A stretch of 63,599 nucleotides of DNA, the filler included. It is 7 parts of 7 records of this genome, joined end to end, with 100 filler letters (N's around TTAATTAATTAA, not from the genome) between each part and the next. Parts side by side here need not be neighbours in the genome. Positions count along the whole stretch, not along the records: positions 21,418 to 31,161 come from SRR31147125_30141; 6 more parts are not named here. One strand, 5' to 3'. The notes under the pieces were generated by a model. It had not been told where the DNA came from, ran no database searches, and worked only from the letters and a program-made list of their open reading frames with translations. The position numbers and the translations under genes were made by a program. Below are positions 1-63,599 of the stretch, in pieces; the first letter of the stretch is position 1, and every line of letters begins with the position of its first letter.

Positions 1-249
1 CCTAGCACTGCCGATTTCGAACTCAGAGATGGTTGGTCAATAAAATATCATATTAAACGATACAAAAAAATCATTGACAGAGCAATTAAATCAAATACAA
101 TATGCAGCCTTTGGTTTCATCCGTCCTTAAACCCAGAATTTGTTAATAAAGTACTACCAGATATATTCTCGCATATAGATAAAAATCGTGACAAAATTTA
201 CATTGCAACAACAGGTAATTATGCTAATTATTTGAACAATAAAAATTAA
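1..249 (+). CDS. 3' end of a putative polysaccharide deacetylase (CE4/NodB-like), truncated by window edge
   Basis: Frame 1 is open from base 1 to TAA at 247-249 (...IIDRAIKSNTICSLWFHPS...KIYIATTGNYANYLNNKN*). The LWFHP motif and polysaccharide-locus context fit a CE4-like C-terminus. Confidence 0.5.
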   Translation, partial: PSTADFELRDGWSIKYHIKRYKKIIDRAIKSNTICSLWFHPSLNPEFVNKVLPDIFSHIDKNRDKIYIATTGNYANYLNNKN

Positions 250-398
250 ATAATAAATAAAATCCCATATATTCTTATTTCATATTTCATTAACAAAACA
301 CACTATAAGTATTCTAATTTTTATTGTTGTTTTGACTAATATTATGTAAATTGTACATAGGAAAAGTCTGATCCTGAATAAATATTGAACACTAAACA

Positions 399-674
399 AT
401 GGTTATTAAAACGAAAATTGTAAGGTTATTGAAATTCCTTGCAAGAATCAAACTTTCATCGAAGGAGTATAAAGTTAGATTGATAATAAGCCTTATGCTA
501 AAAACAATATTTATTTTTATAATCCCATATTTTCTCATCATTTTCTTGTATAAAAATCCAATTGAATTCTCAATATTATTTGGTGCATATAATATCATTT
601 TACTTTTCATTCTCTATACTTTTTGGTGTAATAGTTACAAACATGTTCATAACAAAAACATCACTGGATGTTAA
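399..674 (+). CDS. small hypothetical membrane protein
   Basis: 91-aa ORF with two hydrophobic stretches, co-directional and 12 nt upstream of the next gene. No recognisable motif. Confidence 0.35.
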   Translation: MVIKTKIVRLLKFLARIKLSSKEYKVRLIISLMLKTIFIFIIPYFLIIFLYKNPIEFSILFGAYNIILLFILYTFWCNSYKHVHNKNITGC

Positions 675-686
675 TAGGCTAACAAA

Positions 687-2497
687 ATGATTAACGTAGA
701 AAACAAAACAGACTGTTGTGGATGTAATGCTTGTTATGATATTTGTTCTCATGATGCAATTAGCCTAGAGACAGATATTGAAGGTTTTTGGTATCCTCAA
801 GTCGATAATAATAAATGTACCGATTGTGGTTTATGTGAAGATACTTGTCCAATAATTCATTCAAATGAATTAAAGAGGAACGATTTTGATAAACCAATAA
901 CCTATGCCGCAATTCATAAAAATATAGAAATTAGGTTTGATAGTACTTCTGGTGGTCTTTTTTCTGCACTTGCCGAAAAAACATATAAAGACGGGGGGTA
1001 TGTAGGTGGAGCCATTTACAACGATGACTTTTCTGTAAGTCATTTTATATCAAACAACAAAAAAGATTTGGCTGCATTACGTAGTTCAAAATACCTACAA
1101 AGTGATGTAAATAACTTATACAGTAAAATAAAAAGATTACTTAAAGCAGATGAAAAGGTTCTAGTTTGCGGAACTCCATGTCAGATGGCAGCATTAAGGA
1201 GATTCTTAAAAAAGGATTATGAAAATTTAATAATAGTTGATTTTGTTTGCCGTGGTGTAAACTCCCCAAAAGTTTTTCATAAATACCTAGAATCAATAGA
1301 AAATAAAAAGGGATCTAAACTAACTTACTTAAAAGCAAAAAGCAAAGAATTGGGGTGGCGCAACCTTACCTGGAAATTTATTTTTGACAATGGCGAAAAT
1401 CTATTACAAACCGTTGATGAAAGTCTTTTTGCCCGTGGTTATTTACATACGAATGCTTATTGTAGACCTTCATGTTACGATTGTAAATTCAAAGATTTCC
1501 CTCGAATTGCAGATATAACTATTGCTGATTTCTGGGGAATTGAAAATGTTGATGAAACATTGGACAATGATTTAGGAACTTCAATGGTATTACTGAATTC
1601 TGAAAAAGGGAAAATATACTTTGAACAAATAAAATCAAAAATTCAGAGCAAAAAGTTCCATTCGAAACAATATTACCAGGCAATCCTGTTTTAATGTCTT
1701 CATTAAGTAGCCCTAAGGTTGATAGAGAAAAATTCTTTAAAGACCTTGACCAAGCTACATTTGACGAAGTAGCAGAGAAATACTTTCCATTTCCTGAGAC
1801 TACAATGAAACAACAAGTAAAGAACTTTGCAAGAGCAGTTAAAGTATTGATTCAGTACAGTAGGTTAAATCCAAAACCTCTTTTTCAATTTTTAAAATAC
1901 AATTTTTTAAAAAAGGGAGTAATAACAAACTGGAAAAGTGGCGGATTTTTAATCCCATCGCCCAATACTGTACTTCAGGTTGAAAAGGGGGCAACCATAA
2001 CTTGCAATGATATGTTTAGTTTTGGATACAAAAAAATCAAAAAGTCAAAATTAGAAAGTCGTCTATTAGTTGAACAAGGTGGAAAACTTCAGATAAATGG
2101 CGATTTTGAATTCTTTTACGGAGCAGATATTGAAGTATTTAAAAACGGAGAATTAATAATCGAAGGAAAAAATAGTGGTGCAAATATAAATTGCACAATA
2201 ATTTGTGCTAATAAGATAACAATAGGAAAAGGAGTTTTGATTGGCAGAAATGTAACCATCCGTGATAATAATGGTGGTCATTACGTAGCACGTCAGGGCT
2301 ATAAAAATTCCCGACCTGTAAAAATTGGTGACAGGGCATGGATTGGTGAAGGTAGTACAATTATGTCTGGAGTTAAGATTGGCAACGGCGCCATTATAGG
2401 AGCCAACTCCCTGGTTATTAACAATATTCCTGCGAATACTTTAGCAATGGGGAATCCTGCCAAAGTTATTGACACAAACATTATTTATAAAACTTAA
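687..2497 (+). CDS. 4Fe-4S dicluster/FrhB-FdhB C-terminal-like oxidoreductase fused to a left-handed beta-helix acyltransferase (split by a 1-nt frameshift at the A-run 1650-1654)
   Basis: ORF 687-1694 has CCGCNACYDIC and CTDCGLCEDTCP ferredoxin motifs plus STSGG, GTPCQ, CRG, RPSCYDC and DITIADFWG. ORF 1694-2497 has hexapeptide repeats (KIGDRAWIGEGSTIMSGVKIGNGAIIGA...MGNPAK). Adding one A gives continuous ...SKKVPFETILPGNPVLMSSLSSPKVDREKFF. Confidence 0.8.
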
Positions 2498-2524
2498 AAA
2501 TATTAACACCTAAAAACTAAAAAA

Positions 2525-2755
2525 ATGGAAATAAAAAAATTTATCGAAAAATTTGCAGAATTATTTGAAGAAACACCCGTGGAAGATTTTAAAGCAGACA
2601 CAGAATTCCGAGAATTTGAAGAATGGGGCTCACTTACAGCATTAGCTGTAATTGCAATGGTTGATGAGGAATATGGAGTAAATATCAAAGCAGAAGATAT
2701 AAGAAGTGTAGATACTATTGAAGAACTGCACAACCTTGCAGAAACCAAATCATAA
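2525..2755 (+). CDS. acyl carrier protein (polysaccharide-locus type)
   Basis: 76-aa acidic protein with EEWGSL phosphopantetheine-Ser motif and T(I)EEL C-terminal helix. Confidence 0.85.
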   Translation: MEIKKFIEKFAELFEETPVEDFKADTEFREFEEWGSLTALAVIAMVDEEYGVNIKAEDIRSVDTIEELHNLAETKS

Positions 2756-2766
2756 CAATCGGTAGA

Positions 2767-3525
2767 ATGATAAACTCAAATTACAATCCTTATTCCCTTA
2801 TAAATAAAAAAATACTAGTTACTGGTGCATCCTCAGGAATAGGGAGAGCTACTTCTATTGAATGTTCAAAACTTGGTGCTTCTGTAATCATAACAGGAAG
2901 AAATAAAGAAAGATTAAATGAAACTTTTAATCAGTTAGAAGGTTCAGGACATATTCAAATCATTGCCGATTTAACAATTTCTGATGATCGCGATATGTTA
3001 ACCAACGAGCTTCCCACAATAGATGGTTGTGTTCAAAATGCCGGAATGGTGAAAACAGTTCTCACGCAATTTCTAACCGAACAAAGTTTGAGTGATGTTA
3101 TTCAAATCAATACAATTGCACCAATATTACTTACGCAACAGTTAGTAAAGCGTAAAAAAATAGTTAAAAATGCATCCATTGTATTTACCTCCAGTATATC
3201 AGGAACCATGGTTTCTTCGTATGGCAATGTTTTATACTCTACCTCAAAAGGAGCAATAAATGGTTTTGTGAAAAATGCAGCTTTAGACCTGGCACAAAAA
3301 AATATTCGTGTAAATACTGTTATTCCCGGAATGATAGAAACAGAAATATTTCACGAGGGTGTAATTAGTAGCGATCAGTTAAAAGAAGATGCTAAAAAAT
3401 ACCCATTAAAAAGGCATGGAAAACCAGAGGAAGTAGCTTTTGCAATTATTTATCTATTATCCGATGCATCATCATGGGTTACTGGCTCTAATTTATTAAT
3501 TGACGGTGGCCTAACTATTCTATAG
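2767..3525 (+). CDS. SDR family oxidoreductase (FabG-like ketoacyl-ACP reductase)
   Basis: TGASSGIG, NAG, YSTSK catalytic motif, IRVN and DGG. Confidence 0.9.
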   Translation: MINSNYNPYSLINKKILVTGASSGIGRATSIECSKLGASVIITGRNKERLNETFNQLEGSGHIQIIADLTISDDRDMLTNELPTIDGCVQNAGMVKTVLTQFLTEQSLSDVIQINTIAPILLTQQLVKRKKIVKNASIVFTSSISGTMVSSYGNVLYSTSKGAINGFVKNAALDLAQKNIRVNTVIPGMIETEIFHEGVISSDQLKEDAKKYPLKRHGKPEEVAFAIIYLLSDASSWVTGSNLLIDGGLTIL

Positions 3526-3627
3526 ATAATATTATATACCTGCGCAAATAATTATAATCACACGCATTGATATGTTTTATGTGCAAATATTAAGTTTCTT
3601 AAGACAACTCAAAATAAACAATTAAAC

Positions 3628-4632
3628 ATGAAAGACATATACCTTAAAGCTTTATCAATTCACCTTCCTGAAAAAATTTTAACAAACGAAGAATTAACTC
3701 AGGAATTCCCGGAATGGACCGTTGAAAAGATTGCAACTAAAGTAGGAATTAACAGTCGACATATTGCCGGCAAAAATGAGACTGCAGGTGATTTAGCCGA
3801 AAAAGCGGCGTTAAATTTATTCAAAAACTGGGATATTAAACCGGAAGATGTTGATTTCCTTTTATTTTGCACTCAAAGTCCAGATTATTTTCTTCCAACT
3901 ACTGCATGTACATTACAGCACAAATTAAATATTCCAATAACCAGTGGCGCGTTGGATTATAATTTAGGCTGTTCTGGTTTCATTTATGGTCTTTTAATAG
4001 CTAAAGGACTTATTATTAGTGGTGGTGCAAAAAATGTTCTGATTTTAACTTCCGAAACTTTATCTAAACATTTACATCCAAAAGACAAAGGTAATAGAAC
4101 TATTCTTGCTGATGGGGCATCAGCTACTTTGATATCTGATGAAGGATTTGCAAAAATTGGTGAGTTTAACTTAGGAACTGATGGAAAAGGCGCAGAAAAC
4201 TTAATGATTAAAACAGGAGGAATGAAGCATAAAAGTCCTTTAAATGAAGAATCTGTTGACGGAAATGGTGCACCAAAATATTCTGATTATTTATATATGA
4301 ATGGCTCAGAAATATTCTCATTTGCTCAAGAAAAAGTGCCTATTGTTGTAAATGAAACACTATCCAAAAATCAACTACAAAAATCAGATATTGACCTATT
4401 CATCTTTCATCAAGCTAACAAATTTATGCTAGATTTTCTAAGAAAGAAAATTAAAATTGAAAAAGATAAATTTTACATATGCATTGAAAATGTAGGAAAT
4501 ACTAGTTCATCTTCAATTCCTATTGCTCTTGATAAAGCACTCAAAGAAAACAAAATCAAAAATGGAGATAAAGTTCTCATTACTGGATTTGGAGTAGGAT
4601 ATTCTTGGGGAGGAACTATTTTAACTTTCTAA
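3628..4632 (+). CDS. 3-oxoacyl-ACP synthase III family (FabH-like)
   Basis: Catalytic triad motifs LGCSGF, HQAN and GNTSSSS, plus GFGVGYSWG. Confidence 0.9.
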   Translation: MKDIYLKALSIHLPEKILTNEELTQEFPEWTVEKIATKVGINSRHIAGKNETAGDLAEKAALNLFKNWDIKPEDVDFLLFCTQSPDYFLPTTACTLQHKLNIPITSGALDYNLGCSGFIYGLLIAKGLIISGGAKNVLILTSETLSKHLHPKDKGNRTILADGASATLISDEGFAKIGEFNLGTDGKGAENLMIKTGGMKHKSPLNEESVDGNGAPKYSDYLYMNGSEIFSFAQEKVPIVVNETLSKNQLQKSDIDLFIFHQANKFMLDFLRKKIKIEKDKFYICIENVGNTSSSSIPIALDKALKENKIKNGDKVLITGFGVGYSWGGTILTF

Positions 4633-4670
4633 TATATCTGAAAGTTAATTAAAATAACACTTTAACCACA

Positions 4671-5246
4671 TTGCATTTACATACAATAATTAATAAAGTT
4701 TTTCAATCAAAGACATATATTTTGTCAACATTGAAAACTAGAGAAGCTTGGTTAATTGATTGTGGTGATTACCAACCAATAATCGAATATATTACAAAAA
4801 ACCACCTTAATTTAAAAGGTATCCTGATTACACATTCCCATTTCGATCATATTTATGGCCTAAATGAGGTGAAAAAATATTATCCTAATGCACAAATTTA
4901 CATCTCTGCAAAAGGAGGAGTTGGATTATACGATGAATATCAAAACTTATCAAAATTTAATGACCACCCCTGGGTATATAAATTTGATAACATTAATATA
5001 ATAACAGAAGATACTGAGTTACATGTTTTAGGCAACTGTTTAAAAATATACTATACTCCAGGCCATGATATTAGTAGTCTATCTTTTAAGATTAATAATT
5101 TTTTATTTACTGGAGATTCTTTAATACCAGGGATTAAAACTTTTACTAATTGGCCATTAAGTGAAAAGCAAAAAGCTATAGAATCTGAAGAGAAAATATC
5201 GAAAATGGTTTTATATGAAAATCTTCAAATTAAAGCCGGACATTGA
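4671..5246 (+). CDS. metallo-beta-lactamase-fold hydrolase (glyoxalase II-like)
   Basis: THSHFDH, TPGH, FTGD and C-terminal GH motifs. TTG start is uncertain. Confidence 0.85.
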   Translation: MHLHTIINKVFQSKTYILSTLKTREAWLIDCGDYQPIIEYITKNHLNLKGILITHSHFDHIYGLNEVKKYYPNAQIYISAKGGVGLYDEYQNLSKFNDHPWVYKFDNINIITEDTELHVLGNCLKIYYTPGHDISSLSFKINNFLFTGDSLIPGIKTFTNWPLSEKQKAIESEEKISKMVLYENLQIKAGH

Positions 5247-5396
5247 GACTGATGATTTGCTTTAATTTGTTCTATTTATGCAATATTTTCTCGCTTCCAA
5301 CTCGTGGCTTATTTATAAAAAGAATCATCAAAACCTTCCAAAATTTCCAAAGAAAATTTATTCCAACTTACCACTTTTAAATTCACTCAGTAAATA

Positions 5397-6836
5397 ATGA
5401 TATTTAATTCAATAGATTTTGCTTTTTTCTTACCAATAGTCTTTATTCTCTATTGGTTTATTACGTATAAAAATCTTAAGTTACAAAACCTATTAATAGT
5501 AATAGCAAGTTATGTCTTTTATGGCTGGTGGGATTGGAGGTTTTTATCCTTGATAATTTTTAGTAGCATTGTTGATTATTCAATAGGATTAAAACTGACA
5601 TATGTTGAAAACCAAGTTAAACGTAAAGCTCTTTTATGGACAAGTATACTGGTAAATTTAGGATTTCTTGGATTTTTTAAATATTACAATTTTTTCCTTG
5701 ACAACTTTGTATCGGCTTTTTCATTTTTCGGAAAAGAAGTTAAAGCTAACTCCTTAAATATAATTCTTCCCGTTGGCATTAGTTTTTACACTTTTCAGAC
5801 TTTGAGTTATACTATTGATATTTACAAGCAAAAACTTTCTCCAACGAAAGATTTTATTGCATTTGCAGCTTTTGTAAGTTTCTTTCCTCAGCTAGTTGCA
5901 GGGCCAATTGAAAGAGCATCCCATTTGTTACCTCAATTTTACAAAAAAAGACACTTTGAATATGCAAAAGCTGCTGACGGTTTGCGTCAAATTCTATGGG
6001 GATTACTAAAAAAAATAGTCATTGCAGATAATTGTGCCGAATTTGCCAATATAATATTCAACAATTCTGCAGATATGAATGGAAGTACCCTCATATTAGG
6101 TGCAATTTTATTTTCATTCCAGATTTATTGTGATTTTTCAGGTTATTCCGATATTGCTATTGGAACCTCCAGGCTTTTTGGCTTTGACCTAATGCAAAAT
6201 TTTTCATTCCCATATTTTTCAAGAGATATTTCTGAATTTTGGAGGCGTTGGCATATATCGCTTTCCACCTGGTTTAGAGACTATTTATATATTCCTCTTG
6301 GTGGAAGCAGAGGTAACACTTTAATGAAAATTAGGAATACATTTATTATTTTTATTGTAAGTGGATTTTGGCATGGTGCAAACTGGACATTTATTATCTG
6401 GGGGGCATTAAATGCTGTTTACTTTTTACCTTTATTATTGACTAAAAACAACCGAAATTATATTGATACGGTAGCAAAGGACAAATTAATCCCTACTTTC
6501 AAAGAATTTGTATTAATGCTGACAACCTTTGGTTTAACAGTTTTTGCATGGATATTTTTTAGAGCTGAAAATATGGAACATGCAATTAGCTATATTTCTA
6601 AAATATTTTCTGGCTCTATTTTTCATACTCCAGAAGTAATTATCCCCAAAAAATTTATACTTATATTTTTAATTTTTATTAGCCTAGAATGGTTAGGGCG
6701 TGAAAATAAATATGCATTGGAAAAATTAGCTTTAACCTGGAATAGAACATTTAGGTTTGCACTTTACTACACTATTATATTTGTAATTTTCTGGTATGGT
6801 GGTAACGAACAAGAATTTATCTATTTTCAATTCTAA
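5397..6836 (+). CDS. MBOAT family O-acyltransferase (AlgI/DltB-like)
   Basis: LPVGISFYTFQ, FFPQLVAGPIER, DFSGYSD, FWRRWHISLSTWFRDYLYIPLGG, GFWHGANW and C-terminal FIYFQF. Confidence 0.95.
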   Translation: MIFNSIDFAFFLPIVFILYWFITYKNLKLQNLLIVIASYVFYGWWDWRFLSLIIFSSIVDYSIGLKLTYVENQVKRKALLWTSILVNLGFLGFFKYYNFFLDNFVSAFSFFGKEVKANSLNIILPVGISFYTFQTLSYTIDIYKQKLSPTKDFIAFAAFVSFFPQLVAGPIERASHLLPQFYKKRHFEYAKAADGLRQILWGLLKKIVIADNCAEFANIIFNNSADMNGSTLILGAILFSFQIYCDFSGYSDIAIGTSRLFGFDLMQNFSFPYFSRDISEFWRRWHISLSTWFRDYLYIPLGGSRGNTLMKIRNTFIIFIVSGFWHGANWTFIIWGALNAVYFLPLLLTKNNRNYIDTVAKDKLIPTFKEFVLMLTTFGLTVFAWIFFRAENMEHAISYISKIFSGSIFHTPEVIIPKKFILIFLIFISLEWLGRENKYALEKLALTWNRTFRFALYYTIIFVIFWYGGNEQEFIYFQF

Positions 6837-6850
6837 ATGAGAAATCTAGT

Positions 6851-7777
6851 ATGAAAAGATTTATAAAAACGTTATCGGCATTTACTTTAATATTTTGCAT
6901 ATTATTTACCGCTTCTTTTTTTTACAGAATAGAGCGGACAAGAAATATTTCATGGAATTTACCAAAAGAAATACATACATTATTTATGGGTGCTTCCCAT
7001 ATACATCATGGTATTAACGATACTATTTTTAAAGGAAGTATTAATCTGGCTCATACTTCAGAACGCTATTTATTTACTTATTTAAAAATGAAAAACATAC
7101 TGGAAAACAACAATCATATAGATACAATTTTTTTAGAATTTGCCCCAACAGATATCTGGGAAAATACAGATTACAAATACTATTCTGCAAATGAAATGAG
7201 CTTCTTTTTACCATTATATTTCCCATATTTTACAAAAGATGAGTGGAATATATATGCAAATATGGACAAACTGCAAGTTGCTACTTTATTAATTCAAAAA
7301 GTTCTTAAAGATATTCCTCAGAGCATGTACTCTTTTGGCCGGTTTGCTCCACTAAATCATATTTTTGATAGAGAAAAAGATAAATATCAAGGAGGAACTT
7401 TTATTGAGAAAGGTAACTCAATTAATTATGAATATCTTAAAAAGATTATTCATCTCTGCAAAGTAAAAGATTTAAAATTATATTTTCTATACATGCCAAT
7501 GTATAATCCACAAGAATTTTATGACCAAGACTATTTTTACAATGAATACAAGAATCACTTTTCAGAAGTTGATTTATTAGACTATTGCAATTGGAATTGT
7601 CCTGATTATTACCGTGCTGACGAACATCACTTAAATATTCATGGGGCAAATAACTTTACTACGTATTTATTTAACGATTCTTCACTTAAGAAAGAGTCTT
7701 CCATTCTCAAAATAGCAAAAAAAACTATAAATAAAAATCCGACACACATAGATATGGGCATGTTATCAGGTAAATAG
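6851..7777 (+). CDS. SGNH-like periplasmic partner of the MBOAT (AlgJ/DltD-like)
   Basis: N-terminal membrane anchor, GASH block-I-like motif and C-terminal DEHHLN (DxxH) motif. Lies directly downstream of the MBOAT. Confidence 0.65.
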   Translation: MKRFIKTLSAFTLIFCILFTASFFYRIERTRNISWNLPKEIHTLFMGASHIHHGINDTIFKGSINLAHTSERYLFTYLKMKNILENNNHIDTIFLEFAPTDIWENTDYKYYSANEMSFFLPLYFPYFTKDEWNIYANMDKLQVATLLIQKVLKDIPQSMYSFGRFAPLNHIFDREKDKYQGGTFIEKGNSINYEYLKKIIHLCKVKDLKLYFLYMPMYNPQEFYDQDYFYNEYKNHFSEVDLLDYCNWNCPDYYRADEHHLNIHGANNFTTYLFNDSSLKKESSILKIAKKTINKNPTHIDMGMLSGK

Positions 7778-7850
7778 CATTAGAAACTCAAAGAGTAAAT
7801 ATTTGTTGCCAATTTTTTACATATCATCAAATAAAAAACACTATTAAACA

Positions 7851-8930
7851 ATGAGTAAATCTATTATAACAGAAAGAAGATATGATATTGATTGGATTAG
7901 AGTAATAGCAATTGCACTACTCGTAATATATCATGGTTCCAATTCATTTCGTCCAGATGCAAAAGAATATAAATTCATACAATCCGACGAATCTTTGGAA
8001 ATTCTTTGGGTTGTAATGTCACTAATAAAAGTATGGAGAATACCTATACTGTTTTTTATTTCAGGTATGGGGGTATATTTCTCCATTAACAGAAGAAATT
8101 GGAAGTTACTAATTCTTGAAAGATCAAGAAGAATACTTATACCTTTAATTTTTGGTTACTTATTTATTGTACCCTTACATGTTTTAATTTTCCAAAAATA
8201 TTATAATCAAGATTTAAAATATTTTGATGGTCTTGCCTATGGATTTGCTCATTTATGGTTTTTGGCTAATATTTTTGGGTATGTCATCCTGCTATCTCCA
8301 ATATTTTTCATATTTAAACAAAATTATAATAGTTGGATATTTAATATTTCAAGGACTATAATGAGATTCCCATTAAGTATCTATCTATTTATAATACCCT
8401 TTATTCTGGAGGTTTTAGTATTCAAACCATATGTGTATGGACATTTTTTATTTACTACGCATGGTTTTATTCTAGGATTTATGGCTTTCTTTTTTGGTTT
8501 CTATTTTGTTGCACTTGGAAACGAATTCTGGAGTAACCTCAATAAACTCAAATTTTTAAATCTCATTCTGGCATTTAGTCTATATCTTTTGCGCTTAATA
8601 AAATTCGATTATGAAGCTCCTATATATCTAACATCAATTGAAATGATGTTGTGGATTTTTACAATTTTTGGATTAGGTTATTCCTACTTAAATAATTATA
8701 GCCCATTGATTAGTTATTTGAGTAAAGCTGCATATCCCATTTATATTATTCACATGGTTTCTCAATACCTTTCAGATTATTTAATATTTCCTTTGAATTT
8801 AAATATCTGGATAAAATATGTTGCAGTAATTATTCTCAGTTTTTTATTTTCTTTTGTTTTATATGAATTTGCCATAAACAGAATCAATTTTATGAGACCA
8901 TTATTCGGTTTGAAATATAATGCAAAATAA
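7851..8930 (+). CDS. acyltransferase family 3 membrane protein (MdoC-like)
   Basis: RRYDIDWIRVIA, LFFISG, ERSRRILIP, HLWFL and YPIYIIH motifs. Multi-pass hydrophobic protein. Confidence 0.85.
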   Translation: MSKSIITERRYDIDWIRVIAIALLVIYHGSNSFRPDAKEYKFIQSDESLEILWVVMSLIKVWRIPILFFISGMGVYFSINRRNWKLLILERSRRILIPLIFGYLFIVPLHVLIFQKYYNQDLKYFDGLAYGFAHLWFLANIFGYVILLSPIFFIFKQNYNSWIFNISRTIMRFPLSIYLFIIPFILEVLVFKPYVYGHFLFTTHGFILGFMAFFFGFYFVALGNEFWSNLNKLKFLNLILAFSLYLLRLIKFDYEAPIYLTSIEMMLWIFTIFGLGYSYLNNYSPLISYLSKAAYPIYIIHMVSQYLSDYLIFPLNLNIWIKYVAVIILSFLFSFVLYEFAINRINFMRPLFGLKYNAK

Positions 8931-9025
8931 AATTGAGCTTATAATGATTTGAAAAGTTTCACAATATCTAAATACAAATAATTTACCATAAAATAGCAAA
9001 TCTTTCTCTACCACGTGTTATGTAT

Positions 9026-9169
9026 GAGGGTGTTAAAAAAGTAGTTTATTTCTCGCATTAGTCGCAAAAACACTAAAACATAAAGTTTTGAATATATTTA
9101 GTAATCTTTTCTTGTTTTTGCAAAAAATTTGGCGTGCCTTTGCGAGAAACCTTCTTTTTAGACAGCTTC
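9026..9169. repeat. MITE/REP-like palindromic intergenic element
   Basis: Outer imperfect inverted repeats GAGGGTGTTAAAAAAG (9026-9041) and CTTTTTAGACAGCTTC (9154-9169) match 12/16. Inner perfect IR TTTCTCGCA (9049-9057) / TGCGAGAAA (9141-9149). Confidence 0.5.
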
Positions 9170-9191
9170 TTTGAAATAGAAGATTAAACGA

Positions 9192-10718
9192 ATGAATCAA
9201 ACAAATAATAAACGTATAGCAAAAAACACCATGTTTCTTTATTTCCGGATGATGTTTACCATGGTTGTGGCTTTATATACATCTCGGGTTGTATTACAAA
9301 TTTTAGGTATTGATAACTATGGGATATACCAAACAGTAGGTGGGATTGTTGGATTTCTTTCATTTATGAATAACGCATTAGCTACAGGCTCTTCACGTTT
9401 CTTAACATTCGAACTTGGCACAGGTAATAAAGAAAAACTAAGCAAAACATTTTCTACAACATTGACTGTGCATATTCTCTTGGCTCTATTTATAATTATT
9501 ATTGCCGAAACATTAGGATTATGGTTTTTACATAATAAACTTGTAATTGATCCTGAAAAAATGAATGCCGCTGTGTTCGTTTTTCATATATCTATTTTAA
9601 CAGCTGCAATAACTATAACTCAGGTTCCATATAATGCAAGTATTATTGCACATGAGAGAATGTCTGTTTTCGCATATGTAAGCATAGTTGAAGTATCCTC
9701 AAAGCTAGCTATAGTATACCTTTTAAATGTTGGAAACTATGATAAGTTAAAATTATATGCCATTTTACTAAGTATAATTCAAATCGGTGTTATGATATTC
9801 TACCGTTTCTATTGTACTAGGAGTTTTAAAGAAACCAAGTACCGTTTCACTTTAGATCGTTCTATCTTCAAATCTGTTGCGTCTTTTTCTGGTTGGAGTT
9901 TACTCAGTAATGCATCACAAGCTTTAGATAGCCAGGGAATATTAATTCTCATTAATATGTTTTTTTCTCCAGCTGTAGTAGCAGCAAGAGCAATTTCAAT
10001 TCAAGTTAATATGGCTGCAGAACAATTTGTTGATAATTTCCGTACTGCAGTAAATCCTCAAATCGTAAAACAATACGCATCAAAGAATTATGAAGGTTCA
10101 AAACAATTATTACTTTCTTCTACTAAATACTCATATTATTTGATGTTAGTACTCAGTTTACCTATATATATTCTGGCAGAACCACTATTGAACTTATGGT
10201 TGACAGAAGTACCTGAATACACGGTCATATTTCTACAATTAATTGTAATTGAAAGCCTATTCCATGTTTTTAACACTTCTTTTTACACCGCTCTTTATGC
10301 AAAGGGACAATTAAAAGAAAATGCTTTAATTACTCCAATATTAGGTTTTTTAATGTTTCCTTTAGTTTATTTATTATTCAAAGCAGGTTATTCTCCTGTA
10401 ACCTTATCATGGATAAGTCTTTTTATGGCAGCAATACTTGGCCTGATAGTAAAGCCAATATTAATTGTTAAAATAGTAGATTATAGATTAAAAGACATTT
10501 TAAAAGTATTAATTTCATGTTTCAGTGTTACAATTGTTGCAATTCCAATACCACTATTATCTAATCATTTTCTTAATGGCATTAATAACATATTTGAATT
10601 TATTGAAGTTGTTGCTATATCTATAACTTGTGTTGCTGTTAGCGTTTTCTTTATTGGAGTAAACACTAATGAACGAGCAATTATTATCAATCAAATTAAG
10701 AAAAAACTCAAAATTTAA
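9192..10718 (+). CDS. wzx: Wzx-type polysaccharide flippase (MOP superfamily)
   Basis: NNKRIAKNT...LYTSRVVLQILG..NYGIY N-terminus typical of Bacteroidota Wzx. 508 aa, many TM segments. Confidence 0.85.
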   Translation: MNQTNNKRIAKNTMFLYFRMMFTMVVALYTSRVVLQILGIDNYGIYQTVGGIVGFLSFMNNALATGSSRFLTFELGTGNKEKLSKTFSTTLTVHILLALFIIIIAETLGLWFLHNKLVIDPEKMNAAVFVFHISILTAAITITQVPYNASIIAHERMSVFAYVSIVEVSSKLAIVYLLNVGNYDKLKLYAILLSIIQIGVMIFYRFYCTRSFKETKYRFTLDRSIFKSVASFSGWSLLSNASQALDSQGILILINMFFSPAVVAARAISIQVNMAAEQFVDNFRTAVNPQIVKQYASKNYEGSKQLLLSSTKYSYYLMLVLSLPIYILAEPLLNLWLTEVPEYTVIFLQLIVIESLFHVFNTSFYTALYAKGQLKENALITPILGFLMFPLVYLLFKAGYSPVTLSWISLFMAAILGLIVKPILIVKIVDYRLKDILKVLISCFSVTIVAIPIPLLSNHFLNGINNIFEFIEVVAISITCVAVSVFFIGVNTNERAIIINQIKKKLKI

Positions 10719-10757
10719 ATACTATTATAAACGAATAATTAGTTAAGAAATAGCTAA

Positions 10758-11879
10758 ATGAAAATAGGAATATTAACCTTACCTCTGCACACAAATTACG
10801 GGGGAATAATACAAGCATATGCACTACAAAAGACCTTAATAAAATTGGGGTACGAAGAAGTTTACTTAATAAATAAAGAAGTCCATAAACTTCCCATTCT
10901 AAAAATATTCTCAATTAATATAAAGAGATTAATAAAAAAGATCCTACTAATTAATACCGAACCAATCTTTTATGAAAAAAAAGAACGAAAAGAATATTTA
11001 TTAGTTAGAACACAAATCCAACAATTTATTGATTCTGAATTTACCAATATCATAAATATTGATGACTATCGAAAAGTTCCCGAGATTTTTGATACAATTA
11101 TTGTCGGGAGCGATCAAATATGGAATAATAGATATGTTAGCTCAATAGAATTTGCCTACTTAAAATTTGCAATAAATTGGAAAATAAAACGAATTTCATA
11201 TGCAGCTTCTTTTGGTACAGCAAAATTATCTTACAATGAAAAACAAAAAAATAACTGTAAGAAACTAATTCAAAGATTTGATTTCATTTCAGTAAGAGAA
11301 AAATCAGGTGTAAATATTTGTAAAAACACATTTGATATGGCAGCATCACATGTTCTAGATCCAACATTGTTATTATCACAGACAGATTATTCTTCGATTA
11401 TTGATATTTGCAACAAAGAAGAAAAAAACATTAATGGCGACTTATTTGCTTATGTTTTAAATTACAATGAAAAAATTGAATCGATTATTGGGAAAATATG
11501 TGATAAATTAAATTTTACCCCCTATTATGCCAGCACAGATAGAAATAACGTTGGAATAGAAAAACGAAAAACAGTAAAGATGTGTTCTTGGTTAAATTAT
11601 TTCAGAAATGCAAAAATGATTATTGCCGACTCTTATCATGCATGTATATTTTCAATAATTTTTAAGAAACAGTTCTTCGTGATACTAAACAATGAGGAAA
11701 ATGAACGAATTAACTCCTTACTCAACATGTTTAATTTAAAAAATAGAATTATAGATAATATCCAATTAATTGATGATAAAGTGTTACATAGTAAAATTGA
11801 GTGGGGAAAATTAGACAATATTTTACAGCAAGAGAAAAAGAAATCATTACTTTTTTTACAAAACTCGCTTACTAATTAA
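10758..11879 (+). CDS. polysaccharide pyruvyl transferase family protein
   Basis: NYGG..QAYAL, VGSDQIWN, SYAASFG, SVRE, DPTLLL and DSYHA motifs. Confidence 0.9.
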   Translation: MKIGILTLPLHTNYGGIIQAYALQKTLIKLGYEEVYLINKEVHKLPILKIFSINIKRLIKKILLINTEPIFYEKKERKEYLLVRTQIQQFIDSEFTNIINIDDYRKVPEIFDTIIVGSDQIWNNRYVSSIEFAYLKFAINWKIKRISYAASFGTAKLSYNEKQKNNCKKLIQRFDFISVREKSGVNICKNTFDMAASHVLDPTLLLSQTDYSSIIDICNKEEKNINGDLFAYVLNYNEKIESIIGKICDKLNFTPYYASTDRNNVGIEKRKTVKMCSWLNYFRNAKMIIADSYHACIFSIIFKKQFFVILNNEENERINSLLNMFNLKNRIIDNIQLIDDKVLHSKIEWGKLDNILQQEKKKSLLFLQNSLTN

Positions 11880-11981
11880 CTTTCTAAATTTATGGCTCTA
11901 ACAAATTCACTTCCACCAACTAACAACCTCTGAAATGACATACCATCATTCGTATTACAATTTGTTTTATAAACTTTATTT

Positions 11982-12908
11982 ATGATTTTTTCTGTTTTAA
12001 CACCAGCTTATAATGCAAGTAATTACATTGAACGTTGTATTAAAAGTGTATTATCACAAACCTTTACAAATTTCGAATATATAATTATTGATGATGGAAG
12101 TTCTGATTCAACATCAGAAATTTGTAACGAATATAAAACAAAAGACAGTCGTATAAAGCTAATAAAACAGAATAACAAGGGAGTAGCTGCTACGCGAAAT
12201 AAATTATTAGATAATGCTTCGGGAGATTGGATAATATTTGTTGATGCTGATGATTATATTTCTATTGACTATTTACAAATATTTTTTAATTACATACAAA
12301 AGCATAAAGAAACAGACGTTTTTGTATGTAACTACTTTTCTGATGTAAATGGGAACCTCCAAAAAGGTAAATCTAATAATTCAAAAAACAAACAAGAGTT
12401 TCTCAGTAAATTGCTAAACTATTATGAGATTAATACGGTAATTTGGGGCAAAGCAATAAAATCATCATTAATTCACAAGAATCAAATAAAATTTAATGAA
12501 AATATTGATATGGGGGAAGATTTGCTATTTATGTCGATGCTTTTCCCATATTCTTCAAACATAATATTTATAAAGGACTACCTTTATTATTGGGTTATTA
12601 ATGATAACAGTCTAACCTCAAATTACAGGTATAAGCACAGTACAGACACAATTACTGTATTTACTACTATAGAATCATATTATAAAAAAAGAAAAGACTA
12701 TAAATTGTATAAACCGTCTATCGATTTTTCAAAACTTTGTATTCTTAGTGAGTTACGTACATCAAAGGAAACCAAAAAACTTTCATATGAAACATTCCAA
12801 GACTTATCATACTCTGATTTTAATATTATTTATAAAATATTATTATATTTTATTCAAATTAATTTTCTAATAGGTATTAAAGCCATACGGAAAATTTTTA
12901 TTTACTAA
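11982..12908 (+). CDS. glycosyltransferase family 2
   Basis: SVLTPAYN, IIDDGSSD, FVDADD (DxD) and GED motifs. Confidence 0.92.
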   Translation: MIFSVLTPAYNASNYIERCIKSVLSQTFTNFEYIIIDDGSSDSTSEICNEYKTKDSRIKLIKQNNKGVAATRNKLLDNASGDWIIFVDADDYISIDYLQIFFNYIQKHKETDVFVCNYFSDVNGNLQKGKSNNSKNKQEFLSKLLNYYEINTVIWGKAIKSSLIHKNQIKFNENIDMGEDLLFMSMLFPYSSNIIFIKDYLYYWVINDNSLTSNYRYKHSTDTITVFTTIESYYKKRKDYKLYKPSIDFSKLCILSELRTSKETKKLSYETFQDLSYSDFNIIYKILLYFIQINFLIGIKAIRKIFIY

Positions 12909-12945
12909 TACATGCTAAAAAAATACAATTTTCTCTGCAACCATT

Positions 12946-13072
12946 ATGATTAAATATATTAAAAAACATACTCTATTATTCTTCATTTTAATCCTTCTCG
13001 CGTGTTTTGAACCACCTGGATTAGAGAATTTCTTTTTCTACCATGAATTAGTAATATTATTAAAAGCTTTTT
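12946..13072 (+). CDS. 5' fragment of a membrane protein (possibly Wzy/ligase), truncated by contig end
   Basis: Hydrophobic ORF start running into the N-gap. Identity inferred from context only. Confidence 0.35.
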
Positions 13073-13172
13073 NNNNNNNNNNNNNNNNNNNNNNNNNNNN
13101 NNNNNNNNNNNNNNNNTTAATTAATTAANNNNNNNNNNNNNNNNNNNNNNNNNNNNNNNNNNNNNNNNNNNN
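13073..13172. other. artificial contig linker
   Basis: N44-TTAATTAATTAA-N44 (stops in all six frames). Composition and gene content change abruptly across it. Confidence 0.98.
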
Positions 13173-13966
13173 CAGGTGTATTTATTGTAAATAATACTAT
13201 GTGGGAAGAACTTGGTCTTGGTGACCAATACCCGACTACTTGGGACGAAGTTCTTGAAATCTGTGAGCAGGTAAAAGATGAACACGATATGACAGCACTG
13301 TGTGTAAACGTGCAAGAGTATCATTTGACAAATTTTGCAATTTCATTCGGCGGAGGCTGGGGATACGGTGAAACCATCGATTCTGAAGCAAACGGAGAAG
13401 CTATGCAGTTTATTATTGACGCTTATAAGGCTGGTTATGTTATTACACCAACCGAATTAGGATTGGGCTGGGATGGAGCTGTTATGATCCAGCAATCTGC
13501 CCTGTTTTCTACAGGTGGTGCATGGTATCAACCAAGCTTTGCTTCCGAGGCTCCGGATATTGAATTGAAGTATCTGTCTATACCTCAAGGTGGTAGCGGT
13601 ACTGGCGGCGGAACACTGCATACAGCTGCACTGGTTGCACTGAAGAACTCTTCACATCCGGACGCAGTGGCAGCAGTAATTGAGTATGCTTTTGCTGACG
13701 AGGATTTATTCAATGCTTGTGTTGACGTAACTGATAACATCCCTGCAAAGACAGAGTATTTTGATATTTATAAGGAAGAGATACCTGACTTAGCGAATCT
13801 TGTTGATTATTTGGACAGTTCACAATCTTTCTCTTATCCGACGCAGAGCAAAAAGTTTGCTGACAGTTTGATTAGTCTCATGCAGGAAGCAATGATGGAT
13901 AAGACTTCAACTCTAACAGGTCAAGATATCGTCGACCAATTAGCTGAAGAGTACGGAACAGAATAA
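13173..13966 (+). CDS. carbohydrate ABC transporter substrate-binding protein (5'-truncated)
   Basis: PTTWDE motif, acidic SBP_bac_1-like sequence, upstream of two CUT1 permeases. Confidence 0.8.
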
Positions 13967-14171
13967 TATCGTAGCATCTGAAATGATGTTTCGTATTAGA
14001 TTAGGTAAATTTAAATCTGCTTGACGTAGATTACATCTATCGAATACAGGGTACGGTCTTTTAATTTTGGATTATTGAATCCTCTATTATTAAATCGGCT
14101 GCAAGGCATTTGGAAAACACATTATAGCCTTTGCGCTCTGTATTCATTTTTTCGAAACAATTTATTTTTAG

Positions 14172-15116
14172 ATGCAGCGAATGAAAAAGTATTTGAAGAT
14201 GGTGGTGAATATGATGCGGAAAATCGCATTTAACAAGAAATATAACAGAAATGAAATTTGTACAGCTATGTTCTTCCTATTACCTGCGGTATTTCTGTGG
14301 ATATTTTGGTTTTTTATACCCGCAGCCAAATCAATGAGGTTAAGTTTCTATAATTATAGTTTTATTAGTCCGGATAAGACGGAATATATTGGGTTTCAGA
14401 ACTTTATCAGGCTCTTTCAGGATGGGGATTTCATTGATGCTCTGAAGCATACATTCATATTGGCTTTTCTGGTAGTATTTCTCATTGCAGTATTGGCTTT
14501 GATTATTGCAGTCATGCTTGATAGTAACATTAGGGGGAAAACCTTTTTTAGGACAGTCTACTACATGCCGTATATTATATCTTCCATTGCGGTCAGCATA
14601 TTTTTTATGTACTTCTTTGTAAAGGATGGAATAGGAACAAAAATTTTCATGCTGTTCGGAGCGGAAAACACAACATGGTTTACCAATCCTCAATATGCCT
14701 TATATTTGGTTTCAATTATATATATCTGGCAGCAGTTAGGGTTTTACATCATCCTGTATATCGCAGGGCTGCAAAATATTCCTAACAGTGTATATGAGGC
14801 GGCCAGAATCGACGGAGCTAGTCGTATGCAGTCCATTCGCTATATTACGATTCCTATGCTCACACCGACCACTTATATGGTAATAACTCTTGGTATGATT
14901 AATGCCTTTCAGATATTTGATCAGATTGCGGCCATTTCCAAGCAGAGTCCGCTAGGCTCACCAGCGGGATCAACGAGCACAATCGTTACGTTCCTATATA
15001 AGCAGTCGTTTAGTTATCTCGATATGGGATATGGAAGCGCCGTTGCTATGGTATTGGTAGTTATTATTTTTTCACTATCGCTTATACGCAATCTAATAAG
15101 TAAGGAGGGAAATTGA
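14172..15116 (+). CDS. carbohydrate ABC permease (MalF/UgpA-like)
   Basis: YIGFQNF, FFRTVYYMP, EAARIDGAS (EAA motif) and MGYGSA. True start may be near 14211. Confidence 0.92.
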   Translation: MQRMKKYLKMVVNMMRKIAFNKKYNRNEICTAMFFLLPAVFLWIFWFFIPAAKSMRLSFYNYSFISPDKTEYIGFQNFIRLFQDGDFIDALKHTFILAFLVVFLIAVLALIIAVMLDSNIRGKTFFRTVYYMPYIISSIAVSIFFMYFFVKDGIGTKIFMLFGAENTTWFTNPQYALYLVSIIYIWQQLGFYIILYIAGLQNIPNSVYEAARIDGASRMQSIRYITIPMLTPTTYMVITLGMINAFQIFDQIAAISKQSPLGSPAGSTSTIVTFLYKQSFSYLDMGYGSAVAMVLVVIIFSLSLIRNLISKEGN

Positions 15117-15117
15117 C

Positions 15118-15924
15118 ATGAAGGTTAAAAAGATTTTGCTTTATCTGGTGCTTTTTGTATTGGCTGCGATTTTCTTAGTGCCACTACTGTATGTTTTTTA
15201 TAATTCGCTGCTGCCATACAGATATGTCCAAACGTGGGCACCGCTTAGTGCCTTGACCCTCAATAATTATAAAGAGTTGTTCACAGAATATCCAATATTT
15301 CAATGGTATTGGAATACATTCGCGTCCACAGCGATAATAGTGATTGGAAACCTTATATTTCCTGTTATGGCGGGATATGCACTGGCCAAGCTCCGATTTC
15401 CTTTTAAAAAATATGTTTTCGGTATTTTGCTGATTTCCATGATGGTGCCCTTTCAGATGACAATGATTCAAATGTATATCATGATGGCGAAAATGAATAT
15501 GCACAATACTATATGGGCGATAACGCTGCCCTTTCTTTCCCAGACGCTCTATATATTTATTTCGAGGCAATTCTTTTATTCCATACCTGATGAGTTAATC
15601 GAGGCGGCGAGAATCGACGGACTCGGTCATGCGGGGGCGTTTTATCGGATTGTGCTTCCACTATCCAAACCGCTGCTTGCTACAATCGCAATCCTGTCAT
15701 TTACTGGAACATGGAATTCATATTTGGTGCCTGCAACATTTATAAATAAGGTTGATAAATTCACACTAGTCGTTGGACTGCAAACTGTCAACATGACTTA
15801 TTTCCAAAAAACGAATCTGACGATGGCTGGGGTTGTTTTGCTATCGTTTGCGGTAATTATTTTCTTTATTATCAACCAGAAGCAGTTCGTCAAAGGAATT
15901 ATGTCATCAGCTATAAAAGGATAA
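15118..15924 (+). CDS. carbohydrate ABC permease (MalG/UgpE-like)
   Basis: MAGYALAK, IPDELIEAARIDG and WNSYL motifs. Confidence 0.92.
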   Translation: MKVKKILLYLVLFVLAAIFLVPLLYVFYNSLLPYRYVQTWAPLSALTLNNYKELFTEYPIFQWYWNTFASTAIIVIGNLIFPVMAGYALAKLRFPFKKYVFGILLISMMVPFQMTMIQMYIMMAKMNMHNTIWAITLPFLSQTLYIFISRQFFYSIPDELIEAARIDGLGHAGAFYRIVLPLSKPLLATIAILSFTGTWNSYLVPATFINKVDKFTLVVGLQTVNMTYFQKTNLTMAGVVLLSFAVIIFFIINQKQFVKGIMSSAIKG

Positions 15925-15933
15925 ATTGAGGTT

Positions 15934-16849
15934 GTGATATTTATGAAGGATTATGAACGCCTAAGAATGCTAGAATATCCCCAAGGAGTCGTTGACATCG
16001 TGATTGATACAGATGCGGCTACTGAGGTAGATGATCCCTTTGCGATTGCCTACGCGCTGCTTTCACCCGAGAGGCTCAACATACGGGCGGTTTTTGCTGC
16101 ACCGTTTGCCATGAATGAACGCGCCTCGAACCCAAAAGACGGAATGGAAATGAGCTACGCAGAGATAATGCGATTGCTGGAACTCACGCATATTGAAAAC
16201 CGCAGCATTGTGTTTCGCGGTTCTGAGCGCTTTCTTGCAGACGAAGGAAAACCTGTCAGATCAGAGGCTGCATACCGGCTTATTGAACTGGCCGAAGAAT
16301 ATACACGGGAAAAACCATTATATATTGTTGCTATCGGGGCAATTACCAATATTGCTTCCGCTGTTTTGCTGTGCCCGGATATCATAAATAGGATTGTGCT
16401 TGTATGGTTGGGGGGCAACGATTTTGATGAAAGCCCGAATGTATACAATATTTATCAGGATGTAAAATCCGCTCAGGTAATCTTTGATTCTGGCATACCG
16501 CTGGTTCATGTCCCTTGTAACTATGTAGCGTCTCACATGCTAACCGGAATCCCTGAACTTAATAATTGTATAATGGGGAAAAATAAGCTCTGTGATTATC
16601 TGATAAGAATTATGAAGGAGTATGGTAGCAATCATTTCGCATGGGGGAAGCAATTATGGGACATTGCGGCCATAGGATATCTTATAAATGAGGCGTGGAG
16701 CAGGGTCGAAACTGTATCCGCACCAATCCTCACCGACAATATTACCCGGCAGGGACTACACAAGGCATTTAATAAAAAACATTAGACAGCTTGATCGTGA
16801 CAAAATTTTTCGAGATATGTATGTAAAGCTCGGAAGCGTTAAGGATTGA
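15934..16849 (+). CDS. nucleoside hydrolase (IU-NH family), frameshift near 16745-16755
   Basis: IDTDAATEVDD Ca-binding motif, IGAITN, WLGG and LWD. The +1 frame supplies the typical end RHLIKNIRQLDRDKIFRDMYVKL with TGA at 16847-16849. Confidence 0.85.
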
Positions 16850-16862
16850 GCGTGTAAAGGAG

Positions 16863-19014
16863 ATGGAGATGAAGCTTGGACTCGACTATATGGATAAGCT
16901 TTACGGGGGCTTTTTAGGCAAGGTCATTGGAGTAATTCATGGAGCCGAAACGGAGAGCTGGACATATCAGAGAATCAGGGATACCTTTGGTGTAATTGAT
17001 AGCTATCCTTATACCTTTAAAAATTTTTGCAGTGACGATGATATCAATGGTCCTTTGTTTTTTATGAGGGCACTTAGGGATTTCGGATACAATCCGGAAA
17101 TTACTGAAAAAGAGATGGCGTATACACTTGCAAATTATGTGCCGGACGGGCATGGTTTTTTCTGGTGGGGCGGCTACGGGATATCAACCGAGCACACCGC
17201 ATACCAAAATATTATGGATGGTGTCCCATCGCCAATGAGCGGCTCGGCTCAGTTGAATGGGATGACTGTTGCAGAGCAGATAGGCGGACAGATTTTTTCA
17301 GATTGTTGGGGTCTTTTGTGTCCTGATGATATAAAACGAGCCGCAGTGCTTGCGGGCAGGATGTCTAGCGTCACACACGATCGCAATGGAATATATGGCG
17401 GTCAGTTTATTGCCGCTTGTATAGCGAGAGCTTTTACCGCCGACACTGTGTCGGAAATAATTGATGATGCGCTTACGGTGATTCCTGATGACTGCGATTA
17501 TGGTAGGATGGTTCGGGATGTGAAGGCGGTTTGTGAGAATAATGGATCCGACTGGGAAAAATCCTTTCAATACGTTGAGGAAAAATATGGATACCAGCAC
17601 TATGAGGGTGTGTGCCATATTATACCCAACGCCGCAGTGATTGTGCTAGCTATGGTGCACGGAAATGGAGATTTTGGGCACACGATTAACATAGGAAACA
17701 TGTGCGGCTGGGATACAGACTGCAATGTCGGCAATCTTGGCTGCATTTTGGGTGTGCTGAGCGGTGCGTCTAAAATTGACGAAAAATGGTTGACGCAGGT
17801 CAATGATTTTGTTTGTGCTTCCAGTACAATCGGCTATTTAAATATTCAGACTGTTTCGCAGGCGGCGGCATTTGCTGCACAGACAACCCATAGTATTTAC
17901 GGAGTCAAACCCGACGAAACATTTGACAGGATTTTTAATCTACCGGAGGGACAGTATTTTCATTTTGAATTTCCAACCTCGACTCATGCAATGCGAGCAG
18001 AGATGGTGGGAAAAAGAAGGTTTTACTCTCTAACACAGACGAAGATGCCTTTACGGGCAGCCGTTCGTTAAAAATAATAGTGCCTTCCTGGAAAATGGTG
18101 ACAGCTTTCAGTTATTTTATAAATCTTATTATGTTCCAGATGATTTTGACGACAGCAGATATGACCCTGACTTTTCGCCGACGGTGTATCCTGATGACAG
18201 AATATCGGCATATTTTAAACTTTCGGATAAGTCTCGAATCCGTGCGAAGTTGATACCTTATTATAAAGATAGGATATCTGGGATGACTTTCGAGTTATCA
18301 GAGGATACTGTCAATGTAGAAACCGGTAAGCTATGGAATCCCTTAGCATTTCGTATACCTCCGGCGAAAAACGTAATTATTGAGGAAATTGGCTATAAGA
18401 TCATATGTATGAAGAGAGAAACCGGGGAACCGAGGCTGCCCCTTATCATGTATATGGATGATATGACTATAACCCATGATACAGATTTTGGCATGTCTTT
18501 TGAAAAGCTTCCGTATGAAAAATGGAATCAGGTGCGTGTGACACCTGCGCACATGACATATTTGCGTGGAAATTTACGGCTGCAAGATGGCAAACTTGAT
18601 ATAAGCGGAAGTGGAAAGGATTCTCAGGCATATACCGGGAGCTTGAACTGGCAGAATTATCGGTTTATAGTAAGGCTTACTGCCAGAGAAGGTAGTGAGC
18701 ACAGTGTTCTTTTCCGAGTGCAGGGTGGTCTTCGGTACTATATCCTCTCTTTGAAGGACAATAACTCCGTAGTGCTATATAAAATGGACGGCGAGAAAAA
18801 AATGCTTATGGAGGCAGAGTTTTCATGGAATCACGAAGAAGAATATGAAATTGGAATTATTGCGATTGGAAAGCGGATCGATATATCCGTTAACAAAAGC
18901 CGCATAATTTCTTTGGAAGACTGCGACAAGCCACTGCTAAACGGATGTATTGGATTTGGCAACGCATACGCAAGCAGAACGTCGTATGGTGAATATGAAC
19001 TGAAGGAGCTTTAA
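16863..19014 (+). CDS. ADP-ribosylglycohydrolase (DraG/ARH) family protein with C-terminal beta-sandwich extension, about 717 aa, two frameshifts (~18011, ~18085)
   Basis: SDDD, EQIGGQIFSD and GWDTDCN metal-binding motifs. Intervening frames read continuously (...NTDEDAFTGSRSLKI / ENGDSFQLFYKSYYVPDDFDDSRYDPDFSPTVYP) into ORF 18184-19014. Confidence 0.8.
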
Positions 19015-19202
19015 CAAAGCGACGAAGGACTTGTAGCAATTCTTGATGAAAAGATTTGAGTATGAAAAAAGATTATATTGAGAAAATGTACTGAATCGAA
19101 AAGAGTACTTTCGGATTTGTTTGTGAAAACCAGCTTGAATAGCCAGATTGAAGCACTTTGGAAAATGTATAAAATTCGCAGTAAAAAATGAATTTTGCAA
19201 CC

Positions 19203-19246
19203 ATACCTCGGTTTGCTAAAATATTAGCGGAAACGAGGTATTTTTT
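19203..19246 (+). terminator. probable intrinsic terminator of the ABC-NH-ARH operon
   Basis: ATACCTCG...GCTAA-AATA-TTAGC...CGAGGTAT stem followed by a T run. Confidence 0.55.
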
Positions 19247-19415
19247 GAAAGATACTAATCATTATAAATTGATTAAGCAGGATTGTCGAAAAAAGGATTA
19301 TACATAATCAAACGAAGACAAGAAATAATTTTTAACTCCGCTTAAACAAAGTCATAAGCTCCAAAGATTCTATGGGGCGGGGGAATTATAATCATTTTTA
19401 GGTTTTTTAAAGTAA

Positions 19416-19433
19416 TGTTATCACTCGATAACA
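19416..19433. promoter_or_regulatory. palindromic operator candidate upstream of the kinase-gnd genes
   Basis: TGTTATC-ACTC-GATAACA perfect 7-4-7 inverted repeat about 110 nt before the GTG start. Confidence 0.4.
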
Positions 19434-19544
19434 AAAGCATGGTAAAATATTGGTGAGCAGAGTCTAAATGCTAAATTCCTCACTTAATGTTGTATTTTCT
19501 TTTTAAAGAGTTTAATAATTTATAAAATTTTAGGAGGTTATATT

Positions 19545-20618
19545 GTGAAATTAAGGGAAAATTATGCTTATTCTCTGGTTATTCCGACGAGCATGGGGGT
19601 TCGTATTACACCGATTAATCGCCAGCCAGTAAACACAAGCAGCTTATATACAATGCAGGCAACTAGTGCTGAATCCAACGTCGGCAATATGTCAGCGGCA
19701 CTTGGGAAGCGTGTCAAGATACTCACAACATTTGTCAAAGATAATGAAATTTCCAGTTTCATTAAAAGTGAACTCAGGAAGAGAAATATTGAGTTTGAAG
19801 GCACAGATGTGCCACAGGGCGGACCATGGGGATATCGCCACCAGTTTAATATCGCAGACTGCGGCTACGGAATGCGGGGACCACGTGTCCTTAATGATCG
19901 CACAGGCGAAGTCGGCAAAACTCTTAATGTCAAGGATTTTGATTTAGAGCGTATCTTTGAAAAAGAAGGTGCTGCAATTGTACATATGTCCGGCTTGATA
20001 GCAGCTCTATCACCTGATGCAAGCAAGTTCTGCCTTCAGGTGGCTAAAGCGGCAAAACAAGCCGGTTCTCTAATAAGCTTTGACCTTAATTATCGTGCAT
20101 CTTTTTGGGTTAACCGTGAAAAAGAACTGCGTAATATGTTTACGCAGATTGCTAGCATTGCTGATATTTTGGTCGGTAATGAAGAGGATTTCCAGCTGGC
20201 ACTTGGTATTGATGGACCAGAGCCTAACGGCAATGGACTTAATGAAAAAATTAATGGATTCAAAACAATGATTCAAAAAGCCAAAGAAGTCTTTCCTAAT
20301 GTATCAGTGTTTGCAACTACGTTAAGACAGGTAGTTAATGCAAACTTACACAAGTGGGGTGCAATTACGCTTTGCGGTGATGAATGGCATGTACTTGAAC
20401 CTAGAGAAATCCCTGTATATGACAGGATTGGCGGTGGTGATGGATTTGTAGGCGGATTCTTATATGGCATACTTCAAGATTGGGAAAGTGAGAAGTGGAC
20501 ACAGTTTGGCTGGGCTACAGGTGCACTTGTTGCAACACTTTTGACGGACTACGGTCAGCCTTTAAATGAGGAAATGGTCTGGGCGATTTACGAAGGGAAT
20601 GCAAGAGTTAAAAGATAA
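19545..20618 (+). CDS. PfkB family sugar kinase (2-keto-3-deoxygluconate kinase-like)
   Basis: AESNV, FDLNYRASFW, GNEEDF and DRIGGGDGF motifs. AGGAGG RBS. Confidence 0.85.
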   Translation: MKLRENYAYSLVIPTSMGVRITPINRQPVNTSSLYTMQATSAESNVGNMSAALGKRVKILTTFVKDNEISSFIKSELRKRNIEFEGTDVPQGGPWGYRHQFNIADCGYGMRGPRVLNDRTGEVGKTLNVKDFDLERIFEKEGAAIVHMSGLIAALSPDASKFCLQVAKAAKQAGSLISFDLNYRASFWVNREKELRNMFTQIASIADILVGNEEDFQLALGIDGPEPNGNGLNEKINGFKTMIQKAKEVFPNVSVFATTLRQVVNANLHKWGAITLCGDEWHVLEPREIPVYDRIGGGDGFVGGFLYGILQDWESEKWTQFGWATGALVATLLTDYGQPLNEEMVWAIYEGNARVKR

Positions 20619-20651
20619 ATAGAATATAAGGATAGAAGAAAGGAAAAATTA

Positions 20652-21317
20652 ATGAACAAAGCAGATATCGGGCTAATCGGACTTGCGGTAATGGGTGAAA
20701 ATCTAGTAATGAATATGGAAAGCAAAGGCTTTTCGGTTGCAGTATATAATAGAGAAGAAGACAAAACTGAAGAGTTTATTGAAGGACGTGCAAAAGGTAA
20801 AAATATAACTGGTACATATTCAATAGAGGAACTTGTAAGTTGCCTTAAGAAACCAAGAAAAGTTATGATGATGATAAAGGCTGGCAATCCTGTTGATATG
20901 ATAATTGAAAAACTGATACCTTGTCTTGATAAAGGCGATATAATTATAGACGGCGGCAACTCACATTTCCCGGATACAATTCGCCGAACCAAGTATGTTG
21001 AAGAAAATGGTATGTTTTACATCGGTACTGGGGTTTCGGGAGGAGAAGAAGGTGCTTTGAAAGGTCCGAGCATTATGCCGGGTGGATCGCCCGATGCATG
21101 GTCTGGGGTAAAGCCGGTATTTCAGGCAATTGCGGCTAAGGTGAAAGATGTTCCGTGCTGCGATTGGATAGGCTCTGACGGTGCGGGTCATTTTGTCAAG
21201 ATGGTACACAACGGTATTGAGTATGGGGATATGCAGTTAATTTGTGAAGCATATCAGCTGATGAAAGAGCTGCTTGGTATGTCGCCGGATGAAATGCATG
21301 AAGTATTTAAAGAATGG
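20652..21317 (+). CDS. gnd: NADP-dependent 6-phosphogluconate dehydrogenase (3'-truncated)
   Basis: GLIGLAVMG, IDGGN, GVSGGEEGA and GHFVKMVHNGIEYGDMQ signature. Confidence 0.97.
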
Positions 21318-21417
21318 NNNNNNNNNNNNNNNNNNNNNNNNNNNNNNNNNNNNNNNNNNNNTTAATTAATTAANNNNNNNNNNNNNNNNNNNNNNNNNNN
21401 NNNNNNNNNNNNNNNNN
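21318..21417. other. artificial contig linker
   Basis: N44-TTAATTAATTAA-N44. Confidence 0.98.
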
Positions 21418-21562
21418 AAAAAAAGGAACCGGCATCTGCATTGGCAAGTCGTCTGGTCTCATACAAAATGGTATCTAACAAAGAGTCAATATCTTTGATA
21501 TGATTCAAATCATCATTGATGCGCAGCAATTCATGCAATTTATTGTCCGTACCAATCTTCAT
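21418..21562 (-). CDS. 5' fragment of a GAF-domain signalling protein (often GAF-HD-GYP)
   Basis: DIDSLLDTILYETRRLANADAGS is a typical GAF N-terminus. Truncated by the gap. Confidence 0.6.
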
Positions 21563-21690
21563 CGGCGCCCCCTTTCATATATGACTCATCATTCCTGATT
21601 TTTCCGAGACACAATTATTATTGTATGCTAATTAATCCAGAAAAGGGAATAAATCAACCTTTACCTCCATGAAAGGACCTGTAGAACCGC

Positions 21691-22653
21691 ATGAGTGATA
21701 TTGCCGGACGATCGTTTAGCTTCAATTGGTTTACCTCCCCGGTGGTGGGAACCGAGCCTGGTAACAATGAATCTCAAAATCAGATACGATGGGGAGAAAT
21801 GCCCGCCTCTACCCGACAAAGCCGGATTAAAGGCATTGTTCTTCTTCTCAATGGACGAACGGAATTCATGGAAAAATATCTCATCCCGTCCCGTCGGTTG
21901 GCAAAGATGGGGTATCATGTATTCAGTATGGATTGGCGGGGACAGGGAGGGTCGTTAAGAGAGCTTCCCAATCGCCACAAAGGGTATGTGAGAGATTTTG
22001 ACCATTATGTTCAGGATCTCGATACCTTTTTTTACCGGTTCGTTGCTCCCCGAAATCTTCCCGTCACCATCATGGCCCACTCCATGGGAGGTCATATTGT
22101 ACTCAGATATCTGATGGGCAAAGCAACCGAAGATGCCATTCCCCCCGCCATAAATAAAGCGCTGTTACTCTCTCCCATGCTCGATATCCGGACATCCCCG
22201 TTCCCCAAGCCGTTGGCCCTTTTTTTATCTGATATGGCCGTCCGTTTCGGCATGGAAAAATCATATGCCTTGGGAAGCCCCGGGGATTATTCCCCCAATA
22301 GGGTTCGATTTGAAAACAACCCGTTGACCCATGATCGAGACCGTTTTTTTATCGAGCATGGGGCAATCGAAAAAAATTCCCATCTTGCCCTGGGAGGGGT
22401 CACCTGGGGATGGCTGAAACAGGCGTTTGATTCCATTGAAATGATTCAATGTAAAAAACGACTTGCCGAAATTCCCACGCCGATCCTCATCGCCAGTGCA
22501 GCCGAAGATAAAGTCGTCTGTAATCGTGCCCATCAAAATGCGGCAAAGCATCTTCCCAATGGCACCCTGATTACAATTCCCGGAGCACTTCATGAGATCG
22601 TTTTTGAAACAGAAGCTATCAGCGAGCAACTTTGGCGGCAGCTGCCGATATGA
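21691..22653 (+). CDS. alpha/beta hydrolase, lysophospholipase L2 (PldB)-like
   Basis: GRTEFMEKY, DWRGQGGS, AHSMGG nucleophile elbow, EDKVV and ALHEI. Confidence 0.88.
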   Translation: MSDIAGRSFSFNWFTSPVVGTEPGNNESQNQIRWGEMPASTRQSRIKGIVLLLNGRTEFMEKYLIPSRRLAKMGYHVFSMDWRGQGGSLRELPNRHKGYVRDFDHYVQDLDTFFYRFVAPRNLPVTIMAHSMGGHIVLRYLMGKATEDAIPPAINKALLLSPMLDIRTSPFPKPLALFLSDMAVRFGMEKSYALGSPGDYSPNRVRFENNPLTHDRDRFFIEHGAIEKNSHLALGGVTWGWLKQAFDSIEMIQCKKRLAEIPTPILIASAAEDKVVCNRAHQNAAKHLPNGTLITIPGALHEIVFETEAISEQLWRQLPI

Positions 22654-22688
22654 TTCATCATTAAAGTGATGGGGATCGAAGCGATTCA

Positions 22689-23599
22689 TTATGGTTTTGT
22701 CAGAAAGGCATGACTTTCAAGATTGAAGAGAATATCGTTTTCCCAGTAGGCTTGCTCCAGCTTTTTCTGGTGATCGATCAAGGCGTCCCCCTCTTTTCCG
22801 CCAATGCGTGGACAAGATAGTTAATCAGACAGGAAAGGGTCGTCGGGCTCCCGAGGAAGGGGATGCTGGTCATGGGGGCGATCAAATGGTGATCACTGAA
22901 CTGAATCAGAGGGCAGGCATCACTGTCCGTCAAAAGAATCAATGTGATCCCCTGTCGTCTGATAAATTTTCCGATCCGGATCAATTCATTGGGATACCGG
23001 GACATCCCCACAATGACCACCACCGATTCCGCAGGAGCGATGGCAAGAAAATCGATGGCGGTTCGATCGGACCCTTTGAGAGTGGTGATGTTTTGCCTAA
23101 CCTTGGTCATGGCCCACCCCATGTAGTAGGCCGGTGCATAGGAAAGCCGTGAGCCGATGACGAACAGATGCGCTGCGGCATCCATCAGATCAATAATCTT
23201 TTCCGCATCGGCGCTGGCCACATTGCCGGCCAGCAGTTTTAGATTCTCGATCTCTTTTAGAATGACCCGGTTCAGTTTTCCGTTTTGATGCTCAATGTCA
23301 TCGGTGGATATTCGACTCCGCTCCATTAAGGTCAACCCCGTGTCAATATGATCCCTGAGGCGCCGGATAAAAACGGCATAACTGTCATATCCCAATTGCC
23401 TGACGAAACGCACCACGGTGGCTTCACTGACACCCACCGCCGCCGCCAGTTCTCTTGTGGTCATAAACACGGCATTTTGAGGGGCTTTCATGACGTAGTC
23501 GGCGATTTTTTTACTTTTCGGGGTCAACTCATCGGATGTGGCATCAATCACTTTTTCCAGAGTCGCTCTCTCACTGTTCATTTTTAATTCCTTACCCAT
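22689..23599 (-). CDS. MurR/RpiR family transcriptional regulator (HTH + SIS), frameshift at C-run 22787-22791
   Basis: RELAAAVGVSEATVVRF..LGYDSY HTH and an SIS domain. One extra G extends the C-terminus to ...DHQKKLEQAYWENDILFNLESHAFLTKP*. Confidence 0.9.
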
Positions 23600-23850
23600 T
23601 TACACATATATTCATTACCCATTTTCGGTTTTCATGAATGACACGCCATGTGTGTCATAACAAGCGCTCACTGAAACAAATTCAGTTTTTTTACAACAGA
23701 TGATTGTTTTTTGCAATACACGATATCATAAATATAAAAACATTTTTATGTGTAAAAAAATTAGTGATTTCAATATGATCTTTAAGGTAAGCATTTGAAA
23801 GACCATATTTTTTCAAATTTTTTGTTTCTATTTTCTACTATTCCGATTTA

Positions 23851-23932
23851 TTGACAGTTTAGATTTGTAAGCATATATTTCATTATGAAATATAAATGTT
23901 CATAATTGACAAAAATCAGTTCTTTCTATAAT
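23851..23932 (+). promoter_or_regulatory. sigma70-type promoter(s) with overlapping palindromic operator upstream of the GlmS-like gene
   Basis: TTGACA(23851)-N17-TATATT(23874) and a second TTGACA(23906)-N15-TATAAT(23927). Palindromes TATATTTCAT-T-ATGAAATATA (23874-23894) and ATTATGAA-N9-TTCATAAT (23882-23906). GGAGG RBS at 23986. Confidence 0.65.
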
Positions 23933-23999
23933 AGATCTCCAATTGACCCGGTGAAGACTCAAAAGAGTAATGTGAATATATTTTTGGAGGACATTTGTC

Positions 24000-26900
24000 A
24001 TGTGCGGTGTTGTATCCTATTTTGGAAGTGATCCCGATGTCATCTCACGTATCATTACAGGGATGTCTGCCATCATCTACCGTGCACCCGACAGTACGGG
24101 CATTGGTACGTTCGGCAATCTCTCCGAACCCATCGTCATGAAAAAATGTTTGGGATCGGTTTCCAATCTGATCCCGGTTTTGCTGGAACATCCCTGCTAC
24201 GGCCATACCGCACCGCTGATCAAAACCCTGTGGAAAGATTTCGGAGAGATGACATCGGGTGAAATGCAAAAAAGATTGATAACGTTCGAGCATCTTTCAA
24301 CCGCTTCCTACGACGCCGTTTCCAACGAGGAATTATGCTATCTTACCCATTTTGATCTGATGACCCGGGACTATGAAGGCAATGCAAATCAAAATTTCAG
24401 CTCGCTGTTACCACTCATTCCCGGCACCCCGGGACGCCCCACGCCCCTTGTGCCGTTTCAAATTCGCTCGAGAAACGATTTTAGAAAGATGATAGCGACT
24501 CTGACCACCACATATAATTGTTCCGCCGTAGCAATTAAATCTCTCTTGCGGGAAGAGTTAAACAAAAGGTATCGGATTCGACTCTCCGATCCTGATCAAC
24601 AATCAACACAGCAGAACGACTTCAACGGTGTCACCCAGGCCGATATCTTCAATGCATTTGACTATCTTTTTCTCAAGACCGTTGAAGAGTTAAGGCCTGT
24701 CGTCAATAAAGAGAGAGATAACTTCAAGCGATTTTACATCAATCCCCATGCAAAAAAAGCGTTGTGGAAGTTGATCTCATCCATGAGAATTCAAGTTCCA
24801 AACGATTTTGATACCGACGGAATCCGCTATGTGTTCAGAGTCATCGATGCCGCTTTACTCACGGGAATCTCATTTCAACCGGGTCTATTGGAGAACATTC
24901 AATGGGCATTTGAGAAGAGCATTCGTCATCATTATGATCATGGTCATGTCAATGCGCATGGGAGTGGGAATGTGCCGTCGGCATCAAATTCGAAAACGTC
25001 CGGACAAAATAATTCCGATGACCAAAGCGGCGTTAAAGTCGATTGGCTGACACTCTATGCGGTAGAGCGGGCACTCAATGTGTTTGGTGTGGCTGCGGCA
25101 TGTGCGCTGGATTGGTGTATTACCCATCGTCTCTTTTCCGAATCCGTCAACAGCAAAAAAGAGATTGTCAATCATCCGGATTTGCCCCATGCATTGACGG
25201 ATCCCATTCGTCTTGAATCTATTGAATCGGAGTCGATAACGGCCCACGCAGACCGGATGAATACCCGTAAAGGCATCAGCAACAATGCTCATTCAATCGC
25301 CTCAACATCCCTTCCTCTATCTACTGTCCTGAGCTACTTGAATCCCCCCATGATCGCCCACGGCAGATGGGCCTTGCAATCTTCCGTCACTGTCGACAAT
25401 GCCCATCCTTTTGTCGATCAAGCCGGTCAGCGGAGCATTGCTCTAAACGGTCAGTTTTCTCTGGATGTCGAGGAAGAGATGAAAACCTTTTTGGTGAATG
25501 TGGCAAACATCCCTCTGAAAACCGATAATTCCGGAGAGTACATGGCACTTTTTTGGGGCTACTACTATGAAACCATGATCCGGGAAAAGCAGCAATACCA
25601 GGAAATCAGAAGTCAGGTTGATCTGGATCTGGACAGCTACGGCATCGGAAGCAATACCGTCAATTTTCAGATCCTCAATCTTTTGAAAGACAAAAGTGCA
25701 GCTGATATCGATGCCTTGGCATTTATCCGTGCAGCAGAACTTTTTACACGTAAAGGGGGACAAATTGCAGTTGTCGGCATCAGCATGATCTCTCCGGGGA
25801 CGATTTTCGCAGCTGCCAGTAACCGCCCACTCTTTATTGTGAAACGGGCCGATAAAGATTCATTCATGGTTGTATCGGATATCAATGCGGCATTGGGTCT
25901 CTTTTCTCAGGAAGAAATTCTTCAGATCACCCAGGAGTATGATGCCCTCGTGACAGAGCGGGACAAACAACTTCAAGAATCCGATCCAACAAAAAACTGG
26001 GAAGCGGAGTGGGAGGTATTGAATGCGAAGTTTAACGAAGATGCGGATAAAATTCTGTCTCAATTCAAAGTGCTGATGTACACCTTGGAAGGAAAGGATC
26101 TTTTTGCAAAAATCGACACAAGACTTGAAAAGGGGAGGGAGGAAGTTACAGGCAATGTCGAAAGGCGTGTGACCATCACCGATTTTGAGGGCAATGAGGT
26201 GCATGATATTATTCCGGAATACTTGAACCTTACCCCGCCCCATGTCCATAAGGATCTGGAGCTGTCCTTTTTCGAATCCCACATGCAACAGATTCCCGAA
26301 CTGCTTGAAACCATGTGTGACACTGTTCTCGATACGGAAAACGCCATTCAGCCCATTCAGGTGAACAAAAAAATCTTGCTGAGAAGATTCGGCAGCCAAA
26401 TGAGTGGACTCAAACGCATCTTTCTCATTGGAATGGGCAGCTCCCACCATACCGCCATTAATGCCGCCCCGTTGATTCGAAGCCTCATGCCGGGGATTCA
26501 GATCATCTGCACCCGGCCTGTGGATCTACCCTATATTGCCCGCAGGATCTCTTCCGATCAGGATCTGGTGCTGATGCTGAGCTGGAGCGCCACCACCGCC
26601 GATATGGTGGATTGCGCAAAAAAACTTCGTCAGATGGGAACGATCACCATCGGTATCACGGAGAAAACCGTTGGCGACCTTGCGCTGATTACTCGAAAGA
26701 GCGGAGGAACGGTTCAAGCCATGAGCGGCGAAGAGGTGACGGTGCCTGCGGTGAAAAGCCCCTTTTGCATGATGATGGCCACTCAGCTTTTTGCCCTCTG
26801 GTTCAAACAGCATCTTCTTCTGGAAGAACCGGATCAGACCATTTACGCACAAATGAGACAGATTCCCATTGAAATTGATTCTTTAATGTCCAACCGGACA

Positions 26901-28901
26901 TTCATGAACGATATCCACTCCCTTGCCTTTGACATCGCAGCAAAGGAGAGTGTACTGATTGTAGACAATCTGAATGAATCCGCAGTGGCCCGGGACGCAG
27001 CACTGAAAATCGAAGAGATGAGCTGGACCTTTAAAGGCAGATGCGTAGATTACTCCGAGCTTCCTTTGGCGTTGATTCGGGGAAATAGAGAAAAGATGTT
27101 CATCATCGTCAATGCCACCAGCGAGGAGAGGCGGTTCGATGCCATCGGTGCCATGATGCACCTTCACCGGGAAGGGGCTGATTTCATTACTCTGACATGG
27201 GAGATGCGGGAATCGGATCAAATTGAAAAAATGAGCCGTCAGGTCATTCGCATCCCAAGACTTCCGGATCACATGCAACCGTATGCGGATCTCATCTTTT
27301 ACTACCAGTTCGCCTTCTACTCGGGTCGGGCCCGGGGCCGGATCGATGACGACTATCCGAGAAACAGAGCCAAGTCCGTCACCACATCCCGCTCAGCGCC
27401 GGTGTTTGAATTTGCTCCCCAAACCGAGCTGTTCAATATTCGACATCGAGAAGCGCTCTTCGATGAAACGCGCTTCCGTCATGGCCGGTCATCCGAATCC
27501 GAGAATTTTGACACATCAGAAATTGATGAAAACAACAAAATTAGTCAATCCGCTCTTCATTTTGGAACTAGGTTCGCTTGGGAGCGCCATACCCATCTGT
27601 TTCACCATCAAACCCTATCGACATTTGACCATTTCAAACGCATCGGCCAGGCCATTCTATCGGAAAATCCCCTGGATGCTTTGATGGGGCACTTCCCGTC
27701 ATCCCAAATGGATGAGCTGGCAGCGCACCTGTTCGACGGTGACGGCGATGGAGAGATCTGCTTTTACCCTCTGGATTCCATATCAAAGGGAGCGGTCGAA
27801 CAGACGATCATGGCATCTGCCCGATATTTCCCGATAATGATGCGATGTGCCCATCCGGGCGAATCTTCCGACGGTTTGCCGGCTGAAACCGTGATTGTGT
27901 TTGTTTCAGCCACCGAATATAACAATCCCCCGGATTCTTGGTGCCATGCCGATGTCACCCAAAAAATATGGCTTACGCCCAATGCCGCCGACCGCAATAG
28001 AAACAGCGTACCCTTTTCCATTGTCATGGTTCATTTTGCGGAATCCTTCGAAAAGGTGGATCATTGTCTCATATACACTGCCTTGATGCAGCTTTTGTTG
28101 ACCGTATGGTCCCAAAGTAATCGTGAAGACGGCTCTTTGCTGCTCAATCATTTCAAGCATGGCGCAGATGTCATTTCCACGATATTGAACAACGAATCAC
28201 TCTTTGATGAAATCAAGGAAGTGGCAAGAAGAAATCAGACGTATCACTCCCTTCTCTATCTCTCTCCACCGGATGGGAGCGGGTATGGGTTCACCTCCCA
28301 TTTTGACGAAAGCGGAAGCTGTTTTGCCCAATGGGAATCTTTTGGAAGCAGCGCCCATGGAGCACTGGTCACCGTGGACAGCGATGTGGCCACGAAATAT
28401 ACTCTGCTGGAATCAAAGGGGAAAATGATCGAAAAATACGGCAAAGAGCAAATCCAAATCTGGGAGAAGAAATATCTTCAGGGAAAAGATGTGGATACCT
28501 TTCTTGACACCGTACCGACCACTTCGGGTCATCTGGTCAACTCTCCGTTTTTCAGTGAAGGGGCATGGTACCTGCCGCTTCTTCGACCGGAATATGACGT
28601 GTCTCAAGACAACCTGATCATTCTGAACGCCTCAAATGAGTTCTTTTTCAATCATGCCATTGATGATTTAACGGTATTTGGTTGCCGTCATGCCCGGATG
28701 GTGGTGATCAGTCAGGAATATTTCATCAACAAACCGGAAAAAAAAGCACTGGAGTTGTTTCCATTTTCCGGAATGCTCTTCATCCCATCGTTGAAGGGGG
28801 ATGATCGTCCGGTGCCGCTTTCCGATTGCCACCTCCCATTTGCAGAGGGACTCATTGCCGCAGCATTGTCGGATCTGCTGTCTGATCGACACAATACCTG
28901 A
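24000..28901 (+). CDS. giant (1633 aa) GlmS-like class II glutamine amidotransferase / multi-SIS-domain protein
   Basis: N-terminal MCG, YRAPDSTG, AHGRWA, NAHP and LNG glutaminase motifs. SIS motifs GMGSSHH, SWSATTAD, EEVTVPAVKS, ALKIEEMS and PRNRAKSVT, followed by about 500 extra residues. Confidence 0.85.
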   Translation: MCGVVSYFGSDPDVISRIITGMSAIIYRAPDSTGIGTFGNLSEPIVMKKCLGSVSNLIPVLLEHPCYGHTAPLIKTLWKDFGEMTSGEMQKRLITFEHLSTASYDAVSNEELCYLTHFDLMTRDYEGNANQNFSSLLPLIPGTPGRPTPLVPFQIRSRNDFRKMIATLTTTYNCSAVAIKSLLREELNKRYRIRLSDPDQQSTQQNDFNGVTQADIFNAFDYLFLKTVEELRPVVNKERDNFKRFYINPHAKKALWKLISSMRIQVPNDFDTDGIRYVFRVIDAALLTGISFQPGLLENIQWAFEKSIRHHYDHGHVNAHGSGNVPSASNSKTSGQNNSDDQSGVKVDWLTLYAVERALNVFGVAAACALDWCITHRLFSESVNSKKEIVNHPDLPHALTDPIRLESIESESITAHADRMNTRKGISNNAHSIASTSLPLSTVLSYLNPPMIAHGRWALQSSVTVDNAHPFVDQAGQRSIALNGQFSLDVEEEMKTFLVNVANIPLKTDNSGEYMALFWGYYYETMIREKQQYQEIRSQVDLDLDSYGIGSNTVNFQILNLLKDKSAADIDALAFIRAAELFTRKGGQIAVVGISMISPGTIFAAASNRPLFIVKRADKDSFMVVSDINAALGLFSQEEILQITQEYDALVTERDKQLQESDPTKNWEAEWEVLNAKFNEDADKILSQFKVLMYTLEGKDLFAKIDTRLEKGREEVTGNVERRVTITDFEGNEVHDIIPEYLNLTPPHVHKDLELSFFESHMQQIPELLETMCDTVLDTENAIQPIQVNKKILLRRFGSQMSGLKRIFLIGMGSSHHTAINAAPLIRSLMPGIQIICTRPVDLPYIARRISSDQDLVLMLSWSATTADMVDCAKKLRQMGTITIGITEKTVGDLALITRKSGGTVQAMSGEEVTVPAVKSPFCMMMATQLFALWFKQHLLLEEPDQTIYAQMRQIPIEIDSLMSNRTFMNDIHSLAFDIAAKESVLIVDNLNESAVARDAALKIEEMSWTFKGRCVDYSELPLALIRGNREKMFIIVNATSEERRFDAIGAMMHLHREGADFITLTWEMRESDQIEKMSRQVIRIPRLPDHMQPYADLIFYYQFAFYSGRARGRIDDDYPRNRAKSVTTSRSAPVFEFAPQTELFNIRHREALFDETRFRHGRSSESENFDTSEIDENNKISQSALHFGTRFAWERHTHLFHHQTLSTFDHFKRIGQAILSENPLDALMGHFPSSQMDELAAHLFDGDGDGEICFYPLDSISKGAVEQTIMASARYFPIMMRCAHPGESSDGLPAETVIVFVSATEYNNPPDSWCHADVTQKIWLTPNAADRNRNSVPFSIVMVHFAESFEKVDHCLIYTALMQLLLTVWSQSNREDGSLLLNHFKHGADVISTILNNESLFDEIKEVARRNQTYHSLLYLSPPDGSGYGFTSHFDESGSCFAQWESFGSSAHGALVTVDSDVATKYTLLESKGKMIEKYGKEQIQIWEKKYLQGKDVDTFLDTVPTTSGHLVNSPFFSEGAWYLPLLRPEYDVSQDNLIILNASNEFFFNHAIDDLTVFGCRHARMVVISQEYFINKPEKKALELFPFSGMLFIPSLKGDDRPVPLSDCHLPFAEGLIAAALSDLLSDRHNT

Positions 28902-29101
28902 TGCATTCGATATTGTATCGATTTTTTGAGTGGTGCTTGGCTTTTTTTGAAACCGATTCGGTTTTAAAACTTTGCTGACATCAAGGCAAGGTGGCCGTTT
29001 GGGGCAGAACAGACCCAGTATCCCCTCTGCCTCCAGTATTTGCGTTAACAGCCTAAGGTTTTCCGGCAGGCGTATGGTCAACCACCAATACCTGGAACGA
29101 A

Positions 29102-31161
29102 TCAGGTTTCTTCCGGACATGATCTTTCATTTTTTTCACCTTTTGAATTTGAGTCAGGAATCTCCAGCAAGGCAATCAGGCTCTGGAAGTCGTACCTGTC
29201 GGCAAACGACGCCAGTGCTGCGCCAATAGAAGGATCCAGTTCCTTGATTTTTGCCACCACCTTTAGAACCATGGCCTGGTTCAGCCTGAGGACTGCCCGC
29301 TGTAACTGCTCCCGCAGTTCCTTGGGCAGGATGGCCGTTAGCTGTTCAGAAGTTATCTCCTTCTGCGGGGCCGGTGGTTCTTTGTCTTCCTCATACACAT
29401 AGCTTACACCAAGATGGTTTGCCATCACCTCGAAGATCTCGTGCTCACGGTACGGTTTGGACAAAAAATCATTACATCCCGCCGCCAGAATATCCTCTTG
29501 CTTATCGTCCAGGGCATGGGCGGTAAGTGCTGCAATGACGACCTCCTTCCCATTCTGCATGGCCCTGATCTGCCGGGTCGCTGCCAGCCCGTTCATCACC
29601 GGCATCCGAATATCCATCCAGATGAACCCGGGCTTCCAGTCTGAGAATGCTGCCACGGCTTCTCTGCCATCTTTGGCCCCCCGGACCTCGAACCCTGTTT
29701 CCGTGAGCAAGGTCATGAGGAGCGTACGGTTGTCGTCGTTGTCATCTGCAATCAATATCCTGGGAATCTTCTGTTTTGGTGCGAGGGCCACCACCCGGTG
29801 CTTGCGTTCACTTGTAGGAAGATCGGCAGATCGTGCTTCCCTGATGTTGATTTCCAAACGAAATGTACTGCCCTTACCGACCACGCTGTCAAAGGTGATG
29901 TCCCCTCCCATAAGACGGGCATATTCCCTGGAAATGGCCAATCCCAGCCCCATGGCTCATGTTAGCCAGAAAAGTGCTTTTAGCCAGGTTGGCTACCTCG
30001 GCTTTTTCTCTGGCGTTGTCTGCGGCCTCCTTTGCTTTGGCAAGTTCGGCCGTCCGGTGAACAACCCGCTGGTCCAGCTCTTTGTTAAGCTTGAAAAGTG
30101 CTTCTTCCGCCTGTTTACGCTCCGTGATATCCGAGAGGAAACCTTCCAGGTAGCTCAACCGGCCCCTGGCGTCCCTGGCCGCACGCACATTTAATGAAAC
30201 CCAAAGCGTACTTCCATTCTTTTTGTAAAATCTGGTTTCAAAATCCGAAACCGTATCACTGACATCGAACCTGCGGATCAACTCGTCCCGCTGAGCGGGG
30301 TCCACATACAAATCCCTGGCAAGATTGGAGACGCGTTTCATTAGATCGTCGGAGTCGATATGGCCCAGGATACTTGCCATGGAAGGGCTGGCGCTGATAA
30401 AGCGCCCCTCGAGTGTTGTCTGAAAGATCCCTTCAACAGCGTTTTCAAATATGCTGCGGTACTTTTCTTCCGCTGTTTTAAGTTCCTTCATTTGTGTCTT
30501 CAGCCTGCCGGTCATTTCATTGAAAGCCTTGGAAAGCTGTCCGATCTCATCACGGCTTTTGATATCAACGGTTTTATCCAGATCCCCCATCCTGATCTCG
30601 TTGGCCGTTTTTGTCAGGGTGTTGATCGGTTTAATCACCGAAAGCCAGATAATAGTAATTACGATCAATAGTAGCATAAGGCTTGCCCCTGTGGCGCCAC
30701 GAAGAAAATCCCGGCGGTATTGGGGAAGCATCTTTAGAATCTCCTCTTCAGGAAGGACGATTGCGAAGTACCAGTCAAGAAAATCCAGCTTATACGCAAA
30801 CAAGTACTGGGTTTTTCCTTCAGTAAGATAACGGTCATAGTTTAATCGGCGCTCCGGGGTGTTGAAATCGACAATTTTTGCAATAACCCGTGACAGTTCA
30901 GGGTCTCCCAGATCGGACGTACTCAGTAGGGTGCCCATCTCAGCGGATTTCAGCAGCCTATCCAGGTACTTGGGATGGACAACGATATTCTTCCCGTGGT
31001 CAAAGATGAATCCGTAACCGCTCTTAAAATACTTTTGATTTAAAATTTTAGCGTATACCTCATCCAAAACCACATCATGCCCCACAACACCCAAAAACCG
31101 GTTGTCGATGTAAATCGGCGCAATGATGCTTGTCATCCAATGTTTCCATATGGAATCATAA
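29102..31161 (-). pseudogene. hybrid sensor kinase (dCache-HAMP-PAS-HisKA-HATPase-REC) with internal deletion, 5'-truncated by contig end
   Basis: H-box FLANMSH runs directly, out of frame, into the G2 box GLGLAISREYARLMGG at about 29950. The rest of HisKA and the N/G1 boxes are absent. REC domain (ADD...MDIRMPVMNG...KP) is intact. Confidence 0.75.
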
Positions 31162-31261
31162 NNNNNNNNNNNNNNNNNNNNNNNNNNNNNNNNNNNNNNN
31201 NNNNNTTAATTAATTAANNNNNNNNNNNNNNNNNNNNNNNNNNNNNNNNNNNNNNNNNNNN
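31162..31261. other. artificial contig linker
   Basis: N44-TTAATTAATTAA-N44. Confidence 0.98.
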
Positions 31262-31531
31262 AAAAAAGAAACTTTTTTTAGAATAGTTATTCCATTTTTG
31301 AAAAAAAATATTTTACACGGTTTAATTTTATCCACAGGAAGAATTATAGGTGAAGTAGGTATGACTCTTATGATTGGAGGTAATATTCCAAATAAAACAA
31401 ATACAATCTCACTTGAAATATATAATGCGGTTCTTGATGGGGAAAATCAAAGAGCATTTATTCTATCTTCTATTTTATTTGTATTTTCTTTTTCTATTTT
31501 TTCTATTATAAAATTAATTGATCGAGAGTGA
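31262..31531 (+). CDS. modB: molybdate ABC permease, 3' fragment
   Basis: GEVGMTLMIGGNIPNKTNTISLEIY matches the ModB C-terminal motif. Overlaps the modC start. Confidence 0.85.
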   Translation, partial: KKETFFRIVIPFLKKNILHGLILSTGRIIGEVGMTLMIGGNIPNKTNTISLEIYNAVLDGENQRAFILSSILFVFSFSIFSIIKLIDRE

Positions 31532-32244
31532 TTTCTATGATAAATATAAATATAAGAAAAAAATTAATTCAAAAAGATAATTCATTTGAATTAAATATAA
31601 ATTTTGATTCAAATAATAGAGAAAATCTTTTTTTAGTTGGAAATTCCGGAAGTGGTAAAACTACTATTCTCAATATTTTATCAGGGTTAATAAGTCCTGA
31701 TAAAGGAAGTATTCAAGTCGATAATGAAACCTGGTATGACTTCAATGATAAAATTAATATTGCCATTCAAAATAGGAGTATTGGTTATTTATTTCAAGGA
31801 TATCGACTATTCCCTAATATGAATGTTAAAGAAAATATCCTATATGGAATGAATAGTAAAGATGAACTTCTTGCTAAAGATTTAATGAAAATAATGAAGT
31901 TAGAAAAATTTGCAACTGCAAATGTTAATAAGCTGTCGGGAGGACAAAAACAAAGAGTAGCTCTGGCCAGAGCAATTGCAAGAAAACCAAAATTATTACT
32001 ATTAGACGAACCTTTTTCCGCACTTGATTTTAATCTCAAATCGGAATTAATGGCAGACTTAGAAGAACTAAAAGAACAGTTTAAGTTTAAAATGATTATG
32101 GTTACTCATGATCTTAGAGAAATAATAACCCTTTGCGGTGAAGTAATTTATTTAGAAAATGGAAGTATTAAAAGCAAATCATGGTTTAACGGAGACCTCA
32201 TTCATGATAAAAAAACTGTTTTGTTAAAAAATGGTTTGAATTAA
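31528..32244 (+). CDS. modC: molybdate ABC ATP-binding protein
   Basis: Walker A GNSGSGKT, LSGGQKQR and LLLLDEPF. Lies between modB and modD. Confidence 0.85.
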   Translation: MISMININIRKKLIQKDNSFELNINFDSNNRENLFLVGNSGSGKTTILNILSGLISPDKGSIQVDNETWYDFNDKINIAIQNRSIGYLFQGYRLFPNMNVKENILYGMNSKDELLAKDLMKIMKLEKFATANVNKLSGGQKQRVALARAIARKPKLLLLDEPFSALDFNLKSELMADLEELKEQFKFKMIMVTHDLREIITLCGEVIYLENGSIKSKSWFNGDLIHDKKTVLLKNGLN

Positions 32245-32288
32245 ACAAATAATATTTTTAAATATAAAATATATACGAGGAGGAAAAA

Positions 32289-33146
32289 ATGTCATTTTAT
32301 ATAAGTAATTATGAACTGGAGAAAATAATAGAGGAGGATGTTAATCCTATTGATTTAACTTCTGAACTTCTGAATCTGGATCAATATCAGGCAAAAATAA
32401 ACTATAAAGCAAGACACTCTATGGTTGTCTGTTGTACAGAAGAAGCTGAGAGGATTTGTGAACTATTTAAAATTAACACCACATTTAAATTAAAAAGTGG
32501 TACTCTTATCAAAGAAGGAGATATTTTTGAAGCAGTTGGAGATGCTGATAAAATCCATATGGTATGGAAAACATTACTAAGAATCTTTGAAGGCTTTTCT
32601 GCAATGGCAAGCAGAACATATGAATTTGTGGAGAGAGTAAAGAAAATTGATAAAAAAATTAATGTGGTTACTACAAGGAAAAATTTGGCCGGAACTAAAA
32701 AATTAGCGCTGAAAGCTGTAATCGCAGGTGGGGCTCAACCTCATAGAATGGGATTATCAGAAACAATTCTAATTTTCGATCAACACCTTAAATTTGTAAA
32801 AGATGATAATGAATTAATAAAAAAACTTGAAGAGATGAAAGAACAAGTACTTGAAAAGAAAATTGGGATTGAAGCTCAAAATTTTGAGGATGCTGTGAAA
32901 TATGTAAAGATGGGATTTGATTTTGTTCAGTTAGACAAATTTTCACCTGAAGAGATAAAAAAATTAATAGATGAAGCTCAAAAAATTAATGAAAATGTAG
33001 TAATTGTTGCTGCCGGTGGAATAAATTATGAAAATGCAGAGAAATATGCAAAAAGCGGTGTTCCTGTTATTGTTACCTCTTCTCTTTATTTCGGTAAACC
33101 TTCTGATATCAAAGCTACAATAGAAAAAGTTGATTTTCCCAAATAA
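32289..33146 (+). CDS. modD: ModD protein (NadC/QPRTase-like)
   Basis: TTRK, HRMGLSETILIF, QLDKF and AAGGIN motifs. Position in the mod operon. Confidence 0.85.
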   Translation: MSFYISNYELEKIIEEDVNPIDLTSELLNLDQYQAKINYKARHSMVVCCTEEAERICELFKINTTFKLKSGTLIKEGDIFEAVGDADKIHMVWKTLLRIFEGFSAMASRTYEFVERVKKIDKKINVVTTRKNLAGTKKLALKAVIAGGAQPHRMGLSETILIFDQHLKFVKDDNELIKKLEEMKEQVLEKKIGIEAQNFEDAVKYVKMGFDFVQLDKFSPEEIKKLIDEAQKINENVVIVAAGGINYENAEKYAKSGVPVIVTSSLYFGKPSDIKATIEKVDFPK

Positions 33147-33185
33147 AATTATATAGTATATAATGAAGGTCTGAATGAATGGAAC

Positions 33186-33220
33186 AAAAACAAGTCCTTA
33201 TTTTTAAAGGACTTGTTTTT
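33186..33220. terminator. bidirectional intrinsic terminator
   Basis: AAAAACAAGTCCTT-N7-AAGGACTTGTTTTT between convergent genes. Confidence 0.8.
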
Positions 33221-33257
33221 AAATTTATATCTTTAAAGTAGTTTTCTATCACTTCAC

Positions 33258-33536
33258 CTATTTAATAAGTGATCTAAAAAAATCAAAGACTAAATAGTTA
33301 GAAAATATTAACATTGGAAGTGCCACCCAAAAATACCATTTTTTTATTTTATGTCTAAAACCAAGCATTGCTAAAAGACCTCCTACAGCACCCATATAAA
33401 CCATAGACAGAATCAACGCTATCTCTGGAAGTCTGCTTTTATTTCTCTTTGCCTGTAGCTTATCAATCGAAAATAGAGCAAATGAACAAACATTTAATAC
33501 AACAACAACTATTAATAAAATTCTCACTTCTGTCAT
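33258..33536 (-). CDS. DUF1294 family small membrane protein
   Basis: DK..AKR...RLPE..L and GG...M..FRHK.KK..F pattern. Confidence 0.8.
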   Translation of the reverse strand: MTEVRILLIVVVVLNVCSFALFSIDKLQAKRNKSRLPEIALILSMVYMGAVGGLLAMLGFRHKIKKWYFWVALPMLIFSNYLVFDFFRSLIK

Positions 33537-33877
33537 ATTTACACCTCAACTTATTTTTTTTAGAAAACTCTTTACTTTTTCAGGATTTATTACGATATTA
33601 TATATGATAAGAGCTTTGTTTAAATCAAAGTTCTTTTAATTGATATAATATTTTACATTAGTTGAAAACAAAATTCAACACTTTAATCGTGATAGATATA
33701 TTTATTTATTAAACATAGTGGTTTTTTAAACTAATTTAAAGGAAATAAGCTCTGTTATTGCTTTTTTCTGATAATTTATATATAATGTATGGGATGTAAA
33801 ATTTAAAACCAAGTATAATAAATAATAATTGGAAGTATATGTAGCTAAATAAAGCTGTTGCATATTTAAGGAGGATA

Positions 33878-34807
33878 TTGATTATGAAAAAACTGGCCTT
33901 ATTAGTGGCGGGATTAATGATTTTTAACTTATCTTTTTCGGAGGTAGAGAACATTGAAACTGGAAATGTTTATCTATTCGGAGATGGAGGAGATTCTAGA
34001 ACTTTAGATGCAAGAGAAAATGAAGAAGGACTTGGTTTAGATGAATTCGATATTCCTTCAAACCAAACGCAAAATCAAAGTAGATCAAATAAAGATCAAG
34101 ATAAATTCCAAGTAGGTGCCGCTTTACTATTAGGTAGTAAAGAGTATGATGGTGATGATTCAAAATTTATGTTTTTACCACTATTAGATATTCAATACAA
34201 TGGAATCTATGTAGATAAAACAATCGCAGGTATCAAAATACTAGAAAGAGAGGATATTCAATTTGCTATAATTGGTGAATACAATATGATGGGGTACGAC
34301 GCAGGTAAATTATCTGGTGACTATAGTAGCCACTTAGAAGATGCTGGTCGAGAGATTAGAGCTGGTTTTGGTATTGAGTTCACACCTCTTACATCATCTG
34401 ATATACAACTTGATTTTAACTTAACAAGAGATTTCTCAGGAAAAAGTAATGGATTCAAAGTTCACTTAGAGGGACAAAGAACTATTAGATACTCGCAAGA
34501 GATTGAAATAGAACCGAGTGTTTTCTATACACTATATAGTAAAGATATGATTAACTACTATTATGGTGTTACTACTGATCAAGAAGAGGAAGCAGAAGAG
34601 GCAGGTAATGACATCAATAGCTACACTTCGGAGACTGCTGGATACAAAATCGGCCTTGGAGTAGACTTCGATTACTACTTAAGTACTTCGGTTATCCTAA
34701 AATCATTTAACAAAGTTGAAATGTTATCATCTGAAATAGTATCAAGTCCATTAGTAAAAAGTTCATTTAATCTTGAAGTTGGAGCAGGATTTGTTCTATC
34801 TTTATAG
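33878..34807 (+). CDS. MipA/OmpV family outer-membrane protein
   Basis: Signal peptide, YDG....FLP, YYYGV and SPLV motifs, amphipathic beta-strands. Start probably ATG 33884. Confidence 0.7.
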   Translation: MIMKKLALLVAGLMIFNLSFSEVENIETGNVYLFGDGGDSRTLDARENEEGLGLDEFDIPSNQTQNQSRSNKDQDKFQVGAALLLGSKEYDGDDSKFMFLPLLDIQYNGIYVDKTIAGIKILEREDIQFAIIGEYNMMGYDAGKLSGDYSSHLEDAGREIRAGFGIEFTPLTSSDIQLDFNLTRDFSGKSNGFKVHLEGQRTIRYSQEIEIEPSVFYTLYSKDMINYYYGVTTDQEEEAEEAGNDINSYTSETAGYKIGLGVDFDYYLSTSVILKSFNKVEMLSSEIVSSPLVKSSFNLEVGAGFVLSL

Positions 34808-34817
34808 TAGATATTAT

Positions 34818-34842
34818 GAGAGGTATATACCTCTCTTTTTTT
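34818..34842 (+). terminator. intrinsic terminator
   Basis: GAGAGGTA-TA-TACCTCTC followed by a T run. Confidence 0.65.
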
Positions 34843-34997
34843 ATTAATTTTTTTGACATTCTGTGAGTCTTCTTAAAAAACTTATTAATGTTTATTAAAT
34901 AATTCAAACGTATACTAATTAATAACTTTGGATAGTGTTTTTAAAACTGATAAATTTATATTTTGTGAATTGTTAATATTGATTTAAAAGAAAAATA

Positions 34998-35948
34998 TTG
35001 GAGGTTTTCAAATTGAAGAAAAACAGAATAATTGCTTTATTAATTTTAGGTATAGTTCTATTCACCGCTTGTGCAAACAAAAGTTCTGATAAGTATGAAA
35101 CTATGGAAGCCAAAGAAGATATGGCGGTACAGGAATTAAGAGCTCCGGCTAAAAAAATACTCGCTAATTCTGCTAAATTAAATATAGTTAAAACTGAGAG
35201 AAAGATCATTCAAAATTCATATATTGAGATGGAAACACTTAATTTCGAAGATACTATTGAAAAAATAAAAATGAAAACATTTACTTTAAATGGTTATTTT
35301 GAAAATATGAGAATAGATGGTAAAAGAATTATTGAAGAATATTATCCACTTAGAACTGCAAATTTCGTTATTCGTATCCCGAAAGATAAAAATGAAGAGA
35401 TAATAAACTCCTTTGACGATTTTGGTAATATCACTGTAAATGAGATAAACAGTACCGATGTAACTGAACAATATGTTGATACAGAAGCTAGATTAAAAGC
35501 ATTATTAATACAAGAAACTAGGTTATTAGAGATAATGAAAACCGCTAAAAAAATTGAAGATATCATTAAACTTGAGAAACGGATATCTGAAATAAGATAC
35601 AAAATCGAAGGATATCAGGGTTCAATAAATAAATGGGATAATTTAGTTGAATTTACTACAATTAGACTTCAAATTTATGAGGTTAGAAAAGTTACTGAAC
35701 CAGAACCTGAAGGCTTAATTTCTAAAGCCATCAATAGTTTTACTAACTCAATTGAAAACTTAAAACTATTTTTACAATCTCTTGTAATACTAGCATTTGC
35801 ATTAGTTCCATTTTTAGTTCTAATAATTCCAGCTGCTTTCGTGGTACTTCATATTAGTAAAAAAACTAAGATTAATATAAAACATAAATCAAAAAATATA
35901 AATCAAAAAAAGATAATGAAAATAATAAAGATTAGTTCAAATAGATAG
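34998..35948 (+). CDS. DUF4349 domain lipoprotein
   Basis: Lipobox FTAC, RKII, RIP and DVTEQYVDTEARL motifs, coiled coil and C-terminal TM segment. Confidence 0.8.
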   Translation: MEVFKLKKNRIIALLILGIVLFTACANKSSDKYETMEAKEDMAVQELRAPAKKILANSAKLNIVKTERKIIQNSYIEMETLNFEDTIEKIKMKTFTLNGYFENMRIDGKRIIEEYYPLRTANFVIRIPKDKNEEIINSFDDFGNITVNEINSTDVTEQYVDTEARLKALLIQETRLLEIMKTAKKIEDIIKLEKRISEIRYKIEGYQGSINKWDNLVEFTTIRLQIYEVRKVTEPEPEGLISKAINSFTNSIENLKLFLQSLVILAFALVPFLVLIIPAAFVVLHISKKTKINIKHKSKNINQKKIMKIIKISSNR

Positions 35949-35973
35949 GGCGGGAAAATCCCGCCCTTATTTT
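35947..35973. terminator. intrinsic terminator between convergent genes
   Basis: AGGGCGGGA-AAA-TCCCGCCCT stem-loop followed by a T-rich tract. Confidence 0.7.
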
Positions 35974-36023
35974 CATATCTTTTAATTATATAAATAATTT
36001 TTTATCTAGTTACAATATCTTAA

Positions 36024-37994
36024 TTACTCTATCTCATCTAACTTCTCAGCAATTTTTTCCGCTGTAAGGCTAAAAAATTCAGCTAATTCTGACGCAGGTC
36101 CTGATTCTCCAAACCTATCTATTCCAATCACAATATCAGCCATTCCGCGCCATCCTGATGATACACCTGCCTCAATTGCCACCACAGTTGCTTCTTGTGG
36201 AATTAAATCCTCAAGCTCATCCATGTTTTTCTCAAACAGATCTCTGCATAAAACTGAGACAAGTTGAATCTTTCTGCCTGCTATTTTAATTGCTTCATCT
36301 GCCAAGGCAACCTCCGAACCACTTGCTAGAACTACAATTTCAGGGTCAAAAGATTCTTTAACTAAGTAGGCACCTTTTTTTATATTCTCTTTCCACTTTG
36401 GATCCTCTTTTGAGTATGTACTTAGATTTTGCCTTGTTAATAATATTGCAGTAGGTGTCTCCTTGCTTTCAAGAGCTATTTTCCACGCTTCAACTGTTTC
36501 CTCTCCATCTCCTGGTCTTAACACATTTAAGTTTGGTATTACCCTTAGAGATTCGGCATGCTCAATAGGTTGATGAGTCGGTCCATCTTCTCCTACAAAT
36601 ATCGAATCATGAGTAAATACAAATATTTGCGGAATCTTCATAAGAGCTGCTAACCTAATCGCTGGTCTCATATAGTCAGCAAAAACAAGAAATGTTGCAC
36701 AAAATGACTTTAAACCACCATATAATAGCATTCCATTTGCAATTCCCCCCATTGCATGCTCTCTAACTCCGAAGTGGATGTTCCTTCCTAACCTATTAAT
36801 TTTGTCGTAATCACCTTTTCCATTCATGTTAGTCTTGTTAGAGGGAGCAAGGTCAGCACTTCCTCCTATGAGGTTTGGTAGAGCGTCAGCTATGGCATTG
36901 ATACATTTACCACTCGAATTCCTACTTGCCTCCATATCTCCTATATTATATTCAGGAAAATTAATACTCTCAATATCTAGCTCTCCAAACAATTTATCCC
37001 ATTCTTCTTTTAACTCTGGGTTTGCTGTCTCCCATTTAGCTAAGTTTATCTCCCAATTTTTTAGCTGTATATCCCAATCATGTTGTTTCTTTTCAACAAA
37101 CTCCTTTGCAACAGGTGAGATATAGAAATCTTCATCTTCAGGAATTCTTAAAAATTTTCTTGCTGCAATTATCTCATCATGACCAAGTGGAGCGCCGTGT
37201 ACGTCATGTGTTCCTTGTTTATTAGGAGCACCGTAACCTATTACTGAGTTTAGAGTAATAAGTGTAGGTCGAGTTTTATCAGCCTTTGCAATGCTAACTA
37301 AGGTTTGAATCTCATCGAAGTTAAATGCACTTCCCTCTAATATTTGCCAACCGTAAGCTTTAAATCTAGTTTCAACATTTTCAGTGAAGGCTAGTTCAGT
37401 ACTACCCTCAATAGTTATTCTATTAGAATCATAAAAAACTATAAGTTTACCAAGACCCAAATGTCCTGCAAGTGAGGCTGCTTCTGAGGAAATTCCCTCC
37501 ATCAAGCACCCATCTCCAGATAAAGCATAGGTATAATTATCTATTACATTATATTCATCAGTATTAAATTTTGCAGCTAAATGAGATTCCGCTATAGCCA
37601 TCCCTACAGCATTACTAAATCCTGCACCAAGAGGCCCGCTCGTCGTCTCTACTCCAGCTGTATGTCCGTACTCTGGATGCCCTGGTGTCTTTGAGCCTAA
37701 CTGTCTAAAATTCTTCAGCTCATCAAGACTCAAATCATAACCACATAAATGTAACAATGAGTAGAGCATTGCTGAACCATGCCCTGCTGATAATACAAAT
37801 CTGTCTCTATTTATCCAATCAGGCTTTTGGGGATTATGTCTTAAAATATGTGTATATAGTAAACTTCCTAAATCAGCGCAACCAAGTGGAAGTCCTGGAT
37901 GTCCTGAATTAGCAGCCTGTACAGCATCCATTGACAAAGCTCTAACCGAACGCGATACCTCTTTCAAACTCTTCTTTAGTTTATCATCTAACAT
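36024..37994 (-). CDS. tkt: transketolase
   Basis: SGHPG, DRFVLSAGH, GHPE, GDGCLMEG (ThDP motif), GVREHAM and GEDGPTHQP. Confidence 0.97.
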   Translation of the reverse strand: MLDDKLKKSLKEVSRSVRALSMDAVQAANSGHPGLPLGCADLGSLLYTHILRHNPQKPDWINRDRFVLSAGHGSAMLYSLLHLCGYDLSLDELKNFRQLGSKTPGHPEYGHTAGVETTSGPLGAGFSNAVGMAIAESHLAAKFNTDEYNVIDNYTYALSGDGCLMEGISSEAASLAGHLGLGKLIVFYDSNRITIEGSTELAFTENVETRFKAYGWQILEGSAFNFDEIQTLVSIAKADKTRPTLITLNSVIGYGAPNKQGTHDVHGAPLGHDEIIAARKFLRIPEDEDFYISPVAKEFVEKKQHDWDIQLKNWEINLAKWETANPELKEEWDKLFGELDIESINFPEYNIGDMEASRNSSGKCINAIADALPNLIGGSADLAPSNKTNMNGKGDYDKINRLGRNIHFGVREHAMGGIANGMLLYGGLKSFCATFLVFADYMRPAIRLAALMKIPQIFVFTHDSIFVGEDGPTHQPIEHAESLRVIPNLNVLRPGDGEETVEAWKIALESKETPTAILLTRQNLSTYSKEDPKWKENIKKGAYLVKESFDPEIVVLASGSEVALADEAIKIAGRKIQLVSVLCRDLFEKNMDELEDLIPQEATVVAIEAGVSSGWRGMADIVIGIDRFGESGPASELAEFFSLTAEKIAEKLDEIE

Positions 37995-38263
37995 ACTATA
38001 CCTCCATTCTTATTTATATATTATTTAAGATTTCACATAAAATTTAATTTTTACTGAAAAACTCTATTAATAATATATGTGACATTGCATTTCTATCCTG
38101 TAATTTCTATATTTAAGGACTTTTGCATAAGGTGTAGTTTTTAATGTAAAATTATTTAATTTTACTTAAAAGACCACACAAGCGTATCAAAAAACATAAC
38201 GAATAAGCCTAATTGTTCAGTTTTTAAGCTTTTCATAACTGAATTATTAGAAAATTATGACGT

Positions 38264-38363
38264 NNNNNNNNNNNNNNNNNNNNNNNNNNNNNNNNNNNNN
38301 NNNNNNNTTAATTAATTAANNNNNNNNNNNNNNNNNNNNNNNNNNNNNNNNNNNNNNNNNNNN
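38264..38363. other. artificial contig linker
   Basis: N44-TTAATTAATTAA-N44. Confidence 0.98.
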
Positions 38364-40250
38364 TCAGATACTGGGAAAAAGGTAAAGCTAAATTTAATGC
38401 CAAACCCATCTCATCTGGAAGCTGTTGCTACCTTGGTTCAGGGAATGTCGCGATCACGAATTGATTCGATGTATGACGGTAATTTTGGGAAATTAGCTCC
38501 AATTGTAATACATGGAGATGCCGCAATTGCATCGCAGGGAGTTGTTTATGAGGTTATACAAATGTCACAACTCAAAGGCTATAAAACTGGAGGAACCATT
38601 CATTTGGTAATTAATAATCAGGTTGGGTTTACTACCAACTATCTGGATGCACGATCAAGCACCTATTGTACCGATGTTGCAAAAGTAACAAGATCTCCTG
38701 TTTTCCATGTGAATGGCGATGATGTTGAATCAATGATATACACAATTAAGTTGGCAATGGAGTTTAGACAAAAATTTCATTCCGATGTTTTTATTGATAT
38801 TCTTTGCTACCGAAAATATGGTCATAATGAAGGGGATGAACCCCGATTTACTCAGCCATTACTCTATAAGGCTATTTCTGCACATAAAAATCCACGTGAT
38901 ATTTATGTTGAAAAGTTAGCGGCTAGAGGTACTTTCGATCAGACCGAGGCGAGAAGTGAAATAAAAGAATTTGATGCTTTCTTAGAATCTAAATACAAAG
39001 AATCAGAAAAAATAGATCGTTTGAAAATACGGAAGTTCATGCTGAATGAGTATGAACCATTTGACCTTGCTTCAAAATCTGATTTCTCAAAGTCTGTAAA
39101 AACGGGAGTTGCAAAAGAAAGATTGATACAAATTGGTGAAAAAATAAATTCATTGCCTGAAGGAAAAGTATTTTATAAGAAAGTAAACCGTATTATCTCA
39201 GATCGCAGAATGATGCTGCTCGACAACAAGCTCGACTGGGCTATGGCAGAACTATTAGCTTACGGAACCTTGCTTGATGAGGGGCATCCTGTAAGAATTA
39301 GTGGACAGGATAGTGAACGTGGAACATTTGCTCACCGTCATGCTTCATTTGTTGAAGAAGTAGATGGAAAACACTTCCCACTAAAGCATGTTTCGGAGAA
39401 TCAAGCACCTTTTCATATCTACAATTCACCCCTTTCGGAATACGGTGTTATGGGCTTTGAATATGGATATGCACTCACACAGCCTAATGCTTTAACCGTT
39501 TGGGAGGCTCAGTTTGGCGATTTTAGCAATGTAGCACAGGTTATAATTGACCAATTTATTACGTCTGCTGATGAAAAGTGGGGGCTAATGAATAATTTGG
39601 TGCTTTTCCTACCTCATGGATATGAGGGGCAAGGACCTGAACATTCCAGTGCACGAATTGAACGTTTTCTAACATTGGCGGCAAATAACAATATGCAAAT
39701 TGTTGTACCTACCACACCTGATAATATGTTCCACCTATTGCGAAGACATCTAAAATGGAATGTTCGCTTGCCATTAATCGTTTTTACACCTAAGAGTTTA
39801 TTGCGCCATCCAATGGTTAGCTGCACATTAGAGGAGTTGTCGGATGGACATTTTCAGGAAGTAATAGATGATAACCGGGTGAAGCCTTCAGCTGCTAAAC
39901 AAGTGGTGTTTACAAACGGGAAACTATATTATGATCTAATCAAGAAAAGAGTGAATATTGGAGATCAATCAACAGCAATTGTTCGTGTAGAGCAGTTATA
40001 TCCATTGCCAGAAAAACAAATTGAAGCTATATTGGTAAAATATAAAAAAGCCAATCGAATTATTTGGGCTCAGGATGAACCTGAAAACATGGGAGCATGG
40101 CCGTTTATTTCAAGAAAAATGAAAGATATTCCATTTGAAGTGATTGCACGTCCTGAAAGTGGCAGCCCGGCAGGTGGATTAATGAAGAAACATAATATTA
40201 GGCTGGACAGAATCTTAAATTCAATATTTAAAGAAAAAGTATTAGCTTAA
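38364..40250 (+). CDS. sucA: 2-oxoglutarate dehydrogenase E1 (5'-truncated)
   Basis: [27 protein letters not shown] and [13 protein letters not shown]. Confidence 0.97.
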
Positions 40251-40264
40251 ACAAAAAACCGAAT

Positions 40265-41512
40265 ATGATCATTGAAATAAAAATACCGACACCTGGAGAA
40301 TCAATTACTGAAGTTGAACTTGGAAAATGGTTAGTTGAAGATAACAGCATTGTTGAAAAAGGTGAGGAGATTGCAGAAATCGAATCAGATAAAGCAACTT
40401 TAACTCTTGTTGCTGACGAAGGCGGGTTAATTCAATTTAAAGTAGATGAAGGCGATTCAGTTGAAGTAGGAGCTATTGCCTGTACGATTGATACTGACAA
40501 AAAACCAGCTGTTTCAGAAGTAACCACAAAAGAAAACAAAAAGGAAATTATTGCGAATGCCCCGTCTGCAGAGAATAATCGTGAAGTATCTAAGGCTAGT
40601 TCCGATGATTTTAATAAGGTGAAAATTACCGCCGTTGCCCAAAAAATGATGGACGAGAATAAGCTTTCTGTTGATGATATTATCAATGGATTAAAGCGCA
40701 TTTCTAAAAAGGATGTGCAATCGGTTCTTGATGCGCCTTCAGGTTCAGTAGATAAACAGATATTAGATAATCCGGCTTTTTCACGAGAGGAAAACAGGGA
40801 AAAGATGAGTATGCTTCGGCGCAAGTTAAGTAAACGATTGGTTGCTGTGAAAAATGAAACAGCTATGCTAACTACGTTTAACGAGATTGATATGACTCGT
40901 GTGATGGAAATTCGTAAAAAGCACCAAAGTCAGTTTATTGAGAAGCATGGGTTTAAACTTGGCTTCATGTCATTTTTCACCAAAGCTGTGGCAGCTGCAA
41001 TGAAATTTCATCCTGCAATTAATTCGATGATAGATGGCGAAGAGATTATTCAGCCTGAATTTGTAGATGTTGGAATTGCAGTGCAGACACCTAAAGGTCT
41101 AATGGTACCAATAGTTCGTAATTCCGAAAGCAAAACGATACCCGTTATTGAGGCTGAAATAAAGGAACTGGCAGAAAAGGCCAGAAACAAAAAAATATCT
41201 GTTGAAGAATTAACTGGTGGTACTTTTACAATTACGAATGGCGGAACATTTGGCTCGTTATTGTCAACGCCTATTATTAATCCACCGCAATCAGCTATTT
41301 TGGGTATGCATAATATTGTTGATCGTCCGGTTGCAGTAAATGGAAAAGTAGAAATAAGACCAATGATGTATATTGCGTTATCATATGATCATCGCATAAT
41401 TGATGGAAAGGACTCAGTTGGCTTTTTGGTGAAAGTAAAAGAGTTTATAGAAAATCCGGAGAATCTAATATTGAATGGAATAAATCCTGAGCAGTTTCTT
41501 CTCGATATTTAA
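40265..41512 (+). CDS. sucB: dihydrolipoyl succinyltransferase E2
   Basis: Lipoyl domain [14 protein letters not shown] and YDHRIIDG. Confidence 0.97.
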
Positions 41513-41534
41513 CAATTAAAATTTAACAATATTT

Positions 41535-41566
41535 AAGGTCATCTCATTCGTGAGGTGGCCTTTTTT
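41535..41566 (+). terminator. intrinsic terminator of sucAB
   Basis: AAGGTCATCTCA-TTCG-TGAGGTGGCCTT plus T run. Confidence 0.8.
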
Positions 41567-41700
41567 GCTATTTATATTCTAATATTCGATAAACATTCTT
41601 AAAAAGCTATAAATTGATTTGATGCAAGATCTAAAAAATCAACTTTTGTAATTCAAAACAGAATCTAAGTCGATTAAATCATCTTGTTTTTATTGAATTT

Positions 41701-42771
41701 ATGATTAAAGCTTCATCATCCAACAATCTAAAGCTTGTTATTCATTTTGTACTTTTGGTGCTATTTATCCTGGTTTTTCCAGTTGTCGTAAATTACCTGA
41801 ACAACCATTCGAACTTAAAATTTATGTTCTTTACGATGGTTGTTTTGGTTGGTATTTTCTACTTAAACTATTATGTCTTAATCCCTAAGTTTCTTTCTAA
41901 GAGAAAATTTCGAAACTATGCCGGAGCAATTGTAATTATAATGACGATTGTAGTCTCTTTATTTTATTTCATAAGACCTCCTCGACCTGATTTTTCTCCA
42001 GATAATAGAGATAAATACATTTCAGAGAAATTTGAAAGAGGAGAAATGCCAAAACCTCCAAAACTGTTTTTTCTAAATTTTAGTGTAATTGTATTGGCAA
42101 CAATATCACTTGCTTTAAGCACCAGTATTCGAGGAACACGGGAATGGTTTACAAACGAAAAGATATTGAAGGATATTGAAAATCAGAAGTTATCTGCTGA
42201 ACTTTCATTTCTAAAGGCTCAAATAAACCCACATTTCTTTTTTAATACACTTAATGGGATTTATGCTCTGGCTAGACAGAAATCAGATCAAACCCCAGAA
42301 GTTATTTTGAAGCTTTCGAGCTTAATGCGCTATATCATTTACGATGCCAGTGTCAGTGCTGTATTGCTTGAGAAAGAATTGGAGCATATTGTGAATTATA
42401 TCGACCTTCAAAAAATTAGGTTGAATGAAAAAGTAAAAGTAGACCTCGTGAAAAAGGGAAATCCGGAAGGTTTATTGATCGCTCCTTTGTTGTTCTCCGT
42501 TTTTCTTGAGAATGCCTTTAAACATGGTATCGATTATAGTAAAATGGGAACAATAGATATTACGATTTTAATCGATGAAAGAAATCTGTTTTTTAGTGTG
42601 AAAAATCCGATTCCTGAAATAAAACCAAAGGAGTTAATTAGTCAACAATCGGGGCTGGGATTGAAAAATATTAAGAAAAGACTTGATTTAATCTATCCAA
42701 AAGAACATCGATTAAGAATTCTAGAGGTAGATAAACATTATACCGTTGAATTATTTTTAAAACTCTCATAA
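41701..42771 (+). CDS. LytS/YehU-type sensor histidine kinase
   Basis: TM segments, LKAQINPHFFFNTLN, ENAFKHG and GLGLKN. Confidence 0.92.
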   Translation: MIKASSSNNLKLVIHFVLLVLFILVFPVVVNYLNNHSNLKFMFFTMVVLVGIFYLNYYVLIPKFLSKRKFRNYAGAIVIIMTIVVSLFYFIRPPRPDFSPDNRDKYISEKFERGEMPKPPKLFFLNFSVIVLATISLALSTSIRGTREWFTNEKILKDIENQKLSAELSFLKAQINPHFFFNTLNGIYALARQKSDQTPEVILKLSSLMRYIIYDASVSAVLLEKELEHIVNYIDLQKIRLNEKVKVDLVKKGNPEGLLIAPLLFSVFLENAFKHGIDYSKMGTIDITILIDERNLFFSVKNPIPEIKPKELISQQSGLGLKNIKKRLDLIYPKEHRLRILEVDKHYTVELFLKLS

Positions 42772-42772
42772 A

Positions 42773-43501
42773 ATGAAATGTATAATAATTGATGATGAGC
42801 CATTGGCTCAACAAATTATTGAAGACTATATAAAAATGGTACCTTTTCTGCAATTAGAGAAAAAGTGCGATTCTGTTTTTGATGCTATAAACGTATTGCA
42901 GAATACGACTATCGACCTAATCTTTTTAGATATTCATTTGCCTAATATTTCAGGTATTGAATTTATTCGAAGCCTTGAGAATCGGCCTATGTTCATTTTT
43001 ACAACCGCATATTCAGAACATGCCCTGGAAGCCTTTGACTTAAGTGCAATTGATTATCTTTTGAAACCAATCTCATTCCCTCGCTTCTTTAAAGCTGCGA
43101 ATAAAGCATACAATCTGCATTCTTCGAATTCCAAATATCAGAAAGACGAGTTTGCTGAAAAATCGGATAATGATCAGGAATATATACTGGTTAAGTCTGA
43201 CTATAAGTCGGTTAAAATTAGATTAAACCAGATATTATACATTGAAGGCTTGAAAGATTATGTGAAGATCTACCTTCAGAACGAGGAGAAGCCGGTCATT
43301 ACATTGAATTCATTAAAACGTATGTGTGAGAATCTACCTGCATCTAGCTTTTTACGGGTTCATAAATCATTTATTATAAATACAAACCGTATAAAATCGG
43401 TTACCAAAAATCGTGTTGTTATACACGATCGGTGGATTCCAATAGGGGAGAGTTATAAAAATGATTTTCAGAATTCAGTTATTAATAAGTTTGCCCTTTA
43501 G
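42773..43501 (+). CDS. LytTR family response regulator
   Basis: REC domain (DDEP, FLDI, DYLLKP) plus LytTR domain (FLRVHKSFIIN). Confidence 0.93.
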   Translation: MKCIIIDDEPLAQQIIEDYIKMVPFLQLEKKCDSVFDAINVLQNTTIDLIFLDIHLPNISGIEFIRSLENRPMFIFTTAYSEHALEAFDLSAIDYLLKPISFPRFFKAANKAYNLHSSNSKYQKDEFAEKSDNDQEYILVKSDYKSVKIRLNQILYIEGLKDYVKIYLQNEEKPVITLNSLKRMCENLPASSFLRVHKSFIINTNRIKSVTKNRVVIHDRWIPIGESYKNDFQNSVINKFAL

Positions 43502-43510
43502 CAAACAGCC

Positions 43511-44776
43511 TTAATCGTATTTACGGCGGATAAACCAAGTGTCTTTAAGCGAAAATCCTAAACGAAAACGAAGATATTTTTCTTCAATTAAACGATTGTT
43601 GGTTGTTCCCATTTTCCCGAGCTCAAAGCTTAGATCAATACGTGATTTGTTTTTCTTCACTGGAAGCCCAACTCCGAAAGAAACCCCGATTTCATTTAAT
43701 TGGTTGCCTCTCATATTTAAATACGATTGTTCATACTTAAACCCAGCACGATAATTCATTCGTTTGTGATATTTTGCAATTACATTTTTGCTCGGTAATA
43801 AGTCAAAGCCTAAATTGAGATACGGATTATTTTCAAGATTTACTCCTGAAATTTTATACGATTCATCGGACCACATTTGAATGCCAGCATCCATAGCGAG
43901 TAAAAACTTCTCATTCTTTTTATATGAAAAGCCAAGCCCAATTTCTTTTGGAAGCACAAATTCACCTTCAGATTCCACTTCGCTTTGTAGAATTGTTCCA
44001 CCAGAATCATAAGTTGTATTCTCTCTTGACGTCACCAGTTTTTGCTCTGGGTTAAAAATAGCACCAAGCACAATTGAATTGTTGTTGTTCAAATTGAACT
44101 GATATTGAGCTCCAAATTCCCAGTAAAAATTATGAAAAAAGTCTGTTGTAACATTAGTTATTGAATTACTCCCTAAACCACTTAAATCATGGGTTTGAGT
44201 TTGCAATAATGAGCCAAACAAAAATGAATTTTTAATTCCTAACGATAAATTTTTAATTGGAGTTACCCCAAAGGCCAAATATGCACGGCTAATGTCACCT
44301 GATCCGATAACATTCAGCGGATACTCTTCCTGAATTCCATCAATCATACTTGTCGAATTTATCTCGTAGCCTGCTGAGCTATATGGGTTCAATCCGAAAC
44401 TGGAACTTAGCCACGGTGTAACTCTCCATCCCAACGATAGATAACTAAAATTGAAATCATTAGACGATGCCGACTTTGTATTGGTTTTGTATGATGTAAT
44501 GTTCCCATCTGTCCCTATTTCCAGTATAAAAGTCATGCTGTCAATACCAGTTAATGATGCTGGGTTTAACGTATTTATAAAATTATCAGAAACAATACCT
44601 ATTCCTGTATTCCCCATCGCAGAATTGTGTGTATTGCTTTGTGTTTTCAGATCTCCTAGTCCATACATTGAGTAAGGAGAGCTTGTATTGTTTTGTGAAA
44701 AAATTGGGTGCGTACAAAAAATAAATAGAATCACAATAATTAATTCTAAGTTGGTAGATCTAGTAATCTTATTCAT
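43511..44776 (-). CDS. outer-membrane beta-barrel (FadL/OmpP1-like, Bacteroidota type)
   Basis: Signal peptide, SSPYSMYGLG...MG...NPASL plug-like N-terminus, and WF..RKYD C-terminus. Confidence 0.75.
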   Translation of the reverse strand: MNKITRSTNLELIIVILFIFCTHPIFSQNNTSSPYSMYGLGDLKTQSNTHNSAMGNTGIGIVSDNFINTLNPASLTGIDSMTFILEIGTDGNITSYKTNTKSASSNDFNFSYLSLGWRVTPWLSSSFGLNPYSSAGYEINSTSMIDGIQEEYPLNVIGSGDISRAYLAFGVTPIKNLSLGIKNSFLFGSLLQTQTHDLSGLGSNSITNVTTDFFHNFYWEFGAQYQFNLNNNNSIVLGAIFNPEQKLVTSRENTTYDSGGTILQSEVESEGEFVLPKEIGLGFSYKKNEKFLLAMDAGIQMWSDESYKISGVNLENNPYLNLGFDLLPSKNVIAKYHKRMNYRAGFKYEQSYLNMRGNQLNEIGVSFGVGLPVKKNKSRIDLSFELGKMGTTNNRLIEEKYLRFRLGFSLKDTWFIRRKYD

Positions 44777-46121
44777 AAGTTAAAAAATATAGATTCAAAG
44801 AAGGTTTATATTTAGATGCATTTTCACCATAAAAAACAACATGATCAATCGTAGAAAGAAAATCAGTTTCTGAGGGAGACAGAAGGAGCCCTTCGTTTGT
44901 ATCATAAAAGTTTCCAACCAATTTGCCCGAAATAAATGGTGTTATATCTGCTATGTATTGCTTGTTTTCGCTATTAAATTCATCATTGTTCAATGTAGCA
45001 GAAATATAATATGTTTCACTATCTACTGTATAACTAGCCTGATCCCCAAGTTTGTTAATTTTGTCTGTTTCATAGAAATACAGGCTCTCCGGCAAATCAA
45101 TATTTGTGTAGTTGATCAGAGGGATCATAACAAGTTCAGCTCTTAAAAAAATAACATCTTCAAGCATAAATACATCGTTTAGAGATGGAAAGTCAATCCT
45201 AACAACTGTTCCGCTTCCACCATGCAAAAAACACATATCATCAGAATCAGAAGAGTTCAATTCTTCACGTTGGGTTAAAAGATTATAAAACGGTGTCTCT
45301 GAACGATCTGAACTGATTTGATTGTAGTGGTTACTATCCCCCGAAATAGGAAACTGGTAGTTCGTTTCTTCGCTTTCCATCTTTATAATATGAGTATAAA
45401 GGTTTAAGAATATTGAATCTGCCAAAAAACCAGTGACTACATTCCCCGATGAGTTGGAAGACTTTATCACAAATCCTTTTAAATATTCATTGAACTTATC
45501 ATCTGTAGATACTTCATCAGTTTCATCGTAAATTAATTGGATAATTTCTTCCCCAAAGTCATCATCGAGCCTAATCTCAAGTGTTTCTCTATAAGCGTAA
45601 GGATGAAAAATGCGTGTGCCTACAGGGACTTCCTCATGAGGGAATTGACTTGTGTTAAATAAGTAGGTTTCAGAAAGATCATTTTCATGCAATTCAAGCT
45701 GATTTGTTAATCTGTGAATAGCAATATTCTGAATTTCTGTAGAATCACCAATTTGATAATCTGCATATCTTAGAGAGATTGTTATCGAATCAAAAACAGT
45801 CTTTTCTGTAATTTGATAAATCTCATCACTCAAATCAAAATTGAAATAAGTATTTGCTTTTACTTCTCCTGTAAAATCATTTTGGTACTTGCCTATTAAT
45901 AACATATCTGTACCCGATGTTGGAATTGAATCATACTGGATTGTAGAAAGCTTGACAGTAAAACTATCAATCATGCTAATTTTTGTTTTTGATTCAATCA
46001 GGTCTTCTCCAATCTCGAAGCTGCTTTCTTCATTCTCACATCCAATTGTCAGAATAATTACAATAATGAAAGCAAGCCAAGGCTGAATCATTTGCCTCTG
46101 CATTGAAAATTTGTATATCAT
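44769..46121 (-). CDS. DUF4270-like lipoprotein
   Basis: Lipobox TIGC, DSF.V..ST...DSIPTS, LLIG.Y and FDSI motifs. Overlaps the barrel gene. Confidence 0.65.
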   Translation of the reverse strand: MIYKFSMQRQMIQPWLAFIIVIILTIGCENEESSFEIGEDLIESKTKISMIDSFTVKLSTIQYDSIPTSGTDMLLIGKYQNDFTGEVKANTYFNFDLSDEIYQITEKTVFDSITISLRYADYQIGDSTEIQNIAIHRLTNQLELHENDLSETYLFNTSQFPHEEVPVGTRIFHPYAYRETLEIRLDDDFGEEIIQLIYDETDEVSTDDKFNEYLKGFVIKSSNSSGNVVTGFLADSIFLNLYTHIIKMESEETNYQFPISGDSNHYNQISSDRSETPFYNLLTQREELNSSDSDDMCFLHGGSGTVVRIDFPSLNDVFMLEDVIFLRAELVMIPLINYTNIDLPESLYFYETDKINKLGDQASYTVDSETYYISATLNNDEFNSENKQYIADITPFISGKLVGNFYDTNEGLLLSPSETDFLSTIDHVVFYGENASKYKPSLNLYFLTYE

Positions 46122-46398
46122 GACTTTGTTTATCTTGTTTTATGCAAAGCAATAATTTACCTGCACCACAAAAAATACTTTTAGATTTAGAGGGGGTATT
46201 ATGATCTGATCGGGCAAGTTTCATCGACCAACCGCCACACATCCTTGATTGTCTGTTAACCGGTGTTAAGAAGACTGAAATAATTTAACAAATCAGCTTT
46301 TTTATCGATGAACACCTTGCTAATTGGTAAAAATAAAGAGTCGCTAGTCAAAAAACAGGGGTTGGTCTATCATTCTTTTTTGAAGTTATTATTCAAGT

Positions 46399-46406
46399 TA
46401 AGTTTG
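46399..46406 (+). promoter_or_regulatory. Bacteroidota -7 promoter element
   Basis: TAAGTTTG matches TAnnTTTG, upstream of the Kelch gene. Confidence 0.5.
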
Positions 46407-46463
46407 CCATGAAACTGAAAATGAAAAACAATGTTTAGAAAAGAATTAACAGAAACAAAAAGT

Positions 46464-47465
46464 ATGAAACTAATTCTCAATCTTGGAATTATTCTGGCTG
46501 TGTCCGCAATGTTTGTTGCATGTAATGGCAGCGATGATGATGATGATTTACTGGGGAATTGGGTCGAGCTTTCCGATTTTGAAGGTATTCCCCGAGCAGA
46601 TGCAGTTGGGGTGAGCACGAATGATAATGGCTATGTTATAGCCGGCTATGATGGAGATGATTGGCTAAACGATATTTGGGAATACAATCCAGGATCAGAT
46701 TATTGGAAACAAAAAGCTGTTTTTCCTGGTGTGGCTAGAAATGGAGCAGTTGGGTTTAGTGTAAACAACAAGGTATATGTTGGAACTGGTTACGATGGAA
46801 CAAACAAGCTTAATGACTTTTATGAATTCGATCCTGAAACGAATGAATGGACACGTAAAGCTGACTTTGGAGGCTCGCCAAGATATGGAGCTATTGCCAT
46901 GTCAATTGGGAGTAAAGGTTATATTGGAACAGGATATGATGGCAACTATTTAAAAGATTTTTGGGAGTACAACCCTGACACTGACGAATGGACACAGAAA
47001 GTAAGCGTTGGAGGGTCTAAGCGTAGAGATGCACTTGCTTTTGTTATTAACGATATTGGCTATGTATGTGGTGGAGTTGATAATGGTGTATATGAAGAAG
47101 ACTTTTGGAAGTATGATCCATCTGCAGACAGTTGGAGTCAGCTTCGGGATATAGCAGATGTAACTGATGAAGATTATGATGATGATTATTCGATAACACG
47201 TATTAATGGGGCTTGTTTTGTTATGAATAACAAAGCCTATGTTGCTACTGGTGGAAAAAATGCTACAGGAAGTGATGTATGGGAGTATAATCCAACAACA
47301 GATTTATGGGAAGAAAAAACTAATCTGGAGGGCTCTGCCCGACTTGATGCAATTGGTTTTACAATTAACAATGTCGGATTTATTACTACAGGCCGTAACA
47401 GTAGTTATTATTTCGACGATGTTTGGCGTTTTGAACCCGAGGCTGAATACGATGAATATGACTGA
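46464..47465 (+). CDS. Kelch-repeat beta-propeller lipoprotein
   Basis: Lipobox FVAC and six repeats of R....F.....GY..TG......D.WEY.P....W. Confidence 0.88.
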   Translation: MKLILNLGIILAVSAMFVACNGSDDDDDLLGNWVELSDFEGIPRADAVGVSTNDNGYVIAGYDGDDWLNDIWEYNPGSDYWKQKAVFPGVARNGAVGFSVNNKVYVGTGYDGTNKLNDFYEFDPETNEWTRKADFGGSPRYGAIAMSIGSKGYIGTGYDGNYLKDFWEYNPDTDEWTQKVSVGGSKRRDALAFVINDIGYVCGGVDNGVYEEDFWKYDPSADSWSQLRDIADVTDEDYDDDYSITRINGACFVMNNKAYVATGGKNATGSDVWEYNPTTDLWEEKTNLEGSARLDAIGFTINNVGFITTGRNSSYYFDDVWRFEPEAEYDEYD

Positions 47466-47539
47466 TCGATTTCGGATTGTAATGCCTCTAATCATTCTAG
47501 GGGCATTATCTTTTTCTTGCAATGAAAAAAGAACTTCAA
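47458..47539 (+). CDS. 5' fragment of a probable lipoprotein, truncated
   Basis: MTDRFRIVMPLIILGALSFSC signal/lipobox overlapping the Kelch stop codon. Confidence 0.45.
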
Positions 47540-47639
47540 NNNNNNNNNNNNNNNNNNNNNNNNNNNNNNNNNNNNNNNNNNNNTTAATTAATTAANNNNN
47601 NNNNNNNNNNNNNNNNNNNNNNNNNNNNNNNNNNNNNNN
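47540..47639. other. artificial contig linker
   Basis: N44-TTAATTAATTAA-N44. Confidence 0.98.
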
Positions 47640-49776
47640 CGTCCATCTCCGGCATCTGCACATCCATGAACACCAGATCAAAGGAGGCTTTTTCCACCCT
47701 GTCCAAAGCTTCACGACCGTTTGTCGCTACCGTCACAATCAATCCGGCCTGCTTTATAAACGTGGCGGCCAACGTCTGGTTGACAGGATTGTCTTCCACC
47801 ACCAACACCTGGGCATTTTGAATTCCCGCCAATTTCTTTATTTTGAACTCTTCATCTTGCACCGACTCATCCTCATGTGCCGCTTCCGTCGCCACACCAA
47901 AACGAGCGTCAAAAGAAAAGGTGCTGCCCTTGCCTGGAGTGCTCTCCACTGTGAGGGACCCTCCCATCATCTCAACCAGTTGTTTTGCAATGGGAAGCCC
48001 AAGTCCTGTCCCCTCATATCGGCGGGTAATGGAATCATCCACTTGGCGAAACGATTGGAAAATTTGCCTGATCTGCTCCGAATTCACACCGATGCCGGTA
48101 TCCTTTACCGAGAAGCCCACGCGCACCGTGTCATCATTCTCGGAAAGCAGACTGGTGGAAACGGCAACCTCTCCCTGCCTGGTGAATTTGATTGCATTGA
48201 TGGCAAGATTGATCAGTACCTGTTTCAAACGCAGGGGATCTCCCAACAGGTTCAGGGGCAACTTCTCATCATGAAAATACAAGAGCTCAAGCCCCTTTTC
48301 CCGAGCTTTCAAGCTCACCATATTCAATAGATTGTCCATCACTTTATCGAGATTGAAGACAATCCGATCCAGGGACATGCGGCCTGCTTCGATCTTGGAA
48401 AAATCAAGAATGCCATTGACGATGTCGAGCAATACCTTGGCAGCGCTGTGGATCTTTCCGATGTAATCCTTCTGCGTGGGATTCAAATTCGTACTAAATG
48501 AGAGCTGGGAGAATCCGATCACGGCATTGATGGGGGTGCGGATCTCATGGCTCATATGGGCCAGAAATTTGCTTTTGGACTGACTGGCCGATTCCGCCTG
48601 CTGTTTGGCATCTGCCAGCTCTATCGCCTGTACTTCCAATTGTCTGGTCTGTTCGGCCAGTGCGGCTGTACGCGCTTCCACCAACTCTTCCAAATGTTCC
48701 TGATACTCTTTCAACTCTTCTCTGGCACGTGTAAGCTGATGGACCCGCTCTTCCAAACGGCTGATCACCTCCCTCAATTGGGCTGTCATACTATTGAACG
48801 CCTTGGCCAAAAGACCGATCTCATCTTCCGTTCCGACTCTGACGGTACGTTCCAGATCGCCTGAGGATATGGCAACTGCGGTTTGGGATAGTTCAGCCAA
48901 CGGAGCGACCACATGGAACCAGAATCGTTGCCTGAAAAACAACACCACGATGCCCCAGACCACCAAACAGATGAGTGTAATGGGTGCAGCCGCCTTGAGC
49001 AGGGGAGCGTATACCACTGCCAGGGGCACCTGCACCAGTATCCTCCACCCCGTGGCTTGCACCGCTACGCAACTGCCCAGCACCCACTGATTGTCCGCCC
49101 GGTAGTGCAAGGTGCTTCCACTGGTCTTCACCCGTTGAAAAAGGGGGAGATTGCGCACCCGGGTCTGTTGGGCGATGAGCTCCACACGGGGATGTGCCAA
49201 AAGCGTCCCGGTCTGATCCACGATGACAATGGTGCTGCGACCATTTTTGTGGTAGGCTGCGGAAACCGCCTCCTGGAATGTCCCCAGATTGAGCTCGGCC
49301 ACCATCATGCCTCCGTCCCCAAGGGGCCAGGTGATGTTGACGGTCGGCTTACCCGTGCGCATGGAGTTGAATGGTCGGGAAATATATAGCCCCTGCTGCG
49401 CTTTGGTCGAAATGAAAAACGGTTGACGGGATTGATCCAACCCCATATAGCGGGGTTCATGGGGCTCCATCGCCACAATGACACCACTCCGGTCCAATCG
49501 ATATATGGTGTCAAAGTACGCAAATCCTTCACGGGAGGATTCAAGATAGAAACACAATTGGCTCTCCCCGTACTGATCCGCCACCTTGGCCGAAGATCTG
49601 AGCATATTCTCGGCATTTTCCAGGAACGTCTCAACCGTATTGGCCAACACGCGGGCCAGCTCCATCTGCTGGGCACTCAGGGAGCGGCTCCACATGAAGC
49701 TTGTCAGGCCCAATATCAAGACAATGAGAACAAGCGTGGGAACAAAAAGGCATTGCGTCAACAGACGCAACAACAT
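47640..49776 (-). CDS. hybrid sensor kinase (dCache-HAMP-HisKA-HATPase-REC), 3'-truncated
   Basis: FLAHMSHEIRTP, NAIKFT, DTGIG, GTGLGL and VEDN...MDVQMP. True start is possibly 49832 (ATGA overlap with the upstream stop) if a G is missing near 49777. Confidence 0.92.
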
Positions 49777-49828
49777 CCCAAACCACCGGTTTTGACTCTC
49801 CGTTCGCTGTTCCCTGTCTCGCCTGTCT

Positions 49829-51034
49829 TCATTGACTTATTCGGCCTTTAGTAACAAACCTTCCATCTTCAACGGTAATTAGATAATTGATACGCACCCC
49901 ATCTCCGTACTTATCCAAGGCGATGGATTCCATGAGCCCGTCAATGCGAATTCCTGGCAAGGTCTGAGCCAGTCCCTCGGACCGACCGTCTGTTTTTTCC
50001 AAGGCAGCTGCCAGGATCCACATGGCCTCGTAGGCGTTTCTGGCCATGAAATTGGTAACCCGTTTATATCGATCCTTATATCGCTTCTCAAATTTCACAA
50101 AGGCAATCGCTTTACTGTCCAAATCAAAGCGGGAGGCAAACGACATTCCTTCCACTGCTTTTCCACCGTTTTCGATCAGAGCCTCCGAAAAGGTCCATCC
50201 GCATCCGAACAGATCCGCATGCCATCCCAGCAGTCGGGATTGTTGGGCGATGAGGGCGCCGTCAAAGGCCGAGGTGACGATCAACAAGCCTTGGGAGTCA
50301 CTTTGAGATAACTGCTCCACCAATGGAGCAAAGAACGGGTTTTCAGCAGAGGAATAACCCATCACCTTTACCATTTTTCCCCCGATTTTATGCAGCTCAT
50401 CCCCAAAAGCGGTCAGATAGGGACGCGTAAAATCGGAATTGTCCCGATCATATATGGCGGCCATGCGCTTGAGTCCGATTTTATTCACCACATGGTGCGC
50501 CAGGCAACGTGCCTCGGAGGTTAAGTCGCCAATCACACGAAAAAAGTGGTCGACTTGTCCGGTCAAATTGGGCGTTGAAGAGGTGGGCGACAACAACACC
50601 ATGCCTGACTTTTCCATCACCGGCAAGGCGGCCATGCTCTGGTTGCTGGTCATATGGCCGATGATGGCCACCACCTCCGCATCGATCAACTCCAGATCGG
50701 CGCGTTGGGCGCCTTCGGGAGTTCCCTTGTCATCCCGAACCAACAACTTCACCTTTTTTCCCGCAATCCCCCCTGCTGCGTTGATTTCATCGATGGCCAA
50801 CAGCACCCCATCCCTTCCACTCACCCCCATATTGGCATGGGGGCCGGTCAACTGCCCGGAAAAACCGACTTTGATTGGGCTGCCATGATCACATCCGGCG
50901 GCAAAGGCTGAAAGAGCCATGAGTATCAGCAATGTACCATACATACTCATATAGGGAACAAATGACATATTGGCATACAATATCCTGTTCATTCGTGGCC
51001 ATTGAAAGTAGAATTTCCAAAAAACGGTTCTCAT
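49829..51034 (-). CDS. LivJ/LivK-like periplasmic binding protein
   Basis: IKVGFSGQLTG, INAAGGIAG and DDKGTPE motifs. Start probably later, near the signal/lipobox AAGC. Confidence 0.88.
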   Translation of the reverse strand: MRTVFWKFYFQWPRMNRILYANMSFVPYMSMYGTLLILMALSAFAAGCDHGSPIKVGFSGQLTGPHANMGVSGRDGVLLAIDEINAAGGIAGKKVKLLVRDDKGTPEGAQRADLELIDAEVVAIIGHMTSNQSMAALPVMEKSGMVLLSPTSSTPNLTGQVDHFFRVIGDLTSEARCLAHHVVNKIGLKRMAAIYDRDNSDFTRPYLTAFGDELHKIGGKMVKVMGYSSAENPFFAPLVEQLSQSDSQGLLIVTSAFDGALIAQQSRLLGWHADLFGCGWTFSEALIENGGKAVEGMSFASRFDLDSKAIAFVKFEKRYKDRYKRVTNFMARNAYEAMWILAAALEKTDGRSEGLAQTLPGIRIDGLMESIALDKYGDGVRINYLITVEDGRFVTKGRISQ

Positions 51035-51065
51035 GATGATTTTATCCTTTGGAAAGATGCAGGCG

Positions 51066-52206
51066 TTACGGTTCTATGGAGGATATGGTTACAAATCTAC
51101 CTTTTTCCACAACATGCAAAAAATGGGTTCGACTCACATCGCCATATTGATCCATGGAAATCGTTCCCACAAGTCCATTAAAGTCTTGAATCTCCTTCAA
51201 AAACGTTTTGAGACCGGCCTTCCGCCCTTTACTCTTGTTCAGGGCAGTGGCCAAAATCTGCATTGCTTCGTAACCGGAGCCTTCTACAAAAGTGGGTTCA
51301 CGGTTAAATTTTGCGTAATATTGGCTACGAAATTTCTGAAACAGCGGACTTTGACTGTTCGAATCAAAGTAGAGAACAATTTCGATTCCTTCCACCGCTT
51401 TTCCCCCGTATTGAAGCATTGCATCCGTCTGGGCCCAAGCAGAAGAAAAGAGATGGATCAAAGGATGGGCACCCTTAATTTTCTGAGCAATCAGTGCCGT
51501 ATCCAGCGGGGATGCGATAATCAACACGGCATCGGGCTCGTGTGCACTCACCTTCTTTACAATTTGACTGAAATTGGGTTTGCTGCCGGAGGGAAATCCC
51601 CATTCACCGATGATTTCGCCTCCCGCGTCCCCGAATGTCTTTGAAACCGTATTTAAGTATACATTAGTATATGGCGAATTATCAGTATCAAAAACAACCG
51701 CCAATCTGTGAACCGCCCGATTCCGATATATATGCCCGGCGATTATCCGCGCCTCGGTTGTACAGGTGGCTGCCACCCGGAAAAAAATCGTCCAGACCGG
51801 TCAGCGCCACTGTCGATGTGGTCGGGGAAATGAGCACCATGCCCGCTTTTTCCACCACAGGCAGAGCAGCCATGGTCTGCCCGCTGGTCATATGGCCGAT
51901 GATGGCCACAACATCGGCATCGATCAACTCCTTGTCCGCAGTCCGCGCCCCCTCGGGTGTTCCTTTGTCATCCCGAACCAAAAGTTTGAGAGGGCGGCCT
52001 TGGATCCCGCCTTCGGCATTGATATTGTCCACTGCCAGCATGACGCCGTCACGACCTTTGATGCCCAGATCGGCATATGCACCGCTCACATGCCCCGAAA
52101 ACCCGATCAGAATCGGCTTGGATCTACCGTAACCCAACTGAATCATGCCCCAAATAGCAGCGGCCGATACAATTCCACTAATACCCAATAAAATTCGTTT
52201 TTTCAC
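51066..52206 (-). CDS. second LivJ/LivK-like periplasmic binding protein, frameshift at A-run 51781-51787
   Basis: GTG start at 52206 (VKKRILLG) after GAGGG, and INAEGGIQG..DDKGTPE. The C-terminal half is in ORF 51066-51776. Paralogue of the neighbouring gene. Confidence 0.82.
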
Positions 52207-52530
52207 AATACCCTCTGCAAAACGTGTATGTGAATGGATTTTTCGGTCGTCCGGGCCGTGTCGACGATGGTGTGGATCGTCCACCATATCCCCCGGCGTT
52301 ATCGAACGCGTCCATCGTGTTGGTCAGAACGACGCCCAAACCTCATCCATCAAGAACTTATGGCTGACGGGTAACGATGCAGAACAGGATAAAAAAGCTC
52401 AAAAAGAAGATATGCGAAATGAGAGTGCTCTTGATTCTCCTTCCAAATCTTATCAATCCCGTCAAAAAACATGCAACAGGAAACATGTAATTTGGAAAGA
52501 TGTTTACAACTGCCGAGTCATTTAATCGGC

Positions 52531-53567
52531 TCATTTAAATCGAACCCTGGGATCCACAAGCGCCACACAGATATCCGACAAAATGTTTCCCAACATAAAC
52601 AGCAGGGATGAAATCACCAAAATCCCCATCACCACCGGATAGTCCCGATCCACCACCGATTCATACCCCAAAAGCCCCATCCCGTTGATGTTGAACACCT
52701 TCTCAATGAGAAACGACCCCATGAGAATCACTGAAATATTGTTCCCGAAATGGGTGGCAATGGGGATGAGACTGTTTCTAAATGCATGCCGGAACACCGC
52801 CTGCTTGAATGTCAATCCCTTGGCAATGGCCGTACGAACATAGTCGGCGGAGAGGTGATCCATCAAGGTGTTTTTCATTAGAAGCGTCATCACCGTAAAC
52901 GATCCGATGACGTAGGATAGAAGCGGCAGTGTGGTATGCCATATCACATCTTTCACCTTCTCCCACGGCGTCATGATATAGAACATATCCGATGTCATGT
53001 TCCCGAGAGGAAATAAGTCCATTGATGACGCCAGAAGCACCAGCAACATGACGCCGGCCACCCAGCCCGGAATGGCATATCCGATGAAGATGATGATGGA
53101 GGAGATGTTGTCAAAGGCGCTGCGGTGTCGAATGGCTTTGGCAATCCCCAACGGGATGCAGACCCCGTAAACGATGATGAGCGTCAGAAGACCAAAGTAG
53201 AGAGAGATGGGGATCCGCTCTTTGATCATCTCCCATACCGGATCATAGTAGCGGGTGGAACGACCCAGATCTCCTTTGAGTACTTTGCCGAGCCACAGAA
53301 AGTAGCTCTCCAAGATCGGCTTATCAAAACCGTAATAGGCTTTGAGCCGTTCAATTTGCTCTTCGGAGAGGGGCTGACCACCACCGGAGTCGCTTCCCAT
53401 CGATACCCCACCACCACCGTCTCCCATGGCCTGCATCTGTCTTGCCTCGGCAATGATGCGCTCCACAGGCCCCCCGGTACAAATCGGGTAATGGCAAACA
53501 CCATGACGGTGATGCCCAGAAATGTGGGGATAATCAATAGAAGTCTACGGATAAAATATGCGGTCAT
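52531..53567 (-). CDS. peptide ABC permease, YejB/OppB-like, frameshift at C-run 53470-53475
   Basis: YFIRRLLLIIPT...VPGG(P)VE, YGFDKP, YVRTAIAKGL and DRDYPVV..DPR. Confidence 0.88.
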
Positions 53568-53652
53568 AAATCCCCAATTAGATCATGGAACCAAGTATGA
53601 AACCGCAAAAAAGGCACTCGGCCGTACCCCTTTTACGATCATCAATTAAAAT

Positions 53653-55124
53653 TTACAGGTCATAGACCGATTGTAGTGCAGCATCCAGATGTTCCGGTTT
53701 TGTTCCACCGGCCTGGGCCATGTCGGGTCTTCCGCCACCACCGCCGCCCACCATGGCAGCTGCTTTTTTGACGATATTTCCGGCATGGAATCGATCGGTC
53801 ATATCTTTGGTGACCACGCAGATCAACAGCGCTTTTCCTCCGGATTCCGCACCCAGCAGTACCACACCGGAGCCGATCTTGGTCTTGAACTTATCGGCAA
53901 GATCCCTCATCTGGGATGGATTGTCGATATCCACCTTTCGGGCAAGTACTTTGGTGCCGTTCACCTCTTTGACATCCGATTCGATGTTGTCCATGGATTT
54001 GGAAGCAATCTGCGCTTTGAGGGCGATGATCTCTTTATCAGCGCTTTTCTTATCGGAAATCAAGGTTTCGAGTTTTGATACCACAGCCTCTTTGGGTCCT
54101 TTGAGAAGCCCTGCAGCTGTCTGAAGTTGTTCGATGCTTTCCTGGATATGGGTAATGGCGCCTTCACCGGTTACCGCCTCGATTCGCCGGACACCCGATG
54201 CAATCCCCGCTTCAGACACAATCTGGAAAAGTCCGATGTTTCCGGTACGTCCCGTATGAGTTCCCCCACACAGCTCTCGGCTGAACCCCCCATGGAGACC
54301 ACTCGAACCCGATCGCCGTATTTTTCTTCAAACAGGGCCGTAGCGCCCGATTTCACCGCCTCATCCATGGTCATTTCAACCGTCTCAAGGGATGCATTCT
54401 CCCGAATTCTGGCATTGACATACTTTTCGATGGCCACAATCTCTTCCTTGGTGATGGCGGAAAAATGAGTGAAGTCGAAACGAAGTCGATCATGGGTGAC
54501 CAGAGAACCGGCCTGTTTCACATGGGCTCCCAGCACGTCTCGCAGCGCCGCATGAAGGATATGGGTTGCCGAATGGTTCAGCGCCGTTGCAGCGCGATTC
54601 TCTCCATTCACTGTCAGCAGCAGTTCCGCGCCTTTTTTCAACGTTCCGGAGGCGACCACGCCTTTGTGAATTCGAATCCCGGTGGGATCTGAAACCGTAT
54701 CTGAGATATTGACTACAAGGCCGTCCAAAAGGGTTGCCGTACCGCAGTCACCGGCCTGTCCGCCGGATTCTGCATAAAAGGGGTCTTCTCCGTGACAAAC
54801 TCGATACGATCCCCTTCGGAAGCGGTCTCCACTTCCTGACCGTCTTTGACAATCAACAGCAGATTGGAAGCACTCTCCAGCGTATCGTAGCCGGTAAATT
54901 CCGTGCGAATCCCTTGGGAAGTCAACGTCTTGAATGCCTCACCCACCCCTTCGAATGTCTTGGCGCTTTTCGACCGCGCTTTCTGCTCGGCCATGGCCTT
55001 CGCATAGCCATCCATGTCAAGCTCGATATCCGATCCTTTGAGGATATCCGTGATGATATCCACGGGGAATCCATAGGTGTCGTAAAGTTTGAAGATGACA
55101 TCTCCCGAGAGCACCTTGGCGCTG
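53653..55124 (-). CDS. alaS: alanyl-tRNA synthetase, C-terminal half, two frameshifts (~54777, ~54286), 5'-truncated
   Basis: FKLYDTYGFP, TPF(Y)AE, NHSATHILH, RLRFDF, ALFEEKY, GVRRIEA and GGGGRPDMAQAGG across three frames. Confidence 0.95.
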
Positions 55125-55224
55125 NNNNNNNNNNNNNNNNNNNNNNNNNNNNNNNNNNNNNNNNNNNNTTAATTAATTAANNNNNNNNNNNNNNNNNNNN
55201 NNNNNNNNNNNNNNNNNNNNNNNN
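55125..55224. other. artificial contig linker
   Basis: N44-TTAATTAATTAA-N44. Confidence 0.98.
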
Positions 55225-55259
55225 AATATAAAAATCAGGTTGTTTGTACAAAAAAATAG
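55225..55259 (+). CDS. ftsQ: 3' end of cell division protein FtsQ
   Basis: Reads YKNQVVCTKK*, like the C-terminus of Bacteroidota FtsQ, immediately before ftsA. Confidence 0.65.
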
Positions 55260-55264
55260 AGCTT

Positions 55265-56551
55265 ATGGGCAAAAGCGAAAAAATAATAGCTGCGGTTGAT
55301 GTAGGTACTACTAAAATTATAGTGGTTGCTGGCAAGAAAGGTGCTGATGGCAAAATTGAAGTGTTAGGTTACGGAAAGACCCGTTCGATGGGAGTGAAGC
55401 GAGGTGTTGTACTTAATATTGAAGAAGCATTTACCGCAATTCATAATGCCATAAGGCAGGCTGAAGATATGTTTAATGGTGATATCGATGAGGTTTATGT
55501 AAATGTTACCGGTCAACATTTGAAGACGGTTACTACCGCTGCTGAAAAATTCACCGATGAAAGTAGAATTGTTTCTGAAGCAGATATTGAACAACTTTTC
55601 ACAATAGCCCAAGATGTAAAGTTGCCAGAAGGATATAAAGTTTATCATGCCTGTCCTCAGTTGTTTACAGTCGATAATGAAGTGGGGATTCCAAACCCGG
55701 TTGGAACTGCAGGAGAGAAAATTCAGGCGGAATTTAAGTTGCTTGTTGCTCCTGAAATTTATGAAGATAATTTACGTCTTAGTTTTGAAAGAGCAGCAAT
55801 AAATGTTCAAAAAGCAATTGTTGATCCTCTGGCATCTTCTGAAGTTTTATTATCTGAAGATGAAAAAGAAGCTGGGGTTATTCTTATCGATATTGGAGGT
55901 GGAACAACAAAAGTAGCTGTTTATCATGATGGAGTACTTTGTTACTCATCATTAATACCATTTGGTGGAAATGTAATTACACATGATATAAAGGAGGGTT
56001 GCTCTATTCTTGCCCGTCAGGCAGAATCGTTGAAGGTTCAGTTCGGACAAGCAATGGGTGATTTTGCACCAGAAGATAAAGTGGTTACTATTCCTGGAAT
56101 TTCGGGATGGGAGCCCAAAGAAATAACCTTTAAAAATTTGGCATTTATTATTCAGGCACGAATGGAAGAAATTATTGATGCTTTCTTCTTTCAGGTTGAA
56201 GAATTAGGGCTGATGGATAAAATAAATGCAGGTATTGTAATAACAGGAGGAAGTGCATTGTTGCCCGATCTGTGTCAGCTTATAAAATATAAGACAGGAA
56301 TGGATGTTCGTAAAGGAATCCCGAGCTTACAACTCGATGGTCAACAAAAAGAACTTGAAGATCCACGATATGCAACTGTACTAGGTTTGTTAATTGCAGC
56401 GCTCAATGATTCGGGTAATGCAGTTATTTCGAAAAGAAAGAAAAAGAAAGTACGCTCTACTCAGCCTGGCTTTTTTAGTCAAATGAAAAAAGAAGTGGCT
56501 CGTCAGGTAACGCTGTTCTTCGATGAAGAGCAGGATACAGAAATGTTTTAA
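55265..56551 (+). CDS. ftsA: cell division protein FtsA
   Basis: DVGTTKI, GVKRG, DIGGGTT, ARMEEI and TGG motifs, plus a C-terminal amphipathic tail. Confidence 0.95.
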   Translation: MGKSEKIIAAVDVGTTKIIVVAGKKGADGKIEVLGYGKTRSMGVKRGVVLNIEEAFTAIHNAIRQAEDMFNGDIDEVYVNVTGQHLKTVTTAAEKFTDESRIVSEADIEQLFTIAQDVKLPEGYKVYHACPQLFTVDNEVGIPNPVGTAGEKIQAEFKLLVAPEIYEDNLRLSFERAAINVQKAIVDPLASSEVLLSEDEKEAGVILIDIGGGTTKVAVYHDGVLCYSSLIPFGGNVITHDIKEGCSILARQAESLKVQFGQAMGDFAPEDKVVTIPGISGWEPKEITFKNLAFIIQARMEEIIDAFFFQVEELGLMDKINAGIVITGGSALLPDLCQLIKYKTGMDVRKGIPSLQLDGQQKELEDPRYATVLGLLIAALNDSGNAVISKRKKKKVRSTQPGFFSQMKKEVARQVTLFFDEEQDTEMF

Positions 56552-56570
56552 CAAATTAAAATCCTCGTTT

Positions 56571-57815
56571 ATGGAGGAAATTTTAAATTTCGGTTTTGAA
56601 CAAACAAAATCCTCAATCATTAAAGTGATCGGGGTTGGAGGAGGTGGTTGCAATGCGGTCAACCACATGTTCGATGCAGGTATTGAAGGGGTTGATTTCC
56701 TCATTTGCAACACCGATGCTCAGGCAATGCAGAATAGTGTTGTGCCAATTAAAATTCAGTTGGGTGTTTCTTTAACTGAAGGTCGAGGTGCAGGAAATAT
56801 GCCCGAGCAGGGAGAGCAGGCTGCCATTGAAAACCTGGAAGATATTCGTTTGGTGCTGGAGCATACAAAGATGCTTTTCATAACTGCAGGGCTTGGTGGC
56901 GGTACTGGAACTGGTGCTGCTCCAGTTATTGCAGAGTTAGCTCGTGAGCTTGATGTTCTAACAATTGCTGTTGTTACAATCCCATCTCCTGCAGAAGGGA
57001 AAAGGCGCTTTGAACAAGCTCTGGAAGGCTTAGAGAAGCTTAAAAGTCAGGTGGATAGTTTGCTGGTTGTTAGCAATGAGAAATTGCATAAAATTTACGG
57101 AGACCTTCCAGCCTCGCAAGCTTTTAAAAAGGCAGATGATATTATAACAACTGCAGTAAAAGGTGTTGCTGAAATCATTACTCTACATGGCAATATTAAT
57201 ATTGACTATGCCGATGTGAATACGGTGATGACCCAAAGTAAAGTGTTCATTATGGGGACAGGTATTTCTGAAGGTTCAAACAGAGCTATGGATGCTGTTC
57301 AGAAAGCTCTTGAATCGCCATTGTTGGATAGTAATGATATTAATGGATCAAAAGATATTTTGCTGAATATTACTTCTGGGAAAGATGAAATTACCATGGG
57401 TGAAATTGGAGATATTATTGAGGTTCTTCAAGACAAAGCCGGGCAGGATGCAAACATTATTTGGGGAAATGGGATTGACCATAAACTTGGCGAGAAAATT
57501 AGCGTAACAATTATTGCGACCCGATTTGATAAAAATCCAAGTAAAATCATGCAAGCGCAGCAGCCTAAGGAGGAGTTTATATTGGAAAATCAAGCTTTTG
57601 AAATTAATCTGGATGATGATGATGAAAGTTTCAGTGAACAGGAAGAGAGTAAAAGTAATGAAGCAGAAACAGTAAATGAATCTGCTCAATCAAATAATAA
57701 AAATAATAAGGCAGCTCTAGTGACTGAAAATCACGATACTGAAAAAATGGATAGTTGGTTTCAACGCCAGTTTAGCCGTTTGTTTGATGATCAGGATGAA
57801 GCCATTAACAAATAA
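56571..57815 (+). CDS. ftsZ: FtsZ paralogue 1 (non-canonical C-terminal tail)
   Basis: [30 protein letters not shown] tubulin signature and T7 loop NIDYAD. Likely start MEEILNF. Confidence 0.92.
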   Translation: MEEILNFGFEQTKSSIIKVIGVGGGGCNAVNHMFDAGIEGVDFLICNTDAQAMQNSVVPIKIQLGVSLTEGRGAGNMPEQGEQAAIENLEDIRLVLEHTKMLFITAGLGGGTGTGAAPVIAELARELDVLTIAVVTIPSPAEGKRRFEQALEGLEKLKSQVDSLLVVSNEKLHKIYGDLPASQAFKKADDIITTAVKGVAEIITLHGNINIDYADVNTVMTQSKVFIMGTGISEGSNRAMDAVQKALESPLLDSNDINGSKDILLNITSGKDEITMGEIGDIIEVLQDKAGQDANIIWGNGIDHKLGEKISVTIIATRFDKNPSKIMQAQQPKEEFILENQAFEINLDDDDESFSEQEESKSNEAETVNESAQSNNKNNKAALVTENHDTEKMDSWFQRQFSRLFDDQDEAINK

Positions 57816-57826
57816 AAAATAAGCCT

Positions 57827-59246
57827 ATGTCAAGCGATATAATGAATTTTGAATTAGATAAATCTTCTGGAACTATTATTAAGGTGATTGGTGTTGGAGG
57901 GGGAGGCGGAAACGCAGTGAACCACATGTATGAAGAAGGCATCAAAGATGTCGGGTTTATGCTTTGTAATACAGATGCGCAGGCACTCCATGGAAGTCCT
58001 GTTCCTCTTAAAATTCAGTTGGGTGAATCACTTACTGAAGGAAGGGGGCTGGTAATAAACCCGAAATTGGGCGCGAAGCTGCTATCGAAAACATTGAAAA
58101 TGTTAAAAAGATGCTGGAGAAGACCACGAAAATGGTTTTCATCACTGCCGGGATGGGTGGAGGTACTGGTACTGGTGCTGCTCCTGTAATTGCAGAGGCT
58201 TGTAAAGAGCTTGGATTGTTGACAGTTGGCATTGTAACACTGCCGTTCCGAAACGAAGGACGAAGGCGTATTAAACAGGCGATTGATGGCATTGCTCAAA
58301 TGGAAGGGCATGTTGATTCTTTGTTGGTCATTAACAATGAGCGAATTCGTGAAATGTATGGTGACTTTAAAATCTCTGAAGCATTTGCAAAAGCAGATAA
58401 TGTGTTGACTACTGCAGCAAAGGGTATTGCCGAGATTATTACTGTTGCAGGTTACATTAATGTTGACTTCGCAGACGTTGAAACAGTGATGAGGACTAGC
58501 GGTGTTTCAGTTATGGGATCAGCAACTGCAGAGGGTGAGAATCGTGCATTAAAGGCTGTTGAGGAAGCGTTAAATTCACCTTTGTTGAACAACAATGATA
58601 TTGATGGAGCAAGAAATATTTTGCTGAACATTACGTCGGGTGGCGAAGAAGTTACTATGGATGAGATTGGGGAGATTACAGACTATGTTCAGGCAAAAGC
58701 AGGGAACGATGCCGATTTAATTTGGGGTAATGGTGTTGATGAAGCGCTTGGTGATAAAATATCTGTTACTATTATTGCGACTGGTTTTAGCGTAACGAGT
58801 ATTCCTGAAATGATGGCTGCACGAAAGGTTGAAAAAACCTATCATACTTTATCGGATGAACCACAAGCTCAACCTCAGCCTGCACCCAAATCGACAGCAA
58901 AAGTAAAAGTGCCTATTTCGGAGGAACCTCTAATGGGGAGCGGGCAGCGTACATTTGAATTTGATATAAATCCGTTGCCCGGTGATGAGTTTGATGACCT
59001 TTATGGAAAACCCAAAACTGATGAAATTGAAGAAAGTTCTTCAGTAAAAATGGATTTTTCTACATCTAGTGAAGAAGCTGTTGATGAGTTAGAAAATATT
59101 CCGGCATATCGACGAAAAAAATGAATGTGAAAGATTTGCGTAAAAAATTTGAACAGCGACTGTCACGTTTTTCATTAACAACGGACGATGAAGAGAAAAC
59201 CGTATTGCGCGACAATAATTCATATCTACATGATAATGTGGATTGA
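57827..59246 (+). CDS. ftsZ: FtsZ paralogue 2 (canonical Bacteroidota type), frameshifts at G-run 58044-58048 and A-run 59115-59121
   Basis: [20 protein letters not shown] and NVDFAD. Repaired C-terminus [13 protein letters not shown]...LSRFSL...[10 protein letters not shown]. Confidence 0.92.
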
Positions 59247-59273
59247 TATTATATAGTAAATAATACAGAGAAA

Positions 59274-59336
59274 GTCATTCCGAACGAGTTTTGGAATTTC
59301 TATCCGACAAAGATACTTAACCAAGCTCAGGACAAT
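59274..59336. repeat. degenerate REP-like palindromic element
   Basis: GTCATTCCGAACGAGTTTTGGAAT hairpin followed by AGATACTTAACCAAGCTCAGGACAAT, a decayed complement of the first half. Confidence 0.4.
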
Positions 59337-59372
59337 TTAATTGGATGTTTAATTTTTGCAAATTTATACGAT

Positions 59373-59822
59373 ATGGGACTTTTTGAACAAATAAACGAAG
59401 ATATGAAAGCGGCCATGAAGGCTCGCGAAAAAGATAAGTTAGAGGCAATTCGTGGAATTAAGAAAGTAGTTTTGGAGGCTAAAACAGCTAAAGGTGCTTC
59501 TGGTGAATTAACAGATCAAGACATTGTAAAAGTAATTCAGAAACTTGCGAAGCAGGGTAATGATTCCGCTACTATTTATAAAGAACAGGGTCGTGAAGAT
59601 TTGTATGAGCAGGAGATGGTACAGGTAAACGTTTTTGAAAGTTATCTTCCTGAAAAAATGAGTGATGAAGACCTTGTTAAAGAAATTCAGGGAATCATTG
59701 AGTCAGTTGGTGCCACAAGTATGAAAGAAATGGGAAAAGTGATGGGAATTGCTTCAAAAAAATTGGCTGGTCTGGCAGATGGCAAGATTATTGCAGACAA
59801 AGTGAAAGCACTTTTAAGTTAG
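59373..59822 (+). CDS. GatB/YqeY domain protein
   Basis: DMKAAMKA, YLP and MKEMGKVMG motifs. Usual neighbour of ftsZ in Bacteroidota. Confidence 0.92.
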   Translation: MGLFEQINEDMKAAMKAREKDKLEAIRGIKKVVLEAKTAKGASGELTDQDIVKVIQKLAKQGNDSATIYKEQGREDLYEQEMVQVNVFESYLPEKMSDEDLVKEIQGIIESVGATSMKEMGKVMGIASKKLAGLADGKIIADKVKALLS

Positions 59823-59890
59823 AATTATTCAATCAATTCGGAACTATATCATGCGGGATTCATTAATTGAGCCTCGTAATTTAGGGTAAG

Positions 59891-59914
59891 AAAGCGGGAC
59901 GTGTCCCGCTTTTT
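59891..59914. terminator. bidirectional intrinsic terminator
   Basis: AAAGCGGGAC-GT-GTCCCGCTTT between convergent genes. Confidence 0.75.
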
Positions 59915-59918
59915 GCTT

Positions 59919-60455
59919 TTAGTGGTTTAAGAACGATTTTAAAGAAACCACTTGAACAATTCCCTCAGTTGGAATCATTTCTTTCCAAAGCCAATTGTAA
60001 TGCTCTATAATCTTTTCAGCTTGAATATGTGGCCGATCGGCTGTAGTATGAGCGTTGGCTATAACAGTGGTCTTGTAATCATGATTCAATGCTGATCGTA
60101 CGGTTGAGTCCACACAGAAATCAGTAGCACAACCTGTAATTACGAGTTGATTTACTCCAAGTTTTTTTAGTATAGCATCTAGCTTTGAACGGTAAAAGGA
60201 ATCGTTTGCTGTCTTGCTAACTATCCAATCGTTTTCATTCATTACAAGAGATGGTAAAATCTCCCATTCTTTCGTTTCAGGAATATAACAATCAAATCGG
60301 CTACCATTGTGCTGTATGAAAATTACGGGTTCGTTGTTTGTTCTAAAGAGTGCAGAAAGCTGATTGATTTTGCTAATTACATTTTCAGCATTATATCTTG
60401 GAGTATTAGCAGTAAATGAGCCATTTTGCATATCAATAATAAGCAGTGCTTTCAT
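59919..60455 (-). CDS. isochorismatase/cysteine hydrolase family protein
   Basis: ALLIIDMQ (Asp), SKTANDSF (Lys) and GCATDFCV (Cys) triad. Confidence 0.9.
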   Translation of the reverse strand: MKALLIIDMQNGSFTANTPRYNAENVISKINQLSALFRTNNEPVIFIQHNGSRFDCYIPETKEWEILPSLVMNENDWIVSKTANDSFYRSKLDAILKKLGVNQLVITGCATDFCVDSTVRSALNHDYKTTVIANAHTTADRPHIQAEKIIEHYNWLWKEMIPTEGIVQVVSLKSFLNH

Positions 60456-60560
60456 ATTTCTGATTTTAATAAAGCAACGAATTTAACGATGAAGATAATT
60501 ATTGTTTGTCGATTTTCTTGTAAAAAAGAAACTGCAATATGTTCTGTTAAAATAAAAAAA

Positions 60561-60568
60561 TAACTTTG
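60561..60568 (+). promoter_or_regulatory. Bacteroidota -7 promoter element
   Basis: TAACTTTG matches TAnnTTTG, 60 nt upstream of porQ. Confidence 0.5.
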
Positions 60569-60627
60569 GCGTTTGAAGTAAGAGGTTGCAATAGATGTCG
60601 AAAGCCTCTAATAAGCATTGCTGATCA

Positions 60628-61656
60628 ATGAAGACTAAATATCTCTTTTTATTTATCTCTCTTTTTATTTCTTCTAAGCTAATAGCTCAGCTTGGTGGCG
60701 AGTCAACGTACGAGTTTTTAAACTTGCCAAATTCGGCTCGAATGGCAGCCCTTGGAGGTAATCAGGTGGCAATTTACGATGCAACAGATTTAAATGTAGC
60801 ATACAATAACCCTTCATTACTTCATGAAGAAATGGATAATCATTTACTCATAAACTATGTAAGCTATTTGGGTGATGTGCAGTTTGGCTATGCCTCGTAT
60901 GCAAAAGATTTTGCAGAAAAGGGTATGTTTGCTCTTGGCATGCATTACATCAACTATGGGAAGTTTACCTATGCTGATGAGTTTGGACAAAGAGATCAGG
61001 GCACTTTTAATGCCGCGGAATATGCGCTGAATATTATTTGGTCGAAACAGTTCGGAAGGCTTCGCACTGGGGCTACGCTTAAGCCAATTTTATCTTCGTA
61101 TGAGAACTATCAGTCGTTTGGGTTAGCAGTCGATCTTGGATTAAGTCTGGTTAGTGACGATGAGTTAACTACAATTGGTTTAGTCGTTAAGAATGCTGGT
61201 GCTCAGATTTCAACTTATTATGAAGGGGCTGATCGTGAACATATTCCTTTCGATATGCAACTTGGTTTTTCAAAACGTTTGGCCCATGCTCCGGTTCGAT
61301 TGGCTGCAACCCTGCACCATTTGCATGACTGGAATCTGGGAGAGTATTTGCAGGATGAAAATGAAACCAGTTTTGTGAAAACAGACGAGGGAGTTGGAAA
61401 GCAGTTTATGCGACACCTTTTACTTGGGGTCGAAATTCTTCCTTCTGAAAATTTCACACTTAGGGCGGGTTATAATTACCAACGGCGTCAGGAACTTGTT
61501 TTCGACAATAAAGCATCAACTGTTGGGTTTTCATGGGGGTTTGGATTTAAAATTAATCGTTTCCATTTTAATTACGGATCAGCCCGATATCACCTTTCGG
61601 CAACCAGTAATCATATTTCAGTTTCAATAAATCTAAATGAAGGCTTACGTAGGTAA
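60628..61656 (+). CDS. porQ: type IX secretion system protein PorQ
   Basis: YEFLNLPNSARMAALGG, NPSLL and GYNYQRRQEL motifs, with porQ-cmk synteny. Confidence 0.85.
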   Translation: MKTKYLFLFISLFISSKLIAQLGGESTYEFLNLPNSARMAALGGNQVAIYDATDLNVAYNNPSLLHEEMDNHLLINYVSYLGDVQFGYASYAKDFAEKGMFALGMHYINYGKFTYADEFGQRDQGTFNAAEYALNIIWSKQFGRLRTGATLKPILSSYENYQSFGLAVDLGLSLVSDDELTTIGLVVKNAGAQISTYYEGADREHIPFDMQLGFSKRLAHAPVRLAATLHHLHDWNLGEYLQDENETSFVKTDEGVGKQFMRHLLLGVEILPSENFTLRAGYNYQRRQELVFDNKASTVGFSWGFGFKINRFHFNYGSARYHLSATSNHISVSINLNEGLRR

Positions 61657-61700
61657 GTTAGAAATACGCATTCGTGTGCATCTAGATCAGATTTGTCATC

Positions 61701-61868
61701 ATCGAGCAGACATTCGCTGGCATCGTTCATTCATTCGTTGTTATTGATCAGATGCTTGTTGCTATCGATCAAATGTTTGTCATAGTCGAGCGTATACTTG
61801 TTATAATTGAGCAGGTGTTTATCATCATCGAGCAGTTATTTGCCGCCATCGAGCGGATGTTTGTTGGG
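61701..61868. repeat. degenerate 21-bp tandem repeat array (8 full units plus a partial upstream unit)
   Basis: Units in exact 21-nt register: ATCGAGCAGACATTCGCTGGC / ATCGTTCATTCATTCGTTGTT / ATTGATCAGATGCTTGTTGCT / ATCGATCAAATGTTTGTCATA / GTCGAGCGTATACTTGTTATA / ATTGAGCAGGTGTTTATCATC / ATCGAGCAGTTATTTGCCGCC / ATCGAGCGGATGTTTGTTGGG. Confidence 0.85.
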
Positions 61869-62057
61869 TAGTGTCTCAGAGAGGGAAAAGAGACTTTCTT
61901 CGTCTGAGTAGATTAGTTGTAAAAATGAACGAAGAGGTGATCTGTTACTTCAATATTTCATTAATAAGAGGAATTATAAGCACAAAACCTTATCGAAACA
62001 AGTAATCTGATATTAAGAATCGGGAATCATGATTATCTTTACCTGAAATTATCAAAA

Positions 62058-62750
62058 ATGACAGCTTCAAAGATTATCATAGCCATTGATGGACACTCCT
62101 CTTGTGGAAAAAGTACCGTAGCAAAACAGGTGGCCAAAAAGCTTGGATATATTTTTATTGACACCGGTGCAATGTACCGTTCAGTTACTTTATTTGCTTT
62201 GCGAAACGAATTAGCAGCAGATGGAAAAGTTGATGAGCCTGCACTAATTGATAACCTTAAAGAAGTTGAGATTGAATTTCGGTTTAATTCAGAAAAGCAG
62301 CTCAATGAAACTTATTTGAATGGCGAAAATGTAGAAGATGAAATTCGGAAATTACCTGTTTCAAATCATGTGAGCCCTGTCGCGACTATAAAAGAGGTGA
62401 GGGAGGCAATGGTCAAACTTCAGCAGAAAATGGGTGAAAACAAAGGAATTGTAATGGATGGGCGTGATATTGGAACGGTTGTTTTTCCGGAAGCCGAATT
62501 GAAAATATTTATGACTGCACGTCCTGAAGTTCGAGCACAACGACGTTATGACGAGCTTACAGCTAAAGGGGAAAACGTTAATTTTGATGAAATTTTAAAG
62601 AATGTACTTGAGCGTGATCATATTGACTCATCTCGTGCAATAAGCCCTTTGAAACAAGCGAGTGATGCTCTTTTGCTCGATAATAGCGACATTACTAGAG
62701 AGGAGCAAATGGATTGGGTTCTTGGTAAAGTGGAGGAGATAGTTGGATGA
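62058..62750 (+). CDS. cmk: cytidylate kinase
   Basis: [19 protein letters not shown] and [12 protein letters not shown]. Confidence 0.97.
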
Positions 62751-63597
62751 AAGTGACCATTGATCAAAAGTCTGGTTTTTGTTTTGGAGTGGTGAACGCT
62801 ATTGAAATGGCCGAAAAAACACTTCAGCAAGAAGAAAAGTTGTTTTGCCTTGGAGATATAGTCCACAATGGAATGGAAGTAAATAGACTTGAGTCACTTG
62901 GATTGGAAACTATAGATCGCAGACAGTTTTTTAAACTGAAAAATTGCAAAGTATTACTTCGTGCTCATGGCGAGCCACCATCCACTTATGAATATGCTCG
63001 GCAAAATAATATTGAGTTGATTGATGCAACCTGTCCGGTTGTTTTAAAATTGCAACAACGGGTAAAAAAGGCTCATGAGGAAATGCAACAGAAAGATGGA
63101 CAGATTATTCTTTTTGGTAAGCCCGGACATGCTGAGGTTGTTGGTTTAAGTGGGCAAACAAATGATGAAGCAATTATTATTGAAAGCGATGCTGATCTTG
63201 ACAAGATAGATCCGCAGAAGAAAGCCTACTTCTTTTCACAAACTACAAAATCAATCGATCAGTTTCATGAATTAGCGAATCAGATTGAAAACCTCTCGTC
63301 AAAAAAAATACAGGTAAAAGATACCATTTGCAGGCAAGTAGCGAATCGCGTTCCGCGTTTAACAAACTTTGCAAAAGAACATGAGGTTATTTTATTTGTA
63401 GGCGGAAAAAAAGCTCAAACGCAAGATTTCTTTTTGAAGTTTGTAAAAAATCAAATACAAGCAGTTATTTTGTTTCAAATAAGGAAGAAATTGATGTTTC
63501 CTGGTTTGAAGGTAAATCAACAGTTGGAATTTGCGGTGCAACTTCAACACCGCAATGGCTAATGGAAGAAATCGCAGAGTTGGTTAGTCAGTTTTAA
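62747..63597 (+). CDS. ispH: 4-hydroxy-3-methylbut-2-enyl diphosphate reductase, frameshift at A-run 63406-63412
   Basis: GFCFGV, VHN, AHG, DATCP, HAEV, SQTT and TIC motifs. Repaired end GGKKSSN...[13 protein letters not shown] with TAA at 63595-63597. Confidence 0.95.
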
Positions 63598-63599
63598 AA

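Follow-up and report, generated by a model that had tools for sequence, protein, structure and literature searches.

A giant relative of glucosamine-6-phosphate synthase: a proposed accessory amidotransferase, pseudo-dimeric within one chain and linked to quaternary-amine metabolism

Glucosamine-6-phosphate synthase (GlmS), a textbook enzyme, keeps to a highly uniform design of about 600 aa, in which an Asp at the donor site holds the alpha-amino group of glutamine, loop Ser and Thr residues (matching the SWS.TT motif considered below) bind phosphate and His504 reaches the active site from the neighbouring subunit. In sediments, the turnover of betaine-type osmolytes represents a large flux of both carbon and nitrogen. 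The roles of Cys1, Glu488, His504 and Lys603 of GlmS are used here as given in PMC9272926.

The protein described here is encoded in a window, by which we mean the whole 63,599-nucleotide stretch of DNA analysed. This window consists of separate contigs strung together, with spacers of 44 N, TTAATTAATTAA and a further 44 N at 13073, 21318, 31162, 38264, 47540 and 55125; this property, like the second SIS pair and the betaine/quaternary-amine link described below, was absent from an earlier note on this DNA. The contig that truly bears the giant gene has the following features:

21418..31161, no strand: contig bearing the giant gene, 9,744 bases, GC ~48%, flanked by artificial spacers at 21318-21417 and 31162-31261
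21691..22653, + strand: alpha/beta-hydrolase gene (Hydrolase_4), a neighbour on the same contig (Pfam E 2.9e-41)
22778..23599, - strand: RpiR/MurR-type regulator (HTH_6 + SIS), divergent from the giant gene (Pfam)
23600..23999, no strand: divergent intergenic region of 400 bp, with presumed promoters and operator (position only)
24000..28901, + strand: giant, apparently GlmS-derived ORF of 1633 aa, stop codon counted in (ORF unbroken)
29102..31136, - strand: hybrid sensor kinase/response regulator, covered by two overlapping reading frames (29889-31136 and 29102-29953) and cut off by the contig end

The earlier note had described a single unbroken ORF divergent from an RpiR-type gene, and both points hold, the latter through Pfam matches to HTH_6 and SIS. 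Its description of the gene as standing alone does not, given that the window is a contig chain and the contig with the gene measures just 9.7 kb. An independent contig of 10,542 bases (run X1) spans the whole 21418-31161 stretch unbroken, with no letter differences from the window listed in the sensor kinase region, which encodes dCache/HAMP/PAS domains followed by a partial HATPase_c and a receiver (Pfam). Among RNA data sets, none was listed as containing the stretch. The label 'inducible' derived solely from the RpiR neighbour; such a gene was found at 6 of 81 loci, and the window RpiR is 75% identical to the one in the equivalent position at Desulfamplus MAG locus L001. PfkB, 6PGD and other genes further left of the giant gene are on other contigs. 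Because the window consists of contigs joined by N spacers, two readings of the surrounding DNA were rejected: a horizontal-transfer island (GC 48% within ~30%), as the GC steps coincide exactly with the artificial spacers, and a pseudogene-rich reduced genome, as several of the cut genes (6PGD and solute-binding-protein fragments, sensor kinases) abut contig ends. A search with the transketolase of the low-GC pieces gave no match above 50% identity.

A survey of homologues and gene neighbourhoods revealed a conserved family without a name, with proteins of 1,450-1,930 aa and relatives tied to betaine/quaternary-amine gene clusters. Thirty-five full-length homologues were recovered in the homologue search, and species-representative genomes contained at least 151 loci encoding a relative, of which 80 were retained, nearly all from Desulfobacterales or Desulfohalobiaceae; the cultured Desulfospira joergensenii DSM 10085 carries a member at locus L061. 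Residue counts below refer to 81 members, with denominators of 80 or 78 where some members lack a position (for example, the N-terminus). Conservation spans the entire length of the protein among members that are only 30-35% identical and is far beyond chance. The 35 homologues and at least 151 loci led us to judge the gene conserved and intact; that it encodes a working enzyme forms part of the overall explanation developed below, which we regard as an evenly balanced proposition. Existing annotation in our sources reads only 'SIS domain-containing' or 'GlmS-like', and nothing on the giant protein was found in the literature.

When 151 sampled genomes of the order were searched for a separate GlmS, the giant family was present in 19, all of which also carry a different, ~1,280-aa GlmS-like protein. 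The latter occurs in 143 of the 151 genomes and canonical GlmS in three. This ~1,280-aa form is likely to be the housekeeping enzyme of the order, since it is near-universal and missing exactly where canonical GlmS is present, and it appears to have replaced canonical GlmS order-wide. The giant protein itself is not the cell's housekeeping GlmS, as the earlier note had proposed, because of its 19/151 occurrence, the paralogue in all 19 genomes, scores far below the cut-offs of curated GlmS models (TIGR01135, 139.2 bits against 418; NF001484, 153.3 against 381) and the replacement of a donor-site Asp by Ser in 81 of 81 members. It could nevertheless be a true glutamine:fructose-6-phosphate amidotransferase, namely a second, conditional GlcN-6-P synthase whose inserts and extra module serve regulation or assembly only. 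We consider this unlikely: 139 bits against a 418-bit cut-off is a poor match, and each giant-bearing genome already has the ~1,280-aa protein with intact SQSGTT and VASTK motifs. The domain layout of the giant protein is as follows:

24000..24161, + strand: first piece of the glutaminase (Ntn, class II) domain, residues 1-54, with the Cys2 nucleophile, R28 and D31 (fold match 1xff)
24162..25343, + strand: helical insert, residues 55-448, within the glutaminase domain (profile and model)
25344..26234, + strand: second glutaminase piece, residues 449-745, with R456, W457, N483-G484 and N510-S511 (fold and residue counts)
25902-26072, + strand: helical hairpin (~55 aa), ~residues 635-691, inside the second glutaminase piece (structural model)
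26241..27389, + strand: SIS pair 1, residues 748-1130, predicted catalytic isomerase-type module, with key residues S861, W862, S863, T865, T866, E911, E912, K919, S920, K1003, E1006 and K1125 (Pfam SIS; PDB sequence match E 6e-18; fold matches)
27390..28898, + strand: linker and SIS pair 2, residues 1131-1633, predicted degenerate copy of the isomerase module with the 'AHG' His, H1453 (hhalign)

All glutaminase motifs that had been listed are present (Met-Cys2 start, YRAPDSTG at 27-34, HGRW at 454-457, NAHP at 467-470 and NG at 483-484), and the glutaminase domain of E. coli GlmS (1xff) aligns over its full 238/238 residues, spanning positions 2..744 of the model (Z 29.9, rmsd 2.1). This fold alignment also bears out the large insertion claimed within the domain, placing it at residues ~55-448 (~394 aa), which domain parsing resolved as a helical insert. 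The insert features conserved positions of its own (D273, F279, W349, E356, N360 and G363) and two disordered loops, and its profile matched only the giant family and a set of 'mega' relatives among 1.84 billion representatives. In the whole-model fold search, entries ranking lower than the Ntn relatives either matched the 635-691 hairpin as generic helices (Z ~6) or spanned the model in full, and the insert gave no score above 0.85 in the Atlas. Cys2 is kept in 80/80 members having an N-terminus, which starts MCG(V/I)V, R28 is invariant, and R456, W457, N483 and G484 are found in 81/81 members. At the donor site, profile alignment to PDB chains places N510-S511 (81/81 members) where human GFAT has T-D; on this alignment, the donor-site Asp of GlmS is replaced by Ser throughout the giant family. 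The replacement argues against a second GlcN-6-P synthase; the mega-relatives, by contrast, retain T-D-T. Three aromatics next to the donor pocket, F471, F486 and Y514, are kept in the giant family.

SIS pair 1 contains the motifs reported for it (SWSATT at 861-866, VPAVK at 915-919 and PRNRAKSVT at 1120-1128), matches Pfam SIS PF01380 over residues 805-932 (31.4 bits against a gathering cut-off of 25) and resembles the isomerase domain of GFAT/GlmS (6r4e, Z 40.8; 4amv, Z 39.6). K1125, equivalent to Lys603, is present in 80/80 members, while E1006, equivalent to Glu488, is present in 66/81 and replaced by L, I, V or D in 14/81; K1003 is replaced by Asn in 12. The position matching the ring-opening His504 is Glu1020 in the window protein and Asp/Glu in 76/81 members. 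Because the SWS.TT Ser/Thr residues (S861, S863, T865 and T866), the Schiff-base Lys and mostly the catalytic Glu are kept, the acceptor is probably still a phosphorylated carbonyl compound, and it is plausible that the enzyme acts on another sugar phosphate or amino-sugar conjugate, as had been suggested. These core catalytic positions, all kept in the window protein (Cys2, N483-G484, R456, W457, E1006, K1125 and S861/S863/T865/T866), and the GlmS/GFAT identity of the top fold matches are equally what a GlcN-6-P synthase would show, but the residues equivalent to S401/T402 of GlmS are altered.

The fold of module 1 also admits a reaction in the breakdown direction, whereby an SIS deaminase/deglycase (like GlmD, NagB-II or FrlB) would act on an amino-sugar phosphate or Amadori-type conjugate while, in the same imported compound, the Cys1 domain would cut an amide bond or one of gamma-glutamyl type. 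Its SIS-only fold relatives (2cb0, Z 31.0; 1j5x, Z 30.4; FrlB 8glr, Z 26.7; FraB 9otj, Z 25.7), a weak NCBIfam match to NagB-II (E 6e-9; 35.6 bits against a cut-off of 430) and a catabolic operon context with uptake genes are all compatible with this. So is the fold relationship of the N-terminal domain to EgtC (Z 21.2), an Ntn hydrolase of a betaine-bearing gamma-glutamyl compound. We nevertheless find this direction doubtful, in that the protein retains the Trp gate and C-terminal Lys loop of an ammonia-channelling synthase and the neighbourhoods of family loci feature no recurring sugar kinase or sugar transporter.

Beyond the Lys loop, where the earlier note had counted ~500 aa, lie 503 residues (1131-1633). 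Aligned against SIS pair 1 with hhalign, on which the homology of module 2 rests, the structure-search hits of the two-module model being taken up by module 1, this region gave a probability of 79% (E 1.5e-5) over 301 collinear columns. It is modelled as two alpha/beta subdomains (pLDDT 90; pTM 0.92 for the two-module model), and domain parsing by these means indicates that the C-terminal ~500 aa is a diverged, degenerate second SIS pair, which has no SWS.TT loop, catalytic Glu or Schiff-base Lys. H1453, at the place in this module that corresponds to His504, is His in 67/78 members with a residue there, although hhalign left the AHG stretch unaligned. One clearly degenerate SIS pair, a catalytic Glu in only 66/81 members and an extra tail in a 1,800-aa subgroup might together suggest that the protein does not catalyse a reaction but, as a metabolite-binding sensor or scaffold, controls the methyltransferase system next to it. 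The Atlas points to GAF-like features in that tail, as a lead only, and the tail had no PDB sequence match and no match to neighbour proteins. Such a pseudo-enzyme seems highly improbable, given that the Cys, Asn-Gly oxyanion hole, Arg, Trp and Schiff-base Lys are (near-)invariant across 30-35% identity and that domain-model searches found no DNA-binding or signalling output domain.

In relatives, the giant gene is typically the last in MttB-corrinoid-methyltransferase or betaine-uptake operons. MttB is encoded within ±5 genes at 34/81 loci, and any of MttB, a corrinoid protein, a pterin methyltransferase or OpuAC within five genes at 52/81 loci, or at 32/40 of those having at least eight neighbours called; at the remaining 29/81 loci, many of them on short contigs, this gene set is absent within five genes. 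The gap to the giant gene is a median of 28 bp from an upstream MmgE/PrpD gene (10 loci) and 12 bp from Fe-ADH (4 loci). At the genome level, MttB occurs in 18/19 giant-bearing genomes versus 57/132 others (Fisher p 1.2e-5), and an MttB gene lies within ~10 kb of the giant gene in 5/5 genomes examined whole, including one (G003) whose sole MttB-like gene is the one near the giant gene. These genomes carry from 1 to 38 MttB copies, so some chance adjacency is expected, estimated at ~4-6% per locus. This betaine-type neighbourhood was seen in relatives; MttB, OpuAC and corrinoid genes are absent from the 9.7-kb contig that carries the gene in the window. At locus L001, MttB or OpuA genes follow the giant gene. 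A second GlcN-6-P synthase would not account for the betaine context.

Collectively, these findings lead us to regard the giant protein as an amidotransferase that is accessory, pseudo-dimeric within a single chain and linked to quaternary-amine metabolism. The gene would encode a working accessory enzyme that evolved from GlmS, in which SIS pair 2 stands in for the 'other subunit' of the GlmS dimer and may lend H1453 to a single active site in pair 1, so that one chain would be a pseudo-dimer having a single glutaminase site and a single sugar site. As the Asp that binds the alpha-amino group in GlmS is Ser family-wide, the amide donor would not be ordinary L-glutamine. Nitrogen freed at Cys1 would move past the gate formed by the conserved Trp and reach a phosphorylated keto compound on K1125, and the position of relatives' genes at the end of MttB-corrinoid-methyltransferase or betaine-uptake operons suggests a role for the enzyme in breaking down or using quaternary amines of the betaine/choline type. 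For this explanation as a whole, a GlmS-derived accessory pseudo-dimer with an altered donor serving such amines, we see the chances as about equal either way. Several observations weigh against it: the window's own contig has none of the marker genes, 29/81 loci have none within five genes and some MttB adjacency will be by chance, E1006 is replaced in 14/81 members and K1003 by Asn in 12, and the fusion of relatives to GlmM/GlmU-like parts suggests ordinary hexosamine synthesis as the role of this architecture. A more specific version, in which the single chain mimics the GlmS dimer through a His given by the dead module and the donor is an amide without a free alpha-amine (such as a betaine-type, N-methylated analogue of glutamine, or a keto or acyl one), is improbable in our estimation; conjecturally, F471, F486 and Y514 would fit a quaternary-ammonium cage. 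If true, it would directly connect MttB/corrinoid anaerobic quaternary-amine breakdown with the formation, or the dismantling, of an amino-sugar phosphate.

The family would thus represent GlmS rebuilt as a putative single-chain pseudo-dimer of 1,500-1,900 aa whose donor site is altered. It is widespread among sulfate reducers of marine and hypersaline settings and linked to betaine-type osmolyte turnover. As the protein has no name in our sources and nothing on it was found in the literature, its reaction may fill a gap in anaerobic quaternary-amine metabolism. The apparent order-wide replacement of GlmS bears on annotation and on reasoning about GlmS as an antibiotic target.

Like GlmS/GFAT (EC 2.6.1.16; TIGR01135), the giant protein combines an N-terminal Cys1 class II glutaminase (Z 29.9) with an SIS pair (Z ~40), and shares the Arg, Trp gate, Asn-Gly oxyanion hole, SWS.TT Ser/Thr, catalytic Glu and C-terminal-loop Lys. 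In contrast to GlmS, it is ~2.7x longer, its glutaminase domain being enlarged by the ~394-aa insert and the hairpin and a degenerate SIS pair following the Lys loop; it has Ser for the donor Asp and has lost the His504 position in module 1. It is also patchy and accessory (19/151), and is found in betaine/quaternary-amine clusters instead of near glmU. The ~1,280-aa protein (for example, L081:424-4275) is likewise an enlarged GlmS relative with a glutaminase-domain insert and a C-terminal extension, found in the same genomes, but is only 24% identical over the SIS part, retains SQSGTT and VASTK and scores 216-235 bits on the GlmS model.

The 'mega' relatives (P0072-P0092, 2,241-4,868 aa, metagenome) share the order of glutaminase piece, insert, glutaminase piece, SIS pair and degenerate SIS pair, the last with a conserved His-Gly-Pro, but have ~340 extra residues ahead of the nucleophile Cys and keep the T-D-T donor site and RNLAKSVTV loop. 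As extra domains, P0072 carries a GlmM-like mutase (TIGR01455, E 4e-60) together with a short stretch resembling GlmU, a fusion that favours GlcN-6-P synthesis for the same architecture, and P0079 and P0081 carry weak hexapeptide repeats. A contig scan for mega loci with an RNLAKSV pattern picked ordinary GlmS genes and no mega-family locus. Finally, the SIS-only deaminases and deglycases (GlmD, NagB-II, FrlB, FraB and AgaS) have the SIS-pair fold of module 1 (Z 25.7-33.9) without the glutaminase domain, insert or second module, and show that an SIS-pair module is able to break C-N bonds on sugar phosphates and not only to make them.

An unbroken giant ORF encoding 1633 aa and divergent from an RpiR-type gene was confirmed, as the earlier note had described it, and the glutaminase and SIS motifs listed in that note were all found at the residues it had assigned to them. 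The contig to which the giant gene really belongs is 21418-31161; besides that gene it holds those for an alpha/beta-hydrolase, the RpiR-type protein and a hybrid sensor kinase. The six spacers coincide with GC steps of 29% to 50%.

13073-13172, 21318-21417, 31162-31261, 38264-38363, 47540-47639 and 55125-55224: inter-contig spacers, each 44 N + TTAATTAATTAA + 44 N
22778-23599, minus strand: RpiR-type gene, divergent from the giant gene
24000-28901, plus strand: giant GlmS-derived ORF
29102-31136, minus strand: hybrid sensor kinase, two overlapping frames, cut by the contig end

Since the window consists of contigs joined end to end, its gene order does not show whether the giant gene stands alone; PfkB, 6PGD and the other genes left of 21318 are on contigs other than its own. 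Given the strong GC differences among the pieces (about 29% to 50%), more than one organism may have contributed the seven contigs. A DUF4270 gene lies on one low-GC contig. The whole of 21418-31161 is covered by one independent 10.5-kb contig from the only public sequencing run containing this DNA (X1); its sole listed difference is one extra C behind 22786, so the RpiR C-terminus may be misread in the window. Position 22786 is close to the 3' end of the RpiR gene. No letter differences are listed for the sensor kinase, which has no recognisable HisKA domain. A locus from a Desulfamplus MAG (L001) matches the contig by GC (48%), best homologue (63-64% identity) and RpiR, which is 75% identical and divergently placed in both.

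The homologue search and gene-neighbourhood survey proposed in the earlier note yielded 35 homologues and covered 81 loci. Full-length homologues are about 1,450-1,834 aa and are named in databases only as "SIS domain-containing", "hypothetical" or "GlmS-like amidotransferase/phosphosugar isomerase"; a literature search found no paper treating the giant protein. Relatives are encoded at at least 151 loci (one genome per species), 80 of which were kept for locus analyses. Nearly all of these are from Desulfobacterales/Desulfobacteraceae or Desulfohalobiaceae MAGs; two are Spirochaetia MAGs and one is a cultured strain, Desulfospira joergensenii DSM 10085. One MAG has two giant-gene loci (L066 and L068). 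A subgroup of about 1,750-1,930 aa has an additional C-terminal tail of 225-324 aa, for which a PDB sequence search gave no match and language-model features pointed, as a lead only, to GAF domains (score 0.95).

L017:7375-8325 and the corresponding region of L023, L025, L029, L031, L032, L035, L050 and L067: extra C-terminal tail

ORFs were called in the 80 loci and the window, five neighbours on each side were clustered, and clusters were named from representatives by Pfam, NCBIfam and PDB searches.

34/81 loci: MttB-superfamily methyltransferase
19/81 loci: OpuAC
16/81 loci: ProV-like ATPase (cluster includes a generic ABC ATPase from another window contig)
14/81 loci: permease
14/81 loci: MmgE/PrpD
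9/81 loci: corrinoid protein
9/81 loci: pterin methyltransferase

Sarcosine-oxidase-like subunits, RACo, RamA-like activators, Fe-ADH and aldehyde:ferredoxin oxidoreductase also recur. The MttB neighbour at L007, the only one searched against the PDB, is closest to glycine betaine methyltransferase (2qne/9yce, E 1e-79). Of the 81 loci, 52 have one or more of MttB, corrinoid protein, pterin methyltransferase and OpuAC, as do 32 of the 40 with at least eight neighbours; against such a link, none of these lies within five genes at 29/81 loci or on the giant gene's own contig (21418-31161). As a rule the giant gene closes its operon, with a median gap of 28 bp after MmgE/PrpD (10 loci) and 12 bp after Fe-ADH (4 loci). 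Five giant-bearing genomes encode 38, 17, 1, 32 and 8 MttB copies, and in all five, including the one with a single copy (G003), an MttB gene is no more than about 10 kb away from the giant gene. Across a sample of the order, MttB is present in 18/19 giant-bearing genomes versus 57/132 others (p 1.2e-5).

Many MttB genes (in G001, G002, G004 and other genomes) are interrupted by a single in-frame TAG, the pattern expected of pyrrolysine-type trimethylamine methyltransferases, and many others contain none. An asparagine-synthase-like (class II amidotransferase) gene adjoins the giant gene at three loci (L001:15186-16772, L018 and L028), accompanied by DAO, metallo-beta-lactamase-fold and CN-hydrolase genes.

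A separate canonical glmS, which the earlier note had suggested looking for, was not found over cut-off in any of five giant-bearing relatives' genomes, versus GlmS matches in 14/14 control genomes. The best match in each of the five was instead another ORF with an open frame of 1,252-1,357 aa, which keeps SQSGTT and VASTK and, across the SIS region, shares only 24% identity with the giant protein. Of the 151 genomes sampled from the order, 19 have the giant family, three have canonical GlmS (~610 aa) and 143 have the ~1,280-aa form; all three canonical-GlmS genomes fall among the eight without the long form, which is common to all 19 giant-bearing genomes. This distribution bears out the view that the giant protein is not housekeeping GlmS. 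Canonical GlmS and the long form are mutually exclusive in this Desulfobacterales sample; the latter (~1,250-1,290 aa) is extended at the N-terminus, has an insert ahead of the RGRDSAG motif and gains ~250 aa at the C-terminus.

L081:424-4275, minus strand: ~1,250-1,290-aa GlmS-like protein, also at L082-L085; genomes sampled, G002-G155

Pfam detected only one SIS domain in the giant protein (805-932, 31.4 bits), NCBIfam GlmS models matched residues 720-1128 far under cut-off (153 vs 381 and 139 vs 418 bits), and GFAT/GlmS isomerase domains among PDB sequences matched 748-1129 (E 6e-18). A model of residues 1-760 (pLDDT 84, pTM 0.87) contains the complete GlmS glutaminase domain, with 238/238 residues of 1xff aligned across model residues 2-744 (Z 29.9, rmsd 2.1). 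As anticipated, the domain holds a large insertion: in the model, an insert spanning residues from about 55 to about 448, most of it helical, and a hairpin of helices at about 635-691 split it. Some positions of the insert are themselves invariant, and its profile matched 65 of 1.84 billion representatives, all of them either giant-family proteins or larger relatives. Glutaminase residues are kept in the family (Cys2, 80/80; R28; R456-W457; N483-G484, 81/81), while the donor site reads S-E-N-S-x-E versus S-E-T-D-T-E in human GFAT, with N510 and S511 in 81/81. The Asp of class II amidotransferases (T-D site of GFAT) binds the alpha-amino group of glutamine.

Fourteen distinct "mega" relatives of 2,241-4,868 aa (P0072-P0092) share the giant-GlmS architecture, preceded at the N-terminus by about 340 additional residues that include an invariant Cys and an invariant His; their nucleophile Cys is internal, so processing would be needed. 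In P0072 the chain goes on with a mutase region resembling GlmM (TIGR01455, E 4e-60, below cut-off; PGM_PMM I-III) and a short stretch resembling GlmU, which would place a whole hexosamine pathway in a single chain. P0079 and P0081 have weak hexapeptide repeats. Together with the donor-site T-D-T retained in the mega-proteins, these sequence features argue for hexosamine synthesis as the role of the ancestral architecture and suggest that the change from Asp to Ser is peculiar to the betaine-linked giant family.

A model of residues 745-1633 (pLDDT 90, pTM 0.92) starts with the GlmS/GFAT isomerase module (6r4e, Z 40.8; 4amv, Z 39.6), and the last 503 residues, matching the ~500 aa noted earlier beyond the terminal Lys loop, form two additional alpha/beta subdomains. 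Profile-profile comparison aligned this tail with SIS pair 1 in collinear order (probability 79%, E 1.5e-5, 301 columns), which makes it a second isomerase module that arose by duplication and has diverged. PMC9272926 describes what Cys1, Glu488, His504 and Lys603 do in GlmS/GFAT catalysis. Module 1 (748-1130) keeps S861, W862, S863, T865, T866, E911, E912, K919 and S920, with K1125 in 80/80 members and E1006 in 66/81, and has Asp/Glu at the position aligned with His504 in 76/81. Module 2 (1131-1633) has neither the SWS.TT loop nor the Lys loop, and carries an A-H-G-P motif directly after the matching strand, with H1453 as His in 67/78.

The most likely of the readings considered, to which we give an even chance, is that the giant protein is an active, accessory, single-chain pseudo-dimeric GlmS-derived amidotransferase with an amide donor other than ordinary glutamine, an acceptor that is still a phosphorylated carbonyl compound and a role tied to quaternary-amine metabolism. 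A plain second GlcN-6-P synthase we consider unlikely, a catabolic deaminase or deglycase with an amidase head slightly less probable still, and a non-catalytic sensor very improbable. In the GlmS dimer, His504 is supplied by the neighbouring subunit. The losses in the two modules are complementary, the His being absent from module 1 and all but the His from module 2, as would be expected of a fused pseudo-dimer with a single live site.
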